In this document: in pieces, positions 1 to 64,000 of the stretch
How positions within the stretch are numbered: position 1 is the first letter of the stretch
Layout of the letters: every line of letters starts with the position of its first letter
Source: Lachnospiraceae bacterium
Lineage (GTDB): Bacteria; Bacillota; Clostridia; Lachnospirales; Lachnospiraceae
DNA: 64,000 nucleotides
Assembly (NCBI GenBank): GCA_051880495.1
Contig: JBJEOB010000051.1
Coordinates: 1,507 to 65,506 of the forward strand
Direction: 5' to 3'
Notes under the pieces: model-generated
Told to the model about the DNA's origin: nothing
Database searches by the model: none
What the model saw: the letters and a program-made list of their open reading frames with translations, nothing else
Made by a program: the position numbers and the translations under genes

Positions 1-249
1 CCACTTAAAATCATTCTTCTTAGTTCTTTTTCTCACTCGCTTAGGCTTACTCTCAGCTTTTTCCAAATAATACAAAGGTCTCTTTGTTTGATCCGGAACA
101 AGCAATTCTATATTATCGCCAAGACCTAATGCTAAAAGGATTTTGAACAAATTATCAACCTGCACAGATTCCCCCTGTTCCAGTCTGGATATACTTCTCT
201 TCGATACACCTGATTTATCCTCAAGATCCTGCTGTGACATTTCATTCAT
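1..249 (-). CDS. XRE-type helix-turn-helix protein, partial (C-terminus lies beyond the window edge)
   Basis: The minus-strand frame is open from ATG 249 (alt. ATG 240) to position 1: MNEMSQQDLEDKSGVSKRSISRLEQGESVQVDNLFKILLALGLGDNIELLVPDQ...KRVRKRTKKNDFKW. It has an HTH_3-like core. It is not in the ORF track because no stop falls inside the window. Confidence 0.55.
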   Translation of the reverse strand, partial: MNEMSQQDLEDKSGVSKRSISRLEQGESVQVDNLFKILLALGLGDNIELLVPDQTKRPLYYLEKAESKPKRVRKRTKKNDFKW

Positions 250-282
250 TATTCTATATGTCTTTATCTTTTGCCCTAAATA

Positions 283-813
283 TCACGCATCCACCAGTTC
301 AAATCTTTCCACATCCTCATGCGGATTTACCTTTGCAAGCCCTATCTGCGTTACCGTTGCGTCAAAAGGTGCAAAGCCTTCCTGCAACACGCCCAAAGCT
401 TTTATCATTTGTTCTTTGTCTAATTTCTTTCCCACCGTTACATGCGGCAGCCATGATAACGGCTGATAATACCTGCTGACAGCAGTCTCAGGAATATCCT
501 TTACAGCTTCATAAACCTGCTTTGAAACATCCAGTAAATACTCGTTTAACACCGGGGTTACATACATAACATATGGTAGCAGCTGACCCACAGACACAAA
601 CTTAATCTTTCCCTGTCTTATCTTTCCTTGAAGACCAATAAATACCGGTTTTAGAATTTGTACCGACCTTGCCTCAATTGCAGATATGGTCATATGCGGT
701 GGCACATGATTATCCGTCATGAAAGTATTTCCTGTCTTTGCTGCAATCTTATTAATATATCTTTGCAATATTAGATTTGTTTTCTCATCAAAATATACTG
801 AAATCAAATACAT
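283..813 (-). CDS. 2H phosphoesterase superfamily protein (LigT / 2'-5' RNA ligase-like cyclic phosphodiesterase)
   Basis: There are two HxT motifs at the typical spacing (PPHMTIS and LPHVTVG). I place the start at ATG 813 (MYLISVYFDEKT) because GGAG lies 6 nt upstream; the ORF-track GTG at 861 has no RBS. Confidence 0.7.
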   Translation of the reverse strand: MYLISVYFDEKTNLILQRYINKIAAKTGNTFMTDNHVPPHMTISAIEARSVQILKPVFIGLQGKIRQGKIKFVSVGQLLPYVMYVTPVLNEYLLDVSKQVYEAVKDIPETAVSRYYQPLSWLPHVTVGKKLDKEQMIKALGVLQEGFAPFDATVTQIGLAKVNPHEDVERFELVDA

Positions 814-894
814 ATCTTTCTCCAAATTATTTACAACCTGTCGCTTAATCACATGTTTCACAATTTATAGTATGCCAATTATGGCAACTTTTCA

Positions 895-932
895 ATAAAA
901 AAAGAGCAATGCAGTACATTACAGCATTGCCC
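895..932 (-). terminator. Rho-independent terminator after the EcsC-like gene
   Basis: On the minus strand, GGGCAATGC..GCATTGCTC forms a 9-bp stem (one G.U) followed by T7. Confidence 0.6.
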
Positions 933-947
933 TTTGAACCATTTGGT

Positions 948-2000
948 TTACATTCTCTCTTCCTCGGTAATCTGAATAAGTTCACTAATTTCCACATCAA
1001 CACATTCTACTTCAATTTCCGAATCAATATCAATGATATCCTCTTCTTTTTCAGTATATTGAGGATTGCTTAAATATGTATCTTCAAGTACAGTTTTCAA
1101 TTTAACACAGCATGGCTTAAATGTTGCATAGGTTAGCCCACCGCCAACCACTCCACCTACAAGAGGAATCGCTTTTTTGAAAAATCCGGCAAATATTTCC
1201 TTTGTCATCTTAACGCCAAACCATTTGCTGATGCTCTTTACAATCGGATAAATTGTACCCTTGGTTAATGCTTTCTTAACTAATTGTTTTTCAACACCTG
1301 TTCCTAGTGCTTTTGCAATTGCCAACAATCCATTCTTCGCATTTGCAACTCCAAACATAACACCCATACACAGAATAATCTGATTCATGGTCTCCGTGTC
1401 AAATGTCTGCTCATTCTCCTTATACTCAATCTGCGGAAATCCATACAAATACAGTAGCTTTTGTGCCACTCTCAGCATACAACCATAATACTGTGCAATA
1501 TCAGCTGGTATAGTTGCTGCCATAGCAACACCGCCCGGTGTACCTAATGCAGCAGAAATCCCAGAAACTTTTAGTCTTTCATTTTGAATAATTGCAGTAG
1601 CAATCTTATCAATATCATTTTTTTCAATATTTGCTTTCATTGGTGTTGTAAGAATTGCTTGTTCAATTGTTTCCTGTTGATATTTTGTTAACAGTTCCTT
1701 ACGCAAAAAGTTTTCTCTGTTTATACTGACTCCAGGGACTTTAAACGCCATAAGTATTACATCTTCGATATCAATTTGTCCGTCACCGTTCACATCAACT
1801 GCTTGAAAAACCGTCTCCTTGGTCTTATCAATTGCTTCTGCGGATTTTTGGGCTACTATCCCTGCTTTCTCTCCCACGGCACCCGCCAATTTCTTTACTG
1901 AGACACCAAAATTCTTTTTTTCTTGTATTTTATTTTGTTCAACAATCTCACTTTCTACCACAGTTTTTTCAACATTACAGTTCTCAGCCAAACCATACAC
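948..2000 (-). CDS. EcsC-family protein with N-terminal EF-hand-like calcium-binding loop
   Basis: The central region GISAALGTPGGVAMAATIPADIAQYYGCMLRVAQKLLYLYGF resembles the EcsC family signature. The N-terminus carries DVNGDGQIDIEDV (a canonical DxNxDGxIxxxE EF-hand loop) and the C-terminal tail is acidic. The start is uncertain (GTG 2000 or TTG 1991). Confidence 0.55.
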   Translation of the reverse strand: MYGLAENCNVEKTVVESEIVEQNKIQEKKNFGVSVKKLAGAVGEKAGIVAQKSAEAIDKTKETVFQAVDVNGDGQIDIEDVILMAFKVPGVSINRENFLRKELLTKYQQETIEQAILTTPMKANIEKNDIDKIATAIIQNERLKVSGISAALGTPGGVAMAATIPADIAQYYGCMLRVAQKLLYLYGFPQIEYKENEQTFDTETMNQIILCMGVMFGVANAKNGLLAIAKALGTGVEKQLVKKALTKGTIYPIVKSISKWFGVKMTKEIFAGFFKKAIPLVGGVVGGGLTYATFKPCCVKLKTVLEDTYLSNPQYTEKEEDIIDIDSEIEVECVDVEISELIQITEEERM

Positions 2001-2031
2001 CCCTTTACTATATATTCTACAAATTGTTACA

Positions 2032-2047
2032 TAATTTATAAATTATA
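2032..2047. promoter_or_regulatory. Perfect 16-bp palindrome ATAATTTATAAATTAT overlapping a TATAAT (2044-2049); candidate operator of the divergent XRE/EcsC promoters
   Basis: The palindrome was read directly from the sequence. It lies 36 nt upstream of the XRE start. It is AT-only, so a chance occurrence is possible. Confidence 0.3.
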
Positions 2048-2082
2048 ATCCTATACTTATAAAAGTAAAGGTGGTGGAAAAT

Positions 2083-2511
2083 ATGGATAAAACATTGCTT
2101 TCGCAACGTTTGAAAGAGTTAAGAAAATTACACAACTATACACAGGATTATGTAGCATCTACACTGGGTGTAGTCCGTCAAACATACTCTCACTATGAAA
2201 CCGGTAAACGAACACCAAACTCCGAAACACTTTATAAACTGGCAGGGATTTATAATGTTCCAATCGATGATTTCATGCACTTAACAATAGAGCTTGATAA
2301 AAATATATATTATGATGCACCTGTACCGTCTTCGTCCAGCATTGAATTAACAGATTTTCTGGATTATTTTAATAACCCAAAAAACAGGAAAAAGTACCTC
2401 TATAATACAAATCTTGAAAAAGAATTATTATATTACTTTGAGAAAATCTCTGATGATGACAAGAAAGAAATCATTGAGTTTACTAAAATAAAGGCACACA
2501 AAACCAAATAG
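2083..2511 (+). CDS. XRE-family helix-turn-helix transcriptional regulator
   Basis: LSQRLKELRKLHNYTQDYVASTLGVVRQTYSHYETGKRTPNSETLYKLAGIYNVPIDDF is a classic HTH_3 domain. The start ATG 2083 is preceded by AAAGGTGGTGG. Confidence 0.8.
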   Translation: MDKTLLSQRLKELRKLHNYTQDYVASTLGVVRQTYSHYETGKRTPNSETLYKLAGIYNVPIDDFMHLTIELDKNIYYDAPVPSSSSIELTDFLDYFNNPKNRKKYLYNTNLEKELLYYFEKISDDDKKEIIEFTKIKAHKTK

Positions 2512-2668
2512 CCAAAGTCATGGTTAATTCGTAGCTTTGGCTATCGTGCTTAAAGCTGAACCTTCGCACGCAGTTTTCTGAAGCCCCTTAAACGAACAAC
2601 ATCCCCGTCATTGACGAGGATGTCTTCAATACTGGCATGCAGTAATCTGCTTAATACATCAACAGTTA

Positions 2669-3076
2669 TTAGTCTAATAAAACACCTTGCTCTGTCAGAT
2701 ATACTTTAATAGCACCTGAAAATTCTTCAGCTCTGGCAATCTGCTTTTTTGCTTCTTCACGTGAAGCAATGTAAAAGTCCAAATAATCTGCTTTTTCTCG
2801 GTTAATAGAAGCCTGAGTGATTATCTTGGAAAGTTCCTTGGAAAAGATTCCTTCTTTTACGTAATTCTGATTAAAATAGGCGATTACGCCACTGTGCTTA
2901 CTGCTGTCATATTTTTGCAGGGCATTAACGGCTCTAATCGCATGAAAAATAGAATAATATGCTCTGTTCAATGCATTTTTGTATCTACCGTTCTCAAACA
3001 TTAACTTAGCATCTTCCAGATTTTCAAGGCTGGTTACAAAGCGATATTTTGATAACTCTTTTACGCGCTCTTCCAT
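2669..3076 (-). CDS. HEPN domain protein (toxin partner of an MNT/HEPN pair)
   Basis: The 135-aa protein has an all-helical HEPN pattern (ENGRYKNALNRAYYSIFHAIRAV...INREKADY). The RBS AAGGAGGG lies inside the upstream gene, and the two genes overlap by 16 nt. Confidence 0.75.
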   Translation of the reverse strand: MEERVKELSKYRFVTSLENLEDAKLMFENGRYKNALNRAYYSIFHAIRAVNALQKYDSSKHSGVIAYFNQNYVKEGIFSKELSKIITQASINREKADYLDFYIASREEAKKQIARAEEFSGAIKVYLTEQGVLLD

Positions 3077-3627
3077 AAAACAATTCCCTCCTTCTCAACA
3101 TTTTTATAAAAAGGAAGTGTTGTTTTCCATTCCATTAATTCACGTTGTTCAATTAAAATAACAGATAGCGTAATGCCTAAATCCAGCTGGTAATCAACCA
3201 CAATATCTGTCATCCTGTCATATTGTTCTTCTGTTTGCTCAGCCGTTAATACTAATGCCATATCAACGTCTGACTCATCTGTCTCCTGGCCTCTGGCATA
3301 CGACCCGTACAGTACAACTTCTGCGATAGTTCCTGCATAGATTTCTCCAAATGTCTCACACATCTCGCATAATTTCTTTAGCATTTCAGGATGCTTATTG
3401 TTGAGCCTCACCCGCTGTCTCCAGTTTCGATACTCGCCACTTTTAACCCTTCTGTCCTCCGGATACTCAGTGCCCTTTGGTATAAGCCATTGACTGCCAA
3501 TTTTTTTGCCGTCCAGAGTTCCTTTTATCAGCATTCGTCTGATATTTCCCGGATCTTTACCGGTGACTTCTGCGTACTGAGATACTGTATAATACTCACC
3601 CATATCTTTCATCTCCCATCCAATCAT
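3061..3627 (-). CDS. Minimal nucleotidyltransferase (MNT) antitoxin-like protein with N-terminal excisionase/MerR-like HTH
   Basis: The NTase motif is VVLYGSYARGQETDESDVDMALVL (GSxxRG...DxD). The N-terminus YYTVSQYAEVTGKDPGNIRRMLIKGTLDGKKIGSQWLIP is HTH-like. The true start may be ATG 3612 or 3603 (GGGAG upstream). Confidence 0.75.
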   Translation of the reverse strand: MIGWEMKDMGEYYTVSQYAEVTGKDPGNIRRMLIKGTLDGKKIGSQWLIPKGTEYPEDRRVKSGEYRNWRQRVRLNNKHPEMLKKLCEMCETFGEIYAGTIAEVVLYGSYARGQETDESDVDMALVLTAEQTEEQYDRMTDIVVDYQLDLGITLSVILIEQRELMEWKTTLPFYKNVEKEGIVLWKSA

Positions 3628-3633
3628 ATATTA

Positions 3634-3647
3634 ACACGATATCGTGT
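3634..3647. promoter_or_regulatory. Perfect 14-bp palindrome ACACGATATCGTGT; candidate autoregulatory operator of the HTH-MNT/HEPN operon
   Basis: It was read directly from the sequence. It lies 7 nt upstream of the first ATG of the HTH-MNT gene, in the divergent intergenic region. Confidence 0.4.
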
Positions 3648-3763
3648 AAATGTCAATTCACACTTATCCTAATTCTGTTTGCCCATTACAAAGAATATTT
3701 ATTGTAGATTTTTATTCAAATATGATTTATAATAATGCTAATATGGAATTGGAGGAAAATAGT

Positions 3764-4351
3764 ATGAGTTTGTTGAATATTTTTAGAAAAAATCCGCCAA
3801 AACCGAATACTCCCCCAGCCAACACCTCTGCTGTTTATCCTAAGCACAGGGTTTCTCATACATTTGTTCATACCTACGGCATTTCACCGAAAGACCCTTC
3901 TATTTTTGTTGAGTATGAAAATGGAGAAGAAGTATCACAATTACGTTTTTCTATTTCCAAAAACGAACTGAAAATTTGCGATTTTTTAGCCGGAGGCGAC
4001 GATAAAGACTATCATCACGGAACTGAAATGATGATTGCTCTTCTAAAACATTTCAAGACCCCTTTTGTGAGAATTTATGGCGAACTCTCGCCGATTGATG
4101 CCTATAATATGAACTGGACCCGTTCCATTCCTTTTTACAGTGATTTACCGCGCCATGTGTTTTCACAGCTCGGTTTAAAATATGAATTTTATCTTTTTGA
4201 TGACAAAAATTTTGAGCATGATGTAACCGACATTCTCTCCATTGAAGAAGAACGTGATGCCAATATTGAGGCTTACCGGATCAGTCATCTTTATGACACA
4301 GAGGGAAATATCACAAATCGTTTCGGCTCTTTTCATTATATTTTGTCATAG
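3764..4351 (+). CDS. Hypothetical protein (195 aa)
   Basis: The frame is open, with GGAGG at 3751-3755 placed 8 nt before ATG 3764. I recognised no family. Confidence 0.55.
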   Translation: MSLLNIFRKNPPKPNTPPANTSAVYPKHRVSHTFVHTYGISPKDPSIFVEYENGEEVSQLRFSISKNELKICDFLAGGDDKDYHHGTEMMIALLKHFKTPFVRIYGELSPIDAYNMNWTRSIPFYSDLPRHVFSQLGLKYEFYLFDDKNFEHDVTDILSIEEERDANIEAYRISHLYDTEGNITNRFGSFHYILS

Positions 4352-4553
4352 GATTAGCTTACTGCTCAATCCCATTTTTTCAAATATTCTTTAATCATAA
4401 AAGCGCAAAAGTAAGGAAATGTAAATATATTATTTGCATAGCCAACATTGAAATCTCCCAGTTTTATACCATGCTGTATGTCACTATAATTCTCATTTGC
4501 AAAATGCAAAATTGATTCTGTTTTTCCAATCTGTTTCACCCCTTTTTCTTAGG

Positions 4554-4664
4554 TTATCACATTTTATGAGGGTATTTAATCATGATTATCACATTTTATG
4601 AGGATATTTAAGCATTATTATCACATTTTATGAGAATAATATTCGTACTCATAAAATAGTCACA
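4554..4664. repeat. Three direct copies of TTATCACATTTTATGAG at an exact 32-bp period, plus one inverted partial copy
   Basis: The copies are at 4554-4570, 4586-4602 and 4618-4634. Units 1 and 2 share about 27/32 nt. An inverted CTCATAAAATAGTCACA lies at 4648-4664, so copy 3 and the inverted copy form TTTATGAG-N13-CTCATAAA. Confidence 0.85.
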
Positions 4665-4669
4665 TTTAT

Positions 4670-5110
4670 TCATCGCAATACATTTGATCTGGAATAAATG
4701 TAAAACAATTCCTGTGTATATTTATAGCCCTTCTCCATTTGAGGAAAAGTAGCATCAAACTCTTCAAACCCGCTCTCATCCGGTTCATGAGCAGGACTCT
4801 CTACATATTTCCATATCTTACCTGAAAGCGCATTCTCGTCCAATACCTTCACCATCAGCGCAACAGGATAAACATCTTTTTCTAAGCACACATTGTATCG
4901 TTTACAATTCTTAAATCCATAGCATGCATAGTTCTCAGGATTGCCCCAAATCGCTACCGTGTCATATCCTAATTTCTTTGCCACCTCAAACGAATGAAAA
5001 AGTAGCTTTCTTCCATATCCTTTTCTCTGATAATCCGTATGTATTGTAAAAGGTCCAAAAGAAAGGATTTCTTTCTCGGTCCCGTCGTCAGCAATTAGCT
5101 TTGCTTTCAC
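4670..5110 (-). pseudogene. GNAT-family N-acetyltransferase (YhbS-like), apparently 5'-truncated
   Basis: The acetyl-CoA motif is HTDYQRKGYGRKLL. The homologous frame continues upstream (WIIKDGKIIGHIIY) but meets a TGA near 5190 with no ATG. About 45 N-terminal residues expected for this family are missing, and only a GTG start is available. Confidence 0.55.
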
Positions 5111-5175
5111 ATAGATAATATGACCAATGATTTTTCCATCCTTAATTATCCATATTTTCCTTTGTAAAAGGCTTA

Positions 5176-5757
5176 TCAGCAGACATTGCGCACGTCACTT
5201 TCCACGATATTAAATCGCATAAATTCAGGTATAGCATTTGCCAATGCCTTTTCTTTTATACTTTCATCTCCTGTCGCTGCATATGATACTACAACGCCTG
5301 CCGGAAAATACGGCTTTTCAAGTTTCTGGGAACGAATATCGTTATAATTAGTGCTAATTGGAAGACCATTTATTCTGGACAGATAATCAATCATCGCCAA
5401 CAAATAAAAGGCTTCTCTATACCAACTGCGTTCATAAAGTTAACGTATCTCATCCGCCTCAAGTGTTTCAATGATGAAATCAATGTCGCCCATATCTTTT
5501 ACATGGTGGCATGTATTACTCTTAAATGTCTCAAAAGAACATCTATAATCCACCTTTTCTATCTCTTTATTCTCCAGTATAGAATCAACCGTCACACCAA
5601 GGACCTTAGCTATCTTATATAAAGTTCCGGCTGCGCATTTATCAAGATCAGCTTTTCCGCTACAGATATCTGTAATGGTAGTCATTGCTACGCCGCTTTC
5701 TTTGCTCAAGCGGTATCTTGACATATTTGCTTTTTCAAGTAAGTCATTTACAATCAT
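5176..5757 (-). pseudogene. XRE-family HTH protein with C-terminal domain, interrupted by an in-frame TAA
   Basis: ORFs 5440-5757 and 5176-5403 lie in the same frame (582 nt, a multiple of 3). Read-through gives ...EADEIR*LYERSWYREAFYLLAMIDYLSRINGLP..., with the stop at 5440-5442. A TTGACA-N17-TATATT promoter lies upstream. Confidence 0.65.
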
Positions 5758-5906
5758 CAGCTTTCCCTCCTTTAATTATAATATATCGGTCAACCGAACT
5801 AATGTCAATAATATATTATATCCAGGATTGGAAAAACTATCCGTAATGTGAAATTTTAAATTCCAGTTTTTTACCCCATCCACGAGCTAAAATCCAATTA
5901 TTTATA

Positions 5907-7148
5907 TTATAAAATCCTTCCAAGTTCCCTCCTGATTGCCTCCACCTGTTTTATCGCCTGCCGTATCTTCTTCTGTGCCCTTCCTATCTGCAAATGCACA
6001 AGGCAATCCATAAAATCACTTTCGACCCATAAATCAAAAGCTGATGCCAGACTTTTATAATTTAACTGTACAGTTTTGTTTCCTAACAAATCCTGTAATT
6101 CAATATTCATATTTTGCAAGGCATTCTGTGCAATCTGCAATTCACTGTCGGCATCCGAAAGTGATGAATATTTCCACAATGATGTAAGAAATCCCTTGTT
6201 CATCATATTTATGAAGCTTACATTACTGCTGTCATACATTGCTTCCTGTGCATTATATAAGCACTGCAATGCATAATCAGCAGCCTGGGTTGCAGATTGA
6301 ATTTTCCACATTAATTCATCTTTTGTATCTTCTTCATTTTCCGGTTCCTCTTCATATTCTTCACGCATTTCCTCCGGCAGTTTTAATTTACACATATTGG
6401 CTGCTTCAATAATTACATTATCGTCAATATTTCCATACAGTTCTTCCAAACTGTCTTCATTTAGCAATGAATTTGATGCAAGCACAGCTTTCCTTGTTGT
6501 TTGTGCATCACATAATACAGATATCTCTAACAAATTATCTACGCCAAACGTCACACCATTAAGAACTGCTCTTTGAATGAACCGAGATGCTTCATACCTG
6601 TTTTTACCAAACAACACATTTACAACCTCTATTACTTCGTCCTCATTTCCGAAATCACTTAAAGCACGTGAACGGGTGCTGGCATAGCCGCTATCCCAAT
6701 TTTCATAATTATTGTAGAAACTGCTCCAGCTAATAGGTGATGTAACATCTGTACATAGTTTTTCCTCATATTTACCTGCAATATCTCCCGGTGCAGATAT
6801 TTGATATTTCTTTGCTATATCAATAATCAGCTCATCATCAATGCACCCGTACATATCTTCCAAATCTGTCGCAGTCAGCTTATCTGCCGATTGATATAAT
6901 GCATTTTTAAAGCCTTCTTCACTGCATGAATCACATATTTCCACAAGATTCTCCCCGGAAAATTTTACTCCCTGCTGCAATGCCCTGTTCAACAGTCTTG
7001 TTGCACCTTTCTTATCCTCAAAGCCAATAATATTAAGCACATCAACTATCTCATCCGGGACACCCATATCTTCAAGTGAACCTATCTTATTTACAATAGT
7101 GCTTACTGCCCAATAATTTGATTTTTCATAAAATTCATCCCAAGTCAT
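5907..7148 (-). CDS. Hypothetical protein with a tandem-duplicated ~125-aa domain and a helical C-terminal domain
   Basis: The internal repeat is clear: TWDEFYEKSNYW...LEDMYGCIDDELIIDIA versus SWSSFYNNYENW...LEELYGNIDDNVIIEAA. I recognised no family. Confidence 0.65.
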   Translation of the reverse strand: MTWDEFYEKSNYWAVSTIVNKIGSLEDMGVPDEIVDVLNIIGFEDKKGATRLLNRALQQGVKFSGENLVEICDSCSEEGFKNALYQSADKLTATDLEDMYGCIDDELIIDIAKKYQISAPGDIAGKYEEKLCTDVTSPISWSSFYNNYENWDSGYASTRSRALSDFGNEDEVIEVVNVLFGKNRYEASRFIQRAVLNGVTFGVDNLLEISVLCDAQTTRKAVLASNSLLNEDSLEELYGNIDDNVIIEAANMCKLKLPEEMREEYEEEPENEEDTKDELMWKIQSATQAADYALQCLYNAQEAMYDSSNVSFINMMNKGFLTSLWKYSSLSDADSELQIAQNALQNMNIELQDLLGNKTVQLNYKSLASAFDLWVESDFMDCLVHLQIGRAQKKIRQAIKQVEAIRRELGRIL

Positions 7149-7157
7149 ATTTTTCTC

Positions 7158-8285
7158 CTATCCGGCCATATGGCTATCCATTTCCAAATTATCAGTGTCA
7201 ATAGTCTCTGTAATTCTTTCCAGTTCTGTAAGACTTTCCTCACAAATATCTGCAAAAGCCGGGCAGTCTATGTAGTCTGTCAAAGCATACAGGCAATCGA
7301 GTTCTTTTGTTTTCATCTTTCTCTCAAGTCTTAAATCCTTTAACTTTCTGAATACCTTGTAGCCCTGTGCCACATTACAGTTCAAATCTTCCATTGATTT
7401 CAGAGTTTCCTCAATTTCACGGTCAATATTTTCGATGTCGAGCAGAAGATTGGTAATATATTGCCCTGCATTTCTGTAGAACCCTGCCTGCTGCCTGGCA
7501 AAATCCAGCCAGTTATTATTTCTGCCATCAAAAGGTGTCTTGAGCCTTTCTTTTACCATAACTTCCTTACCGCTTTCCATAATTTCATCCGCTCCTTCCG
7601 ACCTGTTATCCTGTTCTATCATTTTTTCCTCATATTTTTTATGCCTCATAGTACAATTATCAAACAATTCAGTATATACCCTTGGCTTATACTGCCTTTT
7701 TTCAAGCCCCTTAATTAACTTCAATGCCTGCTGCGCTTTTGCGACATTGGCACTTGTACCAAGATTGTTCTGAAAATATTCTATACGTGACAATTCATCC
7801 TTAATTTCTCTTCTTTTTTCCCTGCATGTACGAAGCTGCTCCACTAAATCAACCGCTTCGTCATCATTTGTCTCACAAAGTTCAATATAATGAAGAATAT
7901 CGCTTATCTTCTGGTCTATTTCAGAATGTTTTTCTGCCAGTTCATCACGATAATTATTTATCTGTGATCCTATATACGAAAAATGTGTCAAATACTCTTC
8001 CCAGTCAATCTCTGACAAGTCATATGCATATTCAGATTTTTCTGATTTTTCTGACGTTTCTTTTACAACCTCTATTTCATCCTCATTAACACATTCATTC
8101 TCATCCACCGGAATCATACAGTAAAATCCTGACTTCTTTCCTCCTGATATTCTTGCGTTTGCCTGCGCAAATGTAAAAACTGTTGCTTCATCCGGGCATG
8201 ATGCCACCACAAGCTGGTCTTCCCTGTTTGTTCTGTAATAATGACTGCTATAGTCCATGATGTAGTAAAGTAAATTTGTTCCCAT
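7158..8285 (-). CDS. Hypothetical coiled-coil protein (375 aa)
   Basis: The start ATG 8285 (MGTNLLYYIMDY) follows GGAGG plus a 5-nt spacer. Two similar helical modules are present (EIDQKISDILHYIE...REKRREIKDEL and NIDREIEETLKSME...RLERKMKTKEL). I recognised no family. Confidence 0.65.
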   Translation of the reverse strand: MGTNLLYYIMDYSSHYYRTNREDQLVVASCPDEATVFTFAQANARISGGKKSGFYCMIPVDENECVNEDEIEVVKETSEKSEKSEYAYDLSEIDWEEYLTHFSYIGSQINNYRDELAEKHSEIDQKISDILHYIELCETNDDEAVDLVEQLRTCREKRREIKDELSRIEYFQNNLGTSANVAKAQQALKLIKGLEKRQYKPRVYTELFDNCTMRHKKYEEKMIEQDNRSEGADEIMESGKEVMVKERLKTPFDGRNNNWLDFARQQAGFYRNAGQYITNLLLDIENIDREIEETLKSMEDLNCNVAQGYKVFRKLKDLRLERKMKTKELDCLYALTDYIDCPAFADICEESLTELERITETIDTDNLEMDSHMAG

Positions 8286-8331
8286 AGGCACCTCCGTATT
8301 CCAACACCCTGATTCTCTCAAACAAGCTAGA

Positions 8332-8358
8332 GAAATTTCATTGAAATTTCCTATTATA
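8332..8358 (-). promoter_or_regulatory. Candidate promoter -10 (TATAAT, 8358-8353) followed by a duplicated 8-bp palindrome GAAATTTC-N3-GAAATTTC
   Basis: It was read on the minus strand just upstream of the orphan two-gene cassette. No good -35 is present. Confidence 0.35.
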
Positions 8359-8359
8359 C

Positions 8360-8398
8360 AAAAAAAGAACCGGAAAAGTATATCTCTTTTCTGGTTCT
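8360..8398 (-). terminator. Rho-independent terminator after the AraC-family gene
   Basis: On the minus strand, GAACCAGAAAAG..CTTTTCCGGTTC forms a 12-bp stem with 1 mismatch, followed by T7. Confidence 0.7.
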
Positions 8399-8467
8399 CA
8401 TTTTAAATTATGAGGTGTCCAATAAACACACCTGATGTATCGAAAGTTTGTTTGATATCCGCTGTTT

Positions 8468-9328
8468 TTACTGTTTTTTCTTCACCGGAATCCATATTTC
8501 ACAGTAATAATTATCATCCATGGTTCCTTTTTCATATTTTGTCGGATCATCATAATACTCAACACAATAACCTGCCGCAAATTCATACTCTTTAAGCGCC
8601 GGCAGCCATTCTGTGTAAATCTTGGTATTCACATCCTGCAATGCATTTGGCATCGCACCCTTGCAAGGGAATACAGCCCAGTCAAAAGCCGGTATTGTCC
8701 TTGTTATAAATCCTTCCGGAACCTCCTTCTGCGGATTATACGGATCGGCAATCAGGTACTCAAAATTCTCCTGTCCCATCTCCAAATCAATATTAATTCC
8801 ATACAATCCACAGACCACAGCACCCTTTCCACTCCGGAAATGCTCCTTCCAGAACTGCGGTATAATTTCCTTTGCACCTTCATACGGAAATGTCTTTGCG
8901 TTTGCAATAACAGTAAATGCCTCTTTTTTCATAATCTTGTAATCCATGAGATAACCTCCTTCTAATGATATTTTGATTTTTAATGGAGCAAAGGACTTAA
9001 GCAACACCGCACTCTTGCGCACAGATGCAGGGGTTACTCCATGGAATCTGGTAAATGCCTTGGTAAAACTATCCGGAGAATCATACCCGTACTTCATGGC
9101 AATATCAATAATCTTTTCGTCAGTAACTAACAGATCATTCCCGGCAAGTGCCAGTCTTCTGTTTCGAATATACTCTGAAACAGTATATCCACAGAGCATT
9201 GCAAAACCTTTCTGAAAATAAAACGATGATACGCCTACTTCTTTTGCGACATCCTCTACAGTAATATTTTCTGTAATGTGGTCCTCCATGTACTGAATCG
9301 AATTTCCTATTATTGCCATCCATTCCAT
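8468..9328 (-). CDS. AraC-family transcriptional regulator with GyrI-like effector-binding domain
   Basis: The N-terminal AraC HTH is VSSFYFQKGFAMLCGYTVSEYIRNRRL...YDSPDSFTKAFTRFHGVTP. The C-terminal domain is GyrI/SOUL-like. The start ATG 9328 follows AAGGAGG. Confidence 0.85.
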   Translation of the reverse strand: MEWMAIIGNSIQYMEDHITENITVEDVAKEVGVSSFYFQKGFAMLCGYTVSEYIRNRRLALAGNDLLVTDEKIIDIAMKYGYDSPDSFTKAFTRFHGVTPASVRKSAVLLKSFAPLKIKISLEGGYLMDYKIMKKEAFTVIANAKTFPYEGAKEIIPQFWKEHFRSGKGAVVCGLYGINIDLEMGQENFEYLIADPYNPQKEVPEGFITRTIPAFDWAVFPCKGAMPNALQDVNTKIYTEWLPALKEYEFAAGYCVEYYDDPTKYEKGTMDDNYYCEIWIPVKKKQ

Positions 9329-9418
9329 GTTTCTTTCCTCCTTCGCTTCTGATAACATTCTATCTCATGAACACGCCATGTTCCCGACTATTTTTGCACA
9401 AATTTGTCTCTATCATTT

Positions 9419-12400
9419 TTAACCGAATATTTTACGAATAATATCTAACGCCTTCTCAGAATCCAGATTGGTCACAGCCGTATTAAGCTGTTCCATCTGG
9501 TTTTGGAGCTCGTCATCAAATTCATAACGGCTAAGATTCTCCATTACTTCATCTGCTTTGTCCGTATCGAAGTCCTCTATTGCCGTTTTTAATATTTCAA
9601 GATATCCAAGGAGAATATTCCTGTCATCAAGCACAATTTTCTCTTCCTTGTCAGGGATGCAGACCTCAAGTTTTTCCTTATAACTTCTCCACTCTGAAAG
9701 GAACGGCATTGTCATTGACAAAATAACATCAAATTTCTTATCGTGTGCCGCGTTTTCAAGCATCTTAGCTGTGCCGGACAGCGGCATTATGCCAACGAGT
9801 GCGGCAGCACTCTTCATCGCGTGGACCTTAATGCGGTATTTTTCCAGACTTTCCATATCCTGACGGTTGTTTTGAAGCTTTTTAAAAATTTCTTCAAGAT
9901 AATCCGCATCCGGTGTAATTTCCTGATAAAAGTCTTGTAAAGCTTCCAGTAAAAATTCCTGATTAGGGAAATGAATTAACGCATAGTCCCAGTCCGCTCC
10001 GTCAATCATCGGAAGTTCCCTGTCAACCTGGTTGTTCAGGTAAGCTTTGTTGTTTTGTCCGTTGTTTTCTGTTAAAAGAAGTTCCTTAGGCAAAACATTC
10101 CTAATCATCATTTCCAGTTTTTCAGGAATAATCGGTTTTGACAAAAAGCCGTCAAAGCCTTCTGCAAGATACATCTCCTTTGCTCCTGAAATCGCATTGG
10201 CAGTCAGAATAATCACCGGCGTGTCCTGACACGGGTGGTCATGATTTTCACGAAGTCTGTGGAGAGTTTCCACACCATCCATATCCGGCATCATATGATC
10301 CATGAAGATAGCATCATAATGTTTTGAAAATGCCTTTTTAAGGCACTCTTCGCCTCCGCTTGCCTGTTCCACACGAATTTGGGTTTCCTTCAAAAGACTT
10401 ACAAATACCTTACGGTTTACAGCGTTATCATCTACCACAAGGATTCTTGCCTTAGGGGCCGTAAAAAGAGCCTCATGGCTGTACTCGACAACCTGTCTGC
10501 GGATTCTTTCCTCCAAATCACCAATAGGCTCCTCACATACAATTCTCTGCCGCAGTGAAAAAGAAAACCTGCTTCCCTTTCCATACTCACTTTCGACATG
10601 CAGGGTGCTACCCATCATATCCAGAAGCTGGGTTACAATGCTCATTCCAAGCCCTGTACCCTCAATGTTCCGATTTCTTTTTTCCTCGATACGTTCAAAT
10701 GCTGCATATAATTTAGGAATATCCTCAGATTTGATTCCTATTCCCGTATCCTCTATCACAAAATCAAGTATTACGTCACCATCACTTACCGTTCCGTTAA
10801 CATCAAGCGTCACACTGCCTTCATTAGTGTACTTTACAGAATTATTTAACAGGTTAATCAGAATCTGACGTATTCTTATTTCATCTCCAAAAAGGCGTGA
10901 TGGCAGCTCACTGTCCACATGAACATTCATCTTAAGACCCTTATTTTCTGCCTTCATTATCATCATGTTGGAAATATCGTGAATCATGCTGCTGAAATCA
11001 TACTCTGCAGGAATCAGTTCCATTTTTCCTGATTCAATTTTGGAGAAATCCAGAATATCATTGATAAGTGCCAGAAGACTCTGTCCTGCATTCTGGATAT
11101 CCATTGCATACGCCTTGATTTCCGCATCCTTGCTTTCACGCAGAATCATCGTATTCATTCCAAGAACAGCATTAATCGGAGTCCTGATTTCATGGGACAT
11201 ATTGGCAAGGAATTTGGCTTTTGCCTCGCTGGCAAGAACCGCCCTCTGCTTTTCCTTATCCATAAAAATAATACTCTGTACCGTATTTACAACTGCCATC
11301 AGCAGAAGGAAAACAAGTCCGAGTGACAGAATAATTCCGTTAAATGGTATTGACCTCTGAAAATACAGGAAAATCTGTATACCCGCCGCAACCGATGCAC
11401 CTAGCAGACCCAGTGCAACCCACGGATACTCCTTTAAATTATGCCCTGCTATATCCGTTATAACCGTCACACCCATAAAAACTATGGATATAAGACAAAC
11501 ACCTGATATTAATACAATTGTATCAGCAAAATCGGCAATTCCTGTCACATGTAGTGCCGTACACACAATAAAATCTATGATAATCAGAATACATAAAGGC
11601 AGATAAAATTTGCCAAACCTTCCGTTCTGAATGCTGTTCATATATACAAGAAACGGAAGAGGCATGAGCATAATCATAAAAAACGGGATGTCATTTATTA
11701 TTGATAAATTCGGGAAAATAACCTGACGAAACGGCGAATTGGTAATAAGCCATACTGATGCCAGAAATACGCCAAGCCCCAGATAATCAAGCTCATTCTG
11801 TCTGTGATAGCATGTTTTTAGTACAATTCCGCAGACCACGCTTGCCATTCCAAGAAACAATGTGAGAAAGGCAACAACAATTTCTCCGCCATAGCGTCTG
11901 AAAATATCTTCCCATATTCCCATTTTGCTGCCTATATAAATCGGATAAAAAACACCTGTATAATCAGTATCCGTCTGCGTCTGTATCATCAGTGTCTTAC
12001 CGGAATCCTCAGGCGTCAGTTTAAGATAAAGATTTGCCACTGCACTCGTATTTCCAAACCAGCCGGTGTTCTTTGTAGAATAACTTTCACGAAGCTCTCC
12101 GTCTATGTAGATTTGCATTTCCTGCTTTAAGCTTCGTATGCACATATATGTATCATATTCCGTAATTTCCGGAAGTGTTGTACGAACCTTTATTACTTCC
12201 TGACGTTTTGCCTCGCATCTGCCGGGAATTTCAATCTCCATTTCACTTCCGTCTTCTCTTGTCAAAATCCAGTCTGCAGTGAATTCTTCACACCATTCCT
12301 TAACAGACGGTGCATCGTGCGGTAAAAGAATTTCTCCAAGAATAAGATAAAGAAATACACATACCAGCATGACAAGGAAGATCATTTTAATAACTGTAAG

Positions 12401-12436
12401 CAAATTATATCTGTTCTTCTTATCATCCATAACCAT
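9419..12436 (-). CDS. Hybrid sensor histidine kinase (7TMR-DISM sensor, HisKA, HATPase_c, REC, HPt)
   Basis: The H-box is FLANMSHEIRTPINAVLGM. G-boxes EDTGIGI and GTGLGMSI are present. The REC domain shows ILVVDDNAVNRKV...FMDHMMPDMDG and the C-terminal HPt shows HAMKSAAALVG. There are seven predicted TM helices after an extracellular N-terminal domain. I take the start at ATG 12436 (AAGGA upstream); the ORF-track GTG is at 12454. Confidence 0.85.
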   Translation of the reverse strand: MVMDDKKNRYNLLTVIKMIFLVMLVCVFLYLILGEILLPHDAPSVKEWCEEFTADWILTREDGSEMEIEIPGRCEAKRQEVIKVRTTLPEITEYDTYMCIRSLKQEMQIYIDGELRESYSTKNTGWFGNTSAVANLYLKLTPEDSGKTLMIQTQTDTDYTGVFYPIYIGSKMGIWEDIFRRYGGEIVVAFLTLFLGMASVVCGIVLKTCYHRQNELDYLGLGVFLASVWLITNSPFRQVIFPNLSIINDIPFFMIMLMPLPFLVYMNSIQNGRFGKFYLPLCILIIIDFIVCTALHVTGIADFADTIVLISGVCLISIVFMGVTVITDIAGHNLKEYPWVALGLLGASVAAGIQIFLYFQRSIPFNGIILSLGLVFLLLMAVVNTVQSIIFMDKEKQRAVLASEAKAKFLANMSHEIRTPINAVLGMNTMILRESKDAEIKAYAMDIQNAGQSLLALINDILDFSKIESGKMELIPAEYDFSSMIHDISNMMIMKAENKGLKMNVHVDSELPSRLFGDEIRIRQILINLLNNSVKYTNEGSVTLDVNGTVSDGDVILDFVIEDTGIGIKSEDIPKLYAAFERIEEKRNRNIEGTGLGMSIVTQLLDMMGSTLHVESEYGKGSRFSFSLRQRIVCEEPIGDLEERIRRQVVEYSHEALFTAPKARILVVDDNAVNRKVFVSLLKETQIRVEQASGGEECLKKAFSKHYDAIFMDHMMPDMDGVETLHRLRENHDHPCQDTPVIILTANAISGAKEMYLAEGFDGFLSKPIIPEKLEMMIRNVLPKELLLTENNGQNNKAYLNNQVDRELPMIDGADWDYALIHFPNQEFLLEALQDFYQEITPDADYLEEIFKKLQNNRQDMESLEKYRIKVHAMKSAAALVGIMPLSGTAKMLENAAHDKKFDVILSMTMPFLSEWRSYKEKLEVCIPDKEEKIVLDDRNILLGYLEILKTAIEDFDTDKADEVMENLSRYEFDDELQNQMEQLNTAVTNLDSEKALDIIRKIFG

Positions 12437-12443
12437 TCTGTCC

Positions 12444-13199
12444 TTACTTTTCACTTAACTCTTTTTTGAGTACATCAATAAGCTTCTGGTATGCCACAGG
12501 TTTTAAAAGATATCCTGCAGGTTTTAACATCAGCACCTCTTCTATATGCTCCTTATCGGATACACCTGTCAGAAATACCACCGGAATTTCCTTCGTATAT
12601 TCATCCGAACAAATCATTTCAAATACCTGCTTACCATTGCAGACAGGCATTTCATAATCAAGGAGTATTAAATCAGGCTTCTTCTTACCGATTGCAGTCA
12701 TAGCCTGTGTACCGGATGTTGCAAGTATTACTTCATACTTTTCCTTAAGCCACTCTTTTGCCGTACGAAGCCACATTGCATCATCATCTACAATAAGAAT
12801 CTGCTTTTTCTTAACGAAATTCATGGAATCAGGATCAACCTTCATGCGGTAACAGCATTTTCTCAGAACATTTATCCTGGAAACCGGACGGTCAAGGTTT
12901 TCGAACTGATCTCTCTGATAGAAAGGAAGATACTTCTCATATTCCCTGCTGTTACCAATTGTAACAACCGGTGTTGTCTTATATTCCTCAGAAAGCAGCT
13001 TATACGCATCTTCTGCTGTTTTATAAAAATCAACCAGATTGATTAATACAAGATCCGGTTTAACAATCTTCATCATGCCATCCAGTACATCCGCCCCGCC
13101 GAAACAAAGCTGGACGTTAAAATACTGTCCCAGACAGTTATTAATATCATTGGTTGTTTCATTCAAAATTCCTACAATCAGAATTTTCTTTTCTTCCAT
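12444..13199 (-). CDS. Stand-alone response regulator with a degenerate N-terminal receiver and a canonical C-terminal receiver
   Basis: The second REC has DD (ILIVDDD), a phospho-acceptor D (LILLDYEMP), T and K. The first REC-like half has LVLINLVDF (Asn in place of the acceptor Asp) and no acidic pair. Confidence 0.75.
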   Translation of the reverse strand: MEEKKILIVGILNETTNDINNCLGQYFNVQLCFGGADVLDGMMKIVKPDLVLINLVDFYKTAEDAYKLLSEEYKTTPVVTIGNSREYEKYLPFYQRDQFENLDRPVSRINVLRKCCYRMKVDPDSMNFVKKKQILIVDDDAMWLRTAKEWLKEKYEVILATSGTQAMTAIGKKKPDLILLDYEMPVCNGKQVFEMICSDEYTKEIPVVFLTGVSDKEHIEEVLMLKPAGYLLKPVAYQKLIDVLKKELSEK

Positions 13200-13217
13200 G
13201 GTACATCACTCCTATAT

Positions 13218-13901
13218 TTATATTAATTCTGCTACCAGATAAAGCGCTACAAGATGCAACGGATAAAAAAGATAAAACAGGTACTTCATCTTAGGTCCCT
13301 GTCTGCCGTTATACATCATTAAAAGCACTGTGCTTAGGGCAGAATATTTCTGAATTCCGACGCCCCAGATTAACTGAAGACCACACGAAAAAATATGTTT
13401 TGACCAGAAGTTTTCTCTTAATGTATAAAAAATATATACCAGCATCACACCAAAACATCCGTAGTCTGTGCGCATCACCTCGGCAAACAGCGCAAATATG
13501 GCAAATGATAAGCCTCCCAAAAGCTTTGATGCCATCGCATCAGGTATTTTTTTACTGATAAAATCAAGAACCATAAGTCCCAACAATGCCATCAGAAATG
13601 TAAACAGCACGTTCTGGTGTAGGGGATTGATTTTCCCGTAGAATGCAATATCAAATACAGGTTCTGTTATCAGCGCAAATATAAGCATTCTAAATACATA
13701 CTTTTTTTTGCTTTTCGTATGATAAAAACCTTCCGCCACAAAAAAAGCAAATATTGGAAATGACAATCGCCCTATTACCCTCAGCCATGTTTTTCCCGGG
13801 AACAGTATAAATCCCATATGGTCAATGAACATGCAAACCATGGCGGTTAATTTAAGTGTAAAGCCATCAAGGCACTGTATTTTTTTTATAAATTCTTTCA
13901 T
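13218..13901 (-). CDS. TraX-family membrane protein
   Basis: LKLTAMVCMFIDHMGFILFP...IGRLSFPIFAFFVAEGFYHT is the typical TraX signature, and the protein is polytopic. Its start overlaps the upstream stop as ATGA. Confidence 0.8.
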   Translation of the reverse strand: MKEFIKKIQCLDGFTLKLTAMVCMFIDHMGFILFPGKTWLRVIGRLSFPIFAFFVAEGFYHTKSKKKYVFRMLIFALITEPVFDIAFYGKINPLHQNVLFTFLMALLGLMVLDFISKKIPDAMASKLLGGLSFAIFALFAEVMRTDYGCFGVMLVYIFYTLRENFWSKHIFSCGLQLIWGVGIQKYSALSTVLLMMYNGRQGPKMKYLFYLFYPLHLVALYLVAELI

Positions 13902-15736
13902 TCCTTTATCGTTCCAATCAGAACTGCAATAGAACGCTCGCCAACCTCTATACCGCGCGATTCGTTCATTTTCAAAATATCATGCTCCCTGCCGGAGGAA
14001 TCAATTACCACCTTCCACTGCATACCTTCCGGAAGCGAAGGAAGTGCCAGTGTATGCTTCTCCCAGTGCAGATTGTACGCCACATAGATGAAATCATCCT
14101 CTGAGCCGTCAGGTTTTGTGGCATAGTATTTTCCGCAGTACATTACGCCAAAATGTCTGTTGTAGTTTTCAAAACTTGCAAACCAGGCGTTGCCACTGTG
14201 ATATGAAACATCAGGGTAACAGCACGCCTTATAATCCATGTCTCTAAGCGGTGTTTCCATGTGAAGTATTCCATGTTGTTTTCTAAATGCAATGAGTTCC
14301 TTTGTAAATTCAAAGATTTCTTTATTACTGTCAAGATTCTTCCAATTAAGCCATGATATTTCGTTATCCTGGCAATAAGCATTATTATTGCCGTTTTGTG
14401 AGTTTCCGAATTCATCACCTGCATAAATAAGCGGTGTTCCCTGACTTAGCAAAACCATCATAAGAGCATTTTTAATCTGCTTATTTCTCAGCTCAACAAT
14501 CTTCTTTTTACGGCATTTTCCTTCTACGCCACAGTTCCAGCTGTTATTGAAATCCTCGCCGTCACGGTTATTTTCACCATTGTCTTCATTATGCTTACGG
14601 TCATAGCTAACCAGATCCATAAGCGTAAATCCGTTGTTGTCCGCCATGTAATTGATTACGGCAGTATTGGTTTCGTTTGCCTTCATATGCATAACAAAAT
14701 CATTTAACTGGTTTTCATCGCCCTTAAGCAGCTTTCTTGCACAGTTCATAAAACCCTGATTATAATTGGCAAGATTTTTATATGAACGAACATTTCTTTT
14801 AGTATTCCAGTAAGTTGTAAAAAGCTTCACTCTTGAAAGCAGCGGGTCATTGGCAATAGTCTCAAGCACCGCGTCACTGCAGTTAAGATGAACGCCGTCA
14901 ACATGATACTCTACAACCCAGTGTCTTACACAGTCACAAATCATATTGATTCCCGTGTCATATGGGAAGAACATTTCAACAATGACCTCTATTCCCTCTT
15001 TGTGGAGTGCACGTACCATTTTCTTGAACTCAACCGTATAATCCTCATTTTTGCTGCTGTTTGAAGAATATGCCGCCTTAGGCGCAAAATACATTCCTTT
15101 TGCATATCCCCAGTAATTGACCTTACCGTTAAACTGCGGGTTATACATGGTATTCTTATCATTTGGCGTCCACTTCTGTACCTCTTCAAATTCGAATACA
15201 GGCATCAGTTCAACCGCCGTAATTCCAAGTTCTTTAAGATATGGAATCTTCTCGACAACGCCTGCATACGTACCCTTGTTTCTGACTTTTGAACTTAAAT
15301 GTTTCGTAAATCCGCGTACATGAAGCTTATAAATGATTGTATCCTCATACGGTGTATTAAGATTCAAATCATCTTCCCAGTCAAATGCATCAAGCATAAC
15401 CTTGGAACGATAGCCGTCTTCCCTTACAGACTGTCCGAACTCATAAACATCGCAGATATGCTTTGCATACGGGTCAAGCTGCTGCTTATCTCCTATTACA
15501 TAATTGTATTCCAGCTTCGAAAAATCAATTCCGGATACCATGACCGCAAAAATATCGCCAAACTTATATTTTTCATCCAGCACGATTGAATAAAGCGGCT
15601 TTTCGCTGCCCTTTTCAAAGAGATTTAAAACAATCTCCTTATTTCGTGAAACCATGGCAAAATTATATCCGTCTTCTATTCTGTTCACTCCCGGATTCAT
15701 TGGATTTCCAATTGAAACTCTTAGCTGCTGATTCAT
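13898..15736 (-). CDS. GH13 glycogen-debranching (GlgX/isoamylase)-like protein with substituted catalytic residues
   Basis: Strong family signatures are present: NYWGY, NGFTLMDLVSY and GTPLIYAGDEFGNSQNGNNNAYCQDNEISWLNW. However, conserved regions I-IV read VIVEMFFPYD, DGVHLNCS, FTTYWN and ADNNGF (see finding). Confidence 0.8.
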   Translation of the reverse strand: MNQQLRVSIGNPMNPGVNRIEDGYNFAMVSRNKEIVLNLFEKGSEKPLYSIVLDEKYKFGDIFAVMVSGIDFSKLEYNYVIGDKQQLDPYAKHICDVYEFGQSVREDGYRSKVMLDAFDWEDDLNLNTPYEDTIIYKLHVRGFTKHLSSKVRNKGTYAGVVEKIPYLKELGITAVELMPVFEFEEVQKWTPNDKNTMYNPQFNGKVNYWGYAKGMYFAPKAAYSSNSSKNEDYTVEFKKMVRALHKEGIEVIVEMFFPYDTGINMICDCVRHWVVEYHVDGVHLNCSDAVLETIANDPLLSRVKLFTTYWNTKRNVRSYKNLANYNQGFMNCARKLLKGDENQLNDFVMHMKANETNTAVINYMADNNGFTLMDLVSYDRKHNEDNGENNRDGEDFNNSWNCGVEGKCRKKKIVELRNKQIKNALMMVLLSQGTPLIYAGDEFGNSQNGNNNAYCQDNEISWLNWKNLDSNKEIFEFTKELIAFRKQHGILHMETPLRDMDYKACCYPDVSYHSGNAWFASFENYNRHFGVMYCGKYYATKPDGSEDDFIYVAYNLHWEKHTLALPSLPEGMQWKVVIDSSGREHDILKMNESRGIEVGERSIAVLIGTIKE

Positions 15737-15756
15737 AAAAAATCTCCATTCCTGAA

Positions 15757-16809
15757 TTAATATGCCTTTACCTTTGTCCAGAGATTTGCAAAATACTTTT
15801 TAATCTCTGTATCCTGATATCCAAATACTTCATCGCTGCTGCGTGTCGTATCTGTAACATATGCGCTTATTCCGCTGTATGTCGTTTTCTGCATTTCCTC
15901 ATAAGCCGTCTTAACCGGAGAGGCATAACCTACCTCCTCAGAGTTGGCTAAAGCATTTTCCTCATCAAGGAAGAAATCAATATACTTGTGTGCAAGGTCA
16001 ACATTGGTACAGTCCTTTGTGATTACCATTGCATCATACCAGAGATTGGTTCCCTGTTTTGGCATTGTGTATTCAAGCTTTGAATTCTCTGACATTATAT
16101 ATGCGGCATCGCCTGAGTATACTACTGCCATGGCCTTGTTTGATGAAACCATATTATCAATTACATCGTCCCCTGCATACACAGGCTTCATGGTATCACG
16201 CTGGTTAACCAGCCACTCATACGCCTTATCTATTTCATCAGTATTTGTTGTGTTCATTGAGTATCCAAGTGCCTTTAATGCTACCATGAATGAGTCTCTT
16301 TCCGAATCATACATGTAAAGATTACCGGCATACTTGGTATCTGTTAGAAGGTCCCAGCCCTTTTCTACGTCTTCCGGTGAAACTACCGTCGTGTCATAGA
16401 GAATTCCGACACTACCCCAGAAATACGGAACGCTGTACTTATTTCCCGGATCATATGACTTATTTAATACCTCAGGCAAAATATTGTCCCTGTTGTTAAG
16501 CTTACTCCAGTCAATTGTCTGTAAATAGCCTTCCTTCATGAGTCGCTCAATCATGTAGTCTGAAGGAATGAGGATATCATATTTTTCACCACTCATAATC
16601 TTAGTGTACATAGATTCATTTGAATCAAAGGTTTCATAAATAACAGTACAGTTATTTTCTTTTTCAAACTTGGTAAGAAGAGTCTTGTCGATATACTCTC
16701 CTGCATTGTAAACCTTAAGTACATTTTTTTCGGATGATGAGTTGCCACATCCTGAAAGTGTGCAGACTGCAAGCACCATTGCAAGCAAAATACTAACTAA
16801 TTTTTTCAT
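15757..16809 (-). CDS. potD: Spermidine/putrescine ABC transporter substrate-binding lipoprotein
   Basis: The protein has a lipobox (LSGCGNS), a PotD-like sequence and potABCD operon context. Confidence 0.85.
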   Translation of the reverse strand: MKKLVSILLAMVLAVCTLSGCGNSSSEKNVLKVYNAGEYIDKTLLTKFEKENNCTVIYETFDSNESMYTKIMSGEKYDILIPSDYMIERLMKEGYLQTIDWSKLNNRDNILPEVLNKSYDPGNKYSVPYFWGSVGILYDTTVVSPEDVEKGWDLLTDTKYAGNLYMYDSERDSFMVALKALGYSMNTTNTDEIDKAYEWLVNQRDTMKPVYAGDDVIDNMVSSNKAMAVVYSGDAAYIMSENSKLEYTMPKQGTNLWYDAMVITKDCTNVDLAHKYIDFFLDEENALANSEEVGYASPVKTAYEEMQKTTYSGISAYVTDTTRSSDEVFGYQDTEIKKYFANLWTKVKAY

Positions 16810-17599
16810 TTTTTATTTTCTCCTTCTTATTCTTAATCAATGACGGAACCAGATTTACGACCAGTAATGTAATAATAATGACCAGAATAACTATCGTAGA
16901 CAGCGCATTTATTGTCGGATTAATACGCTTGGTCATATTATACACTATAATCGATATATTTTGAACTCCATTTCCTGTTACGAAATATGAAATTACAAAA
17001 TCATCAAATGACATTGTAAATGAAAGCAGGATTCCTGCGTATATTCCTTCCTTTATCATTGGAATAATTACTTTTGTAAGCGCCTGAAAAGGCGTTGCTC
17101 CAAGATCCATTGCCGCATTTGCAAGGTTCGGGTCAAGACTTCTTACCTTAGGGTACACGCTCGTAATTACATACGGTGTACAGAAGATAATGTGTGCAAG
17201 CAGCATTGTAATATATCCCTTGCTTATCTTTAATGACGAAAACAGTATCATAAGACCTATCGCTGTTACGATTTCAGGATTCATAATCGGTATGTTGTTG
17301 ACATTGAGAATCCACTCTTTTACAACCTTCCTGCTCTTTGACAGACCGATTGCCGTTATCGTTCCAAGCACCGTTGCAACAATGGTGGCAATTATGGCAA
17401 TACTGAATGACACCGATACTGCCTTCATTATCTCGCCGTCGGCCAGAAGCTGTCCGTACCATTTTAACGAAAATCCCGAAAACTTTGTCAGCGATTTTGA
17501 GCTGTTAAATGAGAACACAACCGTAACCAAAATCGGCAGATAGAAAAATATAAAGCAGATGCCAATATATAAATACGAAAACACTCTTGATTTCTTCAT
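16793..17599 (-). CDS. potC: Spermidine/putrescine ABC transporter permease
   Basis: It is a polytopic BPD_transp_1-type permease. The start ATG 17599 follows AGGAGG plus a 6-nt spacer. Confidence 0.85.
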   Translation of the reverse strand: MKKSRVFSYLYIGICFIFFYLPILVTVVFSFNSSKSLTKFSGFSLKWYGQLLADGEIMKAVSVSFSIAIIATIVATVLGTITAIGLSKSRKVVKEWILNVNNIPIMNPEIVTAIGLMILFSSLKISKGYITMLLAHIIFCTPYVITSVYPKVRSLDPNLANAAMDLGATPFQALTKVIIPMIKEGIYAGILLSFTMSFDDFVISYFVTGNGVQNISIIVYNMTKRINPTINALSTIVILVIIITLLVVNLVPSLIKNKKEKIKNEKIS

Positions 17600-17609
17600 C
17601 TTCTGCCTC

Positions 17610-18425
17610 CTAATCATCCGGGTCTATCTTCTTCATGAGTCTTATCAGCAACAGAATCACAACCGCAAGAAGAAGTGAAATAGCACTGCCAAAGTTCCAG
17701 TCGCCTACCGAAATAAACTGATTTTCAATCAGATTACCAATAAGCATGTACTGTCCGCCTCCAAGAAGCTTCGGTATGACGAATGATGATATTGATAAAA
17801 GGAATGTCATAATCACACCATTTATCACACCAGGAAGAGACAGTTTAAATACTACCTTGAAAAATGTCTGTATCCTGTCTGCACCCAGATCATACGCCGC
17901 CTCGATAAGTGAATGGTCTATCTTACTCAGACTCGTATGAATCGGTATTACCATAAACGGAAGGAAATCACATACAAGACCTATCGCAACGGCAAAATCA
18001 GTATACATCATTTTGACAGGGTCAAATCCCAGTGAAACAAGAAAAGAATTTATGATTCCGTTGTCAGACAAAAGGCTTATCCACGCATATGTACGCAGCA
18101 GCATATTTATCCACATAGGTATTGTTACAACAAGAATCAGTATGTTCTGTGCTTTTTCACTGAATTTGGATATCATGTACGCAAGCGGATATCCCATCAA
18201 AAAACAAATTGCTACAGTCCAGATACCGATTTTGAAAGAACGCATAAAAACCGAAAGGTAAATCGGCTCAGCAATTTTCGTAAAATTATTTATCGTAAAC
18301 TGTATGTTTACCAGAGAATTACCGCCTGTGGTCAGCGAGTACAGCACAATCAGCAGAAGCGGCACCACAATCATAAGGAACGACCATATGATATACGGTT
18401 TTACCATATTTTTAAAATATCTCAT
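17610..18425 (-). CDS. potB: Spermidine/putrescine ABC transporter permease
   Basis: It is a polytopic permease with an EAA-like loop (LIEAAYDLGADRIQTF). Confidence 0.85.
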   Translation of the reverse strand: MRYFKNMVKPYIIWSFLMIVVPLLLIVLYSLTTGGNSLVNIQFTINNFTKIAEPIYLSVFMRSFKIGIWTVAICFLMGYPLAYMISKFSEKAQNILILVVTIPMWINMLLRTYAWISLLSDNGIINSFLVSLGFDPVKMMYTDFAVAIGLVCDFLPFMVIPIHTSLSKIDHSLIEAAYDLGADRIQTFFKVVFKLSLPGVINGVIMTFLLSISSFVIPKLLGGGQYMLIGNLIENQFISVGDWNFGSAISLLLAVVILLLIRLMKKIDPDD

Positions 18426-18435
18426 GGCATTCCTC

Positions 18436-19479
18436 CTAATTTTCCATCTTGTACATTACATGGATATCCTCAGGTCCGAATTTGAGTCCCACCTCGAGTC
18501 CTACCTCAAAATAATCCGTTGTATGTATAAGATAATCACGGTACTTTGTTTTTACTACGATTTCATAGTGTACACCCTTAAAGACGATTGATGTAACAGT
18601 ACCTGTAAGCTTTGCTTCACCCGGTTTTACTATATCAATGTCCTCAGGACGAAGTACAACCTCAACTTCCTCGTTATCCTTGAAGCCTTTGTCCACACAT
18701 TCAAAATCACAGTCATCAAAATGTACAAGACAGTCACGTATCATTATAGCTTCAATAATGTTGGATTCACCGATAAAGCTTGCAACAAAACGGTTTTCCG
18801 GCTCATTGTAAATGTCTACCGGTGTTCCTATCTGCTGTATAATTCCCTCATTCATAACAACGACCGTGTCAGACATTGAAAGTGCTTCTTCCTGGTCATG
18901 CGTTACAAAAACAAACGTAATTCCGACTTCCTTCTGAATCTTTTTTAATTCACCCTGCATTTCCTTACGAAGCTTGGCATCAAGTGCACCGAGCGGTTCA
19001 TCCAAAAGAAGAACCTTAGGCTCATTTACAAGCGCCCTTGCAATGGCAACTCTCTGCTGCTGTCCGCCCGAAAGAAGTGTAACATCTCTCTTGTCAAAGC
19101 CCTCAAGACCAACAAGCTTTAACACCCTGCTTACTTTCTGGTCTATTATGCTTTTGTCAACCTTTTTGATGTTAAGTCCGAAAGCCACATTGTCATGTAC
19201 ATTTAAAAACGGGAACAGTGCATACTTCTGAAACACTGTGTTAACCTCACGCTTATATGGCGGAAGCTTGGATATCTCAATACCGTTAAACAGCACCTGC
19301 CCCTGACTCGGCTCATCAAAACCTGCTATGATTCTAAGGGTAGTAGTCTTTCCGCATCCGCTTGGTCCGAGAAGTGTCAGAAACTCATTTTCATAAATAT
19401 TTAAGTCAATTCCTTTAAGTACCTGCTGCTCACCAAAATTCTTGGTAAGACCTTTCAATTCAATAATCTTGTTTCCCAT
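18436..19479 (-). CDS. potA: Spermidine/putrescine ABC transporter ATP-binding protein
   Basis: Walker A is GPSGCGKTT, the ABC signature is LSGGQQQR and Walker B is LLLDEP. A C-terminal TOBE-like domain is present. Confidence 0.9.
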
Positions 19480-19503
19480 GATTTTCCTCCGAAAATATGT
19501 TGT

Positions 19504-20037
19504 TTAAAATGATGGTGGCGAACTAACCCACAATATACATGCGCCCTGCCGCGATGTTATATAATGCTTGTACTGAGGCTTAAAATAGAATGACTCTCCT
19601 TTTTTTGCCTTATATACCTTATTGCCGATATGGATTTCTGCCGCACCTGACAGCACAAATCCAAATTCTTCTCCCTCATGGGGATTGTCAGGATATGTAG
19701 AGCCTCCCTCTGACAGTGTCAGCATGATTGGCTCCATAATATTTTTCTGGGCATTCGGAATAATCCACTCAATTTTATTCTTTAGTTCCGTATCTACCTT
19801 TTCAAAATAATCAGTTTTCTTAAAGACCACCTGGTCATCCGCCGAATCACTGAAAAACTCTTTAAGGTCCGTTCCCAGACATGTCAGTATATCTATAAGT
19901 GTTGCAATTGAAGGTGACGTTATATTTCGCTCAAGCTGCGAAATAAATCCCTTGGAAAGTTCAGACCTGTCCGCAAGCTCCTCCTGCGTAAGTCCCTTCA
20001 TAATTCTCAGTTCCTTGATTTTGCCGCCTATATTCAT
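19504..20037 (-). CDS. XRE-family HTH regulator with C-terminal cupin domain
   Basis: The N-terminal HTH is IKELRIMKGLTQEELADRSELSKGFISQLERN. The cupin region is HEGEEFGFVLSG...GESFYF. It overlaps the nadE stop as ATGA. Confidence 0.8.
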   Translation of the reverse strand: MNIGGKIKELRIMKGLTQEELADRSELSKGFISQLERNITSPSIATLIDILTCLGTDLKEFFSDSADDQVVFKKTDYFEKVDTELKNKIEWIIPNAQKNIMEPIMLTLSEGGSTYPDNPHEGEEFGFVLSGAAEIHIGNKVYKAKKGESFYFKPQYKHYITSRQGACILWVSSPPSF

Positions 20038-21944
20038 AAACTTTCAACCTCCTTCATCCAGAGCGCTGCTGACGCATCACTCGGCATTCGAAGATCTCCC
20101 CTTGGCGAAACGGCAACCGAGCCCACCTTAGGTCCATCAGGAAGACATGACCGTTTGAACTGCTGTGCAAAAAATCTCCTGTAAAATGTTTTAAGCCATT
20201 TTAATATAACCTCATTCCCGTATTCGCCTGCAAATGCAATCTGCGCGATACGGTATATCTTTGAAGGCCTGTAACCGAATCTTAATATATGGTACATAAA
20301 GAAATCGTGTAACTCATATGGCCCGACTAAATCCTCGGTCTTTTGTGATATTTTCCCATCCTCAGGAGGCAGAAGCTCCGGACTTACCGGTGTCTCCAAT
20401 ATATCTGTAAGAACATTTGACAGTTCTTCATTTTTACAGGTGTCCGCATAATAGCGAACAAGATGTCTCACAAGCGTTTTAGGCACTGAAGCATTGACAC
20501 CATACATTGACATATGGTCGCCATTGTAAGTTGCCCATCCGAGTGCAAGCTCTGACATATCACCCGTTCCTATTACCATTCCGCCCGTCTTGTTGGCAAT
20601 ATCCATAAGAATCTGTGTACGTTCTCTTGCCTGGCTGTTTTCATATGTCACATCATGATTATCAGGATTGTGGCCTATATCACGAAAATGAACATTTACC
20701 GCTTCCTTGATGTTTATCTCGCAAAGAGACGCATCAAGCTTCTTTGTCAGTGTTACCGCATTGTTATAGGTTCTGTCAGTTGTTCCAAAACACGGCATCG
20801 TAACAGCAGTTATATTTTTTCTCGGTATTGATAACATATCAAATGCACGCACCGTTACCAGCAGTGCAAGCGTTGAATCAAGCCCGCCCGAAATGCCTAT
20901 GACTGCGCTCTTACATCCTGTATGCTCAAGTCTCTTCTTAAGACCGTATGCCTGGATTGACAAAATCGCTTCACAGCGCTGGTCGCGCTCTTTTACGTCA
21001 CTTGGCACAAATGGTGTTTTCTCATATGGGCGCACCAGCTTAAGTTCATTTACGCCTATCTCTATCTCAACGTATTCATAATCAGAATCACGTGCCACAT
21101 CAAATGTGTTCATTCGTCTTCTCTCGCCGGCAATACGCTCCAAATCCATATCAGAATATATGATTCCCGTCGAAAACCTTGCCGCCTCACCAATCAGTGT
21201 TCCGTTCTCACATATCAGGTTATGTCCTGAAAATACAAGATCCTGCGTGGATTCTCCCTCTCCGGCACTTGAGTAAATGTATCCGCAAATCAGTCTTGCT
21301 GACTGTCCCTTTACGAGGTCCCTGCGGTAAACATCCTTAGAAACCGTCTCATTGCTTGCTGAACAGTTAACAATAACGGTTGCTCCTGCCATTGCATGTG
21401 CAATGCTTGGCGGATTCGGAGTCCACACATCCTCGCATATTTCTGCCGCTATCATAAGTTTTGGCATATCCTTCGCCTCAATAATGACATTTGTTCCGAA
21501 CGGCACCTTCTGTCCAAGTACCTCAACGTATTCTGCCTTTTTGCTGCCCGGCACAAAATACCTTGCTTCATAGAATTCACTATAGTTCGGAATATGCGCT
21601 TTAGGTATTAACGCAAGGATTCTTCCGTCAAAAACTGCTGCCGCAACATTGTAAAGCTTTCCCAAATGCATAAATGCAAGTCCGACAAACACGAGCATTT
21701 TCTTATTTTTTGAATTCGCCACGATATGCGACAATCCATCCAGTGCTCCGTCTAACAATGCATTCTGCAAAAACAAGTCATTGCACGTATATGCTGTAAT
21801 ACAAAGTTCCGGAAAAACAAGAATCTTAGTCTGGTTATCATACGCTTCGTTCATCATCCGATTTATTTCATTCGCATTGTAGTCACAGTCGGCAACCTTA
21901 ATTTTGGGAGTTGCTGCTGCGACCCTTATAAATCCGTCCTTCAT
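20034..21944 (-). CDS. nadE: Glutamine-dependent NAD+ synthetase
   Basis: The N-terminal CN-hydrolase domain has FPEL and the catalytic-Cys motif AAEICED. The C-terminal domain has the PP-loop GISGGLDS. The length is 636 aa. Confidence 0.9.
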   Translation of the reverse strand: MKDGFIRVAAATPKIKVADCDYNANEINRMMNEAYDNQTKILVFPELCITAYTCNDLFLQNALLDGALDGLSHIVANSKNKKMLVFVGLAFMHLGKLYNVAAAVFDGRILALIPKAHIPNYSEFYEARYFVPGSKKAEYVEVLGQKVPFGTNVIIEAKDMPKLMIAAEICEDVWTPNPPSIAHAMAGATVIVNCSASNETVSKDVYRRDLVKGQSARLICGYIYSSAGEGESTQDLVFSGHNLICENGTLIGEAARFSTGIIYSDMDLERIAGERRRMNTFDVARDSDYEYVEIEIGVNELKLVRPYEKTPFVPSDVKERDQRCEAILSIQAYGLKKRLEHTGCKSAVIGISGGLDSTLALLVTVRAFDMLSIPRKNITAVTMPCFGTTDRTYNNAVTLTKKLDASLCEINIKEAVNVHFRDIGHNPDNHDVTYENSQARERTQILMDIANKTGGMVIGTGDMSELALGWATYNGDHMSMYGVNASVPKTLVRHLVRYYADTCKNEELSNVLTDILETPVSPELLPPEDGKISQKTEDLVGPYELHDFFMYHILRFGYRPSKIYRIAQIAFAGEYGNEVILKWLKTFYRRFFAQQFKRSCLPDGPKVGSVAVSPRGDLRMPSDASAALWMKEVESL

Positions 21945-22028
21945 AATTCCTCCCTATATTACATAAAGATACAAAATAACCCATTTTAAATACGTTTTCA
22001 TTATATAAAAAAACTATTAATAATGCAA

Positions 22029-22069
22029 CAAAAAAGAATGGCTTGAAAGCTGAATTTTTCAAGCCATTC
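22029..22069 (-). terminator. Rho-independent terminator after the Asn/Gly/Thr-rich lipoprotein gene
   Basis: GAATGGCTTGAAA..TTTCAAGCCATTC forms a perfect 13-bp stem followed by T6 on the minus strand. Confidence 0.8.
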
Positions 22070-22142
22070 CCGCGCTTTCCGTTATTCCTTACATTAAGCC
22101 GTCTTACAAATGCTTAACTTTATATTTACAAAGAATAAATTT

Positions 22143-22544
22143 TTATCTCATGCCTCTTGTAACATCATTTACATTATTGTTGTTGTTTGTGTCTGTGATA
22201 TCATTTCCGATATCTTCAATTCCGTTGCCGATGTCTGTTGCGATTTCCTCAATCACACCTTCTGAGTGACCGTTTGTATTTGTTCCATTAGTACCTGTTC
22301 CGTTAGTACCTGTTCCGTTAGTACCTGTTCCGTTAGTACCGTTTGTGCCATTTGTGTTTGTTGTATTGTTCTGTGTAGCACCGGTAGTCGAATTGTTCTG
22401 TCCGGCGCCATTGTTCATTTCTGTTGACGGCTGCTGGATTCCCTGTGTTGAATTGTTGTTTCCGTTATTTGCCGAACCACAGCCTGTCATTACTGCAAGG
22501 CACATAACAGCCATAATAAATAATACACTTAATCTCTTTTTCAT
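22143..22544 (-). CDS. Low-complexity (Asn/Gly/Thr-rich) lipoprotein
   Basis: The signal peptide and lipobox are MKKRLSVLFIMAVMCLAVMTGCGS. The start ATG 22544 follows AAAGGAGA. The protein contains GTNGT repeats. Confidence 0.7.
   Translation of the reverse strand: MKKRLSVLFIMAVMCLAVMTGCGSANNGNNNSTQGIQQPSTEMNNGAGQNNSTTGATQNNTTNTNGTNGTNGTGTNGTGTNGTGTNGTNTNGHSEGVIEEIATDIGNGIEDIGNDITDTNNNNNVNDVTRGMR
22281..22340. repeat. Four tandem 15-nt units (TGTTCC[A/G]TTAGTACC) inside the lipoprotein gene
   Basis: The repeats were read directly from the sequence. They are in-frame and encode the (GTNGT)n tract. Confidence 0.9.
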
Positions 22545-22638
22545 TTTAAATCTCCTTTGAAAAAATTTTTTCATGATTATTATTTACGAAAAAATATACT
22601 TTATACAAAATTAAAAAACATTTTTGGCATCTATTGCA

Positions 22639-22667
22639 TTGACTATATATAAAAAAACATTTAAAAT
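22639..22667 (+). promoter_or_regulatory. Sigma-A-type promoter TTGACT-N17-TAAAAT upstream of trpS
   Basis: The -35 hexamer is at 22639-22644 and the -10 at 22662-22667. The leader is only about 30 nt. Confidence 0.55.
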
Positions 22668-22700
22668 AAATTTCAGATTATTTTTTACAGAGGTATTATT

Positions 22701-23783
22701 ATGCGCAAAGTTATTCTTACCGGTGACAGACCAACCGGAAAGCTTCATATCGGACATTATGCCGGCTCTCTAAAAAGACGTGTCGAATTACAGAATTCCG
22801 GCAATTTTGATGACATTTTCATTATGATTGCAGATGCACAGGCACTTACGGATAATGCCGACAATCCTGAGAAGGTTCGTCAGAATATTATTGAGGTTGC
22901 TCTTGACTACTTGTCATGCGGACTTAACCCTGATATTTCAACATTATTTATCCAGTCACAGATTCCTGAATTATGTGAATTATCATTTTACTATATGAAT
23001 CTCGTAACAGTATCCAGACTGCAGAGAAATCCTACAGTAAAGTCAGAGATTCAGATGAGAGATTTTCAGACAAGTATTCCTGTCGGATTTTTCACTTATC
23101 CTATAAGCCAGGCTGCTGATATCACACTTTTTAAGGGTACGGTTGTTCCTGTTGGTGAAGACCAGCTTCCTATGCTTGAGCAGACCAAGGAGATTGTAAG
23201 AAAGTTTAATGCTACATACGGCGAGGTGTTAATCGAGCCGGAAATTCTTCTTCCTGACAACAAGGCATGCTTACGTCTTCCGGGTACGGATGGCAAGGCC
23301 AAGATGAGTAAATCTTTAGGAAACTGCATCTATCTTTCAGACCCTGAGGATGAAGTTAAGAAGAAAATCATGAGTATGTACACCGACCCTAACCACATTC
23401 GCGTGGAAGATCCGGGACAGGTTGAAGGCAATACCGTATTTACCTACCTTGATGCATTCTGCAATGACGAACATTTTGCGGAATATCTTCCTGACTATGC
23501 TAACCTTGATGAATTAAAGGCGCACTACTCACGCGGCGGTCTTGGTGATGTTAAGATCAAGAAGTTCCTTAACAATGTTATGCAGGAGGAATTGGCACCG
23601 ATTCGTGCAAGAAGGAAGGAATACGAAAAAGACATTCCTGCCGTATATGACATCTTAAAGAAGGGCTGCGAAAAGGCACAGGCTGTCGGCAAACAGACAC
23701 TTAAAGAAGTTAAGGACGCAATGAAGATTAACTATTTTGATGATGTTGAGCTTATTAAGTCACAGGCTGATAAGTATATGTAA
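22701..23783 (+). CDS. trpS: Tryptophan--tRNA ligase
   Basis: The class I HIGH motif is TGKLHIGHY and the KMSKS motif is KMSKS, with a TrpRS-like sequence throughout. Confidence 0.9.
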
Positions 23784-23806
23784 ATTATATTACGATCTAA
23801 TAAACA

Positions 23807-23849
23807 GAGCCTGCCACACAGATTAATTAGTGTGACAGGCTCCTTTTAT
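23807..23849. terminator. Hairpin terminator between the convergent trpS and ybjQ-like genes
   Basis: GAGCCTGCCACAC..GTGTGACAGGCTC forms a 13-bp stem with 1 mismatch, followed by CTTTTATT on the plus strand. Confidence 0.7.
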
Positions 23850-24163
23850 TACCCAATAATTTTCACTGCAGTTCCGTATGCAACAACCTCGGCTGCTCCC
23901 TGCATAACAGCTGACGAACCGTATCTTACGCCGACTACTGCATCTGCGCCAAGAGCCTCAGCCTCGTCTACCATTCTTTTTGTTGCAAGCTGTCTGGCTT
24001 CATTCAACATTTCCGTATAACCTGCAATCTCTCCTCCTACTAGAGTCTTCATGCCGGCCATAAAATCCCTTCCAATATTCTTTGACTGCACTATTGTTCC
24101 CTTAACGATACCAAGCGCCTCAATTTCCTTTCCCGGAATACAATCAATACTTACGAGCTTCAT
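23849..24163 (-). CDS. YbjQ-family (UPF0145) protein
   Basis: Typical YbjQ sequence is present: GKEIEALGIVKG...GGEIAGYTEMLNEARQLATKRMVDEAEALGADAVVGVRY. The start ATG 24163 follows GGAGGAG. Confidence 0.8.
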   Translation of the reverse strand: MKLVSIDCIPGKEIEALGIVKGTIVQSKNIGRDFMAGMKTLVGGEIAGYTEMLNEARQLATKRMVDEAEALGADAVVGVRYGSSAVMQGAAEVVAYGTAVKIIG

Positions 24164-24785
24164 CCTCTTCTCCTCCATTAATTTCTTTTAATCTTTGTTT
24201 AAGTGCTACTATAATTCCTACTATAATTCCGCCATATATAACTAATATGAGCACAAGCATGCCTGTCGGAATCGGATTGGCACTGCTGTCCCATAATACC
24301 ATCCCCAAAACGGCAACGATAAGTGATATTACGACCAGTGCTGAAATACCTGAACCATATTTTTTCTTTTTAATATCTTTTTTCTCTATATCCATAAATA
24401 TGGTACCTCCCTCTTCCATTTGTTTCATTTCCATAAGATACCCGGATGCATCAAGCTTTGATATATCATTTTCCTTTGCTGATATATCAACACACAGCTT
24501 TTTCATATAATCAATGCTGCGCTGTTCGTGATTTAATCTTACAATCTGCTTTTCCATGCAGTCATTTAATGATATTGTCCCCTCCTTGAGCAATCTTATT
24601 TCCTCAATCGGTACGGCGAGCTTTCTTAAGAGTTTAATCTTCATTAAATCATCAACATCTTTAAGATTATAATCACGGTATCCGTTCTCCGGATTCCTGT
24701 CTGGTTTTAACAAACCCTGTTCCTCATAGAAACGGATATTCTTTTTTGTGATACCTACCAGTTCTTCAACCTGGTTTATCTTCAT
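24144..24785 (-). CDS. MerR-family transcriptional regulator with two C-terminal transmembrane helices
   Basis: The N-terminal MerR HTH is MKINQVEELVGITKKNIRFYEEQGLL. The C-terminal hydrophobic segments are ISALVVISLIVAVLGMVLW and MLVLILVIYGGIIVGIIVAL. Confidence 0.8.
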   Translation of the reverse strand: MKINQVEELVGITKKNIRFYEEQGLLKPDRNPENGYRDYNLKDVDDLMKIKLLRKLAVPIEEIRLLKEGTISLNDCMEKQIVRLNHEQRSIDYMKKLCVDISAKENDISKLDASGYLMEMKQMEEGGTIFMDIEKKDIKKKKYGSGISALVVISLIVAVLGMVLWDSSANPIPTGMLVLILVIYGGIIVGIIVALKQRLKEINGGEEDEARKY

Positions 24786-24844
24786 CTGGTTACCTCCGGA
24801 CTGTAAAAATTAAATCGATTGGCCTTTCGATATATATAATAATA

Positions 24845-24867
24845 GACCTTCCACATGGTGGAAGGTC
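24845..24867 (-). terminator. Hairpin after the TPR/DUF4037 gene
   Basis: GACCTTCCAC-ATG-GTGGAAGGTC forms a perfect 10-bp stem. The tail on the minus strand is AU-rich, so terminator function is uncertain. Confidence 0.45.
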
Positions 24868-24880
24868 AACACATTTTTTA

Positions 24881-27193
24881 CTAATTACATAAAATTCCGT
24901 TTTCAAATTCAGCAAGGTTCTCATAACCATACAAAATTGCAGTATTGGTTATGGTCTGCTCCGGAATGTTTATGTTCTGCGATGCCGCAAATGCAAGATA
25001 TTTTCCGTAAAGCTGAAGCATTTTATCTGAATAGGTACTTATCTCGCCTCTTAAGTACGTCTCATATGAAGTATCAAAAACTTCGTCTTCATATGTGTGA
25101 AGATTACGCGCATTGCCTGCAACCTTCGGGTGCTCTTTTGCAAACTTCTCCATCATTGACATATAGACTGCAACAATCTGCTCAATTACCGCCTTTTTTT
25201 CGTCTGAAATTACAGGGAAATTATCTTTTATTTCCTCATAACGTGCCGGATCGGTACTTTCCATCATTCGTCCGTATTTTTCCGTAATCAGGTTATGACC
25301 GTTTCTGTATTCCCTGTCAAAATCATAAATATACTGAAGAAGCATCGTTCTTGTCCATGTAAGATACTGGCTTCTTCTCATTACATAGAATGTAGGCCAG
25401 TCATTCTGGCAGGATGCTCTTCCGCCCTCATTTTTAACCTTATCAAACGCTTCAAATTCATATCTGACTATTTCATCAACAAGTTCGTCATTATTAAGCC
25501 TTGCATAACGCGCTTTTGTAATTAATTCCTCTGTATGGTTGTCAAGATACGGGTCAATATCACTTATAAAATGATTGGTATAAAGCTCCATTGCAAGACT
25601 TTGTGCAAGTTCATCCACTATACTGCTTATCTGATTTTTCATTGAACTGCCGCCAACAACCATGCTGTCATTTAATCTTGATATAATGTCGCATGTTTCA
25701 TCATTGCAATACAGCCTTAACATGCTTGTATAGAGCCATTTGTCATGAGGCGGATACACGTTAATTAAATGATGTTTTAACTTTAATGTGTTATAAATAC
25801 AATCCGAAAGCATTCTGTTTGCAGTCAGATAATCTCCACGGTTGTACATTCTTTCATAATTGTACTGACCGGTCTGCGAAATTTTTGCAACATCCTCAGC
25901 AAGTTTAAGATAGAGTACCGATTCCGGATAACCTTCCTTTAACTTATTTCTAAATTCGGTAAATATTCCTTCATCATCGCGGAACACTTCACCATCTGTT
26001 GCTGTTGCAAGTGCATAATCCGGAACACTTGACCAGTCAATGTCTTCATAAGACGAAGCACCAAGAAGGTCCTCATAGAACCCTGAAATGGTCATTACGC
26101 CTCTTCTTTTACCTGCCTTAGAGCTTTTTGTTGTCTTATAGCCCATGAATTCAGAAGGTAACTTTGAATAACTCTCTTCCAGTTTCTCACCAATCTGTTC
26201 ATATGTCTCGTCCGTTACCCACATACAAAAGCCGGGACCCCAATCATGATCCATTGATGTTTCATCATCAAAGCCCAGACAGTCAGAGCCTTCTCCAACA
26301 AGTCCGACAGCTATTTTACCTGCATAATCGCCAAATTCATTTTCAATCATGCTCTTTCCGTATTCTTCATAATATCTTTTTGAAAGCTCCATTCCATTCA
26401 TACGGCCGAGTATTTTCCTGCACTCCTCATAATTGGCATAAAGCCGCTCATATTGCTGGTTGCGTCCGAAATTTTCCTCTATGATTTTCATAGCCTTACC
26501 AAAATACTCCAAGGCTTCACTGTAATTCTTTTCTTCAAATAAGCACATGCCTGCTGCTGACAGTGCCGAACAATAATGGGCATCAAAAAGCTTATGCTCA
26601 GTAAACATGTCCATCGACAGGCCTGAATACTCTTTCGCATCCTTATATTCCCCAAGCATTACACAGGTGTTTGCAAGATTGGCGTAAGTTACAGCCGTCT
26701 CAAACCAGCTTTCATTTGCCTTAACTATATCAAGTGCCTGCATAAGACACTTTTTTGCATTTTCAAAGTTACCCATTTCCTGGTATAAAAGGCTCTTATT
26801 ATTTAAGAAGCCTGCAATTCTCATATCATTTTCCGGTAATTCTTTTTCATATATTTCTCCGGTAACGCGATAGCACTCAAGCGCCTTTCCGAATTCTCCT
26901 ATTGAGCGGTAACCGGTTGCCGCATTTAACGATGTTGTTGCATATGCAACAGTTTTATCCAGACCCATTTTATTAGCAACCCTAAAAGCTGCTTCTATGG
27001 TCCGTATTAATTCATCCTTTTGGGAAGTCTGTCTGTAATATCCTATCAGTTCATTTAATATCTGAAGCTGTGCCTCATCATTCTCACTTTTTTCCGATAT
27101 CAAAAGTGTATCAATCAGCAGCTTTTCAGCTTCTTTAGCCTTGCCATTTTCTATTAATTCATCTACTTTGGCAAGCACAGCACTTATGTCCAT
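24881..27193 (-). CDS. TPR-repeat protein fused to DUF4037 (nucleotidyltransferase-fold) and DUF4125-like domains
   Basis: The N-terminal ~270 aa are TPR-like. The middle region IAVGLVGEGSDCLGFDDETSMDHDWGPGFCMW and the C-terminal NEGGRASCQNDWPTFYVMRRSQ match my recollection of the DUF4037 and DUF4125 signatures. The start ATG 27193 follows GGGAGG. Confidence 0.6.
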   Translation of the reverse strand: MDISAVLAKVDELIENGKAKEAEKLLIDTLLISEKSENDEAQLQILNELIGYYRQTSQKDELIRTIEAAFRVANKMGLDKTVAYATTSLNAATGYRSIGEFGKALECYRVTGEIYEKELPENDMRIAGFLNNKSLLYQEMGNFENAKKCLMQALDIVKANESWFETAVTYANLANTCVMLGEYKDAKEYSGLSMDMFTEHKLFDAHYCSALSAAGMCLFEEKNYSEALEYFGKAMKIIEENFGRNQQYERLYANYEECRKILGRMNGMELSKRYYEEYGKSMIENEFGDYAGKIAVGLVGEGSDCLGFDDETSMDHDWGPGFCMWVTDETYEQIGEKLEESYSKLPSEFMGYKTTKSSKAGKRRGVMTISGFYEDLLGASSYEDIDWSSVPDYALATATDGEVFRDDEGIFTEFRNKLKEGYPESVLYLKLAEDVAKISQTGQYNYERMYNRGDYLTANRMLSDCIYNTLKLKHHLINVYPPHDKWLYTSMLRLYCNDETCDIISRLNDSMVVGGSSMKNQISSIVDELAQSLAMELYTNHFISDIDPYLDNHTEELITKARYARLNNDELVDEIVRYEFEAFDKVKNEGGRASCQNDWPTFYVMRRSQYLTWTRTMLLQYIYDFDREYRNGHNLITEKYGRMMESTDPARYEEIKDNFPVISDEKKAVIEQIVAVYMSMMEKFAKEHPKVAGNARNLHTYEDEVFDTSYETYLRGEISTYSDKMLQLYGKYLAFAASQNINIPEQTITNTAILYGYENLAEFENGILCN

Positions 27194-27228
27194 AAATATA
27201 CCTCCCAAATACTATATTCCCTATTATA

Positions 27229-27306
27229 TTAAAAACGGGTGCGATTTAAAACGCACCCGCCTGAATTTTTAAACAGGATAGCGAAATTGCGGCGCAATTT
27301 CCTATC
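27229..27306 (-). terminator. Two hairpins after pckA, the distal one with a U-tract
   Basis: GGATAGCGAAATTGC-GGC-GCAATTTCCTATC lies at 27276-27306. CGGGTGCG..CGCACCCG lies at 27236-27259 and is followed by T5 on the minus strand. Confidence 0.7.
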
Positions 27307-27315
27307 ATATTAAAA

Positions 27316-28929
27316 TTATAACTGAGGACCAGCTGCAACAAGTGCCTTACCGGCATCGTTACCTTCGTATTTCTTGAAGTTCTTGTTGAATCTTTCAGCA
27401 AGATCCTTAGCCTTAACTTCCCATTCAGAAGCATCTGCATATGTGTCACGAGGATCAAGAATTGCAGGGTTAACTCCTGGAAGTTCTGTTGGAACTTCGA
27501 AGTTGAAAATAGGAATCTTCTTTGTTGGAGCTGTCTTAATGTCTCCGTTAAGAATAGCATCGATGATACCACGTGTATCCTTAATTGTGATACGCTTTCC
27601 TGTTCCGTTCCAGCCTGTGTTTACAAGGTAAGCCTTAGCTCCGTTCTTCTCCATCTTCTTAACAAGTTCTTCACCATACTTTGTAGGATGAAGCTCTAAG
27701 AATGCCTGTCCGAAACAAGCTGAGAAAGTAGGTGTTGGCTCTGTAATACCACGCTCTGTACCTGCAAGCTTAGCTGTAAATCCTGAAAGGAAATAGTACT
27801 GTGTCTGTTCAGGTGTAAGGATTGATACAGGAGGAAGTACACCAAATGCATCAGCTGAAAGGAAGATTACGTTGTCAGCTGCAGGACCAGCAGATACACC
27901 ATTTACAGTTGAAGCAATCTTTTCAATGTGATCAATCGGATATGAAACACGAGTATTTTCTGTAACACTCTTGTCATCAAAATCAATCTTGCCATCAGCA
28001 TCTACTGTTACGTTCTCAAGAAGAGCATTTCTCTTGATTGCGTTGTAAATATCCGGTTCAGATTCCTTATCAAGACCGATAACCTTAGCATAGCATCCAC
28101 CTTCGAAGTTGAATACGCCGTTATCATCCCAGCCATGCTCATCATCACCGATAAGAAGTCTCTTAGGATCTGTTGAAAGTGTTGTCTTACCTGTTCCGGA
28201 AAGACCAAAGAAGATTGCTGTATGCTTACCGTCCATATCACAGTTAGCTGAGCAGTGCATTGAAGCAATACCCTTAAGTGGTAAGTAGTAGTTCATCATA
28301 GAGAACATACCCTTCTTCATTTCTCCGCCGTACCATGTATTAATAATAACCTGTTCTCTGCTTGTAATGTTGAAAGCAACACATGTTTCAGAGTTAAGAC
28401 CAAGTTCTGCATAGTTCTCAACCTTAGCCTTTGAAGCATTGTATACGATGAAATCAGGTTCGAAAGAAGCAAGTTCTTCTTCTGTTGGCTGAATGAACAT
28501 GTTCTTTACAAAGTGAGCCTGCCAAGCAACCTCAACGATGAAACGAACTGCCATTCTTGTATCCTTGTTAGCACCACAGAAAGCATCAACTACAAAAAGT
28601 CTCTTATTAGAAAGTTCCTTCTTTGCAATCTCCTTAACAGCTGACCATGTTGATTCTGTCATTGGATGGTTATCATTCTTATATTCATCTGATGTCCACC
28701 ATACAGTATCCTTTGAGTTTTCGTCCATAACGATGTACTTATCCTTAGGAGAACGTCCTGTAAATACACCTGTCATAACATTAACTGTGTCAAGTTCTGT
28801 ATTCTGACCTACTTCATATCCCTCAAGACCAGCCTTAGTCTCTTCTTCAAATAACTGCTCGTAAGAAGGATTGTGAACGATTTCTGTAGCACCAGTGATG
28901 CCATACTGACTTAAATTGATTTCTGCCAT
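27316..28929 (-). CDS. pckA: Phosphoenolpyruvate carboxykinase (ATP)
   Basis: The length is 537 aa. The kinase-1a motif is [11 protein letters not shown] and the sequence is PckA-like throughout. Confidence 0.95.
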
Positions 28930-29070
28930 CTTAAATAAACCTCTTTTCTTAATAATATAAAAACATTGCCATATAAAAGGAATGCTTAGTTTTCCTTTCT
29001 AATATTATACTAATACGCCGATAAAATCAACAAAAATCTGTTTTTTTTATATTTATTTTATTAATTTTTT

Positions 29071-32000
29071 CTACTCTTCTATATTAGTTCTTTCGGTCAT
29101 ATTATGAACCACTTCCTTGATTAACAGCGGAAGGAACGGCTTTGTAATATACTCATCACATCCGTAGGCTGCAAATTCCACTGAAGTATCAAGTGTTTTA
29201 TCACTCGTCATTATTACCACCGGTGTATCATATTTTTCACGTATCAGTTTTAACGTCTCAAGGCCATTCATTTCCGGCATCATTAAATCCAGCAGAATAA
29301 GGTCAAACTCCTGCTGCTCAAGGATTTCCAGTGCCATGCGTCCGCTGTAGGCTGAAACAATCTTGTATATCGGCTCATCACTCATAATATGCTCAATGAT
29401 TTTATGATTCATAATATCATCATCCACTGTAAGGATGCGTTTCTGTTCAGCTTCCTCCTGCCTCAGGATATACGTCTTATCCTCATCAATCATATCAAGC
29501 ATTATTTGGGCTATTTTCGGATCAAACTGCGTTCCCATACCTTTTTCTATTTCACTTCGCACAACCTCCTGAGGAAGTGCATCACGATAGCTTCTGTTAC
29601 TTGCCATTGCATCATAAGCATCTGCAACAGCCAGAATTCTGGCAATTTCCGGTATTTTTTCACCGACAAGTCCGTTCGGATATCCCATGCCGTCATATCT
29701 TTCATGATGATATTTGGCTGCTATTGCAATCATATTATCCTCTGAAATTCCACGCAGAATATGATATCCTGTTACCGGATGAATCTTTATGATATTAAAT
29801 TCCTCATCTGTAAGCTTACCGACTTTATTTATAATTTCAGATGGTATTCGTATCTTACCGACATCATGTAAAAGACCTGCGCGGTAAATCTCTTCCTGCT
29901 CCTCCTTGCTCTTACCCATCCTCTCAGCAAGCATAAGAGCATACTCGGCAACTCTCTTTGAATGACCGCTTGTGTATCTGTCCTTCGCATCCACAGCTTC
30001 ACTAAGTGCAATAACCGTCTGTGTCAGAATATTCTTTATCTTTTTCTGCTGGCTGCTCAGCTCCATTGTCTGTTCATTTACACGTTGTTCAAGCTCAATC
30101 TGATTTTTTTCAAGCTCATTCTTTCTCACAATAAAAAGGATCATACTTACAATACTTATAATTGTAAAAATCAGTATTTCCAGGCATACAATCATAAGGT
30201 ATGTTCTATACACCGGTTCCTCCCATGTGTGCATTTGCCTGTCAATTATATATTCCTTTTCACTCAGTACATTTTCTCCGGAACCGTCCAGTATCTGCAG
30301 ACAAATGTGATAACATGAGAAATCAGATTTAAACAGCCTTATAGGTTCCACTTCATTCCAGTCATAAACTATAGGATTGTCATCAAGTTCTTTAATAAAG
30401 AATCGTACCTTATTCTTTGCAAAAGCATAATTTCTGACAGATGCCTCTATAGAGATACTCTTCGTATTTCCCGGAACTATAAAGTGACTGTCACCATCCG
30501 GCAAAATCGTTGTTCCGTCACATTCAACAGAGCAGACACCAAATTTCATGTCAACATTCGAACCTGCATTTTCTATGTTAAATGCAATAACTCCGTTATT
30601 GCTGCACAGGAACAGTCTGCTGCCGTCAAGATAGTTCCATGAGTTAGCCGTCAGGCCTGAAAATAATCCCTGATTAGCACCATAAAGCATGAATCGTCCC
30701 TGCTTGTCCTCGCACAAATCAGACAGACTTACCTCATATAATCCTGCACTACAGGTGATGTAAGCTGTATCACCATCTATGATAATATCATAATTATTAA
30801 AGTACGGAAAATTACCAAGCTTTTTAACGTTTCCCGCCTCATCAATATGACACAGTGCATTACTTGTTACAATCAGGTATCCCTTATCGTATGGAACAAT
30901 TCTTAAAATAATGTTGGATGAAAGTCCATCTTCTACTGTATAAGTTTTGATTAATTTCCCATCTGAAAGTACATATATACCGCTTCCGTCACTGCCGGCC
31001 CACACATTGCCGTCTTTTGCCTCCGCAACAGACAAAATCTGGGTGTTAGCAAGTCCGTCATCAGACGTAACCGTATATTTAAGCTGTCCGTCTTTAAAAT
31101 AATTGATACCGTCCGCTGTTCCTGCAACTAGCATACCATTCTTTAATTCAGTCATACACCTGAATCTGTCGCTTGTAGTTTTATCCTTTTCTACATTATA
31201 ACAGCTAAGTGCCCCGTCTTTTTCATAACACCACAGACCGTTATAAGTGCAAAGCCATAATCTTTCCTTAGAATCCTTTGCCAATGAACGTATTCTGTAT
31301 CCGGTCATTTTTTCAGTAAGCTCATTTGTCTTACTTGTATAGTTTTTGCCATCCAAAATGACCAGTCCGTCGTCCGTGCCGCAATAATAATCACCGTCAA
31401 AATAAACTACCGCATTGACAACCTTTCCATACAGACCGTTTTTTTCAAACAGATTTATAAATGAACTTTCTGATAACTGCATAACGCCATATTTTGACGA
31501 CGCAATCCATATATTGCCCTGATAATCCTCATGGAAGCATACTATTGATGATGGAAAATCTTCATAATACATCTTATTAAAAGTTCCGTCAGATTCCATA
31601 TATCCGAATCCTGACTCCAGTGCAATCCATATTTTCTGACTGCTGTCTTCAAAAAGTGTAGAAATAGTGCTTGCCTCAATATCAATATCGTCACTTACAT
31701 ACAGTCCCTTATCCGAGATATCAAGGACAAACAATTCACCTGTATCCGTTCCCGCCATCAGACCTCTTTGGGTTTTTGCCATACAATAATAAAAGAACTT
31801 ACTCTGAGTACCATTCATCTTCAGGATTTTATTGCCGTCAATGGCATATATACAGCCCTTGTTATCTAACACAACAAGCATATTCTTGTACACTTCCATA
31901 TATTTTGCAAAGGTAATGTCCTGTTGTAATATTTCAATAGTATCATCCTGACTAAACCGGCAGATTTTATCACTGGTTCCTACATATACGTTACCTGCAT

Positions 32001-32964
32001 CATCTTCTGCAAAACAGCGTATTGAATTGGATGGCAGTCCGTCTTCAATGGTAAAATAAGTATATTCTCCGTTCTCATACCTTGCGATTCCCGCATCATT
32101 TGTACCAATCCACAACCGTCCGCATGAATCAGTCATCATTCCTGTAACATTAACAAGACCGCCCTCACGGATAAACTCAAACTTAGTTCCGTCATATCTT
32201 GTGAGGCCTGCATAGCTTCCTATCCATATATATCCGTCCTCAGTCTCACATATTGCATTTGCCTCGGAAGAAACCATACCGTTTGTGTTATTGTAGACCT
32301 TAGCTACCATATTATCCTGCAGAAGCGAACTTTCTTCATTTTCTGCATGAACATACTGATTCATATATAAAACTGTCACTGCTGCCATAAGACAGATTAA
32401 TGCGGCCTTCGTACCGTCATTTTTCTTATTTTTTGCTTTTTGAAATACACGTATAAATATAAATGCAGCCAGAACGCATATCTGCTTATCAACAATTTCT
32501 ACCACCGCATCGCCTGCCAATGATGAGAACAACAGATTTACATTGTTCCATCTGAGCATATCAACAAGTGTATCTCCCCAGATATTTCCTGAATATCCCC
32601 CATAAAAAATAAGGTTAACAGGTGTAGATACAATTGTACAGATGATTCCAAGCCAGAAAGTAGAAACAACCGCACGCAGGAGGTTATCCATATATCCGTT
32701 TTTAACAAAAAGATATGTCATAAGTGCAGCCACCACACTTGTCAGTGAATAGGCAAGTGCAGTTACATCAAAGAAACTTGATAAAATACTATTAAAAATA
32801 CCTGCTGCAATTCCACCCCATATTCCGGCAAAGTACGTTGCCACAAAGGTTCCCGTCATATCAAACCATATCGGAAGTTTGAAAAAACCGGCAACAGCCC
32901 TTCCTGAAATATTCAAAAGTATTCCAATAATTGTAATTATTATTTTTTTCTTTGTATCCTTCAC
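29071..32964 (-). CDS. Large membrane sensor: N-terminal polytopic domain, two-component-regulator beta-propeller repeats plus Y_Y_Y-like domain, TM, HD-GYP phosphodiesterase, C-terminal receiver
   Basis: HD-GYP motifs are HDVGKIRIP and HHERYDGMGYP. The REC domain shows LTVDDD...LILLDLMMPEMNG. Propeller-type repeats are present (WIGT..GL..Y). The GTG start follows GAGGTGA. Confidence 0.8.
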   Translation of the reverse strand: MKDTKKKIIITIIGILLNISGRAVAGFFKLPIWFDMTGTFVATYFAGIWGGIAAGIFNSILSSFFDVTALAYSLTSVVAALMTYLFVKNGYMDNLLRAVVSTFWLGIICTIVSTPVNLIFYGGYSGNIWGDTLVDMLRWNNVNLLFSSLAGDAVVEIVDKQICVLAAFIFIRVFQKAKNKKNDGTKAALICLMAAVTVLYMNQYVHAENEESSLLQDNMVAKVYNNTNGMVSSEANAICETEDGYIWIGSYAGLTRYDGTKFEFIREGGLVNVTGMMTDSCGRLWIGTNDAGIARYENGEYTYFTIEDGLPSNSIRCFAEDDAGNVYVGTSDKICRFSQDDTIEILQQDITFAKYMEVYKNMLVVLDNKGCIYAIDGNKILKMNGTQSKFFYYCMAKTQRGLMAGTDTGELFVLDISDKGLYVSDDIDIEASTISTLFEDSSQKIWIALESGFGYMESDGTFNKMYYEDFPSSIVCFHEDYQGNIWIASSKYGVMQLSESSFINLFEKNGLYGKVVNAVVYFDGDYYCGTDDGLVILDGKNYTSKTNELTEKMTGYRIRSLAKDSKERLWLCTYNGLWCYEKDGALSCYNVEKDKTTSDRFRCMTELKNGMLVAGTADGINYFKDGQLKYTVTSDDGLANTQILSVAEAKDGNVWAGSDGSGIYVLSDGKLIKTYTVEDGLSSNIILRIVPYDKGYLIVTSNALCHIDEAGNVKKLGNFPYFNNYDIIIDGDTAYITCSAGLYEVSLSDLCEDKQGRFMLYGANQGLFSGLTANSWNYLDGSRLFLCSNNGVIAFNIENAGSNVDMKFGVCSVECDGTTILPDGDSHFIVPGNTKSISIEASVRNYAFAKNKVRFFIKELDDNPIVYDWNEVEPIRLFKSDFSCYHICLQILDGSGENVLSEKEYIIDRQMHTWEEPVYRTYLMIVCLEILIFTIISIVSMILFIVRKNELEKNQIELEQRVNEQTMELSSQQKKIKNILTQTVIALSEAVDAKDRYTSGHSKRVAEYALMLAERMGKSKEEQEEIYRAGLLHDVGKIRIPSEIINKVGKLTDEEFNIIKIHPVTGYHILRGISEDNMIAIAAKYHHERYDGMGYPNGLVGEKIPEIARILAVADAYDAMASNRSYRDALPQEVVRSEIEKGMGTQFDPKIAQIMLDMIDEDKTYILRQEEAEQKRILTVDDDIMNHKIIEHIMSDEPIYKIVSAYSGRMALEILEQQEFDLILLDLMMPEMNGLETLKLIREKYDTPVVIMTSDKTLDTSVEFAAYGCDEYITKPFLPLLIKEVVHNMTERTNIEE

Positions 32965-33072
32965 TTTACTTCACCTCTATCCGTTTATCATTTGTTGTCT
33001 GTTCGGCTATTTCATGGTACTTGGAGCAGATTAACGAAAATTGCATGATAAAAAAGCCAAACCATATTATAT

Positions 33073-33111
33073 TAAAAACGAATGGGAATACATAATTACC
33101 ATTCGTTTTTA
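33073..33111 (-). terminator. Hairpin terminator after the aminotransferase gene
   Basis: AAACGAATGG..CCATTCGTTT forms a 10-bp stem flanked by an A-tract and a T-tract. Confidence 0.6.
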
Positions 33112-33121
33112 AAGTAAATGA

Positions 33122-34291
33122 CTATTTTAAAATTCCACTCTTGTCCACTACATCTATCATTTCTTCAATAACATCAACAGGAAGAACAAGCGCAAACCGC
33201 ACATATCCTTCGCCCAGAGAACCAAAAGCATGTCCCGGTGTACATATAACGCCTGTTTTATCCATCAGTGCAAGACAGAACTTCTCAGAACTCTTAAATT
33301 TAGGCGGTATTGGAGCCCATGCAAACATTGTACCCTTACTGTCAGGTACATCCCAGCCTATCCTTCTGAATCCGCCACATAATGCGTCACGTCTTCTCTG
33401 ATATTCCATGCACTGCTTCTTAACTGCATCCCTAGGTCCGCGAAGAGCTGCGATAGCCGCTCTCTGGATTGGCAGGAACATTCCAAAATCTATCTGCGAA
33501 CGCAAAAGCTTAATTGCATCAACAACTTCCTTATTGCCAACTACAAATGATATTCTGCATCCTGTCACATTGAAAGACTTGGATAATGAAAAACATTCAA
33601 CTCCAACCTCCTTGGCTCCTTCATAAGAAAGGAAAGAGCCACCCTTTACTCCGTCATAAATAATGTCAGAATAGGCATTATCATGGATAATAATTATATT
33701 ATACTTCTTAGCAAATGCTATTGCCTGTCTGTACATTTCCGGCGTTCCGACTGCGCATACCGGATTGTAAGGGTATGACAGAATCATAAACTTAGCCTTA
33801 CGCGCTACATCCTCCGGAATCTTATCAAACTGAGGAAGGTAATCATTATCTGCCGTAAGCGGATAAAAATACATCTTTGCTCCTCCAAGATAAGCTCCTG
33901 TTTCAAATATCGGATATCCAGGATTAGGCAGAATTGCAATATCTCCCGGGCTTGTAAGTGCCATTCCGATATGTCCTATACCCTCCTGGGAACCATTGAT
34001 TGACGTGATCTCATCTGTGCTTAAATCGACACCAAACCTGTCTTTATAATAGTCCTTTACTGCTTCTAACAGTTCAGGAAGATCCTTTAATGCATAACCG
34101 TATTGTTTCGGATCCTTAGCCGCCTCGGACAATGCGTCCATTATATGTTGCTGTGGTTTAAAATCAGGTGTTCCCACCGAAAGATTATATACTTTCCTGC
34201 CTGATTTAATCATCTCATCTTTTTTGTCATTAAGTGCTGCGAATATTCCCGTCTGAAAATGATCCAGCATATCAGCACGCTTTATTTCCAT
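33122..34291 (-). CDS. Class I/II PLP-dependent aminotransferase
   Basis: The PLP-Lys motif is SLSKSFNVTGCR, with NPGYP and NPxNP-type motifs. Confidence 0.8.
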   Translation of the reverse strand: MEIKRADMLDHFQTGIFAALNDKKDEMIKSGRKVYNLSVGTPDFKPQQHIMDALSEAAKDPKQYGYALKDLPELLEAVKDYYKDRFGVDLSTDEITSINGSQEGIGHIGMALTSPGDIAILPNPGYPIFETGAYLGGAKMYFYPLTADNDYLPQFDKIPEDVARKAKFMILSYPYNPVCAVGTPEMYRQAIAFAKKYNIIIIHDNAYSDIIYDGVKGGSFLSYEGAKEVGVECFSLSKSFNVTGCRISFVVGNKEVVDAIKLLRSQIDFGMFLPIQRAAIAALRGPRDAVKKQCMEYQRRRDALCGGFRRIGWDVPDSKGTMFAWAPIPPKFKSSEKFCLALMDKTGVICTPGHAFGSLGEGYVRFALVLPVDVIEEMIDVVDKSGILK

Positions 34292-34312
34292 TTTTCTGAC
34301 TCCCGATAATAA

Positions 34313-35803
34313 TTAGTCCTGTTTTAATTTCTGAGCAAGTTCATTTAATTCATTTACAATTCTTACAACCTCGGTTGCAGTCTTATCATTTTCTTCACTG
34401 CTTGCAAATGTTTCATTGCTATGTGCAGTAACCTCTTCTGAAATTGCTGAAATAGTCTGAATATTGCTTACAATACCTGCATTAGCCTCTGCAAGTTTAT
34501 CTACTGCCGTAACAAGTTCTCTTGCCTGAACATCAATGTCGGCGGATACCCTCTCAATGCCCTTGAACCTTGTAGCTGTCTCCTGTGCTTTCTCACCCTG
34601 AACTTTATTACTCTTTTCAAGTTCTGTAATAACATTGACAACTATCTTTAACTCAGCGGCAATATTATTGATAATATCAGTAATTTCAATTGTAGCACTG
34701 CTTGTCTGTCCTGCAAGTGTTGAAATTTCCGAAGCAACAACTGCAAATCCCTTACCTACTTCACCTGCTCTTGCTGCTTCAATACTTGCATTAAGTGCAA
34801 GCAAACTGGTCTGCTCTGTCACACCTTCAATAACATTAATAATTGTTCCCATTTGTGCTGCCAGGCTGTTAAGCTTCTCAAGCTCCTGCTCAACTCTTAC
34901 GCTTGCTTCATTAGTCTTTCCAACCTGCTCTATAAGCATACCAATATTTTTGTTGCTGACTTCTATTTCTGTTCTCGCATTGAGCATATATGAGCATACA
35001 TTCTTCGAAACAGACTCAACTGCACTGATATGATTCTGAATCTGTTCAGTTCTCTCGAGCTGCTCCTGCACGGCATTAACTGTATCTCCTGTTCCTGCCG
35101 TAACCTCTTCCATGGAAGTCATTGTCTTCTCAAGAGATTCATGAAGCTCACCCATTTTGCCGTTAGCTTCACTGATAAGTGCAACCATGCCGTCGGATAC
35201 CGTCATAACCTTATTCAGCAGTTCATCTGATGATTCCTTGGCACTGTTCACAACAGAAACCTTTTTTTCACTCGTTTTTTTCAAATATGATGTAACAAAT
35301 ACTATGAATAACGTACAAAGAAATAATGATGCAACCCTTATTTCAATCGTAGCCATATCAATGGATTCAAGCTCCGGCCGGCTGTTCTGCCATATAGCCT
35401 GTGCAATGTTAAGAACTATTGCTATAGTTCCGCAGCCTACAGCTACAAAATGATCAATATAAATTGCCACAATCACAAACATTGGCATTATGTAAACAAA
35501 TCCTACATCCGTAGTTGATGTAAATATTACGAATGCATAAAAAACCAAATATCCGAATATTGTAGCAAGCTTAAGATGCTTCCAATCCGGGCTCTTCTTA
35601 TAACCGAGCGCCGACACGATAAGCGGTGCCAGTGAAAGAATAAGGAATACTATATAATACCCTATTGTTCTTGCTCCCTTTATAACCTCCAAAAGATATG
35701 CAACATCAAGCACAGCAATCAGAAATGTAAAACATGTGAGCATAAGCTTATTAGCACCGGCAAGTTCCGAATTTTCTATTGTATTTTGTTTTGTCTTATC
35801 CAC
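34313..35803 (-). CDS. Methyl-accepting chemotaxis protein with polytopic membrane N-terminal sensor
   Basis: The MCP signalling hairpin is [32 protein letters not shown] place the start at GTG 35803 (GGAGG plus an 8-nt spacer) because a TGCTATAAT extended -10 (35843-35835) lies downstream of the ORF-track ATG at 35851. Confidence 0.8.
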
Positions 35804-35911
35804 AATATCAACCTCCAACATATATATATCAGATATTATAGCACTTTTCATTAAAAAATAAAAGAGGATATCACAGTTATTTGAACTGCGATTTTCCCCT
35901 TTTTTACTAAT

Positions 35912-37294
35912 TTAAGCGCGTGATTCAATATCTACATAATCCTTGTGTACACCGACAAATTTATATGCAGGACGAATAATTTTACCGTTGTTGCAGATTT
36001 CCTCAAGTCTGTGTGCACTCCAGCCTGCCATTCTTGAGATGGCAAATATAGGAGTAAACAACTCCGTAGGAATTCCAAGCATTGAATAAACGAATCCGCT
36101 GTAGAAATCTACATTTGCACAAACCGGTTTGAAAACACGTCTTCTCTGTGAAATAAGCTCTGCAGAAATTCTCTCAACAGTTGAATAAAGCTCGAATTCA
36201 TCACTTCTTCCCTTTTCATTTGCAAGTTTTTCTGCATATTCCTTAAGAATAAGCTGTCTAGGATCTGACTCCGTATAAACGGCATGACCCATTCCATATA
36301 TAAGACCTGAATTGTCAAATGCTTCCTTATCAAGAATCTTATTAAGATAACCCCTGATAGCCTCTTCATCCTTCCAGTCAGGGCAATGATTCTTAAGGTC
36401 ATCAAACATCTCCTGAACCTTTAAGTTCGCGCCGCCATGCTTTGGTCCCTTAAGTGATGCGAGTGATGCCGCAACAGCAGAATACGTATCCGTTCCCGTT
36501 GAAGTAACAACATGGTTGGTAAATGTCGAATTATTTCCGCCTCCGTGTTCAGCATGAATAACAAGCGCAATGTCAAGCACTCTCGCTTCAAGCTCTGTAT
36601 ACTTTCCGTCAGGATGAATCATACGGAGAAGATTTTCAGCTATTGAAAGACCCTTTTCCGGCTGTCTGATAAGCAGGTTCTCGTCGCACTGGAAGTGTCT
36701 GTATGCATAATATGCATAAACCGAAATCAGCGGTACCTTGCAGATAAGCTGCAATGACTGTCTGAGTACATTTGCTATGCTGACATCATCAGGATTATCA
36801 TCATATGAATAAAGCGTAAGAACACTCTTTTGCAGGGCATTCATAATATTTTTACTTGGCGCCTTCATAATGACGTCTCTTAAAAATGCACCCGATATTT
36901 CCTCGAGTCCTGCAAGTATATCAATAAAACTCTTTAACTGTTTTTCTGTTGGCAGTTCACCAAAGAGCAGCAAATATGTTGCCTCTTCAAATGCAAACTT
37001 TCTGTTTTCATTACCTCTTATAAGCTCAAGGACATTGTATCCCTGATAATAAAGTCTGCCCGGAGCAGGCAGTTTAACACCATCCTCGGTTCTGATACCG
37101 GTAACATCCGCAATCTCCGTAAGACCTGTCAGGACACCCTTACCATTAGAATCACGGAGTCCTCTCTTAACGTCATATTCTATATACAGGTCAAGATTAA
37201 TCTCACCGGAAGCCATACAGGACTTTACAAGTTCATCAAACTGCTCGTTCAATGTTTCGTCAAGTTCCATCATAGATTTACTGTCAATTGCCAT
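35912..37294 (-). CDS. gltA: Citrate synthase
   Basis: The length is 460 aa. Citrate-synthase signatures are present (HAEHGGGNNSTF, GMGHAVY, ISRMAGW). Confidence 0.9.
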   Translation of the reverse strand: MAIDSKSMMELDETLNEQFDELVKSCMASGEINLDLYIEYDVKRGLRDSNGKGVLTGLTEIADVTGIRTEDGVKLPAPGRLYYQGYNVLELIRGNENRKFAFEEATYLLLFGELPTEKQLKSFIDILAGLEEISGAFLRDVIMKAPSKNIMNALQKSVLTLYSYDDNPDDVSIANVLRQSLQLICKVPLISVYAYYAYRHFQCDENLLIRQPEKGLSIAENLLRMIHPDGKYTELEARVLDIALVIHAEHGGGNNSTFTNHVVTSTGTDTYSAVAASLASLKGPKHGGANLKVQEMFDDLKNHCPDWKDEEAIRGYLNKILDKEAFDNSGLIYGMGHAVYTESDPRQLILKEYAEKLANEKGRSDEFELYSTVERISAELISQRRRVFKPVCANVDFYSGFVYSMLGIPTELFTPIFAISRMAGWSAHRLEEICNNGKIIRPAYKFVGVHKDYVDIESRA

Positions 37295-37425
37295 ATCATT
37301 TCCTCCTAATCACAAACTCCAAAAACAGATATCGCAATTTAGTTTACATGGTAAATCAAATAAAAGCAATGTTTTTTTATGCCAATAACATTAAAATTGC
37401 GAATATTAACCGTTATTTTAATATT

Positions 37426-37842
37426 CTAAAGTGAATCATCTTTTTTGTTTCGAATGTTTTTTATGAGGTTTAGAATGCAATGCCAGATTCCTCGGATAAT
37501 CATAAATACAATAAACATTGCCAAAAATCCGACAACGCCGAATACAATATCCGCAAACTCCATCGCACCTGTATTGGTTATCTTCTGGCCTATCTCAATT
37601 GCAAATGTTATTACGATAATTAGTGTAAATACATAAATCCATGCTATCACCATAACATGATTTTTACTTAATGCTTTAAACAGCGGATATATTATAAAAA
37701 GCATTAGCATTCCGATTATTCCTATTACAATAAAATGCAGTTCCTTATCACTGAATACATATTCGAAGCTGTCGTTTAAAGTAAGCAGATAAGTATGCAC
37801 CTTGGCAATCTGCTCGACAATCCAATACAAAAATCTGACCAT
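37426..37842 (-). CDS. Small polytopic membrane protein (138 aa), function unknown
   Basis: There are three to four hydrophobic helices. The RBS AAAGGTGGA lies 7 nt before ATG 37842. Confidence 0.6.
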   Translation of the reverse strand: MVRFLYWIVEQIAKVHTYLLTLNDSFEYVFSDKELHFIVIGIIGMLMLFIIYPLFKALSKNHVMVIAWIYVFTLIIVITFAIEIGQKITNTGAMEFADIVFGVVGFLAMFIVFMIIRGIWHCILNLIKNIRNKKDDSL

Positions 37843-37870
37843 AAAGTTTCCACCTTTCTTTCCCGCAAAC

Positions 37871-38070
37871 AGGCGTTTGTGAAACTATTGTATTATATTA
37901 ACAAGGTTTGAGGGTGCAATTAAGTGGCACGTTTGCACTAATGCTCGCTCGCAGCGGTACATAAGGTGCCAAAATACGGCAACCTAAGTACCGGCGGCTC
38001 ACAATTACCACTTAATTTGCACCCTCAAATCTTGTTTAATATCATAAATACAGTAGTTTCGCAAACGCCT
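37871..38070 (-). other. 200-nt imperfect palindrome (about 57-nt arms around an ~80-nt core with its own apical hairpin); candidate structured leader, ncRNA or MITE
   Basis: The left arm (37871-37927) pairs with the right arm (38008-38070). There are 3 transition mismatches and 3 small bulges. The apical hairpin is CGGTAC..AGGTGCC-AAAATAC-GGCAACCT..GTACCG. Confidence 0.85.
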
Positions 38071-38077
38071 AATCATC

Positions 38078-38106
38078 ATTATAATTTATATAAGACAAAT
38101 TGTAAA
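38078..38106 (-). promoter_or_regulatory. Sigma-A-type promoter TTTACA-N17-TATAAT reading into the palindrome
   Basis: On the minus strand the -35 is at 38106-38101 and the -10 at 38083-38078. The predicted start near 38071 coincides with the outer edge of the palindrome. Confidence 0.55.
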
Positions 38107-38186
38107 TTCGCATTCATTAAATATATGATATTCCCAAAATATATGATATAATTTCCATATACTATATTTTAAAGGAGGCACCGCCC

Positions 38187-38768
38187 ATGTCTGAGCAGAA
38201 TTCCAGGGTCAAAATAGCTTTTAATTCACCTGTCATACTAACATTTACAGGAATATGTCTTCTCTCGCTTATTCTTGGCAGAATAACTAATTTTGCCAGC
38301 ACAAGACTGCTTTTTTGTGTATACAGGTCTTCACCGGCTGACCCGTTGACTTATGTAAGGCTTATTGGCCACGTTTTCGGACATTCCGGATGGAATCATT
38401 TTATTAATAATATTATGATGATTCTTGTTATCGGTCCAATGCTTGAAGAAAAATACGGTTCCAAAGATATCCTCTTCGTGATACTCTCTACTGCACTTGT
38501 CACAGGAATAATACACATTATTTTCTTTCCGCATGTCAGACTGCTTGGTGCAAGCGGAGTTGTATTTACATTTATACTTCTTGCTTCAATAACCGGTTTT
38601 AAGAGCAAAACCATTCCGCTGACGTTTATTATTGTGGCAGTTATTTATATCGGCGGGCAGATTTACGAAGGATTGTTTGTAACAGACAACATCTCCAACT
38701 TAACACATATTGTCGGCGGAGCCGTAGGTGCATTTTTTGGCTACATCGGCAACAAACAGGAAGCTTAA
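38187..38768 (+). CDS. Rhomboid-family intramembrane serine protease
   Basis: Motifs GWNHFINN (HxxxN) and GASGVVF (GxSG) are present, with a later TM His (LTHIVGG). The RBS is AAGGAGG. Confidence 0.8.
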   Translation: MSEQNSRVKIAFNSPVILTFTGICLLSLILGRITNFASTRLLFCVYRSSPADPLTYVRLIGHVFGHSGWNHFINNIMMILVIGPMLEEKYGSKDILFVILSTALVTGIIHIIFFPHVRLLGASGVVFTFILLASITGFKSKTIPLTFIIVAVIYIGGQIYEGLFVTDNISNLTHIVGGAVGAFFGYIGNKQEA

Positions 38769-38832
38769 TAATACTTATACTTATTCGTTCTATTTTTTTC
38801 CTCCCCTGCATATATTATTAGCAGGACAAATT

Positions 38833-41487
38833 ATGTCCAATAATTTTTCAGGAGGAAAAAAATTGGAACATTACAAATTAACAATCGACGATACAGCAAA
38901 AGAGCTGTCAACAGACAAAAACAACGGTCTATGTGATGACGAAGCCTTAAAACGTCTGGAAAAATATGGCGAAAACAAACTGACTGAAACAAAGCACACA
39001 AGTTTTTTCCAGAAATTTCTTCTGCAGTTCTGCGATGTCATGATAATAATTCTACTGATTGCAGCCGCAATTTCATTTATCATTGCCTTAGGTGATGGAA
39101 ATCCAAAAGAATTCTTTGAACCAATCCTTATTCTTCTAATCGTTATAATAAATGCCATGATGGGCGTTATACAGGAAAACAAAGCCGAAAAATCACTCGA
39201 TGCCCTAAAAAAGCTTTCATCAGCGCATTCGCGTGTCATCCGTAATGGCAGCATATCAAGCATCGACTCTACCCTTCTCGTTCCCGGCGACCTCATCTTA
39301 CTTGAAGCCGGCGATATGATTCCGGCAGATGCAAGGCTTATAACCAGCAACTCCTTAAAGTGTGACGAATCTGCCCTTACCGGTGAATCCGTCGCATCCG
39401 AAAAAAATGCATCTGTGCAAATCCGTGATGACGTTCCTTTAGGCGACCGTATCAATATGGTTTTTTCCGGCTGTTCTGTTACATATGGAAATGCAAAAGC
39501 AATTGTCTGTTCTACCGGAATGAATACCGAAATGGGGCATATCGCCAACATGTTAAACCACAGCGAATCCACACAGACGCCGCTTTCCATCAAGCTTGCA
39601 AGGCTCGGCAAATCCTTAGGAATTGTTGTCCTTTTTGTATGTTTTATAATCTTTGTAATAGGATATTTTGACGGCATACCGCTTCTTGAAATATTCATGA
39701 TGTCCGTTTCACTGGCCGTCTCAGCTATTCCGGAAGGGCTTCCTGCCATTGTGACGATTGTACTGTCAATCGGCGTACAGAGATTGTCCCACAAAAACGC
39801 CATTATAAAGCACCTTCCTGCCGTTGAGACACTTGGAAGTGCTACCGTTATCTGCTCAGATAAAACCGGAACACTTACACAGAACCGCATGACTTTAATG
39901 AAGGCCTACATCGAAGAAAACCAAAGCATCGAAGCAGTGACCTCGCATGCCTCACCACTTCTTCGAAATCTACTTCAATATGCAGTATTGTGCTGCGACG
40001 GTTCAATCTGCGTAAAAGATAATAACATCGTACATATTGGAGACCCTACGGAAACCTCCATCGTCCTTGCCGCACACAAATGCAATATTATAAAAGAAAA
40101 GCTGTGTGAATGTAACCCCAGAGTATATGAAATACCATTTGATTCTGACCGTAAGCTTATGACATGCGTATGCCGTATTGATAACAAAAACGTCGTTATC
40201 GTCAAAGGAGCTTTCGACGTAATTGAAAAGCGTTGTAATTTAGCAGACCTTTCAAATGCACACAAGGCAAACGAAAAACTGTCACAGGCTGCACTCCGTG
40301 TAATTGCAGTCGCATATAGGGTTATTGATGAAATACCGCAGACTCCGAATGATTTCACGCTCGAAGATAATCTTACCTTCCTCGGTCTTCTCGGAATGAT
40401 TGACCCGCCAAGACCCGAAACAGCAAAATCCGTAGCTCTTTGCCGCCATGCAGGAATAAAACCTGTGATGATAACCGGCGACCATATTACCACAGCATCT
40501 GCCATAGCACAGGATATAGGCATTCTTCAAAATGGTGAACGGGCTATTACCGGCATGGAACTAGACCGGATAAATGATGGCGAATTAGACAGGGAATTAG
40601 AAAATATTTCGGTATATGCAAGAGTTTCCCCTGAAAACAAAATCAGGATTGTTAAGGCATGGCAGAGAAAGGGTGCCGTTGTTGCCATGACGGGAGACGG
40701 AGTAAATGACGCACCTGCCCTGAAGGCATCTGACATAGGCTGTGCGATGGGAATTACAGGCACCGATGTATCAAAAGAGGCTGCCGACATGATACTTACA
40801 GACGATAATTTTGCTACGATTGTTGAAGCTGTCCGCGAAGGCCGAAGCATTTATTCCAACATCAAAAAAGTAGTCGGTTTCCTTCTCGGAACCAACATAG
40901 GTGAAGTGCTGTCAATCTTTTTTGCCATGTTATTGTGGCGTAAAACGCCTCTTTTATCGATGCAGCTGCTGTGGATTAATCTTGTAACAGACAGTTTTCC
41001 TGCAATTGCACTTGGAATGGAACCCGTTGAAGCTTCTGTTATGGATGCAAAACCGACCAAAAAAGACGAGAGTATATTTGCCAATGGGTTAGGCATCAGA
41101 ATCATACTTCAGGGCGCAATGTTCGGGCTTCTCTCTCTTATATCATTTTATATCGGAGAACATACCACAAAGCTTCTTAGCGGCGGGCAGACAATGATGT
41201 TTATTACACTTTCAATGTCACAGATAGTCCAGGCTTTTAACATGCGTTCAAACCGTTCGCTGTTTACAATCGGATTTTTTTCCAACAAAAAACTAAACAT
41301 GGCAGCAGGAACATCAGCCGCTTTGGTACTTCTGGTATTATTTACACCACTTTCCGCTGCATTTGAATTAATCCTGCTGCCATTTAATCTTTACATTATG
41401 GCATTTGCCCTGGCTCTTGTACCTCTTTTAATAATAGAGGCCGTAAAACTGATCAGAAGGCTTTTCACACCTTCAATAGCACTGTAA
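38833..41487 (+). CDS. P-type cation-transporting ATPase (Ca2+-ATPase-like, P2 type)
   Basis: Motifs are the phosphorylation site DKTGTLT, TGES, the hinge TGDGVNDAPAL and PEGLP in TM4. The start is ATG 38833 or TTG 38863 (AGGAGG 8 nt upstream). The ORF-track start at 38728 overlaps the rhomboid gene. Confidence 0.9.
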   Translation: MSNNFSGGKKLEHYKLTIDDTAKELSTDKNNGLCDDEALKRLEKYGENKLTETKHTSFFQKFLLQFCDVMIIILLIAAAISFIIALGDGNPKEFFEPILILLIVIINAMMGVIQENKAEKSLDALKKLSSAHSRVIRNGSISSIDSTLLVPGDLILLEAGDMIPADARLITSNSLKCDESALTGESVASEKNASVQIRDDVPLGDRINMVFSGCSVTYGNAKAIVCSTGMNTEMGHIANMLNHSESTQTPLSIKLARLGKSLGIVVLFVCFIIFVIGYFDGIPLLEIFMMSVSLAVSAIPEGLPAIVTIVLSIGVQRLSHKNAIIKHLPAVETLGSATVICSDKTGTLTQNRMTLMKAYIEENQSIEAVTSHASPLLRNLLQYAVLCCDGSICVKDNNIVHIGDPTETSIVLAAHKCNIIKEKLCECNPRVYEIPFDSDRKLMTCVCRIDNKNVVIVKGAFDVIEKRCNLADLSNAHKANEKLSQAALRVIAVAYRVIDEIPQTPNDFTLEDNLTFLGLLGMIDPPRPETAKSVALCRHAGIKPVMITGDHITTASAIAQDIGILQNGERAITGMELDRINDGELDRELENISVYARVSPENKIRIVKAWQRKGAVVAMTGDGVNDAPALKASDIGCAMGITGTDVSKEAADMILTDDNFATIVEAVREGRSIYSNIKKVVGFLLGTNIGEVLSIFFAMLLWRKTPLLSMQLLWINLVTDSFPAIALGMEPVEASVMDAKPTKKDESIFANGLGIRIILQGAMFGLLSLISFYIGEHTTKLLSGGQTMMFITLSMSQIVQAFNMRSNRSLFTIGFFSNKKLNMAAGTSAALVLLVLFTPLSAAFELILLPFNLYIMAFALALVPLLIIEAVKLIRRLFTPSIAL

Positions 41488-42474
41488 TTACTGTGCTGCC
41501 TTGATTTTATTAATAATATCAATATATTTGCTGCTGACTTTTTCATTGACCGGTTCTGCCATCTTCTGGAATTCTGCAACCTGCTCGGCTGTAAGATAGG
41601 TGATGGTACAACCGGCCGCCTCAGCCTGCTTAATAGCCTTGGCATCATACTCATTCATCCATTTACGCTGTAAATTTGCTGCTTCCTTTGCACATTCACG
41701 TATAATCTGCTGGTCTTTCTCTGACAAAGAATTCATTGTTTCTGTTGAAACAATAATCATTTCAGGAATTCTCGTATGCTCATCAACCGTAATATAAGGT
41801 GCAACCTCATAATGTCCTGTTGAAATATATGACGGCCAGTTATTTTCTGCTCCATCAATTACTCCTGCCGTTATTGAATTATAGATATCACCATAAGCCA
41901 CATTAATTCCTGTTGAACCGCATCTGTCAAGGAATGCAAACATCGAATCCGTGTTTACACGAAGCTTAAGTCCAGCAAGGTCGCTTGGCTTGGTAATAAC
42001 CTTCTTGTTATTGTAGAAATTTCTCGAACCGCCTGATATCCAGCACAATCCCTCAATTCCATTTTCCTTTAATACATCCGACTTAAGAAATTCATCACCA
42101 ATTTCTCCATCGAGAACCTTCCACATCGCATCTTCACTGCTGTAAAGATATAATGCCTGGAACGCCTTAATATCATCATAATATTTTGATACCGGAGAAG
42201 ATACTCTGGCAAAGTCAATACCGCCAACTGCAACCTGGTCAACCTGTTCCGATTCTGTTCCGAGTGTCGAGCCATGGTATACTTCAATCACAATCCTGCC
42301 ATTGGTTTTCTCATTAACAAGCTCCGCAAATTTATCACAGGCAAGTGCCGTAGGATGTTCACCCTCCTGAACGTCTGCCATGATTAATGTTGTTACTTCT
42401 TTTGATTTACCACATCCGGCTACAGATAACACCATAGCAAGAAGGATGCATCCAAATAATAATTTCCTTTTCAT
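41488..42474 (-). CDS. DctP-family TRAP-type solute-binding lipoprotein (orphan, no DctQ/M nearby)
   Basis: The lipobox is LSVAGCGKS after MKRKLLFG (start ATG 42474), and the sequence is DctP-like. No TRAP membrane subunits occur in the window. Confidence 0.75.
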   Translation of the reverse strand: MKRKLLFGCILLAMVLSVAGCGKSKEVTTLIMADVQEGEHPTALACDKFAELVNEKTNGRIVIEVYHGSTLGTESEQVDQVAVGGIDFARVSSPVSKYYDDIKAFQALYLYSSEDAMWKVLDGEIGDEFLKSDVLKENGIEGLCWISGGSRNFYNNKKVITKPSDLAGLKLRVNTDSMFAFLDRCGSTGINVAYGDIYNSITAGVIDGAENNWPSYISTGHYEVAPYITVDEHTRIPEMIIVSTETMNSLSEKDQQIIRECAKEAANLQRKWMNEYDAKAIKQAEAAGCTITYLTAEQVAEFQKMAEPVNEKVSSKYIDIINKIKAAQ

Positions 42475-42491
42475 ATCTGTTACCTGCCTTT

Positions 42492-44210
42492 TTATATATT
42501 GGTGAAACGGCCGACTTCCTGTTCTAATCGTCCTGAAACAGATTCTGTCTGGGACATTTCTTCCTGAATCTGTGTCATGCTGGATGTAAGACCGCATGTG
42601 CTTTCAGATGCCATTGTAATACCATCTGAGTTCTCAGAAATTGTAACTGACATTCTCTTAATCAGCTCTGCCACATCACTGATTGAATCCTTAAGCTGCA
42701 TGGAATCATTGGTGAAGCTCTGCATAATACTGTCAAATTCCGAAGCATCATTATGATACTGTGTTCCCATATTAACAAGCTTGTCATAATCAGGCAGAAC
42801 AACGTTAATAAGGAACTCTATCATCTTATTAGCATTTTCTGCAAGTCCGTTAACCGAGCTTGTAACTTCACGGCTGATATTCTGGATATCATTTGCCGTA
42901 TTACGGCTTGAATCAGCAAGCATACGAATCTCATCAGCGACAACCGCAAAGCCTTTACCGGCTTCACCGGCTCTGGCAGCCTCAATGGAAGCGTTAAGCG
43001 CAAGAAGATTGGTCTGGGTTGAAATACTTAAAATATCTTCCGTAAGTGAATTAATCTGCTCGACATCTTTACTCTTCTCAAGAGATTCCTGAACCAGACT
43101 TCTGATTTCTTCTGCCATGATGCTTGTATTATTCTTACTGTCAACACCTTCATCGTGCATCTTTACCGCTCTTACTTTAATATCCTTTGCAAGTTCTGAA
43201 CCATCGCCCGCCTGTCTGGCTATATTATCCATTCTTTCACTGATAAGACCTGCCTGGTCACTTATATGGTCTGCTGCCGTTGACAGCTCTGTCATTCCGG
43301 CCGCAAGCTGCTGCATTGTTGCAGAAACATCCATGATATTGCCGTCTGCCGTAGAAATCTGACCATACACGTTGTTAACACTTCTTTTCATCTCGCTGGT
43401 ATCGGTCTGAATCTCAGCAATAATATTATGTAATACATCAATGAACTTATTAAGACAGGCAACGAGTTGTCCGACCTCATCTGATGACCTCTGTGTAACT
43501 CTCGTTGTAAGGTCTCCGTTACCGGCTTCAATCTCACTTATAATCTGCTGAATTTCTTTGGTTGCAAGGGTAGTCGGTTTTATTATTGTAAATCTCGCAA
43601 TAAGAACTCCTGCAACGATAACTGCAACAAGCAAAATAAATACTACACCGAACGTAATCCGGCTCGCCGTGGTATCATCTTCAAGCTGCTTCTGTGCTCT
43701 TAATGTGTTAACCGTATTCTGGACTTCAACTGAGTGAACCCTTATTGAAAGGTCATCGTACAATGCACTCAGATATTCATCTGCTTCATTAATATTTTTT
43801 ATTCTGCCCAGATCAATTAACGACAGTACCTTAGTGTACTCCGAATTGTAATTTTCATACGATGCCTTCAGCTTTTCAATTGCTTCAATTCCCCTGTCCG
43901 TCACAGCATGTTCGGCAAGATTCTGGAACAAAGTAAGAATAGCGCCCTGAGTTGTAGTTATTTTACTCATTGTCGAACTCTTTGCCTCATCATCTACAAG
44001 CATATATTCCATCATATATGACTGCAGCCTGACAACATTCATTGAAATTGAATCAACTTCTTCAATACTGGATAAATAATCTCCACTGATTTCTTTTGTT
44101 ATATCACCCATACTGTTAATTCGGAAATTGATAATAAGCATACCAATCATACATATTACAAATACAAGTACAAGGATATAATTGATTTTCGCCCCGATTG
44201 ATTTGAACAT
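42492..44210 (-). CDS. Methyl-accepting chemotaxis protein (four-helix-bundle type sensor, HAMP)
   Basis: Two TM helices flank a ~170-aa helical periplasmic domain. The signalling hairpin is [31 protein letters not shown]. Confidence 0.85.
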
Positions 44211-44292
44211 ATAATTTTTCTCCTTTGACTTAATATGATTATTATATCACATTATGAGTAAAAAATTAACAATTTTCTACAATTTTTTCAAT

Positions 44293-45477
44293 TTATTCTT
44301 CAATTTCTGTTTCATTATCATAATTATCTGTAAAATAATGCTTTTCACCGTTTTTCTTGTAAGCAATTATGGTGCTGAGGTTAACATTTTCAACACTCTT
44401 AAATATATTTCCCTCTACAAACGGATTTGTCTTCTTTAATTCTGCAATCAGCTTCTTGGTTTCAAGCCTTTTTGACTCGCTGACGCCATCTTCGTTACAT
44501 GATGAACAGTTCTCGGTAAAATGACATGCACACTGAAGGAAATGAAGACCGTTATAATCCCTCCAGCGCTTAATGTCATCCTCTCTTATTAGATACATCG
44601 GTCTTATAAGTTCCATACCCGGGAAATTGGTGCTGTGAAGCTTCGGCATCATCGTCTGCACCTGACCGCCGTACAACATTCCCATAAGTATTGTTTCAAT
44701 AACGTCATCATAATGATGCCCCAGCGCTATCTTGTTGCATCCGAGTTCCTTTGCCTTATTATACAAATGCCCTCTTCTCATTCTCGCACACAAATAACAC
44801 GGTGATTTTTCTATTTCATACACCGCATCAAAAATATCTGATTCAAATATCGTTATAGGAATATTAAGCATCCTTGCATTATTCTCGATTACCTTCCTGT
44901 TGGCTTCGCTGTATCCCGGGTCCATAACCAGAAATTCAAGTTCAAAATTAAATTTGTTATGTTTCTTAAGTTCCTGAAAGAGCTTGGCCATCAGCATCGA
45001 ATCCTTGCCGCCTGAAATGCATACTGCAACCCTGTCATTTTCTTTAAGAAGCTCATACAAATTAATAGCCTTGGCAAATTTTGAAAATAATTCCTTATGG
45101 AATTTCTTCCTGATGCTCTTCTCAATCTCAGCACAGCGCTCATTTTCCGCATCATTTTCCATAGTCTCATTCATTGAAGACAAAAGCCATCCTGTATATC
45201 CTCCCACAAGGCTGTATGCATCAAATCCCATTTGTCTGAACGTTGATGCACATTCTTTGCTGTAAATGCCCTTTGCGCAGTAGAATACAATTTTTTTCGA
45301 ACTAATATCTGTGCCCAGAATCTCCCTTATTTTTTGTTCCAGCTCATCCTCATCAAAATGTACTGCCCCCGGAATCATTCCGTACTGAATGTTTCCTTCG
45401 TTTCTTATATCAACGAGAAGATATTGGTCAGAGGACATTTTTTTAATATATTCATAATCAAGTTCCGGATTTTCCAT
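44293..45477 (-). CDS. ttcA: Rhodanese domain fused to TtcA-like PP-loop tRNA thiolase
   Basis: The N-terminal rhodanese has LLVDIRN and the active-site loop FYCAKGIYS. The PP-loop is CISGGKDS, with Cys clusters CYLCARMRRG and CACHF..CSSC. Confidence 0.75.
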   Translation of the reverse strand: MENPELDYEYIKKMSSDQYLLVDIRNEGNIQYGMIPGAVHFDEDELEQKIREILGTDISSKKIVFYCAKGIYSKECASTFRQMGFDAYSLVGGYTGWLLSSMNETMENDAENERCAEIEKSIRKKFHKELFSKFAKAINLYELLKENDRVAVCISGGKDSMLMAKLFQELKKHNKFNFELEFLVMDPGYSEANRKVIENNARMLNIPITIFESDIFDAVYEIEKSPCYLCARMRRGHLYNKAKELGCNKIALGHHYDDVIETILMGMLYGGQVQTMMPKLHSTNFPGMELIRPMYLIREDDIKRWRDYNGLHFLQCACHFTENCSSCNEDGVSESKRLETKKLIAELKKTNPFVEGNIFKSVENVNLSTIIAYKKNGEKHYFTDNYDNETEIEE

Positions 45478-45588
45478 TTATTCTCCTTTACAAGCCAGTT
45501 ATTTTGATATTTATTACTATCATTTTACCATAATATCATTCTTTTGTTTATTACTATTTTTATCCTGTCAGTGCCAAAAACCTCTCAA

Positions 45589-45631
45589 AGAAAAAACGGG
45601 CATTGCCATATCATATGACGAATACCCGTTT
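45589..45631 (-). terminator. Rho-independent terminator after cysK
   Basis: On the minus strand, AAACGGGTAT..ATGCCCGTTT (one G.U) is followed by TTTTTCTTT. Confidence 0.55.
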
Positions 45632-45652
45632 CAGACTTATTTTTATATTATA

Positions 45653-46588
45653 TTATTCAGCAAACAAAGGTGTTGAAAGATATCTGTCACCTGAGTCAGG
45701 AAGGAGTGCTACAATCGTCTTTCCCTTATTTTCAGGTCTTGCTGCAAGAATTGTTGCCGCCTTTAATGCTGCACCTGATGAAATACCTACAAGGATACCT
45801 TCGCTAACGGCAAACTTTTTGCCTTCTGCAAATGCATCTTCATTTTCAATAGTAATTACTTCGTCATAAATCTTTGTATTTAATACATCAGGAACGAATC
45901 CGGCTCCGATTCCCTGAATCTTATGAGGTCCGGCAGTTCCCTGTGATAATACAGGACTTGTTGCCGGTTCAACAGCAACCACCTTAACATTCGGATTCTT
46001 TGACTTAAGATACTCACCGACACCGGTTACAGTACCGCCTGTACCAACGCCTGCAACAAAAATGTCTACCTTTCCGTCTGTCTGCTCCCAGATTTCAGGT
46101 CCGGTTGTTTCTCTATGTACCTTTGGATTTGCAGGATTAACGAACTGTCCTAGAATCACTGCACCCTCAATTGAATCCCTAAGCTCCTCTGCCTTGGCGA
46201 TTGCGCCCTTCATTCCCTTGGCTCCTTCAGTTAAAACCAGCTGAGCACCGTATGCCTTTAAAAGATTTCTACGTTCAACGCTCATTGTATCCGGCAATGT
46301 AAGAATTGCCTTGTATCCCTTGGCAGCTGCCACTGATGCAAGACCGATACCTGTATTACCGCTTGTCGGTTCAATTATTGTAGCACCAGGTTTTAATATT
46401 CCTTTAGCCTCTGCATCCTCAATCATTGATAATGCTACTCTGTCTTTTACCGAGCCTGCCGGATTAAGATACTCAAGCTTTGCTAAAATAGTAGCTTCTG
46501 TTGCTCCCGCTTTCTTTGAATAGTTATTAAGTTTTAAGATTGGTGTTTTTCCAATAAGTTCTGCTGCGCTTTCTCTGATATCTCCCAT
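45653..46588 (-). CDS. cysK: Cysteine synthase A (O-acetylserine sulfhydrylase)
   Basis: The PLP-Lys motif is NPAGSVKDR and GTGGT is present. The start ATG 46588 follows GGAGGG. Confidence 0.9.
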
Positions 46589-46648
46589 ATTTTTGCCCTC
46601 CATTTATTCCTAGTATTTAGCTAGGTGTTATATGATTTATTTTTCTTT

Positions 46649-46677
46649 ATTATACAAATCAGCCATTCATATGTCAA
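46649..46677 (-). promoter_or_regulatory. Consensus sigma-A promoter TTGACA-N17-TATAAT for cysK
   Basis: On the minus strand the -35 is at 46677-46672 and the -10 at 46654-46649. The leader is about 55 nt, too short for a T-box or S-box. Confidence 0.65.
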
Positions 46678-46711
46678 TTTGAAAAATATTATTACTCGTT
46701 ATAGTTTAAAG

Positions 46712-46752
46712 CTATAAAAGAGGCTGTCGCTTAAAATAAAGCTACAGCCTCC
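46712..46752 (-). terminator. Rho-independent terminator after cysE
   Basis: On the minus strand, GAGGCTGT..ACAGCCTC is followed by TTTTAT. Confidence 0.65.
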
Positions 46753-46775
46753 AAAAATGTCATTTATTTATACCA

Positions 46776-47723
46776 TTATATAATATAGAACCAGTTTTCA
46801 TCGTCATCAGCTGCCACCATTTTACCGTTACGTTTCATCTGAAGTTCCTGATTTTTAACACTTACCCTTGTTCCCTCTTTAATCGACTTGGTGATAAATG
46901 CATTACCTCCAACAACAACATTTTCCTCAATAACCGTATCACCTCCGAGTATGGAAGCTCCCGAGTAGATTGTAACATTATCACCGATAGTCGGATGTCT
47001 CTTGGTTCCGCGAAGTTTTTGTCCTTCCTTGGTTGATAATGCACCGAGCGTAACGCCCTGATAAATCTTAACGTTATCACCGATAGTTGTCGTTTCACCG
47101 ATAACTATACCTGTACCATGGTCGATAAAGAAATATTTTCCAATGGTCGCGCCCGGATGAATATCGATTCCCGTCACATTGTGTGCATGCTCCGTCATTA
47201 TTCGCGGTATCATAGGCACTGACAGCTTAAAAAGTTCATGTGCAAGACGATAGACTGTAATTGCATAAAATCCCGGATAAGAGAATATAACCTCATCCTT
47301 GCTGCTTGCTGCAGGGTCTCCATCGACTGCCGCCTGAAGATCGGTATCCAGATACTCGCGGATTAAAGGAATCGTATTTAAAAATTTAACTGATATTTCC
47401 TGTGCCATTTCTTCAAGCTCTTCATCCGTTTTATCCGGATATTTCTCACAATACTTTAACACTATTGTTATCTGCTTGTTCAAATGAAACATAACATCCT
47501 CAATAACGGTTGATACATGATTCTCAATACTGTAAATCTTATAAACCTTATCCTTGAAAAAACCCGGATACAGAATATACTGAAGTTTCTGTACCATATC
47601 AAGTATTTCTTCCCTGTCAGGCTGATTGTATATATTTGCCTTATCAATTGCCCTGTTTTTCTGATAATCGCTAAGGATATTTTTAACTATTCCGTTTATT
47701 TCTTCTTCGATACGCTTACCCAT
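46776..47723 (-). CDS. cysE: Serine O-acetyltransferase (long form)
   Basis: The C-terminal left-handed beta-helix hexapeptide repeats are GATIGKYFFIDHGTGIVIGETTTIGDNVKIYQGVTLG. The RBS is GGAGGT. Confidence 0.85.
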   Translation of the reverse strand: MGKRIEEEINGIVKNILSDYQKNRAIDKANIYNQPDREEILDMVQKLQYILYPGFFKDKVYKIYSIENHVSTVIEDVMFHLNKQITIVLKYCEKYPDKTDEELEEMAQEISVKFLNTIPLIREYLDTDLQAAVDGDPAASSKDEVIFSYPGFYAITVYRLAHELFKLSVPMIPRIMTEHAHNVTGIDIHPGATIGKYFFIDHGTGIVIGETTTIGDNVKIYQGVTLGALSTKEGQKLRGTKRHPTIGDNVTIYSGASILGGDTVIEENVVVGGNAFITKSIKEGTRVSVKNQELQMKRNGKMVAADDDENWFYII

Positions 47724-47787
47724 TGTAAACCTCCAGACCTTAATCAGTGAAAATTATAACGCACCCGCCTTATAAAGTCAAAATGCA

Positions 47788-48513
47788 CTATAGTATACAT
47801 AAATCTTTGATAACCTCACCGGCAATAATAAGCCCGGCTACGGATGGTACAAATGCTACACTTCCCGGCGTCTGTCTCTTTTTTGAAGGTGTGCTTTCCT
47901 CACCTGCAAGCTGACTGTCAGGAGAAAGCGGCTCCTCTTTAGAGTATACTACCTTAAGGCTGTCAATGTTTCTTTTCTTAAGTTCACGCCTCATTACCCT
48001 GGCAAGCGGACAGACTGAAGTCTTATAAATATCCGCCACCTCAAATGCCGTCGGATCCAGCTTATTTCCCGCACCCATAGAGCTTATAACGGGTGTGCTG
48101 CATCTTTTGGCTTCCGTAACAATCGCTATTTTCCCTGAAACTGTATCAATCGCATCTACAACATAATCATACCTGCTAAAATCAAAACTTTCGGCTGTTT
48201 CAGGCAGGTAAAACATCTCACAATCATTTACAACTGCATCGGGATTAATTTCAAGCACCCGCTCCTTTGCCGCCTGTACCTTGCTTTTACCAACAGTCTT
48301 TGTTGTCGCAATAATCTGTCTGTTTATGTTTGATTCGGCAACAGTGTCATTATCCACAAGTGTCAGTGTTCCGATTCCGCTCCTGGCCAGCGCCTCTGTC
48401 ACATAACCTCCGACACCGCCTACACCAAATATAATGACATGCGAATTTTTAAGTTTTTCCATGCTGTCACTTCCAAGAAGCATCTGCGTTCTGATAAACT
48501 TTTCCTGTATCAT
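47788..48513 (-). CDS. tcdA: ThiF/E1-like tRNA threonylcarbamoyladenosine dehydratase
   Basis: The Rossmann motif is VIIFGVGGVGGYVTEALARSGIGTLTLVDNDTV, and the length and sequence are TcdA/CsdL-like. Confidence 0.75.
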   Translation of the reverse strand: MIQEKFIRTQMLLGSDSMEKLKNSHVIIFGVGGVGGYVTEALARSGIGTLTLVDNDTVAESNINRQIIATTKTVGKSKVQAAKERVLEINPDAVVNDCEMFYLPETAESFDFSRYDYVVDAIDTVSGKIAIVTEAKRCSTPVISSMGAGNKLDPTAFEVADIYKTSVCPLARVMRRELKKRNIDSLKVVYSKEEPLSPDSQLAGEESTPSKKRQTPGSVAFVPSVAGLIIAGEVIKDLCIL

Positions 48514-48531
48514 TATTACCTCGTATGATAA

Positions 48532-49515
48532 TTATAATAAATGTGCTCGCAATTCTTCGCCGCTTAAATCTGAAAGGTAAGCCGGTGCTATGTCAAATAC
48601 TGTCTTGCAGCCCGTCTGATTTTCGTTATTCATGCGATATACGGCTCTTGCATATGCCGCAATAACAGAACCGGTAAATTCAGGATTAGAATCAAGTGTA
48701 AGCTTATATTCCACTACATGTGTATGCTCATTGTTAAATCCTGTGACGCCCGTACGGATAACACTTCCGCCATGTGGCAGTCCGCTGTGGTTTTTCTTCA
48801 TTTCTTCTTCTGTAATGAAATGAACTGTTGTGTCATAATCAGCAAAATAATTCGGCATATTCTTAATTTCTGCCTCAATCCTTGCTTTATCAGCACCATC
48901 TTTTGCCACTACAAAACATTCTCTTATATGTTTTTCACGTGTTGTAAGTTCAGGCTGCTTTCCTTCTCTTACTGCCTGCATTGCTGCCTCTACGGGAATT
49001 GTATACTGTCTGCAGTCAAGAACACCCTCTATACGGCGTACGGCATCTGAATGACCCTGGCTTACGCCCTTGCCCCAGAACGTATAATCCTTTCCATCCG
49101 GCAAAATACAGTTTGCATATAATCTGTTAAGTGAAAACATTCCCGGATCCCATCCACATGAGATAACGCATGTCTTTCCGGCTGCTTTAGCTGCAGCATC
49201 TACATTTGCAAAATGCTCCGGAATACGTGCATGTGTATCAAAACTATCCACAACATTGTACATTGCTGCATATTTCGGTGTCTGCTGTGGGAGGTCTGTT
49301 GCACTTCCTCCGCATAAAATAAGAACATCTATTTTGTCCTGCATTTCACAAAGCGCATCCTCATGATAAACCTTTACGCCCGGAGTATTAACCTTAACCG
49401 TTGAAGGGTCTCTTCTCGTAAACACACCTGCCAACTCCATATCCTTATTTTTGGCAACAGCACATTCAACACCCTTACCAAGATTTCCATATCCAAAAAT
49501 ACCAATTCTAATCAT
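48532..49515 (-). CDS. ddh: meso-Diaminopimelate D-dehydrogenase
   Basis: MIRIGIFGYGNLGKGVE...GVFTRRDP is typical of Ddh. The start ATG 49515 follows AAAGGAAG. Confidence 0.85.
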   Translation of the reverse strand: MIRIGIFGYGNLGKGVECAVAKNKDMELAGVFTRRDPSTVKVNTPGVKVYHEDALCEMQDKIDVLILCGGSATDLPQQTPKYAAMYNVVDSFDTHARIPEHFANVDAAAKAAGKTCVISCGWDPGMFSLNRLYANCILPDGKDYTFWGKGVSQGHSDAVRRIEGVLDCRQYTIPVEAAMQAVREGKQPELTTREKHIRECFVVAKDGADKARIEAEIKNMPNYFADYDTTVHFITEEEMKKNHSGLPHGGSVIRTGVTGFNNEHTHVVEYKLTLDSNPEFTGSVIAAYARAVYRMNNENQTGCKTVFDIAPAYLSDLSGEELRAHLL

Positions 49516-49607
49516 CTGCTTAACTTCCTTTCGCAATTCATGCTATCTGCTTTATTTTATTAATAAAACAGAATAAATTATAAATCCAATTTTGCTCAAT
49601 GTAAATA

Positions 49608-50777
49608 TTATATCTGTTTTTCAATAAACGAAGCAGCTTCCTTCGCACCGCCGCATTTTCTAAAAGACTCCTGTATTTTAACGGCATTTTCCTTTATGGA
49701 CGCATTATCCAAAGCCTCACGGACAGCCTTTTTAATTTCGGATGTGCTTACATCCTTTAAGAAAATACCTGCGTTCAGTTCATTTACCCTGTTGGCTACG
49801 CCCTGCTGTTCCGGTGTCTGCGGAAATAATACAAGAGGCACGCCATAATACAAGGCTTCGCTTACGCTGTTCATGCCACAATGTGTGACAAATGCATCTG
49901 TATTCTGTAAAACAGCAATCTGGTCGACAGAATTCTTAACGATACAGTTTGACGGAATTTCTCCCAGACTTGAAATATCAGTATCAGCTCCAACCGATAT
50001 GATTACCCTGTACGCTTCATCCTTTACGGCATCAAAACATTTAGTATAAAAATCAGGATGATTGTTGTCAACTGTGCCAAGCGAAATGTATACGGTAGGC
50101 ATCTGTACCTCTTCAACAGCCTCCGTAACATCACGTACTACAGGGCCGACAAAATCGTAATTTTCTGAAAATGTTTCTGCAAACGGCTGAAACATCGGCG
50201 ATGTGTAAACAATGGTTTTTGTATCATTATCATTTGCAATAATGTCAAGAACACTTTTTACCTCATAGCCCTTTGCGCGAAGTTTTTTAAGGCTCTTACT
50301 GATTTTAGGCATGCTTTTAATAACCTGAAAAAGCCCCGGGCCGCCCGACTTCATTACTTTTGCAGAATACTGATTAAATGCAAATGTTGTCGTTGACGAA
50401 ACAAATGGAATCGAAAGCTTCTTTGCAATGAGCTTGCCCCAGAATGCCATTGAATCACTTACGATTACATCAGGTTTTAGTTCTTTCATTTCTTCAAGAA
50501 CGGCATCATCAAGTGCCAGTGTAAGCTTCACAATAAGCTCTGTGGAAAATGCAAGGTCCTTACCCAGCCTTGCTCCATCCTCCTTTGATAATCCTATCTG
50601 TGGGTCATATTGGTCACATGCGACGAACTTTGCCCCTGTGCTTTCTATTTTTTCTCTCATACTCTCATACGAATAATAATATACTTCATTACCACGTGAT
50701 ATAAGTTCACGTACAACACCCAGTGTCGGGTTGGTATGTCCGTGTGCCGGAATACAGAAAAATACTATTTTACCCAT
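49608..50777 (-). CDS. MGT-family (macrolide-type, GT1) UDP-glycosyltransferase
   Basis: The N-terminus is FFCIPAHGHTNPTLGVVREL. The UDPGT-type signature is THCGMNSVSEALYYGVPLVLFPQTPEQ. Confidence 0.8.
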   Translation of the reverse strand: MGKIVFFCIPAHGHTNPTLGVVRELISRGNEVYYYSYESMREKIESTGAKFVACDQYDPQIGLSKEDGARLGKDLAFSTELIVKLTLALDDAVLEEMKELKPDVIVSDSMAFWGKLIAKKLSIPFVSSTTTFAFNQYSAKVMKSGGPGLFQVIKSMPKISKSLKKLRAKGYEVKSVLDIIANDNDTKTIVYTSPMFQPFAETFSENYDFVGPVVRDVTEAVEEVQMPTVYISLGTVDNNHPDFYTKCFDAVKDEAYRVIISVGADTDISSLGEIPSNCIVKNSVDQIAVLQNTDAFVTHCGMNSVSEALYYGVPLVLFPQTPEQQGVANRVNELNAGIFLKDVSTSEIKKAVREALDNASIKENAVKIQESFRKCGGAKEAASFIEKQI

Positions 50778-50933
50778 AATTATTTCTCCTCCGTAAGTAT
50801 TTAATCAGAAAATAACCTGCATCTAAAAGTATATCACTGTATGCTTTTCTCTTCAATTAAAATTAGCTTTTATTGACTGAAAAGTACTAAAGTGCTATTA
50901 TTTTTTATATAATATAAGAGACTGGAGATTGTT

Positions 50934-51821
50934 ATGAGTGAATATGTAATCAGCTGCTGCTCTACAGCAGATTTAACCGAAGAACATTTTAGAGAAAGAA
51001 AAATATCATATATTTGTTTTCACTATGAGTTAGATGGTAAACAGTACTTGGATGATCTTGGTAAGTCCATGCCATTCGACAAGTTCTATGAAGCAATGGT
51101 AAACGGTGCCGACACCAAGACATCCCAGATTAACTCCGAAGAATTCATAGAATACTTTGAGACGTTCCTTAAGGATGGCAAAGATATCCTTCATTTGACC
51201 TTGTCCTCAGGCATTTCAGGTGTTGTCAATTCCGCAAGAATTGCTGCCGAAGAGCTTGCCGAGAAATATCCTGACCGTAGGATAATCATTATTGATTCTC
51301 TTGCCGCATCATCGGGTTATGGTCTTTTAATGGATAAACTTGCCGATTTGCGTGATGAAGGAATGAGTCTTGATGAACTTGCCGCATGGGCTGAGGCAAA
51401 CAAATTAAAGCTTCACCACTGGTTCTTCTCCTCAGACCTTACATTCTTCATAAAGGGCGGAAGAATTTCAAAGACAGCCGGTTTTGTCGGCGGTGTTTTA
51501 AACATTTGTCCGCTGCTTAACGTAGATAATCTCGGACGTCTTATTCCAAGATTTAAGATTCGTACAAAAAAGAAGGTTATCAAGGCTATAGTTGACAAGA
51601 TGGAGGAATATGCTGAGGGAGGACTTGATTATTCCGGTAAATGTTACATTTCGCAGTCAGCCTGCTACGAGGATGCAAGAGCTGTTGCAGACCTGGTTGA
51701 AGAAAGATTTCCAAAGCTTAACGGAAAGGTCGTTATAAACAGCATCGGAACTACCATCGGTAGTCATACAGGTCCGGGAACAGTTGCATTGTTCTTCTGG
51801 GGAAGCGAAAGAATTAATTAA
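50934..51821 (+). CDS. DegV-family fatty-acid-binding protein (paralog 1)
   Basis: DegV signatures are present (TSQINSEEF, LSSGISG, IIDSLAAS, GGRISK, GSHTGPG). Confidence 0.85.
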   Translation: MSEYVISCCSTADLTEEHFRERKISYICFHYELDGKQYLDDLGKSMPFDKFYEAMVNGADTKTSQINSEEFIEYFETFLKDGKDILHLTLSSGISGVVNSARIAAEELAEKYPDRRIIIIDSLAASSGYGLLMDKLADLRDEGMSLDELAAWAEANKLKLHHWFFSSDLTFFIKGGRISKTAGFVGGVLNICPLLNVDNLGRLIPRFKIRTKKKVIKAIVDKMEEYAEGGLDYSGKCYISQSACYEDARAVADLVEERFPKLNGKVVINSIGTTIGSHTGPGTVALFFWGSERIN

Positions 51822-51828
51822 CAAGAAT

Positions 51829-52042
51829 CGGGTGTCTAAAGCCGAATAATGACTTTTTAATTGGCTAAATGCACAAATAAAGTTGTTTTCATTCCATTGC
51901 GCTAAGCGTTCCGATGAGCCTCTTCTGTGTTCAGCAAAGACTTCCACAATTTTTAGAGTCTCATCTCCACAGCGCAAAAGTCATTTAAACAATCTTTATT
52001 TGTGCATTTTCCCATTCAAATTTCCTAATAGGCTTTTGCTCG
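51829..52042 (+). repeat. Palindromic repeat element, copy A (core 51867-52010)
   Basis: The core is about 93% identical to the reverse complement of 62229-62334, apart from a ~40-nt apical insertion at 51920-51959. The internal inverted repeats are AAATGCACAAATAAAGTTGTT and AACAATCTTTATTTGTGCATTT. Confidence 0.8.
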
Positions 52043-52059
52043 TATTATGAAATGTAGAC

Positions 52060-52095
52060 TGCGGCGCCTTCAAAGACTAAAAAAGAGGCGCCGCA
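52060..52095. terminator. GC-rich hairpin between convergent genes
   Basis: TGCGGCGCCT-N16-AGGCGCCGCA forms a perfect 10-bp stem. The T-tracts on both sides are weak. Confidence 0.5.
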
Positions 52096-52134
52096 CTAAT
52101 TTCTTAATGCAACAGCCTCTTTTTATTATCTTTT

Positions 52135-52662
52135 TTAGTTAACTACTGATGAATTATATTCAATTGATGCAATGTTATCACCGTCTAAAATAAAGCAAAG
52201 CTTCATGCCATCCTTAACGTAAGCAATCTGTCCTGCTGTCTCTTCATACTTGTCACCATAAACTGCAATAACATCCGCCTTGGTCTTTGAAATATCAATT
52301 CCTTCTGCAGTCTTAACATTATCATCCTTTAAAATAATTGTTGCAATAAGATCCTTATCGCCATCAGGATATGTGTCGATTTCGTAGCTTGCATAGGTAT
52401 ATAACTTTGCAATACCCTGTGCCGCACAGCTTGGCTCCTCGAAATAGCTTACAGGGTCTCCAAGCTTTGAAACAACCGTGCTTGCATCCATGTCTACGCC
52501 AATTTGGATACCATTTACCTCAAATACATAACCCTTAACACTTTCCTGTGTATTCGGTGCTGATGTCTGTGAATTTGTCGACGTCTGCTTATCCGAACCA
52601 CAGCCGGCTAAAAGTGCCACACAAATCATTCCGGCTACAGCCAGACTTTTTCTCATTTTCAT
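52135..52662 (-). CDS. Lipoprotein of unknown function (last gene of the dlt-like operon)
   Basis: The lipobox is LLAGCGS and the RBS is AAAGGAGAG. It lies 17 nt downstream of the SGNH-like gene. Confidence 0.65.
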   Translation of the reverse strand: MKMRKSLAVAGMICVALLAGCGSDKQTSTNSQTSAPNTQESVKGYVFEVNGIQIGVDMDASTVVSKLGDPVSYFEEPSCAAQGIAKLYTYASYEIDTYPDGDKDLIATIILKDDNVKTAEGIDISKTKADVIAVYGDKYEETAGQIAYVKDGMKLCFILDGDNIASIEYNSSVVN

Positions 52663-52679
52663 AATATACTCTCCTTTAA

Positions 52680-53750
52680 CTATTTAATAACGGCTCCGTT
52701 TTTTTCGATAGATTCATACTGGGCAGCTATTTCCGCATCATATGCCTCACGCTTTTTAGCCCATTTAGCCGCAAGCTCTTCATCATTTCTTCTGTCAGTA
52801 ACATTACACTCAGTGGCGAGAATATTACCGAAATAATGTGCCATCTTCTCAGCACCTGAAAGATTCAGATGCAGACCTGCATCATAGGTGTCCGTACTAT
52901 AATCAAGTCCTATTTCATCTGTGCATTCAAGGAAATTATAATACTTAAGTCCATGTTCCTTCGCATATGAAACCATCTGTTCATCCCATTCATCATACCA
53001 TGCAGGGTATAGACTCGGTGCCTTGACCAACACTAATTCTACATCATTTGCCTTACACAATTCAACCATCTTATCAAGATAATAATATGAATTGTCGCCA
53101 AACGTATAATCTGCAAGGACCTTAGGCTCCGGAATATTTTCAACAGGAAGCACATCCACACGCATATAATAGCCGTTATGTGTTACTTTATCCCTTTTCC
53201 AGAAATATGTCAAATCCTCTTTAGAAAGTTCATTCCATCTTGAATGATATCTGAGCAGCGGAAATACATAATCAAGAAATTCCTCTTCCTCAGTCATGGA
53301 AGCCATGATGCTTCCTATTTTCGACGATGACCATTTCATGCCGTCTATCGTCATTCTGTTATATGTTTCCTTCTGCGGCTTGTCATATTTCATTGACAAC
53401 ACATTAAATACAATCACCTGTGGCTTTTCATATTTGAGTGTCTCTTCCATCAGATAATACGACTGCCAGATGAGCTGCTGTGCGCTTCCTCTTATGAAAC
53501 TGTTAATTCCATACTCCTCCCACAGCACAACAGGTGAAATATTCTCATAAAGTTCACAGTCGCCTACAAAAATCACGTCATGGTTCTTGTCTTCATCGTA
53601 ATATTCTGCAATCATGGCACCTTCTACGACGCCTGACATATATTTTGGCATCATAAGACGCTGCAGAAGATACAAAACGCCAACAATTATAAATACTGAA
53701 ATCAGGACTTTTAAGACCGTCTTCCACTTTTTTCCTTTATTTTCCACCAA
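52680..53750 (-). CDS. DltD-like / SGNH-type membrane-anchored acyl(aminoacyl)transferase-esterase
   Basis: An N-terminal TM anchor is present. The block I-like motif is FVGDCELYE (Cys where DltD has GSSE and SGNH has GDS). The block V-like motif is DAGLHLN. The gene sits after an MBOAT gene. Confidence 0.55.
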   Translation of the reverse strand: MVENKGKKWKTVLKVLISVFIIVGVLYLLQRLMMPKYMSGVVEGAMIAEYYDEDKNHDVIFVGDCELYENISPVVLWEEYGINSFIRGSAQQLIWQSYYLMEETLKYEKPQVIVFNVLSMKYDKPQKETYNRMTIDGMKWSSSKIGSIMASMTEEEEFLDYVFPLLRYHSRWNELSKEDLTYFWKRDKVTHNGYYMRVDVLPVENIPEPKVLADYTFGDNSYYYLDKMVELCKANDVELVLVKAPSLYPAWYDEWDEQMVSYAKEHGLKYYNFLECTDEIGLDYSTDTYDAGLHLNLSGAEKMAHYFGNILATECNVTDRRNDEELAAKWAKKREAYDAEIAAQYESIEKNGAVIK

Positions 53751-53761
53751 CTTACCTCTTT

Positions 53762-55354
53762 CTAAAACTGGTTATAAATAAACTGATTAGCATCATAACC
53801 AATTCCATAGCTTCCAAAAAGAATTACAAGAAGGAACAGGCCAAACCAGATACAAAAACGTAATGCATATGGCTTTGCAGCTATTTTCTCCCTGACACTG
53901 CCGGTTCTTTGTACAAGGCTGACTGTCAGAAGAATCAGAAATCCGACAAATACAATTACATAATCGGCAATACTAAGTCCAAGAGAAAGCAGTGTTCCCG
54001 AAAATAATTCTCCCACATTAAATGTGGTAAACATACTTCCTACCATTCGAAACGTTAACGGCACATCACGGTAACAGTCAAATGTTCGAAGACAGCTCAT
54101 AAGGAGAACTGTTCGTATTATCTGGAATGCCTTATACCATGTTTTCCCTGCCACGTTAAACTTTGCATGGAACTTATTATATAATGGTTCGCATTCCTGC
54201 GAAATCATAATTACTACATAGTTGGCAAGTCCCCATACTATAAAATTCCAGCTTGCTCCGTGCCAGATACCCGTTGCAAACCATACTGCAAAACATGACA
54301 GATAAATTGTAACACGCTTTCCAATCTGTTCACCAAGGTGTTTTCTGGAAAAACGGCTCAGCTTTAACATAGGCTGACATACCGAAATCGGATAAAAAAT
54401 ATAATCCGTAAACCAGCTTCCCATTGTAATATGCCAGCGGTTCCAGTATTCTTTGATATTTTTTGAAAAATACGGACGTATAAAGTTTTCCGTAACTTTT
54501 ATGCCCATAGTCTGTGCAATACCGATGGTTATATCAATACCGCCCGTGAAATCAGCATAAAGCTCCAATGCATAAAACAGCATACCGACAAGAACATATA
54601 CACCGCGATATGCTGCAGTATCATTTACAATGGCATTTACTGCCACGACAAGTCTGTCTGCAATTACAAGCTTCTTAAAGAATCCCCAGAGTATTCTCTG
54701 AAGACCGAATGAAACTGTCTTTTTGTCGAATGAATGTGGTTCATACAGAGACTTTGCCAAATCATCAAAACGGCTTATCGGTCCCTGAATCAGCTGCGGG
54801 AAGAATGATACAAAAAGCGCAAGCTTAAAAAAATTCTCCTCAGCGCGGTATTTCCCACGATAAACATCAATCGCATATCCCATTGACTGGAAGACATAGA
54901 ACGAAATACCCATCGGCAGCGCAATGTTTAAGAACGAAAGCTGCCTGCTGCTGTTAAACCACGAAAGCACCGTATTAATATTGTGAATAGTAAAATTGGT
55001 GTATTTTACTACTGCTAACATTCCAATGTTCAGAACAAGGCAAAGGACCAGAAGATGCCACTGCTTTTTCTTACCGATTTCCTTGTAAGCCTTACGTTCA
55101 TCCCTTGACATTTCTGCCTTATGCTCTTTGATATAATCATCCTGGGCATCCTTGGATTTCTGAATCATGCGTGTCAGCACATATGTGCTTATTGTCGTAA
55201 ATACAATATAAAAAAGATTGCCAAAGCCGCTTGCAAAATAGAAGATGTAACTTCCGACAAGCAATAACGGCCACTGAAATCTCTTAGGCACAATGTAGTA
55301 CAGAACGAGCATTGCAAAGAGAAACAATAAAAAAGTATACGATGTAAATAACAT
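53762..55354 (-). CDS. MBOAT-family membrane O-acyltransferase (DltB/AlgI-like)
   Basis: The protein is polytopic with the MBOAT His motif WNRWHITMGSWFTDYIFYP. At 530 aa it is longer than a classical DltB. Confidence 0.85.
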   Translation of the reverse strand: MLFTSYTFLLFLFAMLVLYYIVPKRFQWPLLLVGSYIFYFASGFGNLFYIVFTTISTYVLTRMIQKSKDAQDDYIKEHKAEMSRDERKAYKEIGKKKQWHLLVLCLVLNIGMLAVVKYTNFTIHNINTVLSWFNSSRQLSFLNIALPMGISFYVFQSMGYAIDVYRGKYRAEENFFKLALFVSFFPQLIQGPISRFDDLAKSLYEPHSFDKKTVSFGLQRILWGFFKKLVIADRLVVAVNAIVNDTAAYRGVYVLVGMLFYALELYADFTGGIDITIGIAQTMGIKVTENFIRPYFSKNIKEYWNRWHITMGSWFTDYIFYPISVCQPMLKLSRFSRKHLGEQIGKRVTIYLSCFAVWFATGIWHGASWNFIVWGLANYVVIMISQECEPLYNKFHAKFNVAGKTWYKAFQIIRTVLLMSCLRTFDCYRDVPLTFRMVGSMFTTFNVGELFSGTLLSLGLSIADYVIVFVGFLILLTVSLVQRTGSVREKIAAKPYALRFCIWFGLFLLVILFGSYGIGYDANQFIYNQF

Positions 55355-55356
55355 TT

Positions 55357-55599
55357 TTAATCCTCATCAATAAGACTCTGTACAAGATTGCATAAAGCAT
55401 CTACAGAGTTGAAATTTTCCGGGATAATCTTATCAGCAGAAACAACAATATCAAATTCTTCATTGATTTCAGATATAAGTGAAATAATATCAAATGAATC
55501 CAACACCTTGCTGTCCACAAGTGTATCACATGCTTCAAAATCCTCGTCAGGATGTAACTCACTCAAAATTTCTAATAATGTGCTCTTAATTTCTTCCAT
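55357..55599 (-). CDS. Carrier protein (DltC-like, 80 aa)
   Basis: The phosphopantetheine-attachment motif is VLDSFDIISLI. It overlaps the end of the adenylation gene by 14 nt. Confidence 0.8.
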   Translation of the reverse strand: MEEIKSTLLEILSELHPDEDFEACDTLVDSKVLDSFDIISLISEINEEFDIVVSADKIIPENFNSVDALCNLVQSLIDED

Positions 55600-57106
55600 T
55601 TTTCTTCATCTCCATATAATTATTTTTTAATTCAACACGGTTAATCTTGCCGTTTGCCGTAAATGGCATTTCCTTAAGCTGTTCAACATAATTAGGTATC
55701 ATATACCTCGGCAGTTTCTCCTTAAGGCATGAAACCAAAGACTTAACCTCTATGTCTCCAACATAATAAAGGACTATCTTTCCATTTTCATTATCATAAA
55801 TACATCCGCACAGCTTAACACCCTCAACCATATTTACATTGGCTTCAATTTCTCCAAGCTCAATACGGTGGCCCATGTGCTTAATCTGGTAATCCTTTCT
55901 TGAAACAAATACCAGTTCACCGTGCTCATTGTATTTGCCAATATCACCGGTGCGGTAGATAATTTCCGGATATGCCGTATTCAAAGGATTCTGTACAAAT
56001 ACATCCTTTGTTTTTTCCGGATTATTGTAATATCCAAGTGTTACCGAAGTACCACGGATACAGATTTCACCTTCATCTGCCGGTTCATTTTTGTCATTAA
56101 GAAGCAGAATTTCCGTATTCTTAAACGGTCTGCCAATCGGAATAGGCTCATTATCACCAAGCTCTCTCTCCACATGATAATAACAGCACATTCCGGTACC
56201 TTCCGTAGGTCCGTAAAGGTTTGTAAATGAAGCCTCCGGTAAGGTTTCCCTCCAGATTCGGAACTGCTTTATCGGAAATACTTCACTGCCAAATGCAATA
56301 GTTTTTAAATAAAGCGGCTTAACGGTCTTAAACGTGCCAAATGCCGAAATCATTGTGAGTGCTGAAACCACCCAGCAGATTGTGTTGACTTTGTGCTCAT
56401 TTAGGAATTCCACAAGCTTTACCGGGAACATGAACAGACTCTTTGGCACTATGTATGTCGTAGCTCCGAATTTTAATGTAGGATACAGCTCCTTTAAGCA
56501 GGCATCAAAGTACAATGGTGTCTGGTTAGCAAATACCGTGTTTTCATTGAAGCCCAGTGTATCCGACAACTGCTCTATATAATCTATTACCGAGCGGTGG
56601 CATGCTACAACACCCTTTGGCACGCCTGTTGAACCCGAGGTAAATACAATATATATCGGGTCAGTGTCAAGCGCCTTATCACGAATGTCCGAAAGCGCCT
56701 TGGTATTTTCCCCAAGTCCTGATATATCATCATAAAGACAGAGATTACACTTATAATTAAATGTTTCCGCCTTCTTAATTGTCTCTGAATCACATATAAT
56801 CCATTCAGCCTTACAGTTCTCAAGAATGAGATCTATTCGGCTCTGTGGCATTTCCTCATCGATTGGGACATAAAAACATCCCGCCGTAATAACACCAAAA
56901 AATGCCATAATTGTCTTTGGATGCTTATTCATAAATACAACAACAGGTTTTCTGTAACAATTATTTTGAGCAAGAAATGTTCCCACACTTCTGCTGTGTT
57001 CGTAAACCTGTTTAAACGTATATTCTTCTGCCTCATTTGCAAATGCAACCTTATCCGGAACCTTCTTAACGATTTCATCCAGATACGTCAAAACATTGTT
57101 CATCAT
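55586..57106 (-). CDS. Stand-alone amino-acid adenylation enzyme (DltA-like, ANL superfamily)
   Basis: Core motifs are IVFTSGSTGVPKG (A3), YFDACLKE (A4), NLYGPTEGT (A5), YRTGD (A8) and the terminal NGKINR (A10). Confidence 0.85.
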   Translation of the reverse strand: MMNNVLTYLDEIVKKVPDKVAFANEAEEYTFKQVYEHSRSVGTFLAQNNCYRKPVVVFMNKHPKTIMAFFGVITAGCFYVPIDEEMPQSRIDLILENCKAEWIICDSETIKKAETFNYKCNLCLYDDISGLGENTKALSDIRDKALDTDPIYIVFTSGSTGVPKGVVACHRSVIDYIEQLSDTLGFNENTVFANQTPLYFDACLKELYPTLKFGATTYIVPKSLFMFPVKLVEFLNEHKVNTICWVVSALTMISAFGTFKTVKPLYLKTIAFGSEVFPIKQFRIWRETLPEASFTNLYGPTEGTGMCCYYHVERELGDNEPIPIGRPFKNTEILLLNDKNEPADEGEICIRGTSVTLGYYNNPEKTKDVFVQNPLNTAYPEIIYRTGDIGKYNEHGELVFVSRKDYQIKHMGHRIELGEIEANVNMVEGVKLCGCIYDNENGKIVLYYVGDIEVKSLVSCLKEKLPRYMIPNYVEQLKEMPFTANGKINRVELKNNYMEMKKNGRN

Positions 57107-57124
57107 GACGCGTTATCTTCCTTT

Positions 57125-57841
57125 CTACTTTGTTATAAGCTGCTCATACTCTTTCTTCAATGTACCGCACTGCTCCACTGCACATTTTGCAAGAACCTGC
57201 ATTGCATCTAAGTAGCCTGCGCCTATTTTCTCATCTCTTCGAATCATTGATAATTCAGTACATCCGAGAATGATTACTTCGGCGCCCTTATTTTTCAGTT
57301 CCTCTGAAACTCTCTCAAAACGATCCATCTCCACGGGCTTTGTTGCCTTGACATTCTTATAAATAAGATGCATGACATCCTTTTGTCCGTTCTCCTCAGG
57401 CACAACAATCTTTATACCTGCATTCTGCATTGATTTCTGAAAAAGACCACTCTTTACCGTTCCGTCAGTTGCCATAAGTCCAACGGTTTTAACATTCATT
57501 TTCTTAAGATACAACGCGGTTTCCTCTATAATATTTATCACCGGAACAGGAATCTGTCCAGTCAGTTCGTCATAGAAATAATTGGCGGTAATACATGGTA
57601 TGGCAATGACCTCTGACCCGTTATCAGCAAGTTTTTTCCCAAGGTCAGCCATTGGTATGCCCGGGTTGGCATTACTCTTTCCCAGAATATAACTTGTTCT
57701 GTCCGGAATCCACGGACAGTTAAATATAATCATTTCGATATGCTCCTGATCTGTATCGGCCTGTGTCATCTCAATGACCATCTGCATAAAAAATGCTGTT
57801 GCCATCGGGCCTAAGCCACCGATTACTCCTAGTTTTTTCAT
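57125..57841 (-). CDS. Aspartate/glutamate racemase-family protein (aspartate-racemase-like)
   Basis: The N-terminus is MKKLGVIGGLGPMATAFF. Two catalytic Cys motifs are present (IPCITAN and LGCTELS). I take the start at ATG 57841 (GGAGTG upstream) because the ORF-track N-terminal extension overlaps the upstream gene. Confidence 0.8.
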   Translation of the reverse strand: MKKLGVIGGLGPMATAFFMQMVIEMTQADTDQEHIEMIIFNCPWIPDRTSYILGKSNANPGIPMADLGKKLADNGSEVIAIPCITANYFYDELTGQIPVPVINIIEETALYLKKMNVKTVGLMATDGTVKSGLFQKSMQNAGIKIVVPEENGQKDVMHLIYKNVKATKPVEMDRFERVSEELKNKGAEVIILGCTELSMIRRDEKIGAGYLDAMQVLAKCAVEQCGTLKKEYEQLITK

Positions 57842-57857
57842 ATCGTCACTCCATTCT

Positions 57858-59117
57858 TTACTGTATCTGCGGGTATTTTGATGCATCATAGTTGTGCGAG
57901 TCATTATTTTTCTTGGAATATTCCATAAGCTGCGCATCAGTCCAATAGAAGAAGGTTGTTCCATCCTTTCTTCTCGTCGTATCAAAATGATACCATCCAT
58001 CCCCCAGATTAATCAGATTCCAATAATGTCTGTACGTCGTCGGAATCCTTTCTATATCCATATTCTCAATTCCTGCCGCAGTAAGAAGCGCCTTTGCAGA
58101 TGATGCATAAACATAGCAGTCACCCTTATGCTCGATAAGTCCTCTGTATGCGCCCTTTACCCAGCTATCCTTGTCAGAACTGTCAACATATTTTATGTTG
58201 GTATGACACCAGTCATAAATCGCCTTGGCAACATCATACTGTGTAACAGCACCCGATTTTGCCTTTATCGATTCAACAAGCTTGCCCGCCTCACTCATAA
58301 CGTATTCTTCCGTTGCATTATCGGCAGAAGGCTGTTCTACATGAAGAACGGTTGATACTCTTGTCTCATTTCCCGCGCCGTCAACTGCAATATATGTGAT
58401 AGGATAGTCACCCGGTTCATTCAGGTTAACCGAACTGTTATCTACAGTAAGCTCTACATCAGTATCATAATTGTCCGTTACCGTTACATCCCTCTTGTAT
58501 GATACACTGGTTCCTGCCGGGATGGTTATTTCCTTTACACCGGTTATTTCCGGCGGAATAAGGTCTGTTACAACTTCAGCACTGGCAACCACCTTTGTCT
58601 TATTACCGCCTTCATCCGTAACTGTAAGCTTAATTTCCTTATGCCCGGTAGTCGACATGTCAGGAACTTCATCATATTCAACGGTTGTGTCCGTGGCATC
58701 AACTATGCTCTCAATCAGCTCTGACGCATCTTCCAGACCTTCATTTATAAATAATGTCGCATTCTTTGCCGTAACAACCGGAGCAACCGTATCCACAACA
58801 TGCAGAATGGATGTGTATTCTTTTCCTCCTACCGAAATAACAACATTATAATCAGCAACATGATTCATGCTTGTATTTTCATCAAGTCCTGAAATCAATT
58901 CAACATCTTCATAACTTTTTTTCAAAAAATCACTGACCGTCGGAAGCTCACTTCCTGCTTCTACCGTCATCTTTTTTTTCACCTTGGATGATGTCAGCAA
59001 AAATGTTATTCCCCAAATAATTCCTGTAAGAACCAGAATCAAAATTATCCAGTTCCTTATCACCCTTCGGCGTCTTCTGGCCCTTCTCGCCCTTTTTCTT
59101 CTTTCTACACTGTCCAT
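57858..59117 (-). CDS. Membrane-anchored protein with Ig-like repeats and a C-terminal transglutaminase-like cysteine peptidase domain
   Basis: An Arg-rich N-terminus and TM anchor are present. The C-terminal region GDCYVYASSAKALL...HYWNLI...WYHFDTT carries a Cys-His-Asp transglutaminase-core pattern. Confidence 0.7.
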   Translation of the reverse strand: MDSVERRKRARRARRRRRVIRNWIILILVLTGIIWGITFLLTSSKVKKKMTVEAGSELPTVSDFLKKSYEDVELISGLDENTSMNHVADYNVVISVGGKEYTSILHVVDTVAPVVTAKNATLFINEGLEDASELIESIVDATDTTVEYDEVPDMSTTGHKEIKLTVTDEGGNKTKVVASAEVVTDLIPPEITGVKEITIPAGTSVSYKRDVTVTDNYDTDVELTVDNSSVNLNEPGDYPITYIAVDGAGNETRVSTVLHVEQPSADNATEEYVMSEAGKLVESIKAKSGAVTQYDVAKAIYDWCHTNIKYVDSSDKDSWVKGAYRGLIEHKGDCYVYASSAKALLTAAGIENMDIERIPTTYRHYWNLINLGDGWYHFDTTRRKDGTTFFYWTDAQLMEYSKKNNDSHNYDASKYPQIQ

Positions 59118-59197
59118 TTATTATTCTCCCCTGTACAAATGCTCAGTTTTATACAATTTTATATTATATCATTCCACTGTTTTAATTGCAAATAGTA

Positions 59198-59848
59198 TTA
59201 TAATCCAATCAGCCCAAGAAACTCGTCTGCCGCAGATACAATAACACCTGCCCCTTTTTGTTCAAGGAGCGCTCTTTCCCTGAATCCCCAGTCCACAATT
59301 ATCATATCCATGCCGGCATTATTGGCCGTCTCAATATCAACTTCAGAATCCCCGACATAAACCGCATCCTTTTTATCAATTCCCAGTTCATTTAGGATTT
59401 CAAAGACTGCATCCGGTGACGGTTTCTTATTAACCCCTTCTCTCGCACCATATGCTGCATCAAACATGTCGTTAAAATATTTATCACACAGTATTTTCAC
59501 TGCAAAATCTGCTTTGTTTGATAAAACCGCTATTTTGATTCCTGCATTTTTTAATTTTAACAGCATTTCCCTTATACCTTTATAAGGTCTTGTCTTATTG
59601 GCACAGTTTTTCCCATAATATTCCTTAAACTTCTCAAACACCATATCTGTTTTTTCTTTAGGTGTACCCATGGGAACGGCTCTTTCTATAAGCTTTCTTA
59701 TCCCGTTCCCGACAAATACCCTCACTTCATCAACAGTTCTTGCCGGAAAACCAACAACAGACAGTGCATAATTTACACTGTCTGATAAGTCGTCTAATGT
59801 ATCAAGAATTGTTCCGTCAAGGTCAAAAATAAATAATTTATACTTCAT
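59198..59848 (-). CDS. HAD-superfamily hydrolase (phosphoglycolate phosphatase-like)
   Basis: HAD motifs are FDLDGTILDT (I), VLSNK (II) and VGDSEVD (IV). Confidence 0.8.
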   Translation of the reverse strand: MKYKLFIFDLDGTILDTLDDLSDSVNYALSVVGFPARTVDEVRVFVGNGIRKLIERAVPMGTPKEKTDMVFEKFKEYYGKNCANKTRPYKGIREMLLKLKNAGIKIAVLSNKADFAVKILCDKYFNDMFDAAYGAREGVNKKPSPDAVFEILNELGIDKKDAVYVGDSEVDIETANNAGMDMIIVDWGFRERALLEQKGAGVIVSAADEFLGLIGL

Positions 59849-59872
59849 TTTTTCGCTCCATAACCTTCGCCT

Positions 59873-62062
59873 TTACAAATGCAATACCCTGTCCCTGATT
59901 TCCTGGGTTCTTCCCTGATTCCAGAACTGAGTTCCGATATAACCGCACGTTCTTCTCGCAACAAAAAGATTATTCTGGTCACGGTTACCGCAATTCGGGC
60001 ACTCCCACTGAAGTTTTCCTGCATCATCGGCTACAATCTTAATTTCGCCGTCAAAACCGCACTTCTCGCAGTAATCACTCTTAGTGTTTAATTCTGCGTA
60101 CAGAATATTTTCATAAATGTATTTCATTACTTCAAGAACTGCCTCAATGTTATTTTGAAGGTTAGGCACCTCAACATAACTGATTGCGCCGCCCGGAGAT
60201 AATTTCTGGAACTCGGATTCAAATTTTATCTTGCTGAATGCATCTATTTTTTCTGTCACATGAACATGATAGCTGTTAGTAATATAATTCTTATCCGTTA
60301 CACCCGGGATAATGCCAAATCTCTTCTGAAGGCACTTGGCAAATTTATATGTTGTTGATTCCATCGGTGTTCCGTACACTGAATAACTGATGTGCTCTGC
60401 TTCCTTCCACTGTGCACATTTATCATTAAGCTTCTGCATAACTGCAAGCGCAAATTCTTTTCCTTCAGGCGAAGTATGACTCTTTCCCAGCATTCGCACG
60501 CACATTTCGCATATGCCTACATAACCGAGCGATATTGTCGAATAACCGTCATACAAAAGCTTATCTATTTTTTCGCCTTTCTTAAGACGTGCCAGCGCAC
60601 CATGCTGCCAGAGGATAGGAGCGACATCCGAAGTCGTTCCGAGCAGTCTTTCGTGGCGGCATCTTAAAGCCCTGTGGCACAGCTCGAGTCTTTCCTCAAG
60701 TATCTCCCAGAACTTGTCCATATCACCATACGACGAACATGCAACATCAACCAGGTTAATCGTAACGACACCCTGATTAAATCTGCCATAGTATTTTCTC
60801 TTGCCATCCGGCATTCTCTGTCCGTCCTCAACCGTAAGAAATGAACGGCAGCCCATACACGGATATACATCACCTTTTTTAAGCTCACGCATCACTTTTG
60901 CAGAAATGTAGTCCGGAACCATGCGTTTTGCCGTACATTTTGCCGCAAGCTCAGTCAGATACCAGTATTTTGAATCAGGTGTGATATTATCCTCATCAAG
61001 GACATATATAAGTTTAGGGAACGCAGGCGTAATCCAGATACCCTTTTCATTTTTGACTCCCTTGGTTCTCTGAACAAGCACTTCCTCTATAATCATTGCA
61101 AGGTCATCCCTGGTCTGACCTTCCGGCACCTCATCAAGATACATAAACATCGTCACAAACGGTGCCTGTCCGTTACATGTCATTAGTGTTATAAGCTGAT
61201 ACTGAATCGTCTGTATTCCGCTCTTTACTTCTGCACGAAGCCTCTTTTCAGTTATCTTATCTATAATTGTATCATCGAGCGGTTCGCCACATTCTGTTCG
61301 CTCCTCAATTACCGAATTACGGATTTTCTGTCTGCTCACGTCCACAAACGGTGCCAGATGTGACAGCGTTATTGACTGTCCGCCATACTGGTTGCTTGCC
61401 ACCTGTGCAACTATCTGTGTTGTTACATTACATGCAGTAAAAAAACTATGTGGTTTATCAATCTGGGTCTCGCTGATTACCGTTCCGTTCTGAAGCATGT
61501 CTTCGAGGTCTACAAGATCGCAGTTATGCTCCTTCTGGGCAAAATAATCTGCATCATGAAAATGAATAAGTCCCTGTTCATGTGCTTCTACAATGTCAGC
61601 AGGAAGAAGCATCCTTTTTGTAAGATCCTTGCTTACCTCACCGGCCATGTAATCTCTCTGTGTCGAGTTGATGGCAGGATTCTTATTGGAATTTTCCTGA
61701 TTTACTTCTTCATTAATATTGTCAATAAGTGCAAGAATACCATTGTCTGTTGTGTTTGACTTACGGGCAAGTTCTCTCTTATAGCGGTAACGAACATACT
61801 TCTGGGCAACCTCATACCCACGCATCTCCATGATACCGGTTTCAACCATATCCTGAATATCTTCAACATGTACGGCGTGAGACATTGCTTCAATCTGTTT
61901 TGCAACATTTTCTGAAATTGCTTTAATCTGATACTCATTCATCCTGTGAATGTTGTCAACCTCATTATTAGCCGCTTCAATGGCATTGCTAATCTTTGAA
62001 AGGTCAAAAAGAACTTCTTCTCCATTTCTCTTAATAACATTTGTTTTAACTTCTGTATTCAT
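59873..62062 (-). CDS. nrdD: Anaerobic ribonucleoside-triphosphate reductase (class III)
   Basis: An N-terminal ATP-cone is present. The C-terminal Zn ribbon is CEKCG...CPNCG and the glycyl-radical motif is RRTCGYIG. Confidence 0.95.
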   Translation of the reverse strand: MNTEVKTNVIKRNGEEVLFDLSKISNAIEAANNEVDNIHRMNEYQIKAISENVAKQIEAMSHAVHVEDIQDMVETGIMEMRGYEVAQKYVRYRYKRELARKSNTTDNGILALIDNINEEVNQENSNKNPAINSTQRDYMAGEVSKDLTKRMLLPADIVEAHEQGLIHFHDADYFAQKEHNCDLVDLEDMLQNGTVISETQIDKPHSFFTACNVTTQIVAQVASNQYGGQSITLSHLAPFVDVSRQKIRNSVIEERTECGEPLDDTIIDKITEKRLRAEVKSGIQTIQYQLITLMTCNGQAPFVTMFMYLDEVPEGQTRDDLAMIIEEVLVQRTKGVKNEKGIWITPAFPKLIYVLDEDNITPDSKYWYLTELAAKCTAKRMVPDYISAKVMRELKKGDVYPCMGCRSFLTVEDGQRMPDGKRKYYGRFNQGVVTINLVDVACSSYGDMDKFWEILEERLELCHRALRCRHERLLGTTSDVAPILWQHGALARLKKGEKIDKLLYDGYSTISLGYVGICEMCVRMLGKSHTSPEGKEFALAVMQKLNDKCAQWKEAEHISYSVYGTPMESTTYKFAKCLQKRFGIIPGVTDKNYITNSYHVHVTEKIDAFSKIKFESEFQKLSPGGAISYVEVPNLQNNIEAVLEVMKYIYENILYAELNTKSDYCEKCGFDGEIKIVADDAGKLQWECPNCGNRDQNNLFVARRTCGYIGTQFWNQGRTQEIRDRVLHL

Positions 62063-62077
62063 TGCACATTCCCCACA

Positions 62078-62125
62078 TTACAATATTTTGTGTTGTTTTT
62101 TAATTACGAACACGATATCTTGTGT
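62078..62125. promoter_or_regulatory. Two NrdR-box-like palindromes upstream of nrdD
   Basis: TTACAATATTTTGTGT (62078-62093) and ACACGATATCTTGTGT (62110-62125) each match the ACACwATATwTwGTGT consensus at 14/16. Their centres are 32 bp apart. Confidence 0.6.
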
Positions 62126-62126
62126 T

Positions 62127-62154
62127 ATTATAATATATCTTTTATGTCATGTAA
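62127..62154 (-). promoter_or_regulatory. Candidate nrdD promoter TTACAT-N16-TATAAT
   Basis: On the minus strand the -35 is at 62154-62149 and the -10 at 62132-62127. The -10 abuts the distal NrdR box. Confidence 0.5.
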
Positions 62155-62179
62155 AGTGGATTTCAATATGTTTTTAATA

Positions 62180-62383
62180 AAAAAACAACATGGGGTGTCA
62201 AAAGCTCATTATCAAAGACCTGAATGGCAAAATGCACAAATAAAGTTGTTTAAATGACTTTTGCGCTGTGGAGATGAGATGCTCATCGGAACGATTAGCG
62301 CAACGGAATGCAAACAACTTTATTTGCGCATTTTGCCAGGTTATGAAGTTAAAATAAGCTTTTGACACCCCATGTTGTTTTTT
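62180..62383 (-). repeat. Palindromic repeat element, copy B (core 62229-62334) with a perfect 27-bp outer stem
   Basis: The outer arms (62180-62206 and 62357-62383) are perfectly complementary, in the form A6-CAACATGGGGTGTCAAAAGCT. The second stem is 62225-62251 with 62312-62338. The inner stems are TTGCGCT/AGCGCAA and GATGAG/CTCATC. Confidence 0.85.
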
Positions 62384-62384
62384 A

Positions 62385-63257
62385 TTAAATTCGCACCTTA
62401 CCGTAATGTACGAGTGCAAACATGTCCGGACCGGTATGTGCACCGATTATCGGACTCAGCATTGTGATTCTTACAGTAAGATTTGGATGAATTTCTAACA
62501 CCATTTCCTTTAACTTTTGTGCAAATTCTTTACAGTCTGCACAGCAGATATATACAACATCTCCAAGACTTTCATCAAAATTATCATTGAACTGGTCAAT
62601 AATAAACTTAAGTGCAAGCTTATCTCCCCTCTTCTTTGCGATTGTGTCCAGCTTTCCCGCACCATTAATTGTGAGTATAGGCTTTATATTAAGTGCCGTT
62701 CCCATAACCGCTGTTGCAGCCGAAATTCTTCCGCCACGCTTTAAATACATAAGGTCTTCGACTTTAAACCAATAATTAACCTTATTGGCATTTTCGCGAA
62801 GCCATGCTGCATTTTCAGAAAGACTCATTCCATTTTCACGATTAAGACATGCTGACTCTGTCAGAAGTCCCATTCCTCCGGTTGCCCCGAGACTGTCAAC
62901 GACCTCAATATTAACTTCACCATATGATTCTTTAAGATTCTCCACAGCCATAAGTGCTGACTCATAAGTATTGCTGAGACCACTTGACAGTGAAATATAA
63001 ATAATTGATTTTTTCTCCTTAACATATGGTTCAAAAACATCAATATAATGAAAAGGTGTTATCTGGCTTGTTCTTGTTGAGACCGTCTGCCTTAGCTTAT
63101 CGTAATAATTATGCATCATCTCGTCACTCTCAGGAGCCGTACAGTGAAATGTCTCATCCCCAAGCATATATTCCATAGGAACAAATTTCACATTATGTTC
63201 TCTGGCAAAATCCATATCAATATCTATCGATACATCTGCAAATATTTCGTAATCCAT
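62385..63257 (-). CDS. DegV-family fatty-acid-binding protein (paralog 2)
   Basis: DegV signatures are present (TSQITPFHY, LSSGLSN, VVDSLGAT, GGRISA, GAHTGPD). I take the start at ATG 63257 (MDYEIF). Confidence 0.85.
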   Translation of the reverse strand: MDYEIFADVSIDIDMDFAREHNVKFVPMEYMLGDETFHCTAPESDEMMHNYYDKLRQTVSTRTSQITPFHYIDVFEPYVKEKKSIIYISLSSGLSNTYESALMAVENLKESYGEVNIEVVDSLGATGGMGLLTESACLNRENGMSLSENAAWLRENANKVNYWFKVEDLMYLKRGGRISAATAVMGTALNIKPILTINGAGKLDTIAKKRGDKLALKFIIDQFNDNFDESLGDVVYICCADCKEFAQKLKEMVLEIHPNLTVRITMLSPIIGAHTGPDMFALVHYGKVRI

Positions 63258-63394
63258 TCTTTTACTTCCTTTCAAGGATATTTGTTGATTTATCCACATA
63301 TGAGTATTATACTTACAAATATATTTGAATACAATTACCAATAAAATCGTATTTATTGAATATTCAACAAATAATACAAAAATGGGGAATTAAT

Positions 63395-63970
63395 ATGGAC
63401 AGACGGATTGAAAAAACAAAGAATGCAATACAGGAAGCATATTTCAAATTATTAATGAATGGAAATAAGGATAAGATTTCAATTACACAGATTGCAAATG
63501 AAGCCAACATAGACCGTAAGACTTTCTATCTGCACTACACATGTGTTGAGGACATAATCAAGGAATTTGCATTAGACCGGATACAGGAACTTAAAGAACT
63601 GCTTGTTAAAGAAAATTTTTCCAAGGAATCATTCAGCGTACTGCGATTCTTTGAACTTCTGAACCAGATTGTTGAACGACACCTTGGAATTTTTCATTTT
63701 ATTTCAATTAATAAAACCTACGCTTTCTTTTTTGACCAGCTAAAGGAAATGTTAATAAACATCATAGCAGAAACCTATCAGGGTTATTTTGACTTTTCCG
63801 AAACAAAGCTCAGGATGTATGCCGACTTCTATATTGCCGGAATCATTTCCGTATATATCCGCTGGATAAGCAGCGGCTTCCCTATCACCATGACCGAGCT
63901 TGCCGAGCTTGTCAGCACTGCATCTTTCGGTGGTCTTAAGGGACTTATGGAAGGGCAGGTTGCCAGATAA
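63395..63970 (+). CDS. TetR-family transcriptional regulator, divergent from degV paralog 2
   Basis: The N-terminal TetR HTH is RRIEKTKNAIQEAYFKLLMNGNKDKISITQIANEANIDRKTFYLHY. The start ATG 63395 follows GGGGA. Confidence 0.8.
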   Translation: MDRRIEKTKNAIQEAYFKLLMNGNKDKISITQIANEANIDRKTFYLHYTCVEDIIKEFALDRIQELKELLVKENFSKESFSVLRFFELLNQIVERHLGIFHFISINKTYAFFFDQLKEMLINIIAETYQGYFDFSETKLRMYADFYIAGIISVYIRWISSGFPITMTELAELVSTASFGGLKGLMEGQVAR

Positions 63971-64000
63971 TTATCTTATACAGATATATACCATATATGC

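Follow-up and report, generated by a model that had tools for sequence, protein, structure and literature searches.

Two palindromic repeats behind degV genes of a Lachnospiraceae bacterium are very probably copies of one MITE family, built on a chassis shared with TwoAYGGAY-bearing elements

Background

Two degV genes in the window, the whole stretch of 64,000 nucleotides of Lachnospiraceae DNA that was analysed, are each followed by a highly similar palindromic repeat. The encoded proteins are only distantly related, with 33 % identity between DegV-1 and DegV-2, while the cores of the repeats (51867-52010 in copy A and the reverse complement of 62229-62334 in copy B) are identical in 100 of 105 positions (95 %), apart from one 38-nt gap and one 1-nt indel. 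Why should an intergenic element be better conserved than the genes it follows? A first-pass annotation had offered three readings: an RNA with a function tied to degV, a MITE that was mobile recently and prefers gene 3' ends, and gene conversion or local duplication. The second describes the locus best. Both elements are very probably copies of one MITE family of uncultured Lachnospiraceae, which is apparently undescribed; the kind of element is already known. The striking conservation behind distant degV paralogues reflects recent transposition and not a degV-linked RNA, and a false lead is thus removed. The feature is real and its explanation ordinary; added interest comes from a TwoAYGGAY candidate RNA tied to a mobile hairpin chassis.

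Results and discussion

The two copies in the window

Positions and supporting matches of the two elements, of their parts and of the adjacent genes are collected in Table 1. Both open reading frames upstream of the repeats were recognised as Pfam DegV, in agreement with the first-pass annotation. The degV-2 frame is listed from a TTG; its homologues have 290 aa, so that translation probably starts some 28 codons downstream. The first base of copy A lies 5 nt past the degV-1 stop, with the motif GGGTGTC at 8 nt, and the onset of GGGGTGTC in copy B is 14 nt past the degV-2 stop, as previously described for the two motifs. The palindrome of copy B already sets in 2 nt past the degV-2 stop. The plus strand of copy A reads CGGGTGTCTAAAGCC... 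from 51829, the minus strand of copy B GGGGTGTCAAAAGC..., and the inserted DNA of copy B extends on the minus strand from ACATGGGGTGTC to GACACCCCATGTTGTTTTTTTATT.

Table 1 Features of the two repeat loci in the window
Feature	Position	Strand	Basis and remarks
MITE copy A	51827-52038	+	nhmmer with family profile, 198 bits, E = 1.3e-59; sequence reading
MITE copy B, 200 nt inserted DNA	62176-62375	-	empty-site comparison (L022, L023, L024); nhmmer 157 bits
Copy A apical segment	51921-51958	+	alignments; absent (deleted) in copy B
Copy B left target-site duplication AAAAACA	62376-62382	-	2 nt past degV-2 stop; single in empty site
Copy B right target-site duplication AAAAACA	62169-62175	-	flank comparison
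Copy B extra 12 nt at right end, TGTTTTTTTATT	62176-62187	-	missing from empty site
Copy B terminal inverted repeat, one arm including flank-derived extension	62180-62210	.	repeat search: 31 nt, 97 % complementary
Copy B terminal inverted repeat, other arm	62353-62383	.	repeat search: 31 nt, 97 % complementary
degV-1 (context)	50934-51821	+	Pfam PF02645 DegV, E = 8.6e-64; ORF list
degV-2 (context)	62385-63341	-	Pfam PF02645 DegV, E = 1.7e-60

Aligned in full, the two copies agree in 143 of 173 positions (83 %), compared to 65.5 % with copy B placed in the opposite element orientation. Each copy is palindromic, yet the asymmetric centre gives it a clear polarity, and the relative orientation first assigned to the two copies was correct. 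An arm 22-mer had four matches within the window against 0.00 expected in shuffles. The flanks of A and B share no homology past the limits of the element. The 38-nt gap of the core alignment, initially described as an insertion into the apical loop of copy A, is the apical segment present in copy A only. This segment is a shortened remnant of the apical hairpin of the family and has kept the conserved TTCAGCAAAG.CTTC loop. The nested-stem architecture that had been drawn for both copies needs two corrections: the outer stem of copy A is incomplete and the arms of copy B are longer than described. The left terminal repeat of copy A is intact (ATC-GGGTGTCTAAAGCC), the right one is cut after CTTTTG at 52038; due to this truncation no target duplication is recoverable for copy A.

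A dispersed family in Lachnospiraceae genomes

Further copies were sought with an exact core 21-mer in one genome per prokaryotic species, so that the resulting count is a lower bound. At least 18 loci were obtained: 14 in Lachnospira sp. JBJEME01, three in 'Clostridium sp.' CAMEFI01 and one in Lachnospiraceae JBJEJH01. A profile built from full-length copies recovered all 18 loci, with scores three to four times higher in one orientation, and a degenerate pattern of the left core detected two diverged copies in metagenomes, no more. All copies are intergenic. Among the neighbours of the 18 loci are the genes for ValRS, AddA, Amt-PII, a histidine kinase, PBP1, L19, MutL/MiaA, TrpRS and others; neither a DegV gene nor a transposase gene was present among them. 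The adjacency to degV is incidental, because the MITE is scattered through several Lachnospiraceae genomes.

Copy sizes range from 188 to 236 nt, with about 230 nt for a full copy, a length that cannot encode a transposase. Stop-free stretches, in whichever frame, reach at most 41-69 codons, depending on the copy; a conserved reading frame was absent. Several copies are internally deleted or truncated, a decay typical of mobile repeats. Searches with the full element in PLSDB plasmids and phage records yielded no match, and viral contigs searched with core and terminal-repeat patterns yielded chance matches only.

Element ends, target duplications and target preference

Full copies start with G-ATT-N-GGGTGTCAAAAG and finish with the reverse complement; both ends were found in nine full copies. 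The consensus of the terminal inverted repeat is G-ATT-N-GGGTGTCAAAAGYCC. Six elements with the ends G-ATT...AAT-C, namely L004, L006, L011, L013, L014 and the Roseburia element ROS1, are flanked by 7-bp direct repeats that match in all seven positions. The flanking repeat matches in six of seven positions in L018 and again in all seven at window copy B, where AAAAACA stands on either side of the element. L001, L015 and L017 are without a clean 7-bp duplication at that spacing; a one-base offset in L015 gives a 7/8 match by eye, which was not scored. Compared as 9-mers, the flanks of six elements matched in 8-9 of nine positions, a level that control 9-mers taken from the neighbouring sequence practically never reached. 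A model of a 9-bp duplication with the ends ATT...AAT had seven mismatches over seven elements. It was dropped, because the 7-bp model leaves one mismatch and two terminal-base changes and also fits copy B.

In eight of the nine full copies from other genomes, read in element orientation, a run of 5-8 T precedes the left duplication at a distance of 1-3 nt. Some of these T-runs sit behind G+C-rich stems and look like the terminator of the upstream gene. Such an oriented target preference would place copies just past gene 3' ends and mostly in the sense of the upstream gene, so that a function as RNA is not needed for this arrangement. Unlike these eight copies, window copies A and B do not lie behind a T-run. 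The stop-codon contexts at both window insertions are AT-rich and similar (TAATTAACAAGA and TAATAAAAAACA). For random intergenic insertion, a position directly behind a degV stop in two of two window copies is unlikely; a target preference for similar AT-rich stop contexts may loosely explain the double degV adjacency in these two cases.

The palindrome of copy B continues into the flanking DNA. The last 12 nt of the copy (Table 1) repeat the left flank AATAAAAAACA in inverted form, and this extension both carries the palindrome into the flank and puts a T7 run behind the hairpin. Comparable palindromic flank extensions were observed in L010 (11 nt), L001 (5 nt) and ROS4. Template switching at the base of a hairpin is known for quasi-palindromes, and such a switch at the base of the long hairpin during replication is a possible cause. 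Possibly, a copy with longer ends was inserted by a similar A-rich sequence, and the resulting tandem repeat then collapsed.

Structure, covariation and the conserved core

Read inwards, the element has a terminal inverted repeat at either end, then a subterminal stretch without complementarity, the complementary arms (GGCAAAATGCAC...) and a core that is conserved and asymmetric (TTGCATTCCATTGCGCT..CG.TCCGATGAGCCTC / GAGTCTCATCTCCACAGCGCAAAAGTCATTTAAACAA), with a variable hairpin at the apex. Either strand folds as one long hairpin, with -101 and -115 kcal/mol and z-scores of -13 and -14. Across 12 full copies, 95 % of the cells pair, and compensatory changes were present in 20 of 61 pairs, compared to 8.3 +/- 1.7 after shuffling and 2-5 when the partners were slid. 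The covariation lies wholly within the terminal repeats and the arms; the two core helices (3 and 4) are invariant, thus no covariation information can be drawn from the core. Mismatches of the types G·T and A·C were nearly equal in number (12 vs 13), and this equality gives no sign of one RNA strand as the selected species. We conclude that the arms stay complementary either because this matters to the element or through homogenisation of the DNA, by a mechanism that we can only infer, and not for a host RNA function.

Conservation amounts to 94 % in the left core, which is free of direct retrieval bias, and to 98 % in the right core, where the value is inflated because the retrieval 21-mer lies there; terminal repeats and arms together reach 85-89 %, the terminal repeats 85-88 %. 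For a MITE it is unusual that the core equals or exceeds the terminal repeats in conservation, and the retrieval by a core 21-mer is part of the cause. In Rfam no known family was matched at gathering and E-value thresholds. The sole match was a sub-threshold microRNA precursor, due to the long hairpin. Five further ideas were rejected on reading the sequence, as the motifs that define them are missing or vary between copies: a hammerhead-like CUGAUGA, an integron attC site, a dif/Xer site, a single-strand origin (CS-6 TAGCGT) and a small ORF.

Relatives that carry TwoAYGGAY

A 30-nt terminal-repeat query matched a 243-kb plasmid of Roseburia sp. 831b. This plasmid carries a solo terminal repeat, with TTTTTTTGTCATAGG directly before it, and also long-hairpin elements whose ends are formed by this terminal repeat or by a diverged version of it. 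At their centres lie matches to the Rfam family RF01731, TwoAYGGAY (n=4, 71-134 bits with a gathering score of 43), and in one of these elements, ROS1, the target duplication is perfect over its 7 bp. Arms of the window family and of the Roseburia elements matched in nhmmer with E = 2.7e-4 and 1.2e-3. Both groups have in common the terminal repeat ATTCGGGTGTCAAAAG, the long-hairpin shape, the subterminal motif TGGCAAAWTGYACAAA / TTGTRCAWTTTGCCA and the blocks GTGACTTTGCG and CTCATCGGAAC. In the published TwoAYGGAY alignment, the flanks of gut representatives end in CCUUUUGACACCCUAAU (Weinberg et al. 2010, PMC2864571, supplementary files). The closing stem was described as often very long, mobility was not mentioned (Weinberg et al. 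2010, PMC2864571). Long closing stem and flank sequence of the gut Clostridiales representatives are both present in the window family. A limited literature search retrieved no paper that links TwoAYGGAY to a mobile element, and nothing relevant on the terminal-repeat string or on MITEs in Lachnospiraceae.

The centres differ. In contrast to TwoAYGGAY, the window family forms one continued hairpin with conserved internal loops and lacks the pair of hairpins with AYGGAY terminal loops. At the gathering threshold RF01731 matched neither the window nor L001-L018, and a cut-off of E <= 1 yielded no match on copy A, L004, L013 and L018 either. AYGGAY-like strings of the window family (AUGGAA, UCGGAA) are located in internal loops and are not invariant. 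With neither the model match nor the hairpin pair that define RF01731, the family was not filed as a member. It combines the chassis of the TwoAYGGAY-bearing elements with a different centre. By arm homology, the strand modelled in Rfam for TwoAYGGAY is the antisense of degV in both window copies. The conserved unpaired segments on this strand, AUGGAA, UCGGAA, GUGGAA and GUGGAG, may echo AYGGAY, a resemblance that is only a lead, since the motifs are not invariant across copies.

The function of TwoAYGGAY has been obscure since 2010. Its very long closing stem corresponds to the arms of an element that has terminal repeats and duplicates its target, and the question is recast: does TwoAYGGAY represent an RNA gene, or is it the central part of a mobile hairpin? 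Roseburia sp. 831b is a cultured carrier. The chassis of terminal repeats, arms and 7-bp duplications is common to both core types, whereas a function of the cores is a candidate only. Whether TwoAYGGAY and the window core represent alternative functional central modules of one MITE superfamily of gut Clostridia, with the window core as a second, undescribed type, is doubtful. If true, the cores would not be deletion junk, but functional single-stranded structures, of RNA or DNA, that the elements need or the hosts exploit.

For the window family taken by itself, a MITE core acting as functional structured RNA or single-stranded DNA, a counterpart of TwoAYGGAY that for example binds a protein and is selected, by host or element, beyond transposition, appears quite unlikely. 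Such a function would fit the conservation of the core above that of arms and terminal repeats in the same copies, its lasting asymmetry next to arms that remain complementary, the Rfam candidate RNA held at the same central position by sister elements with homologous ends and arms, and the four AYGGAY-like segments. However, YGGA is not strict, several copies having UUC or UAC for UCC at loops 2 and 4, and subfamily 1 is without the apical YGGA motif. The wobble mismatches lack a strand asymmetry and the orientation to genes is mixed. Furthermore, part of the core conservation originates from the retrieval by the 21-mer, and helices 3 and 4, which never vary, contribute no covariation.

Filled and empty sites behind degV

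A search with DegV-2 revealed a protein of 100 % identity in a Lachnospiraceae MAG at NCBI, probably the source of the window, and 98 % identical proteins in other samples. Three conspecific contigs that encode the 98 % protein (L022, L023, L024), with flanks about 96 % identical to the window, have the order TetR, DegV-2 and NrdD preserved and copy B absent. The spacer between degV-2 and nrdD measures 115 nt in the three contigs vs 322 nt in the window, and BLAST alignments with about 96 % identity on both sides break exactly at copy B. The empty site reads ...GAATTTAATAAAAAACATATTG... with a single AAAAACA. In the filled site, 200 extra nucleotides lie between two AAAAACA, a duplication of the same length as in other genomes. 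Copy A is present behind degV-1 in L031, a strain of about 96 % identity whose sample also holds an empty copy-B site, and diverges there about as much as its flanks. Orthologues of degV-1 at 83 % identity have an ordinary terminator where copy A would be, and behind degV-1 and degV-2 orthologues at 78-85 % identity the element was absent. Of the two insertions, copy A is the older and has decayed, copy B is recent, and these ages account for an element identity that exceeds the gene identity. The clean polymorphism of filled and empty sites among conspecifics is usable as a strain marker and indicates that the family was recently active.

These sites bear directly on the proposal of a cis-acting structured RNA of degV transcripts, a 3'-UTR stabiliser, terminator or regulator read in degV sense and selected via degV, and render it very unlikely. 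Both window copies are indeed located within 14 nt of a degV stop in the same sense, the hairpin is very stable with covarying stems, and the T7 run follows the hairpin of copy B. But copy B is missing in conspecifics with the same degV-2/nrdD synteny, the element is absent behind the orthologues of both genes, also in those at 83-85 % identity, and none of the 18 other copies adjoins a degV gene. The equal G·T and A·C numbers reveal no wobble tolerance of the RNA type on either strand. The terminator consensus scan called neither copy, its loop limit of 3-8 nt leaving out 200-nt hairpins, and Rfam gave no match. The common sense with the gene, part of the initial description, holds for both window copies but not for the family: the raw count of 14 sense and 4 antisense copies relative to neighbour genes became 8 sense and 4 antisense, not significant, after contexts of convergent genes were dropped. 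The oriented T-run preference can account for any leftover bias.

Local duplication or gene conversion between the degV loci, or an assembly artefact, deserves hardly any credence: two copies lie inverted and 10 kb apart, each by a DegV paralogue, but their flanks are unrelated and the DegV proteins diverged, the copies differ in age with A present in the strain of about 96 % identity whose sample has the B site empty, the independent Logan contig L019 matches the left part of copy A exactly, the same family occurs dispersed in independent assemblies of other genera, and an empty site with a 7-bp duplication exists.

Insertion and effects on the host

As members of a MITE family, the two copies would have been mobilised by a transposase encoded elsewhere, which we infer to bind both identical ends. 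An autonomous element or transposase with matching ends was absent from the window, about 150 kb of sequence flanking the copies and the 243-kb Roseburia plasmid, as well as from PLSDB plasmids, phage records and viral contigs. Partial copies were considered as ends of a longer element and turned out to be truncations. The solo terminal repeat in Roseburia was rejected as a transposon end, for a second repeat is missing within 5 kb of it; the HTH and tyrosine-recombinase genes beside it are not bounded by the terminal repeat and were likewise rejected.

A 7-bp staggered cut in an AT-rich intergenic target would precede the insertion, and repair of the gaps would produce the 7-bp direct repeat. 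The preferred target in the Lachnospira and 'Clostridium' MAGs appears to be ..ATAG, 1-3 nt past a T-run, a preference that would leave copies just past terminators at gene 3' ends and mostly in one orientation. The recent insertion, copy B, lies upstream of the nrdD promoter and 2 nt past the degV-2 stop; the older one, copy A behind degV-1, has since lost its right end. The high identity of A and B would then stem from recent common descent off an active master copy and not from degV-linked selection.

Effects on the host are presumably incidental: the insertions would put a very stable hairpin into the 3' untranslated regions of degV. Copy A has no T-run; the two convergent genes are probably both terminated by a separate G+C-rich hairpin behind it, at about 52060-52097. 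Located between the degV-1 stop and this hairpin, copy A would be transcribed in the 3' UTR of degV-1. In copy B, GACACCCCATGTTG is followed by T7, and hairpin and T7 run could reduce read-through from degV-2 into nrdD. The strong promoter-like site of nrdD (TTTACA-17-TATAAT, 11/12 matches) lies downstream of copy B and was left intact, as were two palindromes, likewise downstream, that resemble NrdR boxes. Each terminal repeat carries an outward-facing TTGACA; together with TAAATT, the one in copy B forms a predicted promoter-like site reading antisense into degV-2.

Comparison with known repeat families

Small mobile repeats of this kind have been described from other bacteria. The target duplication of Correia and ERIC elements is TA. 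Several families of the Correia/ERIC/RUP type have a proposed cognate insertion sequence, whereas none was found for the window family in the searches described above. The bcr1 or group A repeats of the Bacillus cereus group are likewise small, non-autonomous, dispersed and flanked by short direct repeats (Delihas 2011, PMC3184786). As in the window family, their distribution is not conserved between close strains and compensatory changes keep the fold (PMC3184786). They differ in size (about 155 bp), in direct repeats of 5 bp, in a cruciform with two stem-loops and in their demonstrated transcription (PMC3184786). The window family, in contrast, comprises elements of about 230 nt with 7-bp duplications and a single long hairpin, and has no sequence similarity to bcr1. 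Correia/NEMIS in Neisseria, ERIC/IRU in enterobacteria, and RUP and SPRITE in Streptococcus pneumoniae share the intergenic location, the terminal inverted repeats and the duplicated targets (PMC3184786 and general background). Their hosts, sequences and duplication lengths are others than in the window family. Transcripts of such repeats fold as long stem-loops and are often co-transcribed with their neighbours (PMC3184786 and general background). Some carry outward promoter hexamers or resemble terminators (PMC3184786 and general background), and the outward-facing TTGACA in the terminal repeats of the window family is a comparable trait.

TwoAYGGAY elements on a Roseburia plasmid

All four Rfam hits for the candidate RNA motif TwoAYGGAY (RF01731) on the plasmid of Roseburia sp. 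831b (NZ_CP135163.1) were located at the centre of a long hairpin. Terminal inverted repeats, ATTCGGGTGTCAAAAG or the diverged ATTTTAGTGTTAAAAAA, enclosed three of the four hairpins, and one was bordered by a perfect 7-bp target duplication. The same terminal repeat as in the plasmid elements is carried by the flanks in the published alignment of the motif (Weinberg et al. 2010, PMC2864571). In gut Clostridia at least, the central position in hairpins, the terminal repeats, the target duplication and the published flanks thus give TwoAYGGAY the appearance of a MITE core.

Architecture of the elements

Both ends of every full copy present a perfect, outward-facing -35 hexamer, TTGACA, within the terminal repeat. 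In copy B, the element 3' of degV-2, TTGACA and TAAATT with 18-nt spacing form a promoter-like site (window 62362-62391, plus strand), whose predicted direction would be antisense into the degV-2 3' end. In some copies the palindrome runs on into the flanking DNA, where it repeats the opposite flank in inverted form; for copy B, comparison with the empty site, a conspecific degV-2/nrdD spacer without the element, shows that the extension was not there before insertion. A copy in the Lachnospira MAG (L005, 6100-6290) has kept the conserved core, while its arms are much shorter and diverged (AATCCTGAGTTGTAAA...) and its apical hairpin is different and longer. The core is thus combined with arms and an apical segment that vary like modules.

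Features at the elements and their insertion sites
Feature	Locus	Position	Remark
TwoAYGGAY hit (Rfam)	L045, Roseburia plasmid	27756-27992	
TwoAYGGAY hit (Rfam)	L045	25498-25664	
TwoAYGGAY hit (Rfam)	L048, Roseburia plasmid	48060-48372	
TwoAYGGAY hit (Rfam)	L048	~18900-19210	
Flank-derived palindrome extension, copy B	window	62176-62187	12 nt
Flank-derived palindrome extension	L010	around 6560-6680	11 nt
Flank-derived palindrome extension, hairpin element ROS4	L048		GTTCGG/CCGAAC
Short hairpin motif ACAATAGGGAAGTTC...GAACTTTCCCTATTGT	L009, Lachnospira MAG	2414-2460	
Short hairpin motif ACAATAGGGAAGTTC...GAACTTTCCCTATTGT	L014, Lachnospira MAG	7398-7445	
nrdD upstream promoter and palindromes	window	62078-62155	minus strand

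Insertion sites and neighbouring genes

In the Lachnospira MAG, a short hairpin motif bordered by a T-run and an A-run is common to several insertion sites, and similar 9-mers lie left of the copies L001 and L018. As a candidate REP-like or terminator repeat, this motif could be a favoured target of the MITE. Copy A is inserted between the degV-1 stop and a G+C-rich hairpin (GCGGCGCCT...AGGCGCCGC, window 52060-52097), probably the native terminator region, which separates degV-1 from a convergent 175-aa ORF (52135-52662). The RNase P RNA gene of the Lachnospira MAG (L002, 5753-6117; RF00010, 311 bits) is followed, after ~20 nt, by a 35-nt piece of the element that derives from its right core and arm (5699-5733).

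Two tandem repeats of the window have no relation to the MITE copies: two adjacent, 91% identical 32-nt copies of TTATCACATTTTATGAGGGTATTTAATCATGA in an intergenic region (4554-4617) and four overlapping copies of the 15-nt unit CCGTTAGTACCTGTT (22270-22344). The mechanical ORF of degV-2 (window 62385-63341) starts with TTG and encodes 318 aa; all close homologues have 289-290 aa, which makes an ATG ~28 codons downstream the probable true start.

The nrdD gene is preceded by a near-consensus promoter (TTTACA-17-TATAAT) and by two 16-nt palindromes, ACACAAGATATCGTGT and ACACAAAATATTGTAA, spaced 32 nt. Copy B is inserted just upstream of promoter and palindromes, and both are still intact. The pair of palindromes is similar to tandem NrdR boxes.

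Follow-up and report, generated by a model that had tools for sequence, protein, structure and literature searches.

In Bacillota, teichoic acids are D-alanylated by the Dlt pathway (DltX-DltA-DltB-DltC-DltD), in which a stand-alone adenylation (A) enzyme and a small phosphopantetheinyl carrier serve an MBOAT with a catalytic histidine, an FxYxxF tyrosine shuttle and an SGNH-fold partner held by an N-terminal TM helix, and in which the donor D-amino acid comes from a racemase. These features recur at the locus described here. A precedent for a DltA/DltC-type pair retuned to a non-D-Ala amino acid for the envelope is AlmEFG of Vibrio cholerae, which reportedly adds glycine to lipid A; it is said to differ from the present locus in its substrate and acceptor, in lacking a racemase, and in its transferase AlmG, which belongs to a lipid A acyltransferase family rather than to an MBOAT-SGNH pair. 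In Racfm-Aslfm of Enterococcus faecium and RacD-AslA of Lactococcus lactis, the gene for an aspartate racemase reportedly adjoins, as here, that of an enzyme consuming its product for the cell wall, a D-aspartate ligase, and AsnH, an AsnB-family enzyme, is said to amidate D-Asp once it is incorporated into the cross-bridge. Finally, PatA/PatB (peptidoglycan O-acetylation), AlgI/AlgJ/AlgX (alginate) and the cellulose and SCWP acetylation systems pair an MBOAT of about 500 aa, which carries two added C-terminal TM helices and an FxYxxF end, with a separate extracytoplasmic SGNH-fold transferase, and use acyl-CoA without a carrier protein (PMC12148441).

The locus lies in a window of 64,000 nucleotides, the whole stretch of DNA that was analysed, from a Lachnospiraceae bacterium. 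We consider it quite probable that its seven-gene operon encodes a Dlt-like system for an aminoacylation other than D-alanylation. Our favoured explanation, to which we assign a probability of roughly 0.55, is carrier-dependent, MBOAT-SGNH-type aminoacylation of an extracytoplasmic envelope acceptor by a system that resembles Dlt but is separate from it and uses a different amino acid. The substrate, ester linkage and envelope acceptor are what we infer from the evidence below; an acidic D-amino acid is the likely substrate, and D-Asp specifically is a more tentative assignment, a little short of even odds. A literature search found no paper describing the seven-gene operon.

Operon layout and conservation

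The operon consists of seven genes on the minus strand (59117-52135), which encode in order a transglutaminase-like protein, a racemase, the A enzyme, a carrier, an MBOAT, an SGNH-fold protein and a lipoprotein, an order that differs from that of dlt. A sequence-only reading had described six packed genes, from the racemase to the lipoprotein, and the ORFs and spacings were found as described, including the 18-nt gap between the racemase and A genes and the 14-nt overlap between the A and carrier genes. Its suggestion that an upstream transglutaminase-like gene may belong to the same unit was borne out by co-conservation, 69 of 73 loci having this gene no more than 1.5 kb upstream of A, and the unit is accordingly counted as seven genes. 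The racemase frame stays open as far as 58000, and the start at 57841 (MKKLGVIGG) is backed by an independent gene call and by the median homologue length of 238 aa. The ATG of the first gene is preceded by a ribosome-binding site, GGGGAG, and the 80-nt gap 5' of this gene contains a promoter-like site (59163-59192, minus strand; TTTGCA / TTGCAA, extended -10 TGATATAAT), identified by a consensus scan and from the sequence. A terminator-like hairpin with a T-run, found by the same type of scan (52089-52114, minus strand), lies 21 nt past the lipoprotein stop codon. Both are pattern matches only, and their positions on either side of the seven genes would fit the limits of an operon. The genes flanking the operon in the window are housekeeping genes.

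For comparison, 80 loci were fetched. The seven genes are contiguous in the majority of the 80 loci, and because the long ORFs are kept as a block, a chance artefact is not an issue. Flanking genes vary between loci, with no flanking family present in more than 13 of them; the module is conserved and self-contained, in changing genomic surroundings.

Racemase, adenylation enzyme and amidotransferase

The second gene (57125-57841, minus strand, 238 aa) encodes a PLP-independent two-Cys amino-acid racemase of the aspartate-racemase subfamily, with matches to Asp_Glu_race (E 6e-43) and TIGR00035 (227 bits). Its best solved relative by far is the aspartate racemase of P. horikoshii, 1JFL (41% identity, E 7.5e-52), in agreement with the earlier proposal that an enzyme of this type with two Cys motifs precedes the A gene. 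Both motifs, IPCITAN and LGCTELS, were found in the translated proteins, as were FDACLKE of the A enzyme and GDCE of the SGNH-fold protein. The catalytic residues Cys83 (codon 57593-57595) and Cys194 (codon 57260-57262) are invariant in 77 of 77 sequences, together with Arg48 and Lys165. Arg48 and Lys164/Lys165 are presumably the side-chain binding residues, a role for which a search turned up no support. The racemase is present in 76 of 78 loci and is the gene immediately before A in 74, while the flanking genes are not conserved, consistent with the suggested co-occurrence of racemase and cluster. Three clusters (L001, L019 and L081) have no adjacent racemase and an unchanged pocket code, which counts against the favoured explanation.

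The A enzyme (55586-57106, minus strand, 506 aa) passes the generic amino-acid adenylation model TIGR01733 (327 bits, cut-off 317) and fails the DltA equivalog (288 against 560), and alignments place it equally distant from DltA and from NRPS A domains. Its pocket code was anchored on ungapped HMMER alignments near the FDxS, GGE and NxYGPTE motifs, with LgrA, GrsA and DltA as references. The code consists of D201, A202, K205, C244, A271, G273, L297, G305, M306 and K487 (DAKCAGLGMK) and differs from that of DltA (DLMTMCTVAK) at all eight variable positions. The by-eye assignment of Asp235, Ala236 and Lys239 thus corresponds to D201, A202 and K205, and the motif-anchored alignment extends it to the full ten residues. 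An ungapped alignment of the A4 motif with its counterparts FDASVWE in GrsA and FDLSVMD in B. subtilis DltA, both verified against PDB 1AMU and 3E7W, places Lys205 (codon 56492-56494) at Stachelhaus position 239 in the pocket, where GrsA has Trp239 and DltA a Met. Lys205 is invariant in 81 of 81 sequences; nine of the ten code positions are fixed and one varies in 3/81, as compared to 38% invariant columns in the A protein overall. Position 301 is occupied by Gly, where B. cereus DltA has the D-Ala-selecting Cys269, and with this Gly the D-isomer preference would lack the known DltA mechanism. To our knowledge, no known code matches DAKCAGLGMK past D-A-K. This start is also that of one Glu code, which we take to be DAKDLGVVDK, and it is lacking in the Asp code, which we take to be DLTKVGHIGK; for this reason, the A domain alone would point slightly to Glu over Asp.

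Of the 80 loci, 11 have a gene for an AsnB-type asparagine synthase (TIGR01536, 452 bits) lying in among those of the cluster. Because the AsnB family acts on carboxylates, this enzyme points independently to a carboxylate side chain, an indication that is new here. Together with the racemase linkage, Lys239 and the DltA-unlike pocket, it supports the idea that the system would transfer a non-alanine, acidic D-amino acid, as had been suggested from the sequence.

The same architecture and mechanism might instead serve D-Glu or another acidic D-amino acid, for example D-cysteate, which we regard as unlikely. The D-A-K start, presumably that of a Glu-activating NRPS code, would agree with D-Glu, the Lys at the pocket bottom fits a longer side chain, the pocket is spacious (Ala236, Ala299, Gly301 and Gly330), and the racemase clears the CuyB model, the NCBIfam model of cysteate racemase (204.6, cut-off 190). 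Comparative genomics moreover suggests that R. intestinalis is without murI (PMC7478625), so that Asp/Glu-family racemases could provide D-Glu in this group. However, 1JFL, a true aspartate racemase, is far ahead of the glutamate racemases (E about 1e-9 to 1e-10) and of the Asp/Glu racemase 5HQT (1e-6), and peptidoglycan synthesis normally provides D-Glu, which would make a racemase dedicated to the operon needless. Against D-cysteate, the module contains neither CuyA nor sulfonate genes in the fetched loci.

Membrane and surface proteins

The carrier (55357-55599, minus strand, 80 aa) matches the PP-binding (E 1e-5), DltC and ACP models weakly and misses the DltC equivalog cut-off, and its phosphopantetheine site, Ser35 in LDSFDI (codon 55495-55497), is invariant in 75 of 75 sequences. 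The MBOAT (53762-55354, minus strand, 530 aa; Pfam MBOAT) likewise misses the DltB equivalog (146 against 375). Residues 148-386 form the DltB-homologous core, to which the match to 6BUG (E 8e-23) is confined, and the catalytic His308 is retained in an NRWH motif (codon 54431-54433). Hydropathy indicates two extra hydrophobic helices, at 450-485 and 494-520, beyond which the protein ends in FIYNQF (53765-53782). Both the helices and this motif are invariant, and Tyr527 of the motif, like His308, is unchanged in 72/72 sequences. The sequence-only reading had not included this C-terminal FxYxxF motif. No separate DltX-like ORF is present at the cluster. An acyl-shuttle function of FxYxxF has been described in DltX and PatA (PMC12148441), and FIYNQF appears to be a fused shuttle motif of the PatA/AlgI type, an assignment made here for the first time. 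Since the MBOAT ends in this motif, the system appears to join Dlt-type donor chemistry to a PatAB-type architecture. Unlike the PatA/AlgI-type pairs, it has its own A enzyme, carrier and racemase, and what it transfers should therefore be an aminoacyl group; it also differs from these pairs in the Cys, instead of Ser, of its SGNH partner.

The SGNH-fold protein (52680-53750, minus strand, 356 aa) has an N-terminal TM anchor, and its AlphaFold2 model (pLDDT 81) gave GDSL/SGNH hydrolases as the top Foldseek matches, with DltD (6PFX) at rank 20. Searches against DltD models and, by profile, against solved structures gave no sequence match. In the model, Cys65 of GDCE (codon 53556-53558) opens the helix after strand 1, the canonical position of the nucleophile, while Asp290 and His294 are in the block-V position with the spacing DxxxH rather than the usual DxxH; all three residues are invariant in 67/67 sequences. 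Cys65 is thus placed where it could be catalytic. A Cys nucleophile is unusual in this fold; according to the sequence-only reading, the corresponding motif in DltD is GSSE, with a Ser. Of the DltD-like protein proposed earlier, the predicted SGNH fold and the Cys stand, but not a kinship with DltD at the sequence level. Similarly, the proposed rearranged dlt operon is too modest a description, as the MBOAT is of the PatA/AlgI type, its partner is no DltD homologue by sequence, and the A enzyme is no closer to DltA than to NRPS A domains.

The lipoprotein (52135-52662, minus strand, 175 aa) has a lipobox, LLAGC, with Cys21, and a conserved PSC motif. It was found in 61/80 loci at a query coverage of at least 80% and keeps adjoining the A gene in rearranged clusters; its AlphaFold2 model (pLDDT 84) gave no Foldseek match better than E 0.01. 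The first gene (57858-59117, minus strand, 419 aa) encodes a surface protein with a TM helix at 18-46 according to hydropathy, Ig-like domains (Bact_surface_Ig-like) and a transglutaminase core (Transglut_core, E 1.6e-10), whose triad, Cys334, His364 and Asp379, is invariant in 66/66 sequences, with only 7% of columns invariant. Given the N-terminal TM anchors of the transglutaminase-like and SGNH-fold proteins and the lipobox of the lipoprotein, all three are predicted to face outwards. The transglutaminase-like enzyme and the lipoprotein, like the dedicated Asp-type racemase and the occasional AsnB, set the operon apart from Dlt.

Enzymes with a transglutaminase fold either pass acyl groups to amines or act as hydrolases. 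The product could be a stable amide in place of an O-ester, if an amine received the aminoacyl group from the Cys-SGNH thioester, by way of the transglutaminase-like enzyme or through the two together; this amine could be that of a surface protein, a lipid head group or the stem peptide of peptidoglycan. We find this improbable, although thioesters, as expected from the invariant Cys in place of Ser, are the better amine donors in general chemistry, and the transglutaminase-core enzyme, with its invariant Cys-His-Asp, is the first gene and the most tightly linked accessory. The flanking genes of the fetched loci and of the window also include no teichoic-acid gene linked to the module. On the other hand, the transglutaminase-like protein may equally be a hydrolase, a DltE-like editor or a protein of unrelated wall function, and the characterised bacterial MBOAT-SGNH pairs all O-acylate (PMC12148441). 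A Lachnospiraceae version of the ordinary D-alanylation operon, with the racemase for general D-amino-acid supply, is very improbable: the four functional types of dltABCD are present, and the A enzyme reaches 288-295 bits with DltA models and has LYP after the A4 motif as in DltA, but the equivalog cut-offs are missed widely, the DltD models are not matched, the pocket has none of the variable DltA residues and Gly for the D-Ala-selecting Cys, the racemase is not an alanine racemase, the MBOAT itself carries the shuttle motif in place of a DltX gene, and an AsnB-type amidotransferase would be senseless for alanine.

Proposed pathway and distribution

According to the favoured explanation, transfer of an acidic D-amino acid to an envelope acceptor, the racemase would turn cytoplasmic L-Asp into D-Asp. 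The A enzyme would adenylate the D-amino acid and load it onto the phosphopantetheine at Ser35 of the carrier, using a pocket with Asp235 for the alpha-amino group, Lys239 and small residues at 236, 299, 301 and 330. Judging from the conserved FIYNQF motif and the MBOAT architecture, the carrier would then dock on the MBOAT, where His308 may shift the aminoacyl group to Tyr527 at the outer face; such His-to-Tyr shuttle chemistry has been demonstrated in DltB/DltX and PatA. Aslfm and AslA reportedly add D-Asp to the peptidoglycan precursor in the cytoplasm by an ATP-grasp ligase, whereas the A enzyme, carrier and MBOAT of the operon imply transfer across the membrane. A thioester at Cys65 of the membrane-anchored SGNH-fold protein would follow, from which the group could be passed on to a hydroxyl or an amine in an envelope polymer, which might be peptidoglycan, teichoic acid or some other glycopolymer. 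The transglutaminase-like enzyme and the lipoprotein would be obligate extracellular accessories and, more speculatively, might provide acceptor-specific transfer or editing, as compared to DltE of Lactiplantibacillus. In the sub-clade with the AsnB-type amidotransferase, the side-chain carboxylate would be amidated, and this step would, if true, leave a D-Asn-type tag, which is cationic, in place of the zwitterionic D-Asp tag.

The species-representative genomes that encode a relative of the A protein number at least 589 and belong, with hardly an exception, to Lachnospiraceae, and the carriers of the module are hundreds of species of this family from the gut and rumen.

Gene content and conservation of the module

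The six tightly packed minus-strand genes described in the sequence-only reading all correspond to open reading frames with identical boundaries. They encode a racemase (57125-57841), an adenylation (A) enzyme of 506 aa (55586-57106), an 80-aa PP-binding carrier (55357-55599), a 530-aa MBOAT protein (53762-55354), a 356-aa membrane protein with a predicted SGNH fold (52680-53750) and a lipoprotein (52135-52662). The 18-nt gap between the racemase and A genes and the 14-nt overlap between the A and carrier genes agree with the ORF coordinates, and the motifs IPCITAN, LGCTELS, FDACLKE and GDCE, which had been quoted from the sequence, are all found in the window. The reading frame of the racemase is open as far as 58000; the start at 57841 is backed by the gene call made independently for an identical metagenomic contig and by the median length of the homologues, 238 aa. 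The gene for a transglutaminase (TGase)-like surface enzyme (57858-59117, minus strand, 419 aa) had been suspected to belong to the same unit, and it is indeed located just upstream in 69 of 73 loci and is preceded by a promoter-like site with an extended -10, identified by pattern matching in the 80-nt gap ahead of it. A hairpin followed by a run of Ts, likewise a pattern match, lies 3' of the lipoprotein gene. No T-box or riboswitch that would name the amino acid was found when the operon and leader were scanned with Rfam.

With the A protein as query, a scan of one genome per species identified at least 589 genomes that encode a relative. The best 80 of these relatives are 68-85% identical to the query and nearly all labelled Lachnospiraceae, with Roseburia, Agathobacter, Acetatifactor, Lachnobacterium, rumen isolates and MAGs among the labels. 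Gene order at the best 80 loci was read by tblastn with the window's proteins, and in most of them it is TGase-like enzyme, racemase, A enzyme, carrier, MBOAT, SGNH protein and lipoprotein. The racemase gene, for which co-occurrence had been proposed as a check, is placed on the same strand and at most 500 nt upstream of the A gene in 74 of the 78 loci of sufficient extent, and somewhere in the locus in 76 of them. Clustering of the ORFs across the 80 loci yielded the recurring families A (79 loci), racemase (74), TGase-like (72), MBOAT (69), SGNH (67) and lipoprotein (57), and the next commonest neighbour family occurs in 13 loci only. The unit is a conserved, self-contained module of seven genes. 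The homologues carry generic names in public annotation ("amino acid adenylation domain-containing protein", "SGNH/GDSL hydrolase family protein", "hypothetical protein"), and a published description of this cluster was not found in the literature searched.

Three related clusters (L001, L019 and L081) have the same pocket in the A enzyme and no racemase gene next to it. The L081 cluster is more divergent, with an A enzyme that is 64% identical, and a 160-aa AAA_18/kinase-like gene (L081:8077-8559) is inserted between its SGNH and lipoprotein genes. An exhaustive representative search for sister clades of the A protein was uninformative, as the 150 matches listed were all giant multi-module NRPSs, in which summed domain scores outweigh stand-alone A relatives. 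A tblastn search with the A protein for a plasmid relative gave a Paenibacillus cellulosilyticus replicon as the best match, which was rejected since it carries an unrelated A/ACP/KASIII cluster with no MBOAT.

The adenylation enzyme, the racemase and the AsnB-type amidotransferase

The A protein passes the generic A-domain model TIGR01733 and, at roughly 500 aa and with a dedicated small carrier, has the make-up of a stand-alone enzyme. It falls below the cut-offs of the DltA equivalog models (TIGR01734, 287.9 against 559.85 bits; PRK04813, 295 against 476), and its scores against PDB sequences are alike for DltA (~195 bits), GrsA (194.5) and one LgrA domain (193). Because it reaches only half of the DltA cut-off and is equally distant from DltA, GrsA and the LgrA domain, the profile scores indicate a stand-alone A enzyme that is not a DltA orthologue. 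The carrier has a Ser35 that is invariant in 75 of 75 sequences.

The earlier placement of a Lys in the specificity pocket relied on an alignment by eye of FDACLKE with FDASVWE of GrsA, and both this string (1AMU, residues 234-240) and FDLSVMD of Bacillus subtilis DltA (3E7W, residues 195-201) were confirmed in the PDB. The A4 motif aligns free of gaps with GrsA, DltA and both LgrA domains, and Asp201, Ala202 and Lys205 therefore correspond to positions 235, 236 and 239 in the GrsA numbering, which upholds the Lys239 assignment. A MAFFT alignment produced the code DAKCIFLMCK, which was rejected as it contained one-residue gaps beside the GGE-equivalent and the TE of the A5 motif; in the same alignment, position 301 of DltA was occupied by Phe instead of Cys269. 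Since the pocket Cys of DltA was displaced in this manner, the code was extracted from ungapped HMMER alignments to the LgrA A1 and A2 domains combined with motif anchoring. In these alignments, IAFGSE corresponds to VITGGD and ILACGE, and hence to ITAGS in GrsA, NLYGPTEGTGM corresponds to NIYGPTEATIY, and NTICWVVS to THINFVPS. The resulting code is DAKCAGLGMK, from Asp201 to Lys487.

Applied to B. subtilis DltA, this procedure yields DLMTMCTVAK, with a Cys at position 301. As a check of the numbering showed, this residue is equivalent to Cys269 in B. cereus DltA, which we take to be the residue that excludes L-Ala. The window's enzyme differs from DltA at all eight variable code positions, and position 301 is a Gly in 81 of 81 A sequences, unlike the Cys in the D-Ala pocket of DltA. 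Of the ten code positions, nine are invariant in the 81 sequences, and the remaining one is Ala in 78 of them; the proportion of invariant columns in the A family overall is 38%. The pocket is predicted to be enlarged (Ala236, Ala299, Gly301, Gly330) with a Lys at its floor, and the retention of Asp235 and Lys517 suggests that the substrate is an alpha-amino acid. The D-A-K start presumably matches one of the Stachelhaus codes for Glu, DAKDLGVVDK, a string for which no confirmation was found in the literature searched.

The racemase matches the Pfam family Asp_Glu_race (E 6e-43) and passes the aspartate-racemase subfamily model TIGR00035 (NCBIfam "asp_race") with 227 bits against a cut-off of 93; it is also narrowly above the cut-off of the CuyB cysteate-racemase equivalog (204.6 against 190). 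Its best solved relative is the aspartate racemase of Pyrococcus horikoshii (1JFL; E 7.5e-52, 41% identity), and glutamate racemases in the PDB match it at about 1e-9 to 1e-10. The residues Cys83, Cys194, Arg48 and Lys165 are invariant in 77 of 77 sequences. These results suggest that the protein is a member of the aspartate racemase subfamily with two catalytic Cys residues and that aspartate is its putative substrate.

A finding beyond those of the sequence-only reading is that 11 of the 80 loci contain a homologue of the AsnB-type glutamine-hydrolysing asparagine synthase inside the cluster. The gene is embedded in the cluster of L038, on the plus strand (L038:3213-5048), and its equivalents are located in L011, L023, L025, L026, L034, L043, L046, L060, L069 and L074; a copy was not found in the window. 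The homologue scores 452 bits with TIGR01536, for which the cut-off is 267. Most of these loci are rearranged to the order carrier, MBOAT, SGNH protein, AsnB, TGase-like enzyme, racemase, A enzyme and lipoprotein, with gaps of 17-45 nt. Enzymes of the AsnB family adenylate and amidate carboxylates, and in Lactococcus lactis the D-Asp cross-bridge is amidated by AsnH. The presence of AsnB in the clusters is thus independent evidence for a free carboxylate on the side chain of the transferred residue.

The MBOAT protein and the extracytoplasmic components

Homology of the MBOAT protein to DltB is confined to the catalytic core (residues 148-386, E 8e-23), where the His of the NRWH motif is conserved, and the protein scores 146 bits with the DltB equivalog, which has a cut-off of 375. 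Two hydrophobic segments, at residues 450-485 and 494-520, lie past the DltB-like core, and the C-terminus reads NQFIYNQF, in which FIYNQF represents the last six residues. Both His308 and Tyr527 are invariant in 72 of 72 sequences. The FxYxxF hexapeptide is known as the "acyl shuttle", and its Tyr is the residue that holds D-Ala in DltX and acetate in PatA (PMC12148441). DltB has no such motif and uses the separate microprotein DltX, while PatA, AlgI and other acetyl-CoA-dependent MBOATs bear the hexapeptide on a pair of additional helices and "lack a similar carrier protein" (Anderson, Schultz et al., PMC12148441). With two additional C-terminal TM helices and the terminal hexapeptide, the window's protein has the PatA/PatB-type architecture, a fused shuttle that the sequence-only reading had not recognized. 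A separate DltX-like microprotein was rejected, as FxYxxF is not the C-terminus of any small ORF in the window. In its sequence features the system is a hybrid of the Dlt and PatA/AlgI-type classes, because a PatA-type MBOAT with a fused shuttle is encoded beside a carrier and an A enzyme.

The 356-aa protein had been described as a DltD-like SGNH protein, which is accurate with regard to fold and topology and inaccurate with regard to family. Neither Pfam nor NCBIfam gave a match to DltD, and an SGNH-family profile searched against PDB sequences likewise gave none, its matches being due to chance only. The AlphaFold2 model (pLDDT 81) matches GDSL/SGNH hydrolases of the GDSL/TesA type first in Foldseek, and the DltD structures are found at rank 20 and below (6PFX at rank 20, E 3.6e-3). 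Hydropathy suggests an N-terminal TM helix and the same topology as DltD. The model thus predicts an SGNH fold in a protein that is not of the DltD family by sequence. Gly63-Asp64-Cys65, Asp290 and His294 are invariant in 67 of 67 sequences, and Cys65 is placed in the model at the start of the helix after strand 1, which is the canonical position of the SGNH nucleophile. The putative nucleophile is consequently a Cys rather than a Ser, and the spacing of the Asp and His residues is DxxxH rather than DxxH. Precomputed annotations assign the homologues P0121, P0127 and others to the Pfam family PF27429; our own Pfam search gave only a sub-threshold match to Lipase_GDSL_2.

The TGase-like protein contains a Cys334, His364 and Asp379 triad that is invariant in 66 of 66 sequences. 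Since the triad is invariant despite only 7% of the columns being so, the protein is predicted to be an active enzyme and not a scaffold. A search of PDB sequences gave no match to it. In many species the TGase-like protein exceeds the 419 aa in the window, with a median of 546 aa, a maximum of 721 aa and extra Ig-like segments, or else a second, weaker TGase-like match precedes it; such cases, in L013, L014, L015, L022, L025, L038 and others, lie some 1.5-2.5 kb upstream of A. For the lipoprotein, the AlphaFold2 model is confident and Foldseek identified no informative neighbour, the best matches being 9J9W and Escherichia coli YfeY (E 0.01).

Proposed route and relation to known systems

From the observed gene content, conservation and catalytic motifs, we infer the following for the identity of the amino acid, the D form used by the A enzyme, the acceptor and each of the transfer steps. 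The racemase would produce D-Asp, which the A enzyme would load on the carrier, and the MBOAT protein would move the aminoacyl group to its own Tyr527 at the outer face of the membrane. Cys65 of the SGNH protein may accept it as a thioester and pass it to an envelope acceptor, with the TGase-like enzyme and the lipoprotein assisting outside the membrane, and AsnB, where present, would amidate the side chain. The preference for Asp over Glu is suggested by the racemase family and by the logic that a dedicated racemase fits only a D-amino acid that is otherwise unavailable, since peptidoglycan synthesis already supplies D-Ala and D-Glu. The pocket of the A enzyme, taken alone, would favour Glu slightly, and since Roseburia intestinalis appears to be without murI (PMC7478625), D-Glu is a live rival to D-Asp.

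In an extension of the D-Asp route, the residue would pass from the carrier to the MBOAT Tyr, the SGNH Cys thioester and the TGase-like enzyme, and from there to an amine, by which D-Asp or D-Asn would be installed outside the cytoplasm as a stable amide on peptidoglycan or surface proteins. We regard this as unlikely, with roughly one chance in eight. If true, it would be the first N-acylating MBOAT-SGNH system and the first with a cysteine SGNH enzyme, and it would represent a second route, independent of ATP-grasp enzymes, by which D-Asp enters the wall of dominant gut commensals.

The textbook means by which Gram-positive bacteria tune surface charge, cationic-peptide resistance and host recognition is Dlt D-alanylation, which has been described as the sole carrier-protein-fed MBOAT-SGNH pathway. 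The module would work in a similar manner, yet its proteins fall outside the DltA, DltB/DltX and DltD families. While Dlt systems combine a separate DltX with a DltB of ~400 aa that has no motif, the motif here ends the 530-aa MBOAT, and while DltD-family proteins have a catalytic Ser, the likeness to DltD here is at the level of the fold and the Cys is present in all 67 sequences. The MBOAT architecture is shared with the PatA/AlgI-type systems; however, these use an acyl-CoA donor and no carrier protein, a rule that is broken here, since the window and most of the 80 loci encode an A enzyme and a carrier in one operon. There are precedents for the individual elements: AlmEFG of Vibrio cholerae for a DltA/DltC pair retuned to another amino acid, and the racemase-Aslfm pair and AsnH for dedicated supply and amidation of D-Asp in wall synthesis.

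The module would represent a second carrier-fed pathway, one that differs in its amino acid and employs a fused shuttle of the PatA type. It is found in hundreds of Lachnospiraceae species (Roseburia, Agathobacter, Acetatifactor and rumen lineages), which dominate the gut of mammals. If the tag is D-Asp, it would be zwitterionic, not cationic, and the AsnB sub-clade could switch it to a cationic amide. This would define a new surface chemistry with bearing on sensitivity to host antimicrobial peptides, recognition by phages and antibodies, and gut D-amino-acid pools. The Cys nucleophile in an SGNH fold and the fused shuttle with an aminoacyl donor also provide natural variants for tests of the acyl-tyrosine shuttle. 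The system is widespread in important gut commensals, and since cultured carriers exist, the hypothesis can be tested directly.

The flanking genes in the window are housekeeping genes (TcdA-like, DAP dehydrogenase, MGT-family glycosyltransferase, DegV, HAD phosphatase, NrdD). A horizontally acquired island was rejected, as the G+C content is in line with that of the flanks and the module is vertically widespread. The diaminopimelate dehydrogenase (48532-49536; TIGR01921, 430 bits) and the macrolide-family (MGT) glycosyltransferase (49608-50777) are located a few kb downstream of the operon and are taken to be unrelated to the module because they are not conserved beside it in other species. 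A palindrome of ~115 nt (62224-62339), located upstream of nrdD (59873-62062, minus strand), which encodes the anaerobic ribonucleotide reductase, matches the Rfam family mir-1255 on both strands with 40 and 35 bits, below the gathering score; it probably represents a long hairpin or an inverted repeat rather than a miRNA.
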